Assembly: GCA_049424145.1 (NCBI GenBank)
Contig: JBMSSC010000015.1
Coordinates: 1 to 31,556, forward strand
Reading direction: 5' to 3'
Source: Bdellovibrionia bacterium
GTDB taxonomy: Bacteria; Bdellovibrionota; UBA1018
DNA: 31,556 bases
In this document: positions 1-31,556 of the stretch, piece after piece
Layout: the number at the start of each line of letters is the position of its first letter
Position numbering within the stretch: position 1 is the stretch's first letter
Position numbers and translations under genes: made by a program
The notes under the pieces: model-generated
What the model was told of the DNA's origin: nothing
Database searches by the model: none
The model's input: only the letters and a program-made list of their open reading frames with translations

Positions 1-2
1 CC

Positions 3-1478
3 CCCCTCCACCTGATCCATCCAGTCTTGTACCTGGTTCCGAGAGATCCGATGAAGCGTGATGTTCTGAAGATTTTTAGGCAGAATTCGGTAGCGATGAG
101 TGAAACCATTTCCCTTATCCGTCTCGGCAAACAGGGGGTAGTCAGAAACCACCAGAACGGGATCAATCGAAAAAACGCCCCCTTTGCCCGTCACACCTGC
201 AGCCTTTGGCTGACCCACGATCCGAACGGAAGCCCCAGAGAGGAGCCGCTCAGGAGAGTCGGCGCTCTCGGAGAGACTCACTCGCCCTGAAAACTGAGCG
301 TACGAAATAGAAGTCAAATCCAAGTAGGTGGCCATCTGAGAAAGCACTGGAAAGGCGACAGCACCGCTCGAAGAGTTCCCCAAGGACTCGAGGAACATCA
401 GATGTGCGCCTGGAACTGCGTTTAAGAACACAAAGTAACGATCCATCTCGGTGTCCGAGGGGCCCAGGGGCTTGAGATCCCTTGAAAGGTACACGGGAGC
501 CTCAGCTCGTCCTGAGAACTCGAGCTTCCAACCGGCCCTGAGCTTTCCAAAGACAATCCCTGAATCTGAGCTCAGTGCAACTCCGGCCAGTGAGCTCAAC
601 ACCCGAGCCGCGTTCTCTGAGATCATTTGAGTTTCTCGGTCTTGAAACGCGCCTCCCACCCACTGCACCGTCGGCAAGTGAAAAGAACCGTAGGAGATCA
701 CCCAGCCCGTCTCGCCCGGCTCTTGGGAGAGGGCCTCCGTATAGGCGTCATGAATTGGCGTCTGCGCTTCAAAGGCCTCCAGGTAGTGTCGTTGCCTAAG
801 ACTCACGTCGGAGGAATCGGCTGAAGCAGAACCTTCGGAAAGGGGATGAGAAACGCTGATCTGAACCTGATCCGTGAACACGCCTGGGTAATTGACGGCC
901 AGCTGAGTATGAGCCTTCTCAAGAGTCACAGCCTCACCCACGGGGTCTACCCCCCCTTTTTGATTGGCTTGTGCCTTGGCCTCAGCCTTCGCCGCTTGAT
1001 TCATCCAGGAGGCAAACGCATTGCGCTGCTGCATGGCGTTGGCCGCAAGATAGTATTGAGTGGAGGGCGATTCAATGAGTGCGGCCAAATTGGAACGTAA
1101 GGCCGAGTACTCAAGCTCATTCAAACGCTCCCTCAAGGCAACGAAGTCAAACTTTTCAGCCTGCCCTCGAACCTCAATAGGGATGTCACGAAACCCTTGG
1201 GGGATGAGTTGATTCCATTCCTGAACGCACCGAACCCATTGGGTGACCTCATCCGGCTCAGGACTTGGAGGGACAGATGGAGCACGCAAGTTCCACTGAG
1301 AACTTGTCCCATGAACCACCTGGGCCAGCACGGGGTTTGGCCCGATCGCAAGAACCCCACTGAGCACTCCCATCACCCAGAGCGTTGGGCTTTTCGCCGT
1401 AGGAACCCTAAGAAAACGTGGGCTCAACCAAGAAAAGGGACTTCGCAGTTGGGTGGTGTGAAATTCGCGTGGTGTCAT
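3..1478 (-). CDS. Large secreted protein, truncated by the window edge, with a probable carboxypeptidase-regulatory-like (prealbumin-fold) domain
   Basis: Absent from the ORF track because it has no stop in the window. Manual minus-strand translation is open from ATG 1478 (alternative ATG 1553) to the edge: MTPREFHTTQ...TLWVMGVLSGVLAIGPNPVLAQ (signal-peptide-like) ... FSGRVSLSESADSPERLLSGASVRIVGQPKAAGVTGKGGVFSIDPV, matching the G-x-V...L-x-GA-x-V...T-x-x-x-G-x-F pattern. Confidence 0.8.
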   Translation of the reverse strand, partial: MTPREFHTTQLRSPFSWLSPRFLRVPTAKSPTLWVMGVLSGVLAIGPNPVLAQVVHGTSSQWNLRAPSVPPSPEPDEVTQWVRCVQEWNQLIPQGFRDIPIEVRGQAEKFDFVALRERLNELEYSALRSNLAALIESPSTQYYLAANAMQQRNAFASWMNQAAKAEAKAQANQKGGVDPVGEAVTLEKAHTQLAVNYPGVFTDQVQISVSHPLSEGSASADSSDVSLRQRHYLEAFEAQTPIHDAYTEALSQEPGETGWVISYGSFHLPTVQWVGGAFQDRETQMISENAARVLSSLAGVALSSDSGIVFGKLRAGWKLEFSGRAEAPVYLSRDLKPLGPSDTEMDRYFVFLNAVPGAHLMFLESLGNSSSGAVAFPVLSQMATYLDLTSISYAQFSGRVSLSESADSPERLLSGASVRIVGQPKAAGVTGKGGVFSIDPVLVVSDYPLFAETDKGNGFTHRYRILPKNLQNITLHRISRNQVQDWMDQVEG

Positions 1479-1695
1479 GTGGTTACCCCGATGCTCCACC
1501 CTAAGAGCGTGAGCAGAGAGAGCCCTCGCTTTTTGGGTGCTCCCTCCATGCATACACGAAATTCTGTTTTTTTCAAAGTCGCTGAAAATGAGGCTGAGTG
1601 AACCCTATGCCCATCACCCAGCAGATGACCTGAAGAACTGACGACCGAATTGAATGGATCCGTGTTTTTGAATTCCATAATTAATCTATAATTAT

Positions 1696-1724
1696 AGAAT
1701 AAATTAACAACACCTTTCTGACAA
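1696..1724 (-). promoter_or_regulatory. Candidate sigma70 promoter for the left-edge gene
   Basis: Minus strand TTGTCA (1724-1719)-N17-TATTCT (1701-1696) in an AT-rich gap; it overlaps the palindrome TCTATAATTATAGA (1685-1698). Confidence 0.45.
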
Positions 1725-1761
1725 GACTCAATTCAGCTGAAGATCACCTTGAGAGCTGACC

Positions 1762-2172
1762 CTATTTGACGCCAATTTGTTGGCGAATGAGCGCCCGCTG
1801 AAGCTTCAACTGATACTTCTTAAACTGATGCTCATCCAGATCGGCCTGCTTGAGCGTCTCCTCAGCCAAAAGCTGAGCCTTTCTTGCTCGACTCAGGTCA
1901 ATCTCCTTGGCTAGCTCCAGCGTCTCAGCCATCACTTGGATGCAATCCCCCTGAACTTCAAAAAACCCAGAGGAAATCACCCCGCGAACAAAAGCACCGC
2001 TCTCCAGTTGATACTGAAACAGCCCTGTCTCCAGCGTCCCAATCATCGGCCGATGCCCGGGCAAGATTTGAATCTGTCCTTCACTGCCTGTGAGCACCAC
2101 CTCCCGAACCGTCACGTTCTCAATGAGACGACGCTCAGGGGAGAGAATGCTTAGCTTTAAAGCTTCACTCAC
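1762..2172 (-). CDS. atpC: F1 ATP synthase epsilon subunit
   Basis: LSILSPER...GSEGQIQILPGHRPMIGTL...SGFFEV motif and C-terminal helical hairpin; follows atpD; GTG start with AGGAG RBS. Confidence 0.96.
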   Translation of the reverse strand: MSEALKLSILSPERRLIENVTVREVVLTGSEGQIQILPGHRPMIGTLETGLFQYQLESGAFVRGVISSGFFEVQGDCIQVMAETLELAKEIDLSRARKAQLLAEETLKQADLDEHQFKKYQLKLQRALIRQQIGVK

Positions 2173-2222
2173 GATACCTTCTCCTTAGCTCTCATGGGGA
2201 GAAAACTCCCGCTGAAGTGCTC

Positions 2223-3665
<1,443 letters not shown>

Positions 3666-3706
3666 TCAATAACGAAACACTGAAACATTAAAAAATTGAA
3701 ACTCAT

Positions 3707-4624
3707 TCACCCTTTTTGAGACTCGCTTCCGGCAATGATCTCCAGAAGCTCCTTGGTGATGCCTCCCTGACGCTGCTTATTGTACTGGAGCGTGAGGGCT
3801 TGAATCATCTCTCCGGCGTTCTTCGTGGCGTTCTCCATGGCGGACATTCGCGCACCATGCTCACCCGCCTGAGACTCCAGAAGGATCCGAAAGCACTGAA
3901 TCGCAAAATGCTTGGTCATCAACTGCTCAAAAACTTGCTTGGCCCCAGGCTTCACCAAAAACCCAGATGCGTCGGTGATCACTCCCTCCGCGGACGCAGA
4001 GGAACTGGGCAGAGAATCTGGCATCAATGGCAAGAAGGTCTCAACGACCACCCGCTGCGAAACTGCGTTCTTAAATTCATTATAAATAAACTGAACGCTC
4101 TCCACGTCTCCCTGCTCGTAACGCGCCACAAGAGAGCTAGCCAGCTGCCTTGCTTTGAGGAAATTCACCTTCCCGCCTTGCTCCGCGTAGTAGGTGCCAA
4201 CTTTCACACCCTTGTGCTTAAAAAAATCGTGCCCCCTTCGTCCAACGAAGGCAAATTCCACGGGCTTCCCACGGTTCTCAGGAGCCGCCATCCACCTCTG
4301 TGCCGTCTTAATGACGTTTGAATTAAACCCGCCACATAGACCACGATCCGAGGTCACCAGCACCAACACGGTGAGTTTCTCACTGACCCCTTCACGAGCT
4401 CCCGCTGAGAGCGGCTGACCCACCAAGGGATGAGTCCCCACTGCCTCGTCGACCGAAAGCTTCTGAATTAAGTTTCGGGTCGCCTGCGCATAGGGACGTT
4501 GATTCAGGATCGCTTCTTGCGCCCGCCTCAGTTTCGCTGCCGAGACCATTTTCATCGCGCGGGTCGTCTGCTGTGTGTTTTTCACAGTGCCGATCCGCTT
4601 TTTGATGTCTTTTATACTAGCCAT
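3707..4624 (-). CDS. atpG: F1 ATP synthase gamma subunit
   Basis: MKMVSAAKL, TSDRGLCGGFN, EHGARMSAMENATKNA and ITKELLEI motifs. Confidence 0.99.
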   Translation of the reverse strand: MASIKDIKKRIGTVKNTQQTTRAMKMVSAAKLRRAQEAILNQRPYAQATRNLIQKLSVDEAVGTHPLVGQPLSAGAREGVSEKLTVLVLVTSDRGLCGGFNSNVIKTAQRWMAAPENRGKPVEFAFVGRRGHDFFKHKGVKVGTYYAEQGGKVNFLKARQLASSLVARYEQGDVESVQFIYNEFKNAVSQRVVVETFLPLMPDSLPSSSASAEGVITDASGFLVKPGAKQVFEQLMTKHFAIQCFRILLESQAGEHGARMSAMENATKNAGEMIQALTLQYNKQRQGGITKELLEIIAGSESQKG

Positions 4625-4648
4625 GAAGAATTTGCCTCAATTGCAAAA

Positions 4649-6157
4649 TTAAGCCACAAACACTGCATCAAAGTCTTGAAGAGCCTTCTCCAATTTTGCT
4701 TTCAAAGTGTCGTCAATCTTACCGCTGGAACTGATTTCCTTGTAAATCTCAGGATGAGTCTTATCCAAATAGGACCCAAGCTGAACCTCATACTCTCTGA
4801 GCTTTGAAACCGGATACTGATCTAAAAACCCATGAGTGCCTGCGTAAATGATCACAATCTGACGCTCCACTGACATCGGTGCGTATTGAGACTGCTTTAA
4901 AATTTCAGTCAACCTCTGACCTCGAGCCAACTGCTTTTGCGTGGCGGGATCCAAATCGCTTCCGAACTGAGCAAAAGCTGCTTTTTCTCGGTACTGAGCC
5001 AAATCCAATCGCAGAGTCCCTGCCACCTGCCTCATGGCCTTAATCTGAGCCGAACCCCCCACGCGAGAAACGGAAATCCCCACGTTCACCGCAGGCCTCA
5101 CGCCTGAGTAAAACAGATCGCTTTCTAAGAAGATCTGACCATCGGTGATCGAAATCACGTTGGTGGGAATATACGCAGAAACGTCACCCGCCTGAGTTTC
5201 AATGATCGGAAGAGCTGTGAGAGAGCCCCCTCCGAGCTTATCGGAAAGCTTTGCTGCTCGCTCTAGAAGCCTGGAGTGAAGATAAAACACGTCGCCCGGA
5301 TACGCTTCACGACCGGGAGGACGACGAAGCAGAAGCGACAACTGTCGGTAGGCTTGAGCCTGTTTTGTTAAGTCATCGTACACAATTAATGCATGCTTGC
5401 CCTGATCCCGAAACCACTCTCCCATCGTCACACCCGTATAAGCAGAGAGGAACTGAAGGGGAGCTTGATCCGATGCTGTTGCAGCCACCACAATCGTGTG
5501 CTCCAACGCACCGTTGGCCCGTAACTTATCCACGACCTGAGCCACAGTGGATTGCTTTTGGCCAATCGCCACGTAAATGCAATAAACGCCTCGGCCCTTC
5601 TGATTGATGATCGTGTCTAAGGCCACCGCAGTCTTTCCGGTCTGACGATCGCCAATGATCAGCTCTCGTTGACCCCGACCAATCGGAATCATCGCGTCAA
5701 TGGCTTTTAACCCGGTTTGAAGCGGCTCTTTCACCGACTGACGCTCGACAATTCCAGGAGCCTTGATTTCAACTTTTCGATACTCTTGGGTCTGAATCTC
5801 ACCTTTTCCATCGATCGGAAGCCCCAAAGCATTCACCACACGGCCCAACAGGGCCTCGCCCACGGGAACCTGAACGATCTTATTCGTTCGCTTCACGACG
5901 GAGCCTTCACGCACCAACGTGTCGTCTCCCAAGATGGCAATCCCCACGCTCTCTTCTTCCAGATTGAGAATCATCCCTTTGACGCCGTTTCCGAAGTCCA
6001 CCAGCTCACCGGCCATGGCCTTTTCCAAGCCATACACCTTAGCCACACCGTCACCCACGGCAACCACCGTTCCGGTTTCTGAGACGTCTAGGCGTTTCTC
6101 AAAGTTCGCAATCTGCGATTTTAAAATCTGTGTAATTTCTTCTGGACGAATTTGCAT
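4649..6157 (-). CDS. atpA: F1 ATP synthase alpha subunit
   Basis: GDRQTGKT Walker A and [23 protein letters not shown] motifs. Confidence 0.99.
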
Positions 6158-6187
6158 ACCTTCCTCGAAACAATGAAGTTCAGTGAT

Positions 6188-6748
6188 TTAAGCGTATGAG
6201 CCGGGAAGCCCGGTTACAAAACGATCACGGAGTTTTTGAAGTTGAGAGCGAAGCGTACCATCGTACGTCACTCCATTTACAGTAACTTTGAGACCCGCAA
6301 GTAGGGACGGATCTAGAGATACTTGAAACAAGACTTTTTTTCCAAACTTTTTAGAAAGCGCAGATGAAAGAGAATCCATTTCTTCTGCAGAAATCGGCTC
6401 AGCCACCACCAGCTGACCCGAAATCGAGCCTTCTTTTTCCAAGCGAAATGCGTGAAAAGCCTGAACCATGTCCGGCAATAGAGAAAGGCGCCCTTTTTTC
6501 ACCAAGAGGTGAAAAAACCGAGTTTCCAAGAAGCTCAAATTCAGTTTCTTGGCCAAATCATCGATCACTTCGCTCTTTTCCTTCAACGTTGAAAGAGGGC
6601 TCATCAAAGCCACACACGCCTCAGCTGAGGATCGAAGAACCGAGACCAACTGCCCCAGACGAGTCTCCACATCCTGGATCTGACTCAGTTGATTCGTTCC
6701 CTCAAAGGCGTAGTAAAGAGCATGAGCGTAAGAATGGGCGATACTCAT
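6188..6748 (-). CDS. atpH: ATP synthase delta (OSCP) subunit
   Basis: YAHAL N-terminus and DPSLLAGLKVTVNGVTYDGTLRSQL C-terminus; located between atpF and atpA. Confidence 0.93.
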   Translation of the reverse strand: MSIAHSYAHALYYAFEGTNQLSQIQDVETRLGQLVSVLRSSAEACVALMSPLSTLKEKSEVIDDLAKKLNLSFLETRFFHLLVKKGRLSLLPDMVQAFHAFRLEKEGSISGQLVVAEPISAEEMDSLSSALSKKFGKKVLFQVSLDPSLLAGLKVTVNGVTYDGTLRSQLQKLRDRFVTGLPGSYA

Positions 6749-7248
6749 TGTACGGTCTCCGGTTGTTTTTTCATCTCCTGGAAGGTCTCCAACTGACGAG
6801 AGAACTCCTTTTGAATGCTGAGTTGATCCGTTTTGGTGAGCCTTTGAGAAATCAAAACCTCAGCTCGGTCTAGGACCTGTAAACTGAACTCGGTATAAAG
6901 TTGATTTTTCAGGTCCGCAAAAAGTCCTGCAGCCACATCTCGTGCATCAGAAATGCTCATGGAAGAAAGCCGCCGCGCATCCGACTGAGTGCGCTGCTGA
7001 AATATCTGTGAATCTTGTTTCCGCTGTTCCCTTAAATTTTGCACTTCTGCGTCCACAGCCTTGAGCTTAGCTGAAAACTCATCGTACCTTTCTTGAGCCT
7101 GCTGCAGCTCTTGACGAACGGATTCGAGCTCTTTTTTAATCAGCTCGTGACGCTCCAGCACATACTGCCGAATGGGACCCTTGGTTTTATAAAACAAAAC
7201 CGCAATCAGAATGGAGAAATTTAAAAATGAAATCAGAAGACTTTCCAT
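6745..7248 (-). CDS. atpF: F0 subunit b
   Basis: N-terminal TM helix (LNFSILIAVLFYKTKGPI) followed by a long charged coiled coil; operon position. Confidence 0.88.
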   Translation of the reverse strand: MESLLISFLNFSILIAVLFYKTKGPIRQYVLERHELIKKELESVRQELQQAQERYDEFSAKLKAVDAEVQNLREQRKQDSQIFQQRTQSDARRLSSMSISDARDVAAGLFADLKNQLYTEFSLQVLDRAEVLISQRLTKTDQLSIQKEFSRQLETFQEMKKQPETVQ

Positions 7249-7252
7249 GGTC

Positions 7253-7696
7253 CTAGGCTTTCCTTGACAGTAAACGATCGGAGACTTCTTGCGCTAAGCG
7301 CTCCAGATCGGCTTTTAAACTGGCTTTCAGATGGTCCCGCTGTTGAGAAACCGAGTCCACTGCTTCTTGAGTGATTTTTTTAGCCTCAGCCCGAGCATCG
7401 GCCAAGATCTTAGCTTCTTCCTTTTTTGCCTGAGCAACGAGGAGTTCATAGTCTTGTTTCATCGCCGCTTTTTCTGCCGACAAAATAGACTTGTACTCTT
7501 CCCATTTTTGTTCAGCTTGGGACGCAAGCTTGGCAGCAGATTCTCGGTCCTCAACCGTCTTCTTGTGCCTCAGCTCAAAGAGCTTTAAAAAAGGCTTAAA
7601 GTAGACCTGCGAAAGAATGAGAAAAATCCCCGCAAGAATGGCCAACTCATAAAAAAATGTCTTGTCTAACCCTAACTGGTTAAGAAGTGCGTCCAC
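7253..7696 (-). CDS. atpF: F0 subunit b' (second b paralogue)
   Basis: TM helix with YFKPFLKLFELR followed by a coiled coil; GTG start with GGAG RBS. Confidence 0.88.
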   Translation of the reverse strand: MDALLNQLGLDKTFFYELAILAGIFLILSQVYFKPFLKLFELRHKKTVEDRESAAKLASQAEQKWEEYKSILSAEKAAMKQDYELLVAQAKKEEAKILADARAEAKKITQEAVDSVSQQRDHLKASLKADLERLAQEVSDRLLSRKA

Positions 7697-7746
7697 GTCT
7701 ACGCTCCAAAGATTTCTAGGCGTTTATGATTGGGAAACTTAGACGG

Positions 7747-7776
7747 TGGCTAACACATCGCCAAGCTCCGGGTCAA
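7747..7776 (-). promoter_or_regulatory. Candidate promoter of the atp operon
   Basis: TTGACC (7776-7771)-N18-TAGCCA (7752-7747) with a TGn extended -10. Confidence 0.45.
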
Positions 7777-7790
7777 GCCAACATTTGGTT

Positions 7791-8186
7791 CTACTTTTGA
7801 AAATCGGCCTGCGCCGGAACTTGAACCGGAGCGTGAGCCATTTTATTGCTCCCCTCGAAAATCACTCCATCGTCCACACTGAGGCTGGGCGTGAGGATGT
7901 CACCACGAAAAATTGCTGGCCGATGAATCTCCACTCGGTACTGGGCCCGCAAAGTGCCCTGCACTTCACCACTGATGATAATCACGCCGGCTTCAATCTG
8001 AGCCTCCACGCGGGCCCCTTCCCCAATGATGAGGGTATCAGGAGTATAAATCTGCCCTCGAAAAATGCCCCCGATTCGAACCGTCCCGTGAAAGCAAAGC
8101 TTCCCCTCAAACTCACACCCCTGGTCCAAAATGGCACTCACCAAGGGCTGAGTCACTGGCACGCTTAAATCCTTTGAGTTCGCCAT
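7791..8186 (-). CDS. Bactofilin (polymer-forming cytoskeletal protein)
   Basis: Beta-helix repeats: ILDQGCEFEGKLCFHGTVRIGGIFRGQI...LIIGEGARVEAQI...ISGEVQGTL...GDILTPSLSVDDGVIFEG. Confidence 0.92.
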   Translation of the reverse strand: MANSKDLSVPVTQPLVSAILDQGCEFEGKLCFHGTVRIGGIFRGQIYTPDTLIIGEGARVEAQIEAGVIIISGEVQGTLRAQYRVEIHRPAIFRGDILTPSLSVDDGVIFEGSNKMAHAPVQVPAQADFQK

Positions 8187-8200
8187 TGTTCTCCCCCTTC

Positions 8201-9178
8201 TTAGCCTTGAAGTCCTTCTAAAATCCGATCCAACTCCTGGCGTGAGCCATAGTGAAAGACAATTTTGCCCTTCTTTTCATTTCCTTTCACTTCCACGCGC
8301 GTGGACCACTGACGCGTGAGATCTTGGGCTAAGTTCGAAAGCCGCTTTGTCATCGGATCAGCCTTCGAATCGGGAGCAGACCCATTTTCAGCCTTCTTAC
8401 TTTGCTTCATGGCCTCCACGAGCGCTTCGGTTTCGCGAACACTGAGCTTCTTTTCAATCACCTGGTTTCTGGCTCGCAGACGCTGTTCTGTGTCGTCCAG
8501 GCCTAATAGGGCTTTTCCGTGACCAAAGGAGAGGATTTGACGCTTTAAATCCTCAATCACGGCCTCAGGCAGGCGAAGCAGACGCAGGTAGTTGGCCACA
8601 GTGGCCCGCTCTTTTCCGACACGATCGGAGACCTCTTCTTGGGTCAGGGAGAATTCCTCGATCAACTGAAAATAAGCCAAGGCCTCATCAATGCAATTGA
8701 GGTTCTGCCGTTGAATGTTCTCCACTAGGGCTAACTCCAGCATTTCTCGATCCGTTGACTTACGGATCACCACAGGAACTTGCTTTAACCCTGCAATCTG
8801 AGCCGCACGAAGCCTTCGCTCCCCGGCAATCAGTTCAAATCCGCCTTTAGGCAGCTTCCTCACCACTAGGGGCTGAATAATGCCATTGGCTCGGATCGAT
8901 TGAGCCAACTCCTCAAGCGCCTGATCCTCAAAATCTCGTCTCGGTTGATAGTGATTGGCCTGAATATCCTGAATAGCCGCCAAACTAATGCCCGGATGTC
9001 GGTCCTTATTCTGAGTACTCTCTGAGGGAACCGCAGGCGGCTTCACTGCCGCGCCGGATTTTTCAGGCGGCCCGAGCTCCACAGGCGAATGCGGAGTCAC
9101 CACCGGCGAAGGGGCGGCTGCCCCCAAATTGGGCAGTAAAGAGGCCAAGCCTTTTCCAAGAACATTTTTTTGAGCCAT
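8201..9178 (-). CDS. parB: Chromosome partitioning protein ParB
   Basis: LGKGLASLL ParA-interaction peptide, QPRRDF, LIAGERRLRA CTP-binding motif, ENIQRQNL and HTH (TQEEVSDRVGKERATVANYLRLL). Confidence 0.98.
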   Translation of the reverse strand: MAQKNVLGKGLASLLPNLGAAAPSPVVTPHSPVELGPPEKSGAAVKPPAVPSESTQNKDRHPGISLAAIQDIQANHYQPRRDFEDQALEELAQSIRANGIIQPLVVRKLPKGGFELIAGERRLRAAQIAGLKQVPVVIRKSTDREMLELALVENIQRQNLNCIDEALAYFQLIEEFSLTQEEVSDRVGKERATVANYLRLLRLPEAVIEDLKRQILSFGHGKALLGLDDTEQRLRARNQVIEKKLSVRETEALVEAMKQSKKAENGSAPDSKADPMTKRLSNLAQDLTRQWSTRVEVKGNEKKGKIVFHYGSRQELDRILEGLQG

Positions 9179-9268
9179 CGTTTTTCTCCATCCAATCGAG
9201 CAAAAGCTCTCTATAGTTGACTAATTTAGTTCGTTAATGGAAGTTTTCTACTTGTTCTGCAGGATCTC

Positions 9269-10117
9269 TCAAGCTGGATTCTGAGCCTCACGGTGAGCGG
9301 CTGAGCCTTTAGCCCGGGACTGAGAGGAAGCTGAAACCAAGGGTTTGGTTTGATTTTTAGCCAATAACTCCTTGGCTAAGTTTAAGTAGGCCAAGCAGCC
9401 TTTGGAATCAATATCATAAAGGACAATTGGCTTTCCAAAGCTCGAGCACTCGCTCAGCCTGACATTTCGAGGCACCACCGTATCAAAGACCTTCTCTCCA
9501 AAGTGAGAGCGGACTTCTTTGACCACCTCGTTCGCCAAATTATTCCGACTATCGAACATGGTCAGAACGATTCCCTCTTCACTTAAGGCTGGATTTAAAC
9601 TTTGCTTCACTAAAGAAACCGTGTGGAGCAATTGAGTGAGACCTTCTAAGGCAAAGTACTCGCACTGAAGCGGAACTAAAAACGTATCGGCAGCCGTGAG
9701 TCCATTGATCGTCAGTAAGCCCAACGACGGAGGGCAATCAATCAGGATGTAGTCAAACTGGTTTTTCACCTCACTGATGGCCGCCTTTAACTTGCCTTCG
9801 CGAGCAAACGCTCCCACGAGCTCAATTTCCGCGCCAGCTAAATCGGGAGTGGCCGGAGCAACAAATAAGCACTCCATTTCCGTCGGCTGAATGATGCGAG
9901 ACAGTTTGACTTGACCGATTAAGGCTTGGTAAATGGTGGAGCGCTCACCAATGGATGCACGATCCAAACCGAAAGCCGAGCTGGCGTTGCCTTGAGGATC
10001 AAAATCGATGACTAAAGTCCTCTTTTCGGCAATCGCTAGAGAAGCAGCCAGGTTGACAGCGGTCGTTGTTTTCCCCACTCCACCTTTTTGATTAGCAATT
10101 GCAATGACTTTGCCCAT
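9269..10117 (-). CDS. parA: Chromosome partitioning ATPase ParA/Soj
   Basis: NQKGGVGKTT deviant Walker A, DPQGNAS and DCPPSLG. Start set at ATG 10117 with a GGGAG RBS; the ORF track extends to 10171. Confidence 0.98.
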   Translation of the reverse strand: MGKVIAIANQKGGVGKTTTAVNLAASLAIAEKRTLVIDFDPQGNASSAFGLDRASIGERSTIYQALIGQVKLSRIIQPTEMECLFVAPATPDLAGAEIELVGAFAREGKLKAAISEVKNQFDYILIDCPPSLGLLTINGLTAADTFLVPLQCEYFALEGLTQLLHTVSLVKQSLNPALSEEGIVLTMFDSRNNLANEVVKEVRSHFGEKVFDTVVPRNVRLSECSSFGKPIVLYDIDSKGCLAYLNLAKELLAKNQTKPLVSASSQSRAKGSAAHREAQNPA

Positions 10118-10221
10118 TGAGTACTCCCATCTCAACGCTCCTTGGTTCTGAGTCAAAAGAGCGAATTTCAATTCGTTTGGATTGGTTTGGATTCACTTTT
10201 TAACGATTCAAATTGAGATTG

Positions 10222-10250
10222 AGAGTATCCGCGAAATGAAACAGACGCAA
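10222..10250 (-). promoter_or_regulatory. Candidate sigma70 promoter of parAB
   Basis: TTGCGT (10250-10245)-N17-TACTCT (10227-10222). Confidence 0.5.
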
Positions 10251-10268
10251 GGCGAATTCATCCTAAAA

Positions 10269-10284
10269 TGTTCCACGTGGAACA
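10269..10284. promoter_or_regulatory. parS: parS centromere site 1
   Basis: Perfect 16-bp palindrome TGTTCCACGTGGAACA matching the widespread parS consensus; it is the centre of a 34-bp perfect palindrome (10260-10293) next to parAB. Confidence 0.95.
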
Positions 10285-10286
10285 TT

Positions 10287-10934
10287 TTAGGATTTGAGTA
10301 CTCGTTTTAAGAGAATGATTTTTCTTTGCTTGTTTTCGAGAGCAATTTCATAGTCTCGCTCATTTTCAACGCGAAGCTCTCCTGAAAACCGGGACTCCTG
10401 AAACTCCAACCACTCCTGGTGCCATCCGGGACCTTTTAAAAGCACCAAAGTGTTCCACGTGGAACATTTTCGGATCCAACCGTAGATTTTCTCGACTTTT
10501 CCCACAGCCCGAGCCACCACACTGCCTAAAGCATGTGATTTTAAATAGGTTTCAGCCCGATCGGAGACCACCTGAACCTGATCTGAAAGACCTAGAGTAT
10601 CCACACAACGACTTAAAAACTGAGCTTTTCGACCTTCAGATTCGGCTAAAACCCAGTTTTGGCCCCCAATCAGTGCAGAAAGTAGCCCTGGAACGCCTCC
10701 TCCTGAGCCTAGATCTAAAGCAGGAAACTCTAAACCCTCTTCTTTGAGCAATTCCAGGCAGTCTTTCACATGATACTGACAGAATTCCTGGGGTGAACTG
10801 AGCCGAGTGAGGTTTTGGACCTGATTTTCCTTCTGAAGCAGATCATAAAACAGAATCACCTGCTCTAACCGCTCCGATGAGAGGGAAAAACCCTCCTTCT
10901 CCAGCATTTTTAAGAGATCCTTACGAAGCTCCAT
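10287..10934 (-). CDS. rsmG: 16S rRNA m7G527 methyltransferase (GidB)
   Basis: NLTRL, H-x-x-D-x-L, LDLGSGGGVPG SAM motif, ARAV and LKGP; mnmG-rsmG-parA-parB synteny. Confidence 0.95.
   Translation of the reverse strand: MELRKDLLKMLEKEGFSLSSERLEQVILFYDLLQKENQVQNLTRLSSPQEFCQYHVKDCLELLKEEGLEFPALDLGSGGGVPGLLSALIGGQNWVLAESEGRKAQFLSRCVDTLGLSDQVQVVSDRAETYLKSHALGSVVARAVGKVEKIYGWIRKCSTWNTLVLLKGPGWHQEWLEFQESRFSGELRVENERDYEIALENKQRKIILLKRVLKS
10451..10466. promoter_or_regulatory. parS: parS centromere site 2 (inside rsmG)
   Basis: Second identical TGTTCCACGTGGAACA, read as CSTWN in RsmG. Confidence 0.93.
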
Positions 10935-12819
10935 GGGTCACCTTTTCTTGCTGAGAGGCCTCAAGCTTCAGATGAATCATCAAGGCCGCAACAGCAGCGG
11001 GGGTCACTCCCCCCATGCGAGAGGCTTGACCAATGGTCTCAGGCCGGGTTTTCTTCAGCCTGCCTCGAATCTCACTGGAAAGCCCGGCCACTTGATCAAA
11101 ATCTAAGGATTCTGGAATTTTAAGGCTCTCGTTCTTCCTCATCCCCTCTAAAAGCTCAAGGTCCCGCCGAATATAACCCTCGTATTTCACCTGAATCTCC
11201 ACTTGCTCGCGAACCGTAGGTGAAACGTCCCCTGCTAAAAACCCCAGCTCCAAAAGAGCGTCCCAAGTGATCTCAGGCCGTCGTAAAAACACCTCAGCTG
11301 AGACCCGATCCTTCAACGGATTCATCCCCCTTGCCTGCACCCAAGCATTCGTCTCAATCGTGGGATAAACATGAAATTGATTCAGCTCTTTTTTCCAGTG
11401 CTCCACTTGCTCCATCTTTTGGGTGAACCGAGCAAACTGGGCATCACTTAAGAGACCTAACTTCCAGCCCATCTCACTGAGCCGGGCATCCGCATTATCT
11501 TCCCGAAGCAAGAGACGGTATTCCGCCCGAGAAGTGAACATGCGATAGGGCTCATCAGCGCCTTTAAGCACCAAGTCATCGGCCAAAACCCCCATGTACC
11601 CATCCATTCGAGAGAGAACCATGGGTGCTTTCTCTTGAACCTGCAACGCTGCATTGACTCCGGCAATCAAACCCTGCGCCCCAGCCTCCTCATAGCCTGA
11701 GGTTCCATTGATCTGACCCGCAAAAAACAGCCCTCGATAGTCCTTCGATTCAAACGTGGCACGCAATCGTCTTGCGTCAATGCAATCATACTCCACGGCA
11801 TAGCCAAATTTCGTGAACTGGGCTTGCTCTAGGCCCTCAATGGACCTCACAAAACGCTCTTGGACGTCCCTGGGAAGACTGGTGGAGATCCCATTCACAT
11901 AGATCTCATCCGTTGTGAGCCCCTCAGGCTCTAAAAAGATCTGATGTCGCTCGCGCTCGGCAAATCGCTTCACCTTATCTTCGATCGAAGGACAGTAACG
12001 AGGCCCCACCCCTTGAATCACTCCCGTAAACATGGGAGAGCGCGAGAAATTCTCCGCAATCACCTCATGAGTCTTGGGATTCGTATAGGTAATATGGCAG
12101 GAAACCTGCGGCAAAAGAGGAAATCGCTCCGGCTCATAGTAAAACGAAAACGGCACCGGGTTCTCATCTCCCGGTTGTTCCTCGAGCCGACTCCAATCAA
12201 TGCTGTCGCGGTGCAGCCTGGGGGGAGTCCCCGTTTTCAATCGCCCCAACTCAAAGCCCAGCTGTTTGAGACTCAAACTCAACCCGACTGAGGCTCGATC
12301 CCCTAACCTCCCCCCCTCGGTCTGCTCAAACCCCACATGCATGACACCCTGTAAAAACGTGCCTGAGGTGATCACAACCGTACGAGTCCGAATGACACTG
12401 TCATCGGCAAGCCTCACGCCGCAGACTTGGGTGCCCTGCGTTAAGATTTCCATCGCTTCAAGCGGAAGGATCGTAAGACCCGGCAAAACCTCCAAAAACT
12501 CTTGCATGCGCTGAGCATATAGCGCCTTATCACACTGGGCTCGAGAGGACCGCACGGCTGGCCCTTTACTGGAATTGAGTCTTCGGTACTGAATCGCAGT
12601 CTTGTCGGTATTCATCCCCATCACACCGCCTAAGGCATCGATTTCCTTAATGAGCTGACCCTTGGCAAGCCCACCCATGGCCGGATTACACGACATCAAA
12701 GCAATTCTTTTTTTATCAAGAGATAATAGAGCCGTTTTACATCCCATGCGCGCCGCAGCGTGAGCCGCTTCACACCCTGCATGCCCGCCTCCAATCACCA
12801 CTACATCAAAATCCAGCAT
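10921..12819 (-). CDS. mnmG: tRNA U34 carboxymethylaminomethyl modification enzyme (GidA)
   Basis: GGGHAGCEAA, MSCNPAMGG, RLKTGTPPR, GPRYCPSIEDK, AGQINGTSGYEEA and YRMFTSRAEYRL motifs. Confidence 0.99.
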   Translation of the reverse strand: MLDFDVVVIGGGHAGCEAAHAAARMGCKTALLSLDKKRIALMSCNPAMGGLAKGQLIKEIDALGGVMGMNTDKTAIQYRRLNSSKGPAVRSSRAQCDKALYAQRMQEFLEVLPGLTILPLEAMEILTQGTQVCGVRLADDSVIRTRTVVITSGTFLQGVMHVGFEQTEGGRLGDRASVGLSLSLKQLGFELGRLKTGTPPRLHRDSIDWSRLEEQPGDENPVPFSFYYEPERFPLLPQVSCHITYTNPKTHEVIAENFSRSPMFTGVIQGVGPRYCPSIEDKVKRFAERERHQIFLEPEGLTTDEIYVNGISTSLPRDVQERFVRSIEGLEQAQFTKFGYAVEYDCIDARRLRATFESKDYRGLFFAGQINGTSGYEEAGAQGLIAGVNAALQVQEKAPMVLSRMDGYMGVLADDLVLKGADEPYRMFTSRAEYRLLLREDNADARLSEMGWKLGLLSDAQFARFTQKMEQVEHWKKELNQFHVYPTIETNAWVQARGMNPLKDRVSAEVFLRRPEITWDALLELGFLAGDVSPTVREQVEIQVKYEGYIRRDLELLEGMRKNESLKIPESLDFDQVAGLSSEIRGRLKKTRPETIGQASRMGGVTPAAVAALMIHLKLEASQQEKVTHGAS

Positions 12820-12826
12820 GACAGGG

Positions 12827-12856
12827 GGGATACCATTACCTGTGCTAAGCCGTCAA
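12827..12856 (-). promoter_or_regulatory. Candidate leaderless promoter of mnmG
   Basis: TTGACG-N18-TATCCC with a TGn extension; the ATG follows 7 nt after the -10 box and there is no SD. Confidence 0.45.
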
Positions 12857-13127
12857 CTGCTGCCTCAACCTCCGCGCCCAAACCGAGCCAACCGTGAAAG
12901 AAACACAATTGGCACAATCTCAAGCAAACAAAATGGGAAGGCCTCACCCCCTTCATCCAATCAAAAGGTCTCCCCCTATCCCAAATCAACGCTCTACCTC
13001 TGTCATCATCAAGGCCAGTTTGATCCCAGGTGAGAAACGCTGACTCAACCGTTCTCATGAGCGATCTCTGAATTGAACGTTTTATTGCATTTGTTTTAAA
13101 AAATTAGGAAATTTTCCGCTTTTTCCC

Positions 13128-13155
13128 TTGCATCTCAGCGGTTTCAGATTATTAT
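13128..13155 (+). promoter_or_regulatory. Candidate sigma70 promoter of the island operon
   Basis: TTGCAT (13128-13133)-N16-TATTAT (13150-13155) in an AT-rich leader. Confidence 0.4.
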
Positions 13156-13195
13156 CCGGCTATTTTTATTATTTCTAAATTATGGAATTTTATAA

Positions 13196-14995
13196 ATGTC
13201 CTATTCTTATCCCCTCGCACCTGAAAAAGTTCCGTTTGCTCCATTTCTGATGAACCTGTCTAGAAAATTGGCCTCCGCCTTCATCCTGCTTTTTTTCGCT
13301 CTCATGGCTCTCTCACCGGTTCAATGGTCTTTCCCAACCCAAGCGCATGCGGGCACAGCAGCCAATTTCCCACCGGGAACTCAGGAAATTGTCTTGGAAT
13401 GCTATGCAAAACGACGTGGAAATGATCCAGACTCAACCTGGGGAGCTCCGCACCATCGACCTGAGTCTCACTGCGCCAAGATCTGGGAAGCCCCTGAAAC
13501 AGGAAGTCCCTGGGCCGTCCTAATTCAGGACGTCCGCATCACTAGTCGAAACCAAGAAGATGTCACCCAATACTCCTTTCACATCACTCCTTCTACCCAA
13601 AATGTGAAAAAAATTGAACTCTCAGCACACGCGAATTACTCCAACGGTTTCAGGGGACTCTTCATTAACCCTCCTTCTTCCTGGATTGGCGTTCGGGCAT
13701 TCATTCGCCTAGCGCCTCATGCCGACACCCTTCCCTCTTTCTATCAAGAGATTGCAACTGCCATGAACCATGAACACAAGCAACGCATCCTAAAGGGCCA
13801 ACGAGACGAGCTCTCACAGCGACTCCATGACATTGACGAAGCCGAGCCAGAGCTAAGAGGTCAAATCATCACCAAAACCAACCAGATCATTGACTTATTT
13901 AACCAGAATCAACTCGATCTGACCCAAGCAGTCGCAGCGCTTTCACGGGAGCAACAGAGATATGAACGAGGCATGAAGCGTGCACGCTTTCATCTGCTTG
14001 ATCTCCAGCACCACTGGAACGACCCGATCAACAAAAGCCTACATGAAGACTTAAGACGCCTCCAAATCACCCCGGTAGATCCCCAAGCTCAGCTCCTTTT
14101 AGACGATCGCCTGGAGTACCTCTCTGAACTCCAAAGTGCGATGTCCCAGGACATTCAGTCTGCAATGCTCGAGCTTGCTCCTGCTGGGCTTCAACGCACC
14201 AGCCCTCCCCTGATTGCCCTAAATCCCTTGAATTCAAGTGACTTTGCAACTGTGTGCTTTTTTCAGAGCAACCCGTTCGTTGGGTGCTTAGAAATCTACC
14301 GATTCATGGGCGATCAGTACTGCAAAGAAAGTGCTCCCCCAACTCACACACACCTGCAAATGGTCGTGGATTACGATCAATGGCGTAATTTATTTCATGA
14401 AAAAAAATACACCGGAGAGTGCAAACCTTTTCGGCTCCTGGAAGACCCAAATGAGCCTGAAGAACTGGAGCAAACCCCTCCTCCACTTATGCCCAGCCCC
14501 CTTCTCACGCAAACCCTCCCCGAACTCCATCAATCCGCCGCAACTGAGGCTTTAGAAGCCTCTGCAGTGGCTCCTGAACAAGCTGTAAGTCTTCGGGTTC
14601 CAATCTACAAAACCGAAGGCGGCAGGAGAGTCCTCAACCACTACGAGTATCGGAGACAAATCTCAAACCCCATTCTAAGGACCTTACCCAAGAAGGCCGC
14701 TCAACCCAACCATAGGAACCCTAAAACTCAGCAGCAAACCCGAATTCTCCCCTTCATCCCACTGACTTCAGGCTCACTGCAGGCTCCCAATGGGCTTGAA
14801 TCCTCTGGAACTGAGCCCTCCTTCTTTCCGAGAAACTCCGAGCCCACCCAAGACGGATTCGAATTTAACGCCTCATTTTTACCAGAACCCCCAATCCTTC
14901 CCTTACTGCCGCTAGGCATCTCCCCGATGCACTCAAACCCCGGTGAAGTCGATGATATTTCTAGACTCCTGTCTCAGGGATCTTTTTTTAAATAA
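13196..14995 (+). CDS. Hypothetical exported protein (signal peptide, small Cys-containing N-domain, coiled coil, Pro-rich tail)
   Basis: 599-aa ORF. Likely start ATG 13250 gives MNLSRKLASAFILLFFALMALS...AHA|G, a signal-peptidase-I-type leader. No family recognised. Confidence 0.75.
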   Translation: MSYSYPLAPEKVPFAPFLMNLSRKLASAFILLFFALMALSPVQWSFPTQAHAGTAANFPPGTQEIVLECYAKRRGNDPDSTWGAPHHRPESHCAKIWEAPETGSPWAVLIQDVRITSRNQEDVTQYSFHITPSTQNVKKIELSAHANYSNGFRGLFINPPSSWIGVRAFIRLAPHADTLPSFYQEIATAMNHEHKQRILKGQRDELSQRLHDIDEAEPELRGQIITKTNQIIDLFNQNQLDLTQAVAALSREQQRYERGMKRARFHLLDLQHHWNDPINKSLHEDLRRLQITPVDPQAQLLLDDRLEYLSELQSAMSQDIQSAMLELAPAGLQRTSPPLIALNPLNSSDFATVCFFQSNPFVGCLEIYRFMGDQYCKESAPPTHTHLQMVVDYDQWRNLFHEKKYTGECKPFRLLEDPNEPEELEQTPPPLMPSPLLTQTLPELHQSAATEALEASAVAPEQAVSLRVPIYKTEGGRRVLNHYEYRRQISNPILRTLPKKAAQPNHRNPKTQQQTRILPFIPLTSGSLQAPNGLESSGTEPSFFPRNSEPTQDGFEFNASFLPEPPILPLLPLGISPMHSNPGEVDDISRLLSQGSFFK

Positions 14996-15016
14996 AACTC
15001 AAGGAACCCATCTCAA

Positions 15017-16567
15017 ATGACTACAATTATAAAAAATCGGATCCAAAAAAATCCCCTCAGAATAAACGGTCTGACGAGCCTCCTTCTCATGGTGATGAAC
15101 CTTCAGCTGGCCTATGCCGGTAAAGACTGTCCCACCTCCTCCCACTATAATTATGATTTATTGGGAAAGTCTCACTGCCCGAACTGTGAAAAACCAGCTC
15201 CCCCACCGGCAGCCGACGAGTCTGATGACACACCCTCCTGGCGCAAACACTACGAGTCCACCTATGAGCGCTGGAAACGAGAGGAGGAAGGTCGATATTA
15301 CGTCATTCCAGAGCCAGACCCCAACGACGAAATGGCACAATTCGGCAGAGCGTGGTTTTTCGGCGCCAAAACAGCAGATCCAAATCCCACGAAAGATCAG
15401 ACAGTACCCGAGCGCATTACTTTCCCTGATATCAAGCAAGTCGCACAACGAATTGAACAGGAAACTCTCGAACATCAAAAGAAAACTCAACAAGCCTCTG
15501 AAGAGCTCGAGAAAGAAAAAAAAGCACATGACGCCTGCATAAAAGACCTTGCCGAATCCTTTCAGGACCAAAAAAAGTTCTTTGAAAAAAGCAAAGCCAT
15601 CAAAGAGAACATTCGGGAGCACCTCACCCACATTGACCCGAAAGAGGCCAATGCCCTCAACCGCGCCATCACGGGATGGGATTACCGCAAGGCCAGCCCT
15701 GAAATGATTGCAGCAGCCTGCTCGGCTGAGAATCTTGCACAAGCCAGCGCCTACTACGAGGAAAAAGCATCAGAAACCCTTCAAGCCGCTCATGAAATCG
15801 CCAAAGAGGCTTTGGGATTAAGCCTACATGAACTCACCTCTGCAGCAAAAGCCCTGGTTCGTCCCTCAGAGATGGAAGCAATTGCTCACTCCATTGAGTA
15901 TGCCGACATTGCCCGAGAGCTCGCATTAGCCTTAGTCGACGTGGGCACCTCGGTCACTCCGGGCGTCTCCACTGCCCGCGATGCCTACGAGCTCATCACG
16001 GGAAAAAGCCTCATCACAGGAGATGAGCTTTCTGATCTTGATCGAACTCTAGCTGGATTAAATCTCGCCACTTTAGGCATTGGACACGTCGCTTCAGGAA
16101 CTCTGAAAGTGGCTGAAAAAATCGGTCATCTCGCTGCAGCCAATCAACGAATTGGAGCCATCGAGCACGGACTTGAGTCCTCCATCCGCTCTGCCGAACA
16201 CATCCTGGAATCGTCTATCGTGCCTGGGGGAGCAAAAAATCGGGCAGCTCATGAACACTTTTTAAAAGAGATGAGAGAAGCAATGGAACGTCCTCACGTA
16301 GAAGACCCAAAGTTGTTCAATTTCATGAAAAATCAGTATCGCCGAAATGCAGAGATAGGAAGTGGAAGCACTGCTGCTGCCATTCGACATGAGCTGACCT
16401 CAGGAGACTTAGTGAAAGGAAAAACGCATATTGAAAAGGGTCAAAATGATGTAAGAGGATTGAGACACTGGTTGAAAGAGAATCCAACTGCTCGACCAGG
16501 CGATCGAGCTGCGGCCGAAAATGTCTTGAAAGACCTCGTCGATTCCCTTGGAGATTTAGCGCCATGA
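15017..16567 (+). CDS. Polymorphic toxin: Sec-type signal peptide, coiled coil, pre-toxin TG (PT-TG) domain and C-terminal helical toxin domain
   Basis: N-terminus ...LLLMVMNLQLAYA|G. PT-TG motif TPGVSTARDAYELITGKSLITGDELSDLDR at ~15920-16078. C-terminal YRRNAEIGSGSTAAAIRHELTSG...THIEKG segment resembles tips of Rhs/CdiA-type toxins. ATGA-coupled small gene downstream. Confidence 0.85.
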   Translation: MTTIIKNRIQKNPLRINGLTSLLLMVMNLQLAYAGKDCPTSSHYNYDLLGKSHCPNCEKPAPPPAADESDDTPSWRKHYESTYERWKREEEGRYYVIPEPDPNDEMAQFGRAWFFGAKTADPNPTKDQTVPERITFPDIKQVAQRIEQETLEHQKKTQQASEELEKEKKAHDACIKDLAESFQDQKKFFEKSKAIKENIREHLTHIDPKEANALNRAITGWDYRKASPEMIAAACSAENLAQASAYYEEKASETLQAAHEIAKEALGLSLHELTSAAKALVRPSEMEAIAHSIEYADIARELALALVDVGTSVTPGVSTARDAYELITGKSLITGDELSDLDRTLAGLNLATLGIGHVASGTLKVAEKIGHLAAANQRIGAIEHGLESSIRSAEHILESSIVPGGAKNRAAHEHFLKEMREAMERPHVEDPKLFNFMKNQYRRNAEIGSGSTAAAIRHELTSGDLVKGKTHIEKGQNDVRGLRHWLKENPTARPGDRAAAENVLKDLVDSLGDLAP

Positions 16568-16962
16568 TTCAAGAAAAAGACTGTATGGAGGCCCTCCTCC
16601 AGGTTGCGCCAGAATTCAAAGCCAGGCTTGAAGCGCACCTTCTGGAGTGGGGTAGTGAATCCAATTTACACTTCCAAATGGCTGAGTTTTCCTACTTCAT
16701 CAAGGAAAAATTCAGACAGGGAGATTATTCCAATGCTCCGCAGGTCTTCGCTCGGATTGAATTTTTACTCTCAGGCCACAATGCATCCGAAAAGGTCAAA
16801 AATGCAGTCTGCACCTGCTTTTTAGAAAACTTAATCAACGCTTTTTCTGAAGAATTGAATCAACTCAAAATCTGGATTCCTCTTCTCGGCCCGGAATCTC
16901 GGGAGTATTGCAAAGCATGGGATCAATTTACGGGAGTCAAGACGCCTGGCTTGTGGGATTGA
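16564..16962 (+). CDS. Cognate immunity protein (helical, DUF7674-like), copy 1
   Basis: 132 aa, overlapping the toxin stop (ATGA); F-x-x-IE-x-LL...V-x-NA...FLENL...LGPES pattern. The family label is from recall. Confidence 0.8.
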   Translation: MIQEKDCMEALLQVAPEFKARLEAHLLEWGSESNLHFQMAEFSYFIKEKFRQGDYSNAPQVFARIEFLLSGHNASEKVKNAVCTCFLENLINAFSEELNQLKIWIPLLGPESREYCKAWDQFTGVKTPGLWD

Positions 16963-16979
16963 CGAGGTTGTTCAATTTC

Positions 16980-17222
16980 ATGGAAAGTCAGTATCGCCGA
17001 AATGCAGAGATAGGAAGTGGAAGCACTGCTGCTGCCATTCGACATGAGCTGACCTCAGGAGACTTAGTGAAAGGAAAAACGCATATTGAAAAGGGTCAAA
17101 ATGATGTAAGAGGATTGAGACACTGGTTGAAAGAGAATCCAACTGCTCGACCAGGCGATCGAGCTGCGGCCGAAAATGTCTTGAAAGACCTCGTCGATTC
17201 CCTTGGAGATTTAGCGCCATGA
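16980..17222 (+). pseudogene. Orphan toxin C-terminal cassette (duplicate of the last 80 aa of the toxin)
   Basis: MESQYRRNAEIGSGS...DLAP is identical to the toxin tip except K>E and N>S. It lacks the signal peptide and PT-TG. GAGG lies 12 nt upstream of ATG 16980. Confidence 0.75.
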
Positions 17223-17617
17223 TTCAAGAAAAAGACTGTATGGAGGCCCTCCTCCAGGTTGCGCCAGAATTCAAAGCCAGGCTTGAAGCGCACCTTCTGG
17301 AGTGGGGTAGTGAATCCAATTTACACTTCCAAATGGCTGAGTTTTCCTACTTCATCAAGGAAAAATTCAGACAGGGAGATTATTCCAATGCTCCGCAGGT
17401 CTTCGCTCGGATTGAATTTTTACTCTCAGGCCACAATGCATCCGAAAAGGTCAAAAATGCAGTCTGCACCTGCTTTTTAGAAAACTTAATCAACGCTTTT
17501 TCTGAAGAATTGAATCAACTCAAAATCTGGATTCCTCTTCTCGGCCCGGAATCTCGGGAGTATTGCAAAGCATGGGATCAATTTACGGGAGTCAAGACGC
17601 CTGGCTTGTGGGATTGA
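17219..17617 (+). CDS. Immunity protein, copy 2 (identical to copy 1)
   Basis: Identical 132-aa sequence, ATGA-coupled to the orphan tip. Confidence 0.8.
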   Translation: MIQEKDCMEALLQVAPEFKARLEAHLLEWGSESNLHFQMAEFSYFIKEKFRQGDYSNAPQVFARIEFLLSGHNASEKVKNAVCTCFLENLINAFSEELNQLKIWIPLLGPESREYCKAWDQFTGVKTPGLWD

Positions 17618-17720
17618 TAGACTGCAAACTCCTCTACTCGGAGTTGTAACCAATTTGAAGAACTCAAGCCTCACGGGAAGGGAACGCCGAATTTAAGCAC
17701 GAACCCCTGATAGCTCGGCC

Positions 17721-18053
17721 GTGACCGAACCGATTTTTACGAGACCTGGTAATCACAAAAATGTGCGAAGGATTTATCCGATTAAAATCATAGTTAACCT
17801 ACAAAAGATTGATCGAGTAGTCATTGATCCACATTATGAGAAAAAACACAAAGATCACATGAGTGATGAACTCATCCTTGCTTTAGTCGAGACCCTGGAT
17901 GGTCAAAGATTCATCCCAACTGGCTAGGTACCTTCGGGATTTAGTTACTATCGATTGGTTTGGTGTCAGCATCCAAAAGAAAACTATGTCGGTGTTATTA
18001 CAGCGTTTAGGAGACGTTATGGCAAGAAACATGAGATTCCCAGGAGCAGATGA
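17721..18053 (+). pseudogene. Probable type II TA toxin gene interrupted by an in-frame TAG (17925-17927)
   Basis: RRIYPIKIIVN...VVIDPHYEKKH...DELILALVETLDGQRFIPTG*VPSGFSYYRLVWCQHPKENYVGVITAFRRRYGKK...*. The frame stays open for 41 codons after the TAG and ends in a RelE/BrnT-like 'GVITAFRR' strand overlapping the HTH gene. The start may be GTG 17763. Confidence 0.6.
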
Positions 18054-18333
18054 GCTTCAAGAAATGAGACGTAAGGCCGCTCAATCTAAGGGTAGCGTTG
18101 TTATTCCGAAAGATGCAGACCCATTAGATCGCACCAAGTACGAACTTTGTCGTGCCTTTGTCGACTACCTCCTAGACCATCAAATCACCCAAAAACAATT
18201 AGCAGCTCGTATGAAAGTCAGTGAGGCACGAGTCTCTGAAATTGTTCACTATAAAATTCATCGTCTCACATTGGATCGACTTGTAAAATATATGGGACGA
18301 CTTAATCCTAAGTTTAGTCTCAAGGCTGCGTAG
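18019..18333 (+). CDS. XRE-family HTH regulator, probable antitoxin (HigA-like)
   Basis: ITQKQLAARMKVSEARVSEIVHYKIHRLTLDRLVKYM HTH. AGGAGA RBS at 18009-18014 before ATG 18019; the ORF-track start at 17899 is probably too early. Confidence 0.85.
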   Translation: MARNMRFPGADELQEMRRKAAQSKGSVVIPKDADPLDRTKYELCRAFVDYLLDHQITQKQLAARMKVSEARVSEIVHYKIHRLTLDRLVKYMGRLNPKFSLKAA

Positions 18334-18372
18334 TGTGGCTCTTCACGGTTGATGGTGGGTAGCAGATGAAAA

Positions 18373-18449
<77 letters not shown>

Positions 18450-18509
18450 AGAGGACAACCTCTTATCAGATTTTGATGCCCAGAGCGAGGGGATTTAAAA
18501 TCCAGACCC

Positions 18510-21179
18510 TCAAATCACGCCTACAGAAATATGAATCATGCTTGGGTCCTTCCCTGGACTCGGGTTGACCTTATGAGCCCAATCCACGCGAAACGGCCCA
18601 ACAGGAGTAACGTATTGAAACCCAATGCCGGCACCATAGTACAGCTCCGAGAGAAGCGAGTAGCGATCCATTAATAGGTTACCGGCATCCACAAAGAAGG
18701 CCACTCGAAAATCCCCCGCAAAAGGTAAACCCAGCTCCGTTCGATAGTTCACAAACGAAAGGGCCGTACCTGTTAAGCGCGACTGAAAATTTAAGTCCTG
18801 AAGCGGATAGCCTCTTAAACTTCCTGGCCCCCCCAAAGAAAATTGCTTCACCAACGGAATGGAGTCTCCCTGTAGAGGAGAGGAAAACGCCCTTTCATAG
18901 CCACTGCGGAAGCTGAAATAAAAGGAGATGTCTCGGGTGATGGGGAGGTGATAATCGGATCTCACCTGCATACGATAATAGGAGATCTGATCTCGAGCAC
19001 CGAGGGTGGGCAAAGCTAAATCAAAAAAGGCGTTGGCAAAGACCCCAGAGGTGGGCATCAGAGGATTGTCTCGTAAATCCAAACTGAGCTTCTGAGCGAT
19101 GGAACCGATCACCAATTGCTGATTATCTACGCTATTTCTTGAATTAAACTGCCGAATGCTTTCAAACAGATAGCTGAAATCAGCCACTAGATTCGGATTT
19201 GAGGCCAGCTGCTTCTGCCAGGAAGCCCCGACGGTGAAATTATTGGCTGAGAAGTTGATGTACTGAATCTGTGAGAACGAGACTTGGGGCCTAAAATAAA
19301 GCTCCCGGAAAACAAACCAAGGCCAACTGTAACTGACCTGAGCCTGCCCTTCGATGAAGTGGTAGTTTTCAAATCGGCGGTTCACAGCAAGGGTCACGCT
19401 AGCGGTATGATTTCTCCCCCAGAGATTCGTATAATCCAACTGACCAAATGCCCGCAGCCCGATATCATTTCTCCAGCCTGGACCTCCTGAGATCATGCCG
19501 CGATCCCCTTCTTGGAGGAGGATTTTTAAAACCCTTCGGTCACTGGAGTGAGGTGATTCTTTAATCTTCAGTGCCACACTGGAGAAAATCCCCAGTCTTC
19601 GCAATTTTCTCTCCGTTGCACTCATCTCGCTTTCCGAAAGAACATCGCCGTCATGCAGCGTAAGCTCGCGCCGAACCACTTCCTCCTGGGTGATCTTCAA
19701 GCCTTCAATTTCAATGTGATCAATTCGAGACTGAAGCCCCTCGTCAAACTCAAGAAGGATATCAACCGAGCGATTCTCCTGAGAGTAGCGCACCAGATTT
19801 TCATTCGCCTCACTGAGAATCCTGGCATCCAAATACCCGTGATCTCGGTAGACCTTCTTGAGCTGCTCAATTCCCTCGGAGAGGGCAAAAAGATTTAAAG
19901 GAGCTCCCGTTTCAATGCGTAAGGTTTGCTTCAGCTCGGTTTCGTTTAAAAGGTGGGCCCCTGCAATCTCAATGGAGCGGATCTGAGTTTGCACTCCCTC
20001 ATACAAATAAACCACCACATGGAGCGCACTTTTTTTATCCCGCTCCGAGAGATCCGAGCCTGAACTGGCTTGAATGGCTACGACTTTTGCGCCTAAATAG
20101 CCTTTTTGCTTCATCCAATCAATCAGACGCTCTCCTGCTTTTTGAAGCTCTTTTTCGGCATAATACCCATTCTGAATCAGCTTTGAAGCACGAGAATAAA
20201 AGATCTCTTTTAGTTCTTGAGAGGAGAAAACAAAATTCCCGTCAAAATCCAGGGATTGGATTTTCACTCGAGGCCCCTCCGTGATCAAGTAGAGAATCCT
20301 GCGCCCTTCGGAGGATTCAAACGTCTTCACTTGAATGGAGGCCATTGAATAACCTAAAGCACGGTACTCGTCTAAAATTCGAGAACGCACCACATCGACA
20401 TAATCTTTCCCTAAACCCAAAAGCCGTAATTCTTTGACCAAATCATTTAAAGCCGTCAGTGTTAAAACTGAACTTCCACGAAATGCAAATCGAACCCGCT
20501 CCCCTAATTCAATTGAAAACTGAAGAGCAATCCAGCGAGCAGCTCCGTTTTGAAGCTGCGGCATATTTTTTTTGAACTCTTGAGGAACCAGACTTTCAGT
20601 CACCTCCAGCACTCGAGCACCCACAAAACCCTGGAGGGCCAAATACTCCTGGATGTCACGCTTGATCTCGGCGATCTGATCCTGATCCAAGCGGCTCCCT
20701 ATCTTAAGCGGAATCCGAGAGCGAATCTGATCGAGGATTCGAGAAGAGTCCTGAGGGGAAGATAAAACGGCATTCACTTGGACCTGTGCCACGCGATCAG
20801 GTAGCCCTTCTCTCACTTGAAACTCTAGAACCGTCTCAAAAGAGTTGTTGGCCAACTTACGACGAATGAGCCGACTTTGAATCCTCACCTCTTGAAATCC
20901 ATGAGCGCGATAAAACTCTTGGATTTTCTCTTCCGTCTTTAAAACCTTCTCTCGTTCTAGGCGATCCCCCGGAGCAATTTCCAATAAGGTTTCAATCTGA
21001 TCTCCCGTTAAAATCGTCACCCCTGAAAATTCAATTTGATCAATTTCAATTCCGGAGACAGCGCGTAGGGAAGAATCGGCTGGAATCACTTGAAGTCGGT
21101 TGGAAGGACTCGCCACCGATTCAAGACTCTGCAGAAGGAGCGGCAAAAGGAATAGACTGGTCAACTTGAAGCGTCGCAT
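18510..21179 (-). CDS. tamA: Omp85-family outer-membrane protein (TamA/BamA-like) with multiple POTRA domains
   Basis: Signal peptide, repeated POTRA patterns (I-x-x-I-x-F-x-G...Y-x-x-x-GY/F), NLWGRNH, FSLGGPGSLRGY and YVTPVGPFRVDWA; directly downstream of tamB. Confidence 0.88.
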   Translation of the reverse strand: MRRFKLTSLFLLPLLLQSLESVASPSNRLQVIPADSSLRAVSGIEIDQIEFSGVTILTGDQIETLLEIAPGDRLEREKVLKTEEKIQEFYRAHGFQEVRIQSRLIRRKLANNSFETVLEFQVREGLPDRVAQVQVNAVLSSPQDSSRILDQIRSRIPLKIGSRLDQDQIAEIKRDIQEYLALQGFVGARVLEVTESLVPQEFKKNMPQLQNGAARWIALQFSIELGERVRFAFRGSSVLTLTALNDLVKELRLLGLGKDYVDVVRSRILDEYRALGYSMASIQVKTFESSEGRRILYLITEGPRVKIQSLDFDGNFVFSSQELKEIFYSRASKLIQNGYYAEKELQKAGERLIDWMKQKGYLGAKVVAIQASSGSDLSERDKKSALHVVVYLYEGVQTQIRSIEIAGAHLLNETELKQTLRIETGAPLNLFALSEGIEQLKKVYRDHGYLDARILSEANENLVRYSQENRSVDILLEFDEGLQSRIDHIEIEGLKITQEEVVRRELTLHDGDVLSESEMSATERKLRRLGIFSSVALKIKESPHSSDRRVLKILLQEGDRGMISGGPGWRNDIGLRAFGQLDYTNLWGRNHTASVTLAVNRRFENYHFIEGQAQVSYSWPWFVFRELYFRPQVSFSQIQYINFSANNFTVGASWQKQLASNPNLVADFSYLFESIRQFNSRNSVDNQQLVIGSIAQKLSLDLRDNPLMPTSGVFANAFFDLALPTLGARDQISYYRMQVRSDYHLPITRDISFYFSFRSGYERAFSSPLQGDSIPLVKQFSLGGPGSLRGYPLQDLNFQSRLTGTALSFVNYRTELGLPFAGDFRVAFFVDAGNLLMDRYSLLSELYYGAGIGFQYVTPVGPFRVDWAHKVNPSPGKDPSMIHISVGVI

Positions 21180-21185
21180 GGAGTG

Positions 21186-24100
21186 TTATTTAAACCTCTT
21201 TTGAAACTTCAAATCGAGCCCCAGGGAGTTGGGATTAGTGCTCGTCTGCGTTCCTAGGGTATTAGGATTAGCATTGGTTTGAGTCGTTGTAGAGGTGTAG
21301 GAGCCGTAGTTGTTATACACCCCTGAGATGGAGACATCGGGGGTTACAGAAAAATCCAAGTTAACTTGCTGATTAGCGATGCTACCAATTCCAATTGTAC
21401 TTCCTGCCGATAAGCTTAAGCGATCGCCCAGGCGTCGTCTGAGTCCGATTTTTGGAGCCACCAATGCATCGGTTTGACTTTGAGGCTTAAACGCACTGAT
21501 GCCTTGTTGAGGATTCACGGACTCATCCACCTGAACTTGAAACCCTGTTTTATCCTCAAGATCGCGATTAAAATCCAAGGAATGAAGCACTAAGGAGGCC
21601 GCTTCTCCCTGCTGAACAACGCTCAAATCATTGGCACTCAGCCGTTTGGCGTCATTGGAGGTGAGCCCCACGGCCAAAAGCGATAAGATCTCTGACTCGG
21701 GCAAAGCCGGAGTCGAGGTGAGCTCAATGCGGATCTTATCGGGCTTTCCTGAGGCAAACATCTGGATCTTCGTTCCATTCACATCCGTGCTCGCATTTAA
21801 GTCAAACTCGGGTGAGAGTTGATTGGGATTAAGAAATTTAGCTGCTGCGTTGTGAATGGTAAAAACATGGTGTTTAAAAATGAGTTTCCCGCGAAGCACT
21901 TCAGCATTTCCAACCACTCCTGGAGACTCAAGCAGGTTGACTAATTTCAGACTCCCTTTGGCCTCCACGTCACGAAAGATATCGTTTTGAATCATCACTC
22001 CCCCAGGAGCCTGAACATCGATGTTTAACTTAAACTTCGAAAAGCTCCCCTCACTGGGACGCGAAGGTGGGGGTGAGTATTGAAGCGCCTGAGTTCCGGC
22101 TGACTTTTCTCGCGAACCTAAAAACTTTTCTTTCGAAATAGCTGAAACCACCTTCACGGCCCCGTCCACCAGATAAGGTGGAGACGTTCCTCGGACGTTC
22201 ATCTCAGAATTGATTTTAGCCAGCTGAAAAGGAAAGACTTTGAGTTTTGCGCCCGATGCCATGGCTTTTAAATCCAGCTCGGGGTAACGATCCACATGCA
22301 GAAGAATCTGACCTAAAACCGAGATCTTCCCCTCCCCTAAATCGGCTTGAAGATTGGGAATTTGAATTTGACCATCTTGAATTTGAAACTGGCCCGTGAC
22401 GTTCTCAAGCGACGTTTCTAAGGAAGCCAGTCTAAGGGTTCCACCTGAGAAGCCAATGGAACCATTGATCTTAGGCTCCTTTAACGTGCCTAGGACTTTT
22501 AAATCCAACTGAGAGAGGCCGGAGGCATAAGCCAGCGTTGATGAGAAAAACTGAGAAAAAGACAAATCCAACTCCCCTGTGATGGCGCCTTTGAGTACTC
22601 CTTCAGTGCTTGAAAGCTGGAGGTGGGTGTCTCCCCCTTTTCCATGAATTCCTAAATCGGGGATCTGAAAACTCCCCTGACTCACCTTGGCTTGGATGGG
22701 GCGAATGAGTTCAAACTTCGTGTCGGATCGCCCCAGTTCGTACTCCGAGATAGAAAAAGAACCATTGGCTTTTTCACTTTGCCCGGAATGAAACTTCAGC
22801 TCAAGAGCGCCGGAGAGGTATCCCAAAAGTCTCGGGTCCTGAATGGACTTCGAGTTAAACAGCATTAAAATTGGGGAAAAGTCCAGTCGATTGAGTCGAA
22901 GGAGAACAGAGCTCCATTCCTTAGAATTGAAGTCATATTGACTCTCGAAAACCCCTTGATCACCCATGATCTGGGCGGAAGAATGGATTGAACCATTTTT
23001 CGTCGTGAGCGAAAATTGAGACTCAGGAGCTAAACGACCCCGAACCTTAAATTCAGAGAGTTGCACTTCGGTGGAAGAAGTAATTTGAGCTCCAAGGCCC
23101 TGCCCTTGAGTGGCCACTTGGAGCTTGCCTCGAATGGGGACATTCAGCTGAGCGATGTAATCCAAATCATTCAGACTGAATGCTTGGGTCTCCAACTTCC
23201 AGTCATACCCCTGATGCTCACTGTAGCTGATTCGGCCTGAAATCAGACCTGACCTCTTTTTCAGTTGAACCTGGGAGAGCTCATATTTTCCGCGATCAAA
23301 CCCACCGGCCAAAAACACGGTTTGAAAGCGCTCACCCCAAGTCTCCCAGTTGGATCCCTGAAGCTCGGATTGAATTTGAATCTCAGACAGCCTCAACCCC
23401 CCATTCACCCGAATCCAACCCTGAGTGGATCCATTGAGATCATGCGGAAACCAGCCCAGCGGATCAGTCAGTCCCCGAAAGACATCAATTAAATCCTTCA
23501 CATCCCCTGGATGAACATTCACCTGAAGGTGAGCCTGATTGTCGTGCGAAAAATCCAAGTCCCCATCGACCGTGAACTGGCTTTGCGCCTTGGTGAGCAC
23601 GGCCTTTTGAAAAACAAGTGCATTCTTCCCGTCATCCCAGAGGATCTTCCCCTGGACGTTCCCTAAGTGAAGTCCCAGATAGGAAGCATTTTTTGCGTCC
23701 ACATCCATGTCCACTAAAACATGCGAGGAGGGTCCCACCACTTGAAGGGCTAAGGTGCCCTGACCCTCAATGGGATTCTCAGCGATCTGGCCCAAATCAG
23801 CTAAGTCCACATTGCCCAAGGCGCGTAGGTCGTAACCCGCTTTAAAATCCACTTTGCCACTTAAGTTTAAGCTGGTGTGAGGAAGACTGACCTGGAGATT
23901 CTGCGCCCGAACAGCTCGAGAGTCCACCCAGAGGCCACCTCGGAGTCGAATGGAGGGCAAATGAAACACTCGCTTTAAGGGCTTGGAGACCCCCCAACGC
24001 TGATTGTCCAAACTGAAATTCTCCAAAGCGGCATCCAACGACGCACTGACCTCCCAACCCCGCGTGGCCGTCGGAGGGACCACGGTGGTCAGTACGGAAC

Positions 24101-25355
24101 CTGTGAGTCGAAAATCTAAGGGGTAGATGGACTTCAAGGCAGGTTGAGCTAACCAATGAAGATGGGCCTTTTCAAAGGAAAGGGGCAATAGAATTGGGGC
24201 CGAGGAACCCCAAACCCACTTCACAGGACCGAGCTGAATTTTTCCTCCGCCGCCTGGCTGAGACCCCCCGGCTCTTTCCGTGATCGGAGCGGACGCAATG
24301 AGTTTTTCCACGCTCAGTTGTCCACCCTGCGCATTGGACTCCCAAGCTCCACGCATTTGAAGCGAGCCCAGGGTGAAGCCTTGGATGCTAGGATCCTGGA
24401 GCTCACCCTCCAGCTCAGCGCGCAGGGTTGTGAGCGGGTCCTTGAGATTGAGCTGAAACCGGGAGGAGATGCTGCCCTGGCCCTTGAGCTTGAGCTTTTC
24501 AAGCTGGTCTGGGGAGAGACCATGGAGGCATGAAGGGAAATCGCCTTGGAGTCGAACCTCTCCTTCTGCAGGCAGGCTTTTGGACTCAAACACATTGCCC
24601 TTGACTTGGAGTTGAGCCTGGAGGCTCGCTCCCCGCTGCGCGAGATTCACCTGCTCAACGGTCAGTCCTAGGGCATTGACAAAGGCTCGTCCCTCTAAGA
24701 CCTCAACCTGCTCAGGCACCCAGGCTGAGAGTTTCTGACTGAATCCTTTTTGGTGAAGGTCCAAGAGTTTAAAGTCAAGAAAGTACCCCAAGCCCCCTTT
24801 ACCACTCCATTGTGCCAGCTCGAGGTGAGGGATTTGGGCTTGAGCCGTTTCACCCGAGTCCTGAAAAGAGAGCTGAAGTCGGGTGTCTTTCAAAAGAACG
24901 GACTCTGCTCGGACTTGAAAGAGCTCATCCCAATGGATCCCAAAACTCGGCGTGAGTACGGGGGTCCGATGAGCAGAAGGCAGTTGGGAGGCCAATTTCA
25001 GGTGGATCTTACCCTGAATGAGGGTAACGGTATGAACCCGAACGTGACCTGAGAAAATCTGAAACGGATGAAATGAGAAATCCATCCGGTCCGCCTGAAG
25101 TTCGGTTCCTGCTTCCAGGGGCTGGATTTTTCGCGTATGCAGGACCACCTTCGGCTGATGAATGGAAAAACCGGGAGGAAAAAACTGGACCTGGATTTCT
25201 GAAAAATCCACCTCAAGTCCTAACTCTCGGGGCAGGGACTGGGAAACCAAGGACTTCAGAGCGTTGGCAAAGGATGGGGTTTGAGTAAACCATAAAAGGC
25301 CTGCAATCAGCCCCCCGACGATGAGAATGAAGAGAAAAAAAGGCTTTCTGATCAT
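21186..25355 (-). CDS. tamB: Translocation and assembly module TamB (AsmA-like, DUF490-type C-terminus)
   Basis: N-terminal membrane anchor, long beta-rich body, LTSTPALPESEILSLLAVG motif and a terminal GLDLKFQKRFK beta-signal. Confidence 0.88.
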   Translation of the reverse strand: MIRKPFFLFILIVGGLIAGLLWFTQTPSFANALKSLVSQSLPRELGLEVDFSEIQVQFFPPGFSIHQPKVVLHTRKIQPLEAGTELQADRMDFSFHPFQIFSGHVRVHTVTLIQGKIHLKLASQLPSAHRTPVLTPSFGIHWDELFQVRAESVLLKDTRLQLSFQDSGETAQAQIPHLELAQWSGKGGLGYFLDFKLLDLHQKGFSQKLSAWVPEQVEVLEGRAFVNALGLTVEQVNLAQRGASLQAQLQVKGNVFESKSLPAEGEVRLQGDFPSCLHGLSPDQLEKLKLKGQGSISSRFQLNLKDPLTTLRAELEGELQDPSIQGFTLGSLQMRGAWESNAQGGQLSVEKLIASAPITERAGGSQPGGGGKIQLGPVKWVWGSSAPILLPLSFEKAHLHWLAQPALKSIYPLDFRLTGSVLTTVVPPTATRGWEVSASLDAALENFSLDNQRWGVSKPLKRVFHLPSIRLRGGLWVDSRAVRAQNLQVSLPHTSLNLSGKVDFKAGYDLRALGNVDLADLGQIAENPIEGQGTLALQVVGPSSHVLVDMDVDAKNASYLGLHLGNVQGKILWDDGKNALVFQKAVLTKAQSQFTVDGDLDFSHDNQAHLQVNVHPGDVKDLIDVFRGLTDPLGWFPHDLNGSTQGWIRVNGGLRLSEIQIQSELQGSNWETWGERFQTVFLAGGFDRGKYELSQVQLKKRSGLISGRISYSEHQGYDWKLETQAFSLNDLDYIAQLNVPIRGKLQVATQGQGLGAQITSSTEVQLSEFKVRGRLAPESQFSLTTKNGSIHSSAQIMGDQGVFESQYDFNSKEWSSVLLRLNRLDFSPILMLFNSKSIQDPRLLGYLSGALELKFHSGQSEKANGSFSISEYELGRSDTKFELIRPIQAKVSQGSFQIPDLGIHGKGGDTHLQLSSTEGVLKGAITGELDLSFSQFFSSTLAYASGLSQLDLKVLGTLKEPKINGSIGFSGGTLRLASLETSLENVTGQFQIQDGQIQIPNLQADLGEGKISVLGQILLHVDRYPELDLKAMASGAKLKVFPFQLAKINSEMNVRGTSPPYLVDGAVKVVSAISKEKFLGSREKSAGTQALQYSPPPSRPSEGSFSKFKLNIDVQAPGGVMIQNDIFRDVEAKGSLKLVNLLESPGVVGNAEVLRGKLIFKHHVFTIHNAAAKFLNPNQLSPEFDLNASTDVNGTKIQMFASGKPDKIRIELTSTPALPESEILSLLAVGLTSNDAKRLSANDLSVVQQGEAASLVLHSLDFNRDLEDKTGFQVQVDESVNPQQGISAFKPQSQTDALVAPKIGLRRRLGDRLSLSAGSTIGIGSIANQQVNLDFSVTPDVSISGVYNNYGSYTSTTTQTNANPNTLGTQTSTNPNSLGLDLKFQKRFK

Positions 25356-25370
25356 CCGATTCTCACCCCT

Positions 25371-26321
25371 TTAGATTGGCTTTCCTAAGGTTAGATCCAG
25401 GTTCCGATAGAACGGATCGAGCCTTTTGACTTCTTGATAAAATTGAGTAGCTAAACGCTCCTGCCCAATCGACTGGTGAGCACGTGCCAGCCAATAATAA
25501 ACTTCAATTCGAGCCTCCATAGGAAACTCAGACTCACGGAGCAAGGGCTGAAGCCGAGAGAGGACTTCAAACGGCCTCCCCAGACGCAGCAGGGTTTCAG
25601 CCGTAAGACAGGCTGAGGCCAACCGAGCAGGCCCATTCATCGCCGAGCCTGCTTTCTTATGGGATTGATCAAAGAAGTGGCAGGCCAAAGTAAAAAGCTC
25701 CATTTCGAAAAAAGCAATTCCCACATCCATCCAGTCTTGAGGATCTGAGGAAAAGAGCTGTCTTTCAAGGTGTGGGGCTTCTCTGGCTTCGTCTAAAGTC
25801 TGAGCTGAAGCCAAGTTTTCGCTCCAACGCGCCCCAGAGGAGGAGACAGTGGGCGCGACCAAGAGGCCCAAGTCAAAGTCTTCATCGAGCTTGCGCAGCA
25901 AAAGATCTGGATCGTCTGCGTGAGTCGGGCTGGGAGTGGCGCGGGTTTGCTCCTCTCGTGCAGATAACCTTCTTTGAAGCGGTGCGCCTGAGAAAATTTG
26001 TTTCAACTCCCTCTGCTGGAGGGTGACCATCAGATCCATGGCAGGCCTATAGTTGGGATCGACCATCAGAACCTGATGGAGGACCTTTTTGGCATCCGAA
26101 ATGAGGTTCTCGTTCAAGAGAATCTGAGCGCTTTGAACGGATTCCTGAAGAGCCGAGGTGCGATCCGGGTGACTTGAGGGGAGCGGATCTTTTGGACTCG
26201 GATTGACCTCAGAGGATTCTGTGGTGGCTGAAATCTGAGCGGTTTTTTCAAATAGATCCTCCCCTAAATCAACCGTCGTGAAATCTTCTAATTGACTAGA
26301 ATCGTCGGATTTATTGGTCAT
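25371..26321 (-). CDS. TPR protein, probable Bd2492/SgmX orthologue (MglA effector)
   Basis: C-terminal TPRs (DVGIAFFEMELF..A; EVYYWLARAHQSIGQ..A...Y..V...DPFYRN). Its position between accC and tamB matches the known synteny. Confidence 0.7.
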   Translation of the reverse strand: MTNKSDDSSQLEDFTTVDLGEDLFEKTAQISATTESSEVNPSPKDPLPSSHPDRTSALQESVQSAQILLNENLISDAKKVLHQVLMVDPNYRPAMDLMVTLQQRELKQIFSGAPLQRRLSAREEQTRATPSPTHADDPDLLLRKLDEDFDLGLLVAPTVSSSGARWSENLASAQTLDEAREAPHLERQLFSSDPQDWMDVGIAFFEMELFTLACHFFDQSHKKAGSAMNGPARLASACLTAETLLRLGRPFEVLSRLQPLLRESEFPMEARIEVYYWLARAHQSIGQERLATQFYQEVKRLDPFYRNLDLTLGKPI

Positions 26322-26345
26322 GGTAAATTTAGCGCTAGTCTAAAT

Positions 26346-27713
26346 TTACTCGTATTTCGGCAGAAATTCTTCCAAAAAGTGCGTATCGTAATCGGCTTCC
26401 CGAAATTTCTTACTGGCCAGAATTTTTTTATGAAACGGGATGTTCGTCTTAATTCCTTCCACCACAAACTCATCGAGCGCCAATTGCATCTTAGCAATCG
26501 CCTCAGCTCGAGTGGGGGCATGAACAATGAGTTTCCCAATCATAGAATCGTAAAAAGGAAGCACCTTGTACTGATCATAGACAAATGAATCGATTCTCAC
26601 GCCAAAGCCGCCAGGGAGATGCAATCCAGTGATCTTCCCAGGCGAGGGAGCGAATTTTTCAGGGTCTTCAGCATTGATTCGACATTCAATGGAGTGGGAT
26701 TGAATGCGAATATCCGATTGACGAATGGAAAGCGGGACCCCAGCAGCAGAGCGGATTTGCTCTTTAATCAAATCAATGCCGGTGACCATCTCCGTGACTG
26801 GATGTTCCACCTGAATCCGGGTGTTCATCTCCATGAAGTAAAAGCGTTTATCTCGATTATCGAGGAGAAACTCAACAGTGCCCACGTTCTGGTAGTCCAC
26901 TGCTTCGCACAGACGCAAAGCGGCCTCTCCCATTTTTTGGCGAATCACGGGATCGAGCACAGGACTTGGGGATTCCTCCAGAATTTTCTGATGCCGCCTT
27001 TGAATCGTACAATCTCGCTCGCCCAAAGAGATTCGGTTGCCAAATTGATCGCAGAGGACCTGAATCTCCACGTGACGAGGGTTCTCGCAGTACTTCTCCA
27101 AGTACATGGCAGAATTCCCAAAGGCTGCAGCCGCCTCCGCACTCACGCGCTCAAATGAGGACAAAAGCTGTTGCTCATGGTGAACAATGTGAATGCCCCG
27201 CCCCCCTCCTCCAGCGGCTGCTTTCAGAATCACCGGATAGCCAATTTTTTTGGCCTCCTCACAAGCCGCTTCGGCATGGGGAACAGCAGAAAGAGTGCCG
27301 GGTAAAAGCGGTACCCCAGCCTTTCGGGCAATGGCTCGAGCTTGGGTCTTCTCTCCCATGGATTTGATGTTCGCCTCAGTGGGACCAATGAAGGTCACCT
27401 TACACTCCCGACATAAGCGCGCAAACTCGGAGTTTTCCGAAAGAAACCCGTATCCCGGATGAATGGCGTCGGCTCCCGTGATATCTGCAGCAGACAGGAT
27501 GTTGGCAATATTGAGGTAACTGAGTTTCGACTGAGCAGGCCCGATACAAACGGCCTCATCCGCAAGCTTCACATGAAGCGAGTGCTCATCGGCAACCGAG
27601 TAAACTGCTACGGTTGAGATTCCCAACTCACGACAAGCTCGAATGATTCTCAGGGCAATCTCACCCCGGTTGGCAATTAAAACTTTCCGAAAAAGAGGCT
27701 CTGAAGCTGTCAT
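26346..27713 (-). CDS. accC: Acetyl-CoA carboxylase biotin carboxylase
   Basis: KVLIANRGEIA, HPGYGFLSEN, GGGGRG, RDCTIQRRHQK and EMNTRIQVEHPVTE. Start is ATG 27713 or TTG 27725. Confidence 0.98.
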   Translation of the reverse strand: MTASEPLFRKVLIANRGEIALRIIRACRELGISTVAVYSVADEHSLHVKLADEAVCIGPAQSKLSYLNIANILSAADITGADAIHPGYGFLSENSEFARLCRECKVTFIGPTEANIKSMGEKTQARAIARKAGVPLLPGTLSAVPHAEAACEEAKKIGYPVILKAAAGGGGRGIHIVHHEQQLLSSFERVSAEAAAAFGNSAMYLEKYCENPRHVEIQVLCDQFGNRISLGERDCTIQRRHQKILEESPSPVLDPVIRQKMGEAALRLCEAVDYQNVGTVEFLLDNRDKRFYFMEMNTRIQVEHPVTEMVTGIDLIKEQIRSAAGVPLSIRQSDIRIQSHSIECRINAEDPEKFAPSPGKITGLHLPGGFGVRIDSFVYDQYKVLPFYDSMIGKLIVHAPTRAEAIAKMQLALDEFVVEGIKTNIPFHKKILASKKFREADYDTHFLEEFLPKYE

Positions 27714-27721
27714 CGGGGAAC

Positions 27722-28288
27722 TCAAGGCTCAAGGATAAAAAGAGGCTCACCGAACTCAACCGGCTGCCCGTTTTCCACTAAAACCGACTTAATCTGACCG
27801 GCAAACTCCGCCTCAATTTCGTTCATGAGTTTCATGGCTTCAATGATGCAGAGCACATCACCTCGCTTCACCGACTGCCCTTCACGAATGTAGGGGTCCG
27901 CATCAGGCGAGGGGGCTCGATAGAAGGTCCCCACAAACGGAGAGAGAATTTGTTTTCCTGAGCCACTTGCAGTCTTCGGATCTGAGGCTTTCGACTCCGA
28001 AGAACCCGCTTGGCTTGCGAGCGCAGGTAGTGAAGGAAGAACCGGGGCTGCAACGTGAGCCTGAGGGCGATAAATGGCCGCTTCTTCTGTCACGAGCGTT
28101 TGCGTCAGGGCATGGCGAGACCTCAGCTTCAGGCGCTCTCCATTTTTTTCCCATTCCAACTCCGCAATCTCATTTTTCCCCATCAACTCAACAAGGCCCT
28201 CGAGTTGAGTTAGGGAAAGAGAATGATGGATCTCAGGATGATGTTCACGTTTGACTTTTGGAGAATGAGATGACTTTTTCTTTGCCAC
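27722..28288 (-). CDS. accB: Acetyl-CoA carboxylase biotin carboxyl carrier protein
   Basis: [22 protein letters not shown] biotinylation motif and [11 protein letters not shown]. Confidence 0.97.
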
Positions 28289-28289
28289 G

Positions 28290-28853
28290 TTATTTATTCG
28301 CCTTCTCGACGTAGGTCTGATCCCGGGTGTCGACTTTAATCAAATCGCCTTCCTTCAAATGAAAAGGAACGGCCACGGTGGCTCCGGTCTCAAGCTTCGC
28401 AGGCTTCGAGCCCCCGGTGACGGTATCTCCTCGAAACGAGGGCTCCGTCTCCACAATCTTTAAGACCACAAATGTGGGTAGCTCCACTCCGATGGGTCGC
28501 TCATTAAAATACATGACTTTAATGACGAGATTTTCTTGTAAGAAATCTTTTCCAGAGCCCAGCTGTTCTTCACTGAGTGCCACCTGCTCGTAGTTGGCAT
28601 TATTCATAAAGTGATAGCCTGCTGCATCGTGATAGAGGAACTGCATCTCTTTTTCTTCAGTGTTGGCACGATCCAACTTGTCACCTGAGGTGATGGTTCG
28701 TTCGATGACGTTTTGGTTGAGCATGTTCTTGAGCTTTGTGCGAGTGAAGGCGCGGCCCTTGCCTGGACTGACATGCTGAAAGTCCACAATTTCGTAGGGG
28801 ATACCTTCTATCTCAACTTTGAGACCTTTTCGGAACTGATTGGTAGCGTACAT
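28290..28853 (-). CDS. efp: Elongation factor P
   Basis: [10 protein letters not shown] loop, RGDT and [15 protein letters not shown]. Confidence 0.98.
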
Positions 28854-28859
28854 GCTTCA

Positions 28860-28888
28860 TAGGTATCCGAGACCGATACCCGTGTCAA
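28860..28888 (-). promoter_or_regulatory. Candidate leaderless promoter of efp
   Basis: Perfect TTGACA (28888-28883)-N17-TACCTA, 6 nt before ATG 28853; no SD. Confidence 0.5.
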
Positions 28889-28889
28889 C

Positions 28890-29531
28890 TCAGACTAAGC
28901 GGGGAGAAAGCGGATTTACGCCTTGGATTTCAGCTCTGACTCGGTATCGCTCAAGCTTTTGGAGGACGCCTTGAAGGGTTTGGATTTTCGAAATACGCCC
29001 TGCCTTTAAGGCCTCAGGATCCTCCCCAAACGCCGAAGGAGCCGACTTCACACTGAAATCAGGCAGAACCTCAGGCTCGGGAGGATCGCTGCGGAGAGTC
29101 AACACCCCCCTCTCGTAAGCCTGAGATTCAATTTCTTGCACTAATTTTGCCGTTTCCTCATCCTGCGGAACGAAATAAAGCAGCATTTTGTAAGCCTCTA
29201 AGGCAGCAGGGAGGTTTCCCAAAATCAACTGGGATTCGGCCACGAGCTTTTGAGCTACCAAGTTATCCGGATGATCCAAGATGAGCGAAGAAAGCTCGTC
29301 GATGACTTGCTGATACTGTTTTTGATCAAAAAGGGCTCGAGCCAAAGCCACCCGTCCTCCGGTGAAATGAGGGTGAATCTGAAGGCCTTCTCTTGCAATT
29401 TCAATGGCTTCATCGACTAAACCCGCTTTCCGATAGGCTTCAGCAAGCGGGGCGAACACCCTTGAGCGAGGATCCTCTTGGTATTTCTTTAAATAACGGT
29501 AAATGAGCGGATGATCGGGAGATTTGGACAT
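28890..29531 (-). CDS. TPR protein downstream of pilQ
   Basis: DPRSRVFAPLAEAYRKAGLVDEAIEIAREGLQIHPHFTGGRVALARAL TPR repeats. Confidence 0.85.
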   Translation of the reverse strand: MSKSPDHPLIYRYLKKYQEDPRSRVFAPLAEAYRKAGLVDEAIEIAREGLQIHPHFTGGRVALARALFDQKQYQQVIDELSSLILDHPDNLVAQKLVAESQLILGNLPAALEAYKMLLYFVPQDEETAKLVQEIESQAYERGVLTLRSDPPEPEVLPDFSVKSAPSAFGEDPEALKAGRISKIQTLQGVLQKLERYRVRAEIQGVNPLSPRLV

Positions 29532-29533
29532 GC

Positions 29534-31324
29534 TTAGCCCAATCCTGACTCTTTCACATTGAGAATCTTCGGAGTGATAAAAATGAACAACTCGGAACGA
29601 CTCGTATTGTCGGACTCATCCCCGAAAAGAGCTCCAATGAGGGGCAATTTTCTTAAAATAGGAAATCCAGAGCTCGTTCGATTGGTCTCCATCGTATAAA
29701 TTCCCCCAATCACCAAGGTCGAGCCGCTCTCGACCAGCACGGTGGTTTTGATGTTTCGATTACCCACCGCATTCCCCCCAACAAGTGCCACGGGTACATC
29801 CTTACTGACGGTGAGTTCCATTAAAACACTGCCATCATTGGTGACCGTGGGCCGCACATCGAGTGAAATATTCGCCTGAGCAATCGTCGTGGCAGGAATC
29901 ACCTGACCCGTTTGTGCCGTCGTGGTTGTAGGAACTAAAACGGGAGTGCTTTGAACGATGGACGAGCTTTCTTTATTGAGCACCACGGTCTTAGGCGAGG
30001 AGACCACTTTGAGCTGGTTTTCGCTTTCCCCCCAACTTAAAACGGCATTCAGTCGAGCCATTCCAGGCAAAAAACTCAGCGTCGGCGAAAGACCAAAAGA
30101 TCCATTTCGGGAACTGGCCGCCCCGGTACCGTTTGAAATAGCCGCGCCTGTCGCATAAACCCCTCCTGTCCCCAAAAGTGGATCCAGAGGATTACCCCCA
30201 GCGAAACTTGCAAACCCACTGGTCTCCCCTGAGGATCCAAACCCCAGGCTTCCCGTCAATGATTGCGTGAAGCCCTCAGTGGCCTCCACCACCTTAGCCT
30301 CAATCATCACTTGAGGCGTTTGAGTATCTAAAGCCTCAATCAACTTTTTGACTTTCTCCAGCTTCTCCACCGAATCATGAACTACGATGGAGTTGGTTCG
30401 ATCGTCAATTTGAACAATTGGTGTATCGCTCAGCCCTGGAATACCGCCTTCGGAAGGCTGAGAGCCAATAAACTTTGAAAGCAGGGCCTGCAAATCCGGG
30501 AGCCTAGCATAGCTAATGGGAAAAACACGAGTGACCAAAGGCATGGCGGCCTTCGCTGCTTTGATCGCTTGCAACTCGGCTGTTTTTTCAGCAGTTAAAT
30601 TCGCAAGCGTACTGACTCTTAAAATATTGTTCGATCGCTCTGCACCCAAATGCAAGGTATGAAGCACCACATCCAAAGCCTGATCCCAAGGCACATCCAC
30701 AAGAGACAGGGTGATCTTACCTTTGACATCGTCACCAATGATCACGTTAAAACCACTGGCCTCTCCAATCAGTCGCAAGACATCCTGCACCTCAACATCT
30801 CTGAGTTGGAGGGTTACGGGTTTACCGGTAAACTTTTGATTCTCTTTGTTCTCAATAAACTCGTCGAGATAACTCCTGTTTGCCTTTTTCGAGGGGTCGT
30901 CATCACCGAGAGAAGGATAAATTAAGACCCGCAACCGATTGCCCGAAGGGAGGAGCTCCACGTCAGGGAGAGCCTTGAACTGCAACGCAATGCGAACTCC
31001 AGTCGCCTGCCCCTCCATGGGGTAAGGGCTAATCCGACTTAAATTCGGACTGAGAGCGGTCGTATCAATCGCCTGCGTAGCACTGCCCTCAAGCGGTGCC
31101 TCTTTGATCTCTAAGATCACCTGTCGGTCCGCTTGAGAAATCTGCTTCTGAGCATCAATTGGCCCATCAGCATCAATCACGAGCTCCTGAGGATTGAGGC
31201 TGGCATCAAAATTCAGGGAAACGATATTGGTCACGGCCCAAAGTTTTGGAACTCCCCCACTCAGCAACACTGCTCCCAGGATCCTCAGCGCTCTTAGGCT
31301 CATCCATCTTCTCTCCACCATCAT
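29534..31324 (-). CDS. pilQ: Type IV pilus secretin PilQ
   Basis: Signal peptide, AMIN-like domain, FTGKPVTLQLRD...VPWDQALDVVL N0 domain, DDRTNSIVV N-domain, PQVMIEAKVVE and SGFPILRKLPLIGALF...ELFIFITPKI secretin motifs. AAGGAGG RBS before ATG 31324. Confidence 0.95.
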   Translation of the reverse strand: MMVERRWMSLRALRILGAVLLSGGVPKLWAVTNIVSLNFDASLNPQELVIDADGPIDAQKQISQADRQVILEIKEAPLEGSATQAIDTTALSPNLSRISPYPMEGQATGVRIALQFKALPDVELLPSGNRLRVLIYPSLGDDDPSKKANRSYLDEFIENKENQKFTGKPVTLQLRDVEVQDVLRLIGEASGFNVIIGDDVKGKITLSLVDVPWDQALDVVLHTLHLGAERSNNILRVSTLANLTAEKTAELQAIKAAKAAMPLVTRVFPISYARLPDLQALLSKFIGSQPSEGGIPGLSDTPIVQIDDRTNSIVVHDSVEKLEKVKKLIEALDTQTPQVMIEAKVVEATEGFTQSLTGSLGFGSSGETSGFASFAGGNPLDPLLGTGGVYATGAAISNGTGAASSRNGSFGLSPTLSFLPGMARLNAVLSWGESENQLKVVSSPKTVVLNKESSSIVQSTPVLVPTTTTAQTGQVIPATTIAQANISLDVRPTVTNDGSVLMELTVSKDVPVALVGGNAVGNRNIKTTVLVESGSTLVIGGIYTMETNRTSSGFPILRKLPLIGALFGDESDNTSRSELFIFITPKILNVKESGLG

Positions 31325-31401
31325 GCACACCTCCTTCAATCCCCACTTCATCGTTGACCAATCCCTGCTTGAAGATAAGCGGCCCAGCCCATTGTAAACG
31401 T

Positions 31402-31554
31402 TCAGTTCCGTTTTTCAGCCATCCCACCGGAAATCTTCGAGGCAGCCTGAACTTCCTCATCCGTTAACGGGCTCTCCCGATTCTGAGAGATGGACCCAGC
31501 TGAGGGTGGTGCGTCACCCCGATCATCACCCTCCGAATCAGGAGCACCCTTCTG
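31402..31554 (-). CDS. C-terminal 50 aa of an upstream gene (pilP by synteny only)
   Basis: Open frame from the right edge: QKGAPDSEGDDRGDAPPSAGSISQNRESPLTDEEVQAASKISGGMAEKRN*; low complexity and no diagnostic motif. Confidence 0.5.
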   Translation of the reverse strand, partial: QKGAPDSEGDDRGDAPPSAGSISQNRESPLTDEEVQAASKISGGMAEKRN

Positions 31555-31556
31555 TT

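Follow-up and report, generated by a model that had tools for sequence, protein, structure and literature searches.

How does a PT-TG protein with a Sec-type leader leave a diderm cell, and on which cells does it act? This question was raised by a two-gene locus in a 31,556-nucleotide window (the whole stretch of DNA analyzed here) from a Bdellovibrionia bacterium, in which a sequence-only reading had recognized a putative polymorphic toxin and its immunity gene. The accessible text of PMC3113570 describes PT-TG as the Gram-positive counterpart of PT-VENN, whereas the host lineage here is Bdellovibrionota, as that reading had supposed.

Organization of the toxin locus

The features of the locus are listed in Table 1. 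The toxin gene P0001 and the 132-aa gene behind it overlap in an ATGA, as noted before, and the upstream ORF P0003 ends 21 nt before the toxin start. The neighbors of the locus in the window are mnmG and tamA, and a broken TA-like pair adjoins it on the downstream side. Its placement beside mnmG represents a lineage-specific insertion, found in 0 of 19 family relatives. Scans for promoters and terminators in the locus gave results no better than chance.

Three features had escaped the first inspection: the upstream 599-aa ORF, a truncated and decayed paralogue of the toxin on contig C73 of the host genome, and a 651-bp tandem duplicate. The duplicate holds an orphan tip fragment with its own ATG (16980 to 17222, 80 aa), in which 36 residues are missing from the start of the tip, together with a second immunity gene (17219 to 17617) identical to the first. 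An assembly artefact was considered and rejected, since the joint 16966->16312 is present in contigs of three of four runs, from three studies; the duplication of the tip end and immunity gene is real.

Table 1. Features of the toxin locus, in window coordinates
Feature	Positions	Strand	Basis or remark
Upstream orphan ORF P0003	13196..14995	+	599 aa; signal-peptide-like leader; translation probably begins at M19 (13250)
Polymorphic toxin gene P0001	15017..16567	+	516 aa
Predicted Sec/SPase-I leader, residues 1-34, end AYA	15017..15118	+	Sequence, hydropathy, strict heuristic
Variable N-region, residues 35-136, including CxxC 54-57	15119..15424	+	Clustering and alignment
Helical stalk, residues 137-305, conserved Cys174 and Cys235 (candidate disulfide)	15425..15931	+	Alignment, low-confidence model
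PT-TG domain PF14449, residues 306-359	15932..16093	+	Pfam, E 3.1e-13
Linker helix up to swap point near residue 400	16094..16216	+	Stalk alignment; conservation lost after ILES
Toxin tip (predicted), residues 401-516, unnamed family	16217..16567	+	Alignment, model, fold searches
Predicted cognate immunity gene, DUF7674 (PF24722)	16564..16962	+	132 aa; Pfam E 2.8e-17
Tandem duplicate of 16312-16962	16967..17617	+	651 bp, 2 mismatches

P0001 combines a variable N-region with a shared stalk and PT-TG

The PT-TG motif was borne out by a PF14449 match whose score of 49.9 bits exceeds the cut-off of 23.5. In P0001, Pfam matched no LXG, WXG, RHS, MuF, PAAR, or haemagglutinin family at E<=0.1, and an NCBIfam scan of the protein returned nothing useful. 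The same held for the 79 PT-TG proteins of the phylum described below (hereafter, the class): LXG, WXG, Rhs, MuF, PAAR, and FHA delivery domains were found in none of them, and Rhs repeats or core and the MuF domain were absent from P0001 as well. The lack of a recognized delivery domain thus extends beyond the protein for which it had been claimed.

Homologues had been expected to share the N terminus and to differ in their tips. The tips do differ, with six types on eight stalk homologues (judged by eye), and the change falls near residue 400, where conservation in the stalk alignment stops after ILES. The shared part, in contrast, proved to be the stalk and PT-TG (approximately residues 155 to 400), with no conserved N-terminal domain. 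The N-region of P0001 is common only to its paralogue and, weakly and from about residue 80, to the PT-HINT protein P0066. A metal-binding delivery motif in the Cys/His stretch behind the leader did not hold up: the paralogue has Tyr in place of Cys38, and among 11 aligned proteins only P0001 and this paralogue have CxxC 54-57. The cysteines conserved in this alignment are C174 (10/11) and C235 (9/11). The single-sequence model of whole P0001 (mean pLDDT, 47.6) contains a low-confidence helix at residues 137 to 203, and from this model and the pattern of the sequence a coiled coil is predicted there at similarly low confidence. A metagenome scan with P0028 as the query yielded a single 23-residue match.

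The tip is linked to DUF7674 on diverse carriers

The tip of about 115 residues was modelled as all-helical (mean pLDDT, 80), in line with the initial description, and its GC content is 45.9% versus 50.4% for residues 1 to 400. Seven residues are near-invariant: S451, T452, R457, E459, H471, K474, and D496. Related tips were found at 32 loci, for which 27 ORFs were scanned; the carriers include six Rhs, one CdiA/FHA-like, five PT-TG, and two eCIS-core proteins, and the other 13 had no Pfam match. By record title, at least 11 of the 32 loci come from Chlamydiae-group MAGs, in which the carriers are Rhs-type.

DUF7674 lies directly downstream of the tip in 23 of the 30 loci that have a downstream gene, and four further Bdellovibrio downstream genes align with the family below the cut. 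The immunity protein in the window has no leader and a net charge of -6, and its gene has a GC content of 44.9%. Given the observed linkage, the P0001 tip and the DUF7674 gene very probably constitute a toxin/immunity pair whose products would bind each other.

The tip resembles no named toxin family at the sequence level: no Pfam toxin family matches it, and searches of known structures by sequence with tip and immunity protein gave nothing significant (best value, 0.013, a REV1 helical bundle). In Foldseek, the top row for the tip model was 5j43_B, CdiA-CT EC536 (E, 1.4; TM, 0.48/0.53). VIA aligned the two over 79 residues with a Z of 6.8 and an rmsd of 3.1, at rank 10, with unrelated helical bundles placed above it (best Z, 7.7), and an atlas feature match pointed to Ntox28 (0.86). 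According to the available parts of PMC11724271 and PMC9086364, CdiA-CT EC536 (5J43) is a small helical bundle, like the tip, with a His where its third helix begins; H471 of the tip is in register with this H178. The Mg-binding D155 and E181 of EC536, aligned by eye with T452 and K474, are not kept, identity is 16%, and the C-terminal GYGI is missing from the tip. The two further differ by an extra N-terminal helix and in their immunity families, the EC536 immunity protein having no match to DUF7674, and the resemblance falls below every family threshold. Where the Ntox28 motif, as given in the accessible text of PMC3482391, reads D, K[DE], [DN]HxxE, and E, the tip has T, [RH]xE, and HxxK, so that the His is kept but the first Asp and the Glu of HxxE are not.

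In profile comparisons, the tip profile scored 6.2 bits against the EC536 tip, a value reached by 8 of 1000 shuffles; when the profile was made deeper, 104 of 1000 did so. PF15605 (Ntox28) matched 0 of 31 tips at E<=1 in the tip alignment, but the same profile found nothing in the E. coli 536 chromosome, i.e., the positive control failed. In genome searches, it matched 0 of 250 Bacilli-class genomes, and its one match among 300 Gammaproteobacteria was weak and off-target; the tip profile A2 yielded no candidate in these genomes. Judged on the models, the tip may be weakly related in structure to the tRNase CdiA-CT EC536 (Ntox28). YxiD was rejected as a relative, being an unrelated BECR/Ntox50 toxin in the available text of PMC12700104.

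Sec-type leaders are predicted for much of the class, and a role of TamAB as its exporter is not supported

The leader of P0001 carries K/R at positions 6, 8, 11, and 15 and ends in AYA at 32 to 34; its hydrophobic core is modest (best 11-residue mean, 2.0). It passed our own strict signal-peptide heuristic, which sustains the Sec/SPase-I-like leader proposed earlier, and so did the diverged leader of the paralogue P0004 (AFA at 32 to 34). All export calls here rest on this heuristic, which has a background pass rate of 23 to 47%: the strict form was passed by 53 of 75 class members (22 failed) versus 162 of 694 genome ORFs, and the permissive form by 65 of 75 versus 327 of 692. Only 1 of 75 genes in the downstream immunity position had a leader. 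A lipobox-like motif is present in 11 class members, whereas the P0001 leader ends AYA-G.

As for the second export step, the host genome (95% complete) has no WXG100 and no CdiB-like match, its sole ShlB match is a TamA-like gene under the cut-off, and secretins are encoded at four loci. Hcp was detected in 4 of 401 phylum genomes and in 0 of 61 PT-TG carriers, these genomes being incomplete. TamAB had been put forward as an exporter. As a dedicated one it is not supported: in the 19 family relatives, the 1.5 kb upstream of mnmG contain neither tamA or tamB nor the toxin. TamA/B also fall outside the 25 most recurrent neighbor clusters of the class (by eye), and their location beside P0001 looks incidental.

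A PT-TG class in Bdellovibrionota with matched tips and immunity genes

PT-TG was found in 61 of 401 phylum genomes, compared with 1 of 101 Gammaproteobacteria; the other 340 had no match. The 61 genomes encode 79 PT-TG proteins, the N-regions of which fall into 41 clusters. Among 15 N-region clusters, seven are found with two or more tip clusters, and tip clusters co-vary with downstream-gene clusters (score, 195; maximum in 2000 shuffles, 114), a comparison of 44 pairs among which kin are not independent. Other tips in the class match TNT, RES, Ntox46, and Ntox35. Extra tip-like matches within about 3.5 kb occur at 6 of 75 loci, so orphan tip cassettes are rare.

An upstream ORF lies within 100 nt at 38 of 75 loci, and 26 of these 38 have a leader, versus 285 of 1438 in the background. 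Among 42 scanned class neighbors, 41 had no Pfam match. P0003 itself had no Pfam or NCBIfam match, no homologue in 60 relatives, and no usable atlas match. Since no homologue appeared anywhere searched, its proposed partner role goes by position only, and the phylum-wide pattern makes it a candidate secreted partner. An origin of P0003 as the split-off N terminus of the 720-aa relative P0005 was rejected.

Comparison with known toxin systems

Polymorphic toxins exported through Sec are already known, as exemplified by MafB and SitA, and signal-peptide toxins with no known second step are a described category (available text of PMC3482391 and PMC4287609). MafB, as described in the latter, depends on a signal peptide and has neither repeats nor a known second export step. 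The class resembles Neisseria mafA-mafB-mafI in its signal peptide, upstream secreted gene, downstream immunity gene, and lineage restriction. It differs in lacking MafB-N/DUF1020, which Pfam matched neither in class toxins nor in the 42 scanned neighbors, in heterogeneous N-regions on a constant stalk plus PT-TG, and in having many unrelated upstream orphans and few orphan cassettes; the latter are also rare relative to classic CDI, Rhs, and maf arrays. Myxococcus sitB-sitA-sitI, from another predatory lineage, likewise combines a secreted accessory gene, a toxin, and an immunity gene; in the accessible text of PMC5562445, sitB overlaps the toxin gene, the system is used against kin, and PT-TG goes unmentioned. 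Unlike P0001, whose leader is of the SPase-I type, SitA is a lipoprotein, and it passes between cells by the outer-membrane exchange that TraAB mediates.

T2SS/Sec-dependent toxins (Zhang 2012, PMC3482391) share the signal peptide, lineage-specific N-region, and variable tip; the examples in the part available are MafB-N, Microscilla-N, and APD1/2, with no mention of PT-TG or Bdellovibrio. LXG/WXG (T7SS) toxins, as presented in the accessible text of PMC3113570, have PT-TG just before the variable tip and an immunity gene behind, as here, whereas P0001 belongs to a diderm and has a Sec leader without WXG or LXG. The TPS domain and FHA repeats of CDI are missing from the P0001 class, the host genome has no TpsB partner matched above the cut-off, and the class likewise lacks the features of T6SS effectors (a PAAR/VgrG/Hcp link and no signal peptide).

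A Pandoomain table (PMC13483458) contains PT-TG-only proteins from Bdellovibrio (10), Oligoflexus (2), and Bacteriovorax (1). In the portion of this source available, monoderm members are explained by W10XG/T7SS and diderm members left open, and the main text neither mentions Bdellovibrio nor analyzes signal peptides of carriers. Literature searches, with subscription papers and bioRxiv supplements outside their scope, returned no paper that treats polymorphic toxins of Bdellovibrionota, Bd2177/78/79/80 (see below), or DUF7674/PF24722, and the main text of PMC11656739 does not contain "toxin," "polymorphic," "immunity," or "Rhs." The proposal of a distinct class of Sec-exported toxin is supported with a qualification: 79 proteins lack a known delivery domain, but the general category had already been described. 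Its phylum-wide Bdellovibrionota version is undescribed in the literature found.

Competing bacteria are the probable targets

Bd2179/Bd2180 of Bdellovibrio bacteriovorus carry the same tip and immunity pair. The public name of the B. bacteriovorus member, "putative Rhs family protein," has no RHS match behind it. On prey entry, Bd2179 was unchanged (1.03/1.01; p, 0.49; PMC2797640 supplement), and none of Bd2177 to Bd2183 was induced. Transcription of Bd2179 is weak, at RPKM values of 0.6 and 15 that did not earn it a call as expressed, with 3 versus 21 reads, the higher count being in the column taken as growth phase, and the member is missing from one proteome table. The flat expression on prey entry favors rivals over prey as targets. 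Of the two uses envisaged by the sequence-only reading, the one against kin gained ground, while a prey-entry role was leaned against.

We consider it likely that P0001 is a Sec-exported polymorphic toxin with a predicted cognate immunity protein and that it acts in competing bacteria, most probably rival Bdellovibrionota. Were it instead exported at or inside prey, where the tip would halt translation while immunity shields the producer only, one would expect the enrichment of PT-TG in this phylum of predators, the four secretin loci, and the 21 versus 3 reads of Bd2179; this is nevertheless improbable, as Bd2177 to Bd2183 were not induced on prey entry, the 340 genomes without a match place PT-TG outside the core predation machinery, and strain-level tip swaps with matched immunity fit an arms race among producers. 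A selfish cassette, in which tip and immunity act intracellularly like a type II toxin-antitoxin and export is vestigial, would suit the lineage-specific insertion beside mnmG, the decayed paralogue, the duplicate with its own ATG, and the broken TA-like pair downstream, and a similar role is reported for Salmonella rhs (PMC7043789). Leaders are kept across 41 unrelated N-region clusters, however, the Cys pair is conserved, and secreted neighbors are co-regulated, which makes such a cassette quite improbable.

The frequency of the tip in Chlamydiae-group MAGs allows for a eukaryotic target, i.e., grazing protists or a host. Against this, the cytoplasmic immunity family, an antibacterial requirement, is tightly linked in nearly all loci, Chlamydiae included, and the Chlamydiae carriers are Rhs-type; we regard an anti-eukaryote effector as very unlikely. 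It is scarcely credible that P0001 is no toxin at all, serving instead as an adhesin or surface protein that is secreted and varies at its end, with a chaperone encoded by the second gene. The lack of a Pfam toxin match and the weak fold match would agree with this, but in distant phyla the same tip, with the same family downstream, is borne by Rhs and CdiA-like proteins, the polar residues of the tip are invariant, and sister tips belong to known toxin families.

For a toxin directed at competing bacteria, the following course can be proposed. The leader very probably delivers P0001 through Sec to the periplasm, where a C174-C235 disulfide would form. Outer-membrane crossing, with display or release, may involve the co-encoded secreted partner(s), possibly by a secretin, vesicles, or contact transfer, in analogy to mafA-mafB-mafI and sitB-sitA-sitI. 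The variable N-region would choose the target surface, and the stalk and PT-TG would bring the tip in. The tip, whose swapping near residue 400 shows the pattern expected of recombination, has on its model an even chance of being a cytoplasmic helical-bundle RNase, kin to CdiA-CT EC536/Ntox28 with His471 for His178. DUF7674, with two gene copies, would bind and block it in the producer and its clone-mates. A bolder version, possible but doubtful, is an inter-predator weapon of Sec-exported multi-protein toxins that take an undescribed route across two outer membranes and kill rivals on or inside shared prey, with the tip as a new metal-independent helical tRNase branch and DUF7674 as immunity.

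Significance

A 2026 survey gave no delivery route for diderm PT-TG members, and this locus leads to a set of toxins, spread across the phylum, that have one layout in common: secreted partner, Sec-leader toxin, and immunity gene. DUF7674 gains a likely function, and an unnamed toxin family is supplied along with many orphan tips. The same tip and immunity family occurs in the genetically tractable B. bacteriovorus (Bd2177 to Bd2183), which makes three questions testable: what PT-TG does, whether predators among bacteria fight one another, and how, with neither T5SS nor T6SS, a Sec-exported toxin enters the cytoplasm of another Gram-negative cell. The finding also bears on the mixing of Bdellovibrio strains in biocontrol.

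A predicted toxin/immunity locus in a variable site

The sequence-only reading had described a signal-peptide-bearing PT-TG toxin coupled to an immunity gene, with no recognized trafficking domain, and annotation of the window agreed on each point. The 516-aa candidate toxin (P0001) overlaps the 132-aa ORF at an ATGA, PT-TG was found by Pfam at residues 306-359 (E 3.1e-13), the 132-aa protein matched DUF7674 (E 2.8e-17), and neither protein yielded a trafficking domain at E<=0.1. The predicted Sec/SPase-I-like leader carries four basic residues and a modest hydrophobic core, with AYA at residues 32-34. We consider it very probable that this is a real toxin/immunity-type locus, with toxicity and binding predicted, and likely that P0001 is Sec-exported.

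Features of the toxin block and its paralogue
Feature	Position	Strand	Remark
Candidate toxin ORF, 516 aa (P0001)	15017-16567	+	
Predicted immunity ORF, 132 aa	16564-16962	+	ATGA overlap with the 516-aa ORF
Repeated segment and its copy	16312-16962; 16967-17617		two mismatches; copy directly 3' of the pair
Broken small ORF with internal TAG near 17925, then HTH_37/HigA-like gene	17763-18333	+	apparent remnant of a type II toxin-antitoxin pair
Short intergenic repeat	18337-18446		77-100% matches on host contigs C3, C6, C10, C28, C63, and C188; possible REP-like or RNA element
Decayed paralogue	L001:10615-12113 (G000:C73)		between SAM methyltransferase-like and NFACT-like genes (names by eye)

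The toxin block is flanked by mnmG and a tamA-like gene, with parAB and the atp operon nearby, and was found within 1.5 kb upstream of mnmG in 0/19 family relatives. The gene upstream of mnmG (window 10921-12819 and L168-L186) differs across the family, being often ribonucleotide-reductase-like and sometimes dnaA-like (by eye); thus, gene content at this origin-proximal position is variable. GC content is 45.9% in the tip (residues 401-516) and 44.9% in the immunity gene, versus 50.4% for residues 1-400 and 49.1% for the genome. An assembly error was considered as the source of the tandem duplicate and ruled out, since the joint of the duplicate is present in contigs from three of the four sequencing runs examined, representing three studies, one of them possibly the window's own source.

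The paralogue on host contig C73 shares 69% identity with P0001 over 440 residues and retains a leader, in which AFA takes the place of AYA; its reading frame ends at codon 424, and both tip and immunity gene are gone. DNA similarity between the two loci (76%) begins at window position 14837, a point within the 3' end of the 599-aa ORF (P0003) that precedes the toxin, and therefore the tail of this ORF doubles as the upstream region of the toxin.

A polymorphic carrier

Residues 35-399 of P0001 were searched against 1.84 billion representatives, and the best 150 of 360 matches were examined. Among these, seven proteins have a stalk in common with P0001 from about residue 155, with C174 in 10/11 aligned rows and C235 in 9/11; conservation runs through PT-TG and breaks near residue 400, and beyond this point the eight proteins that bear a tip fall into six types (by eye). 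Two relatives that carry names come from Bdellovibrionia MAGs. The expectation of a shared N terminus with different tips was thus borne out for the tips, while the shared part begins only at about residue 155, and residues 35-136, which include the Cys/His stretch previously singled out, show no conservation outside the paralogue. Judged from these alignments, the carrier is polymorphic. One stalk homologue (P0066) has PT-HINT in the place of PT-TG, and another (P0039) ends after a degenerate PT-TG without a tip.

A mobile tip with a DUF7674 partner

The tip was first matched on two RHS proteins and a 720-aa signal-peptide protein (P0005), and a profile scan of species genomes with it gave 32 loci out of 70 candidates, including two repeats of proteins already represented (L059 and L046). 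After exclusion of five short, broken, or redundant ORFs, the 27 carriers comprised 6 Rhs, 1 FHA/CdiA-like, 5 PT-TG, and 2 eCIS-core proteins and 13 without a Pfam match. The downstream gene was DUF7674 in 23/30, and four Bdellovibrio downstream genes below the cutoff still align with the family. In 120 further tip homologues, S451, T452, R457, E459, H471, K474, and D496 are conserved at 98-100%. Judged by sequence, the tip is a mobile domain of the toxin type, and its partner is fixed.

The tip/DUF7674 pair is also frequent in environmental Chlamydiae (L120-L146), on Rhs or unannotated carriers that transposases sometimes adjoin. A tip-like segment occurs in eCIS-core-type proteins (L144, L145, and L147) without DUF7674 downstream, followed in two cases by 200-350 more residues.

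An alignment-based model predicted five helices (pLDDT 80, pTM 0.71), in line with the helical tip first proposed. CdiA-CT EC536 was the top Foldseek row at a nonsignificant E of 1.4 (TM 0.48/0.53); VIA gave Z 6.8 and an rmsd of 3.1 over 79 residues, a result that ties with unrelated bundles, and Ntox28 comes up in the atlas at 0.86, a lead only. EC536 requires D155, H178, and a CysK partner (PMC11724271, PMC9086364). The tip profile places H471 on catalytic H178 at a weak 6.2 bits, equalled by 8/1000 shuffles and by 104/1000 with a deeper profile, whereas D155 and E181 correspond (by eye) to T452 and K474, the tip lacks the C-terminal GYGI of EC536, and the EC536 immunity protein has no match to DUF7674. 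We did not file the tip as Ntox28; chances are about equal that it is a divergent helical RNase or something else.

A PT-TG class across Bdellovibrionota

PT-TG occurs in 61/401 genomes of the host phylum, host included, versus 1/101 Gammaproteobacteria, where the single match is 5'-open with no visible leader. Public records assign proteins of these loci to Bdellovibrio and Bacteriovorax, which identifies the phylum as Bdellovibrionota. All 79 non-self matches were taken as the class, and none contained an LXG, WXG, RHS, MuF, PAAR, VgrG, or haemagglutinin domain (E<=1e-5). An M48 peptidase forms the N-terminal part of five members, MORN repeats occur in one, and single tips match TNT, RES, and Ntox46. 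Our strict leader heuristic was passed by 53 of the 75 proteins with a closed 5' end versus 162/694 like-size host ORFs (permissive, 65/75 versus 327/692), and 11 members are lipoprotein-like. The proposal of a class without a known delivery domain in this phylum therefore stands.

A downstream ORF is present at 75/79 class genes, spaced -35 to +20 nt in 71/75, with a leader in 1/75. Clustering of 82 proteins gave 18 tip clusters and 41 N-region clusters; the P0001 tip occurs on three of the latter, and 7/15 multimember N-clusters carry several tips. Tip and downstream-gene clusters covary (score 195 versus a maximum of 114 in 2000 shuffles; 44 pairs, among which kin are not independent). A complete same-strand ORF lies just upstream in 38/75 loci, with a leader in 26/38 versus a background of 285/1438, and 41/42 scanned neighbor genes had no Pfam family. 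The window fits this layout, its leader-bearing 599-aa orphan ending 21 nt before the toxin start. These comparisons place P0001, by sequence relationship, in a phylum-wide class.

Several arrangements recur. A secreted partner of 164-202 aa, which combines a Gly-rich hydrophobic segment with a charged helical tail, lies upstream of PT-TG genes at 7 loci (L083, L090, L094, L102, L105, L106, and L109), and a similar start is apparently fused to the toxin at L113:2605-4182 (by eye). A secreted beta-rich protein directly follows the immunity gene in 5 loci (L091:4536-5093, L094, L102, L105, and L113), with no Pfam match in the two scanned. The M48-PT-TG fusions (L067, L076, L095, L096, and L111), several with lipobox-like leaders, carry four different tip clusters and are possibly a self-processing subclass. 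The commonest tip group, cluster 0 (39 proteins, e.g., L063, L090, and L102), has one member matching TNT (E 3.9e-7) and may therefore hold NAD-cleaving or related enzymes.

Relation to known systems and likely target

Sec-exported polymorphic toxins with lineage-specific N termini have already been described as a category (PMC3482391, Table 1, section 37), and PT-TG was defined as a Gram-positive pretoxin domain (PMC3113570). The locus was weighed as a member of the LXG/WXG, Rhs, CDI, T6SS, MuF, MafB, or SitA systems, and each assignment failed. Hcp was found in 4/401 phylum genomes (incomplete samples), none a PT-TG carrier; in the incomplete host genome, WXG100 and a CdiB-like gene were not found, and four secretin loci were. 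The host also has two RHS-repeat ORFs of 1694 and 575 aa (contigs C20 and C43), that on C20 cut at its core by the contig end. Myxobacterial sitBAI has the same three-gene layout (PMC5562445), and MafB secretion needs the signal peptide and neither PilQ nor MafA (PMC4287609); by analogy, the locus may work like mafABI or sitBAI.

One homologue of the pair belongs to B. bacteriovorus: CAE80015.1/WP_011164617.1, publicly named "putative Rhs family protein" and listed as Bd2179 in published tables, whose tip and immunity clusters are identical to the window's and which has secreted-looking neighbors on both sides. Bd2179 shows no change when prey is entered (1.03, 1.01; p 0.49), and in host-independent growth Bd2177, Bd2178, Bd2179, Bd2181, and Bd2183 jointly drop to 0.2-0.5, while Bd2180 does not (PMC2797640, supplement). 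Bd2179 is weak, with RPKM of 0.6 and 15 (the title of the sheet served to interpret its columns), and Bd2180 counts as expressed in one of the phases (PMC3627812, supplement). The Bd2176-Bd2181 tags that were searched are absent from file 3 of PMC12546842. Patchy occurrence, matched leaderless immunity, and lack of induction at invasion favor competing bacteria over prey; thus, the target is probably a competitor, likely a rival member of Bdellovibrionota, as judged from this one homologue.

Literature searches found no paper on Bd2177-Bd2180 or on DUF7674 and no description of a Bdellovibrionota-wide toxin class. The Pandoomain study includes 13 PT-TG singletons from Bdellovibrio, Oligoflexus, and Bacteriovorax, none of them discussed in the portion of its text covered, which leaves diderm PT-TG members unexplained (PMC13483458). 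Taken together, the locus belongs to a Bdellovibrionota-wide class for which we found no published description, and a model species with a homologous pair offers a direct test of the predicted toxicity and binding, of passage across the outer membrane, and of the probable target.
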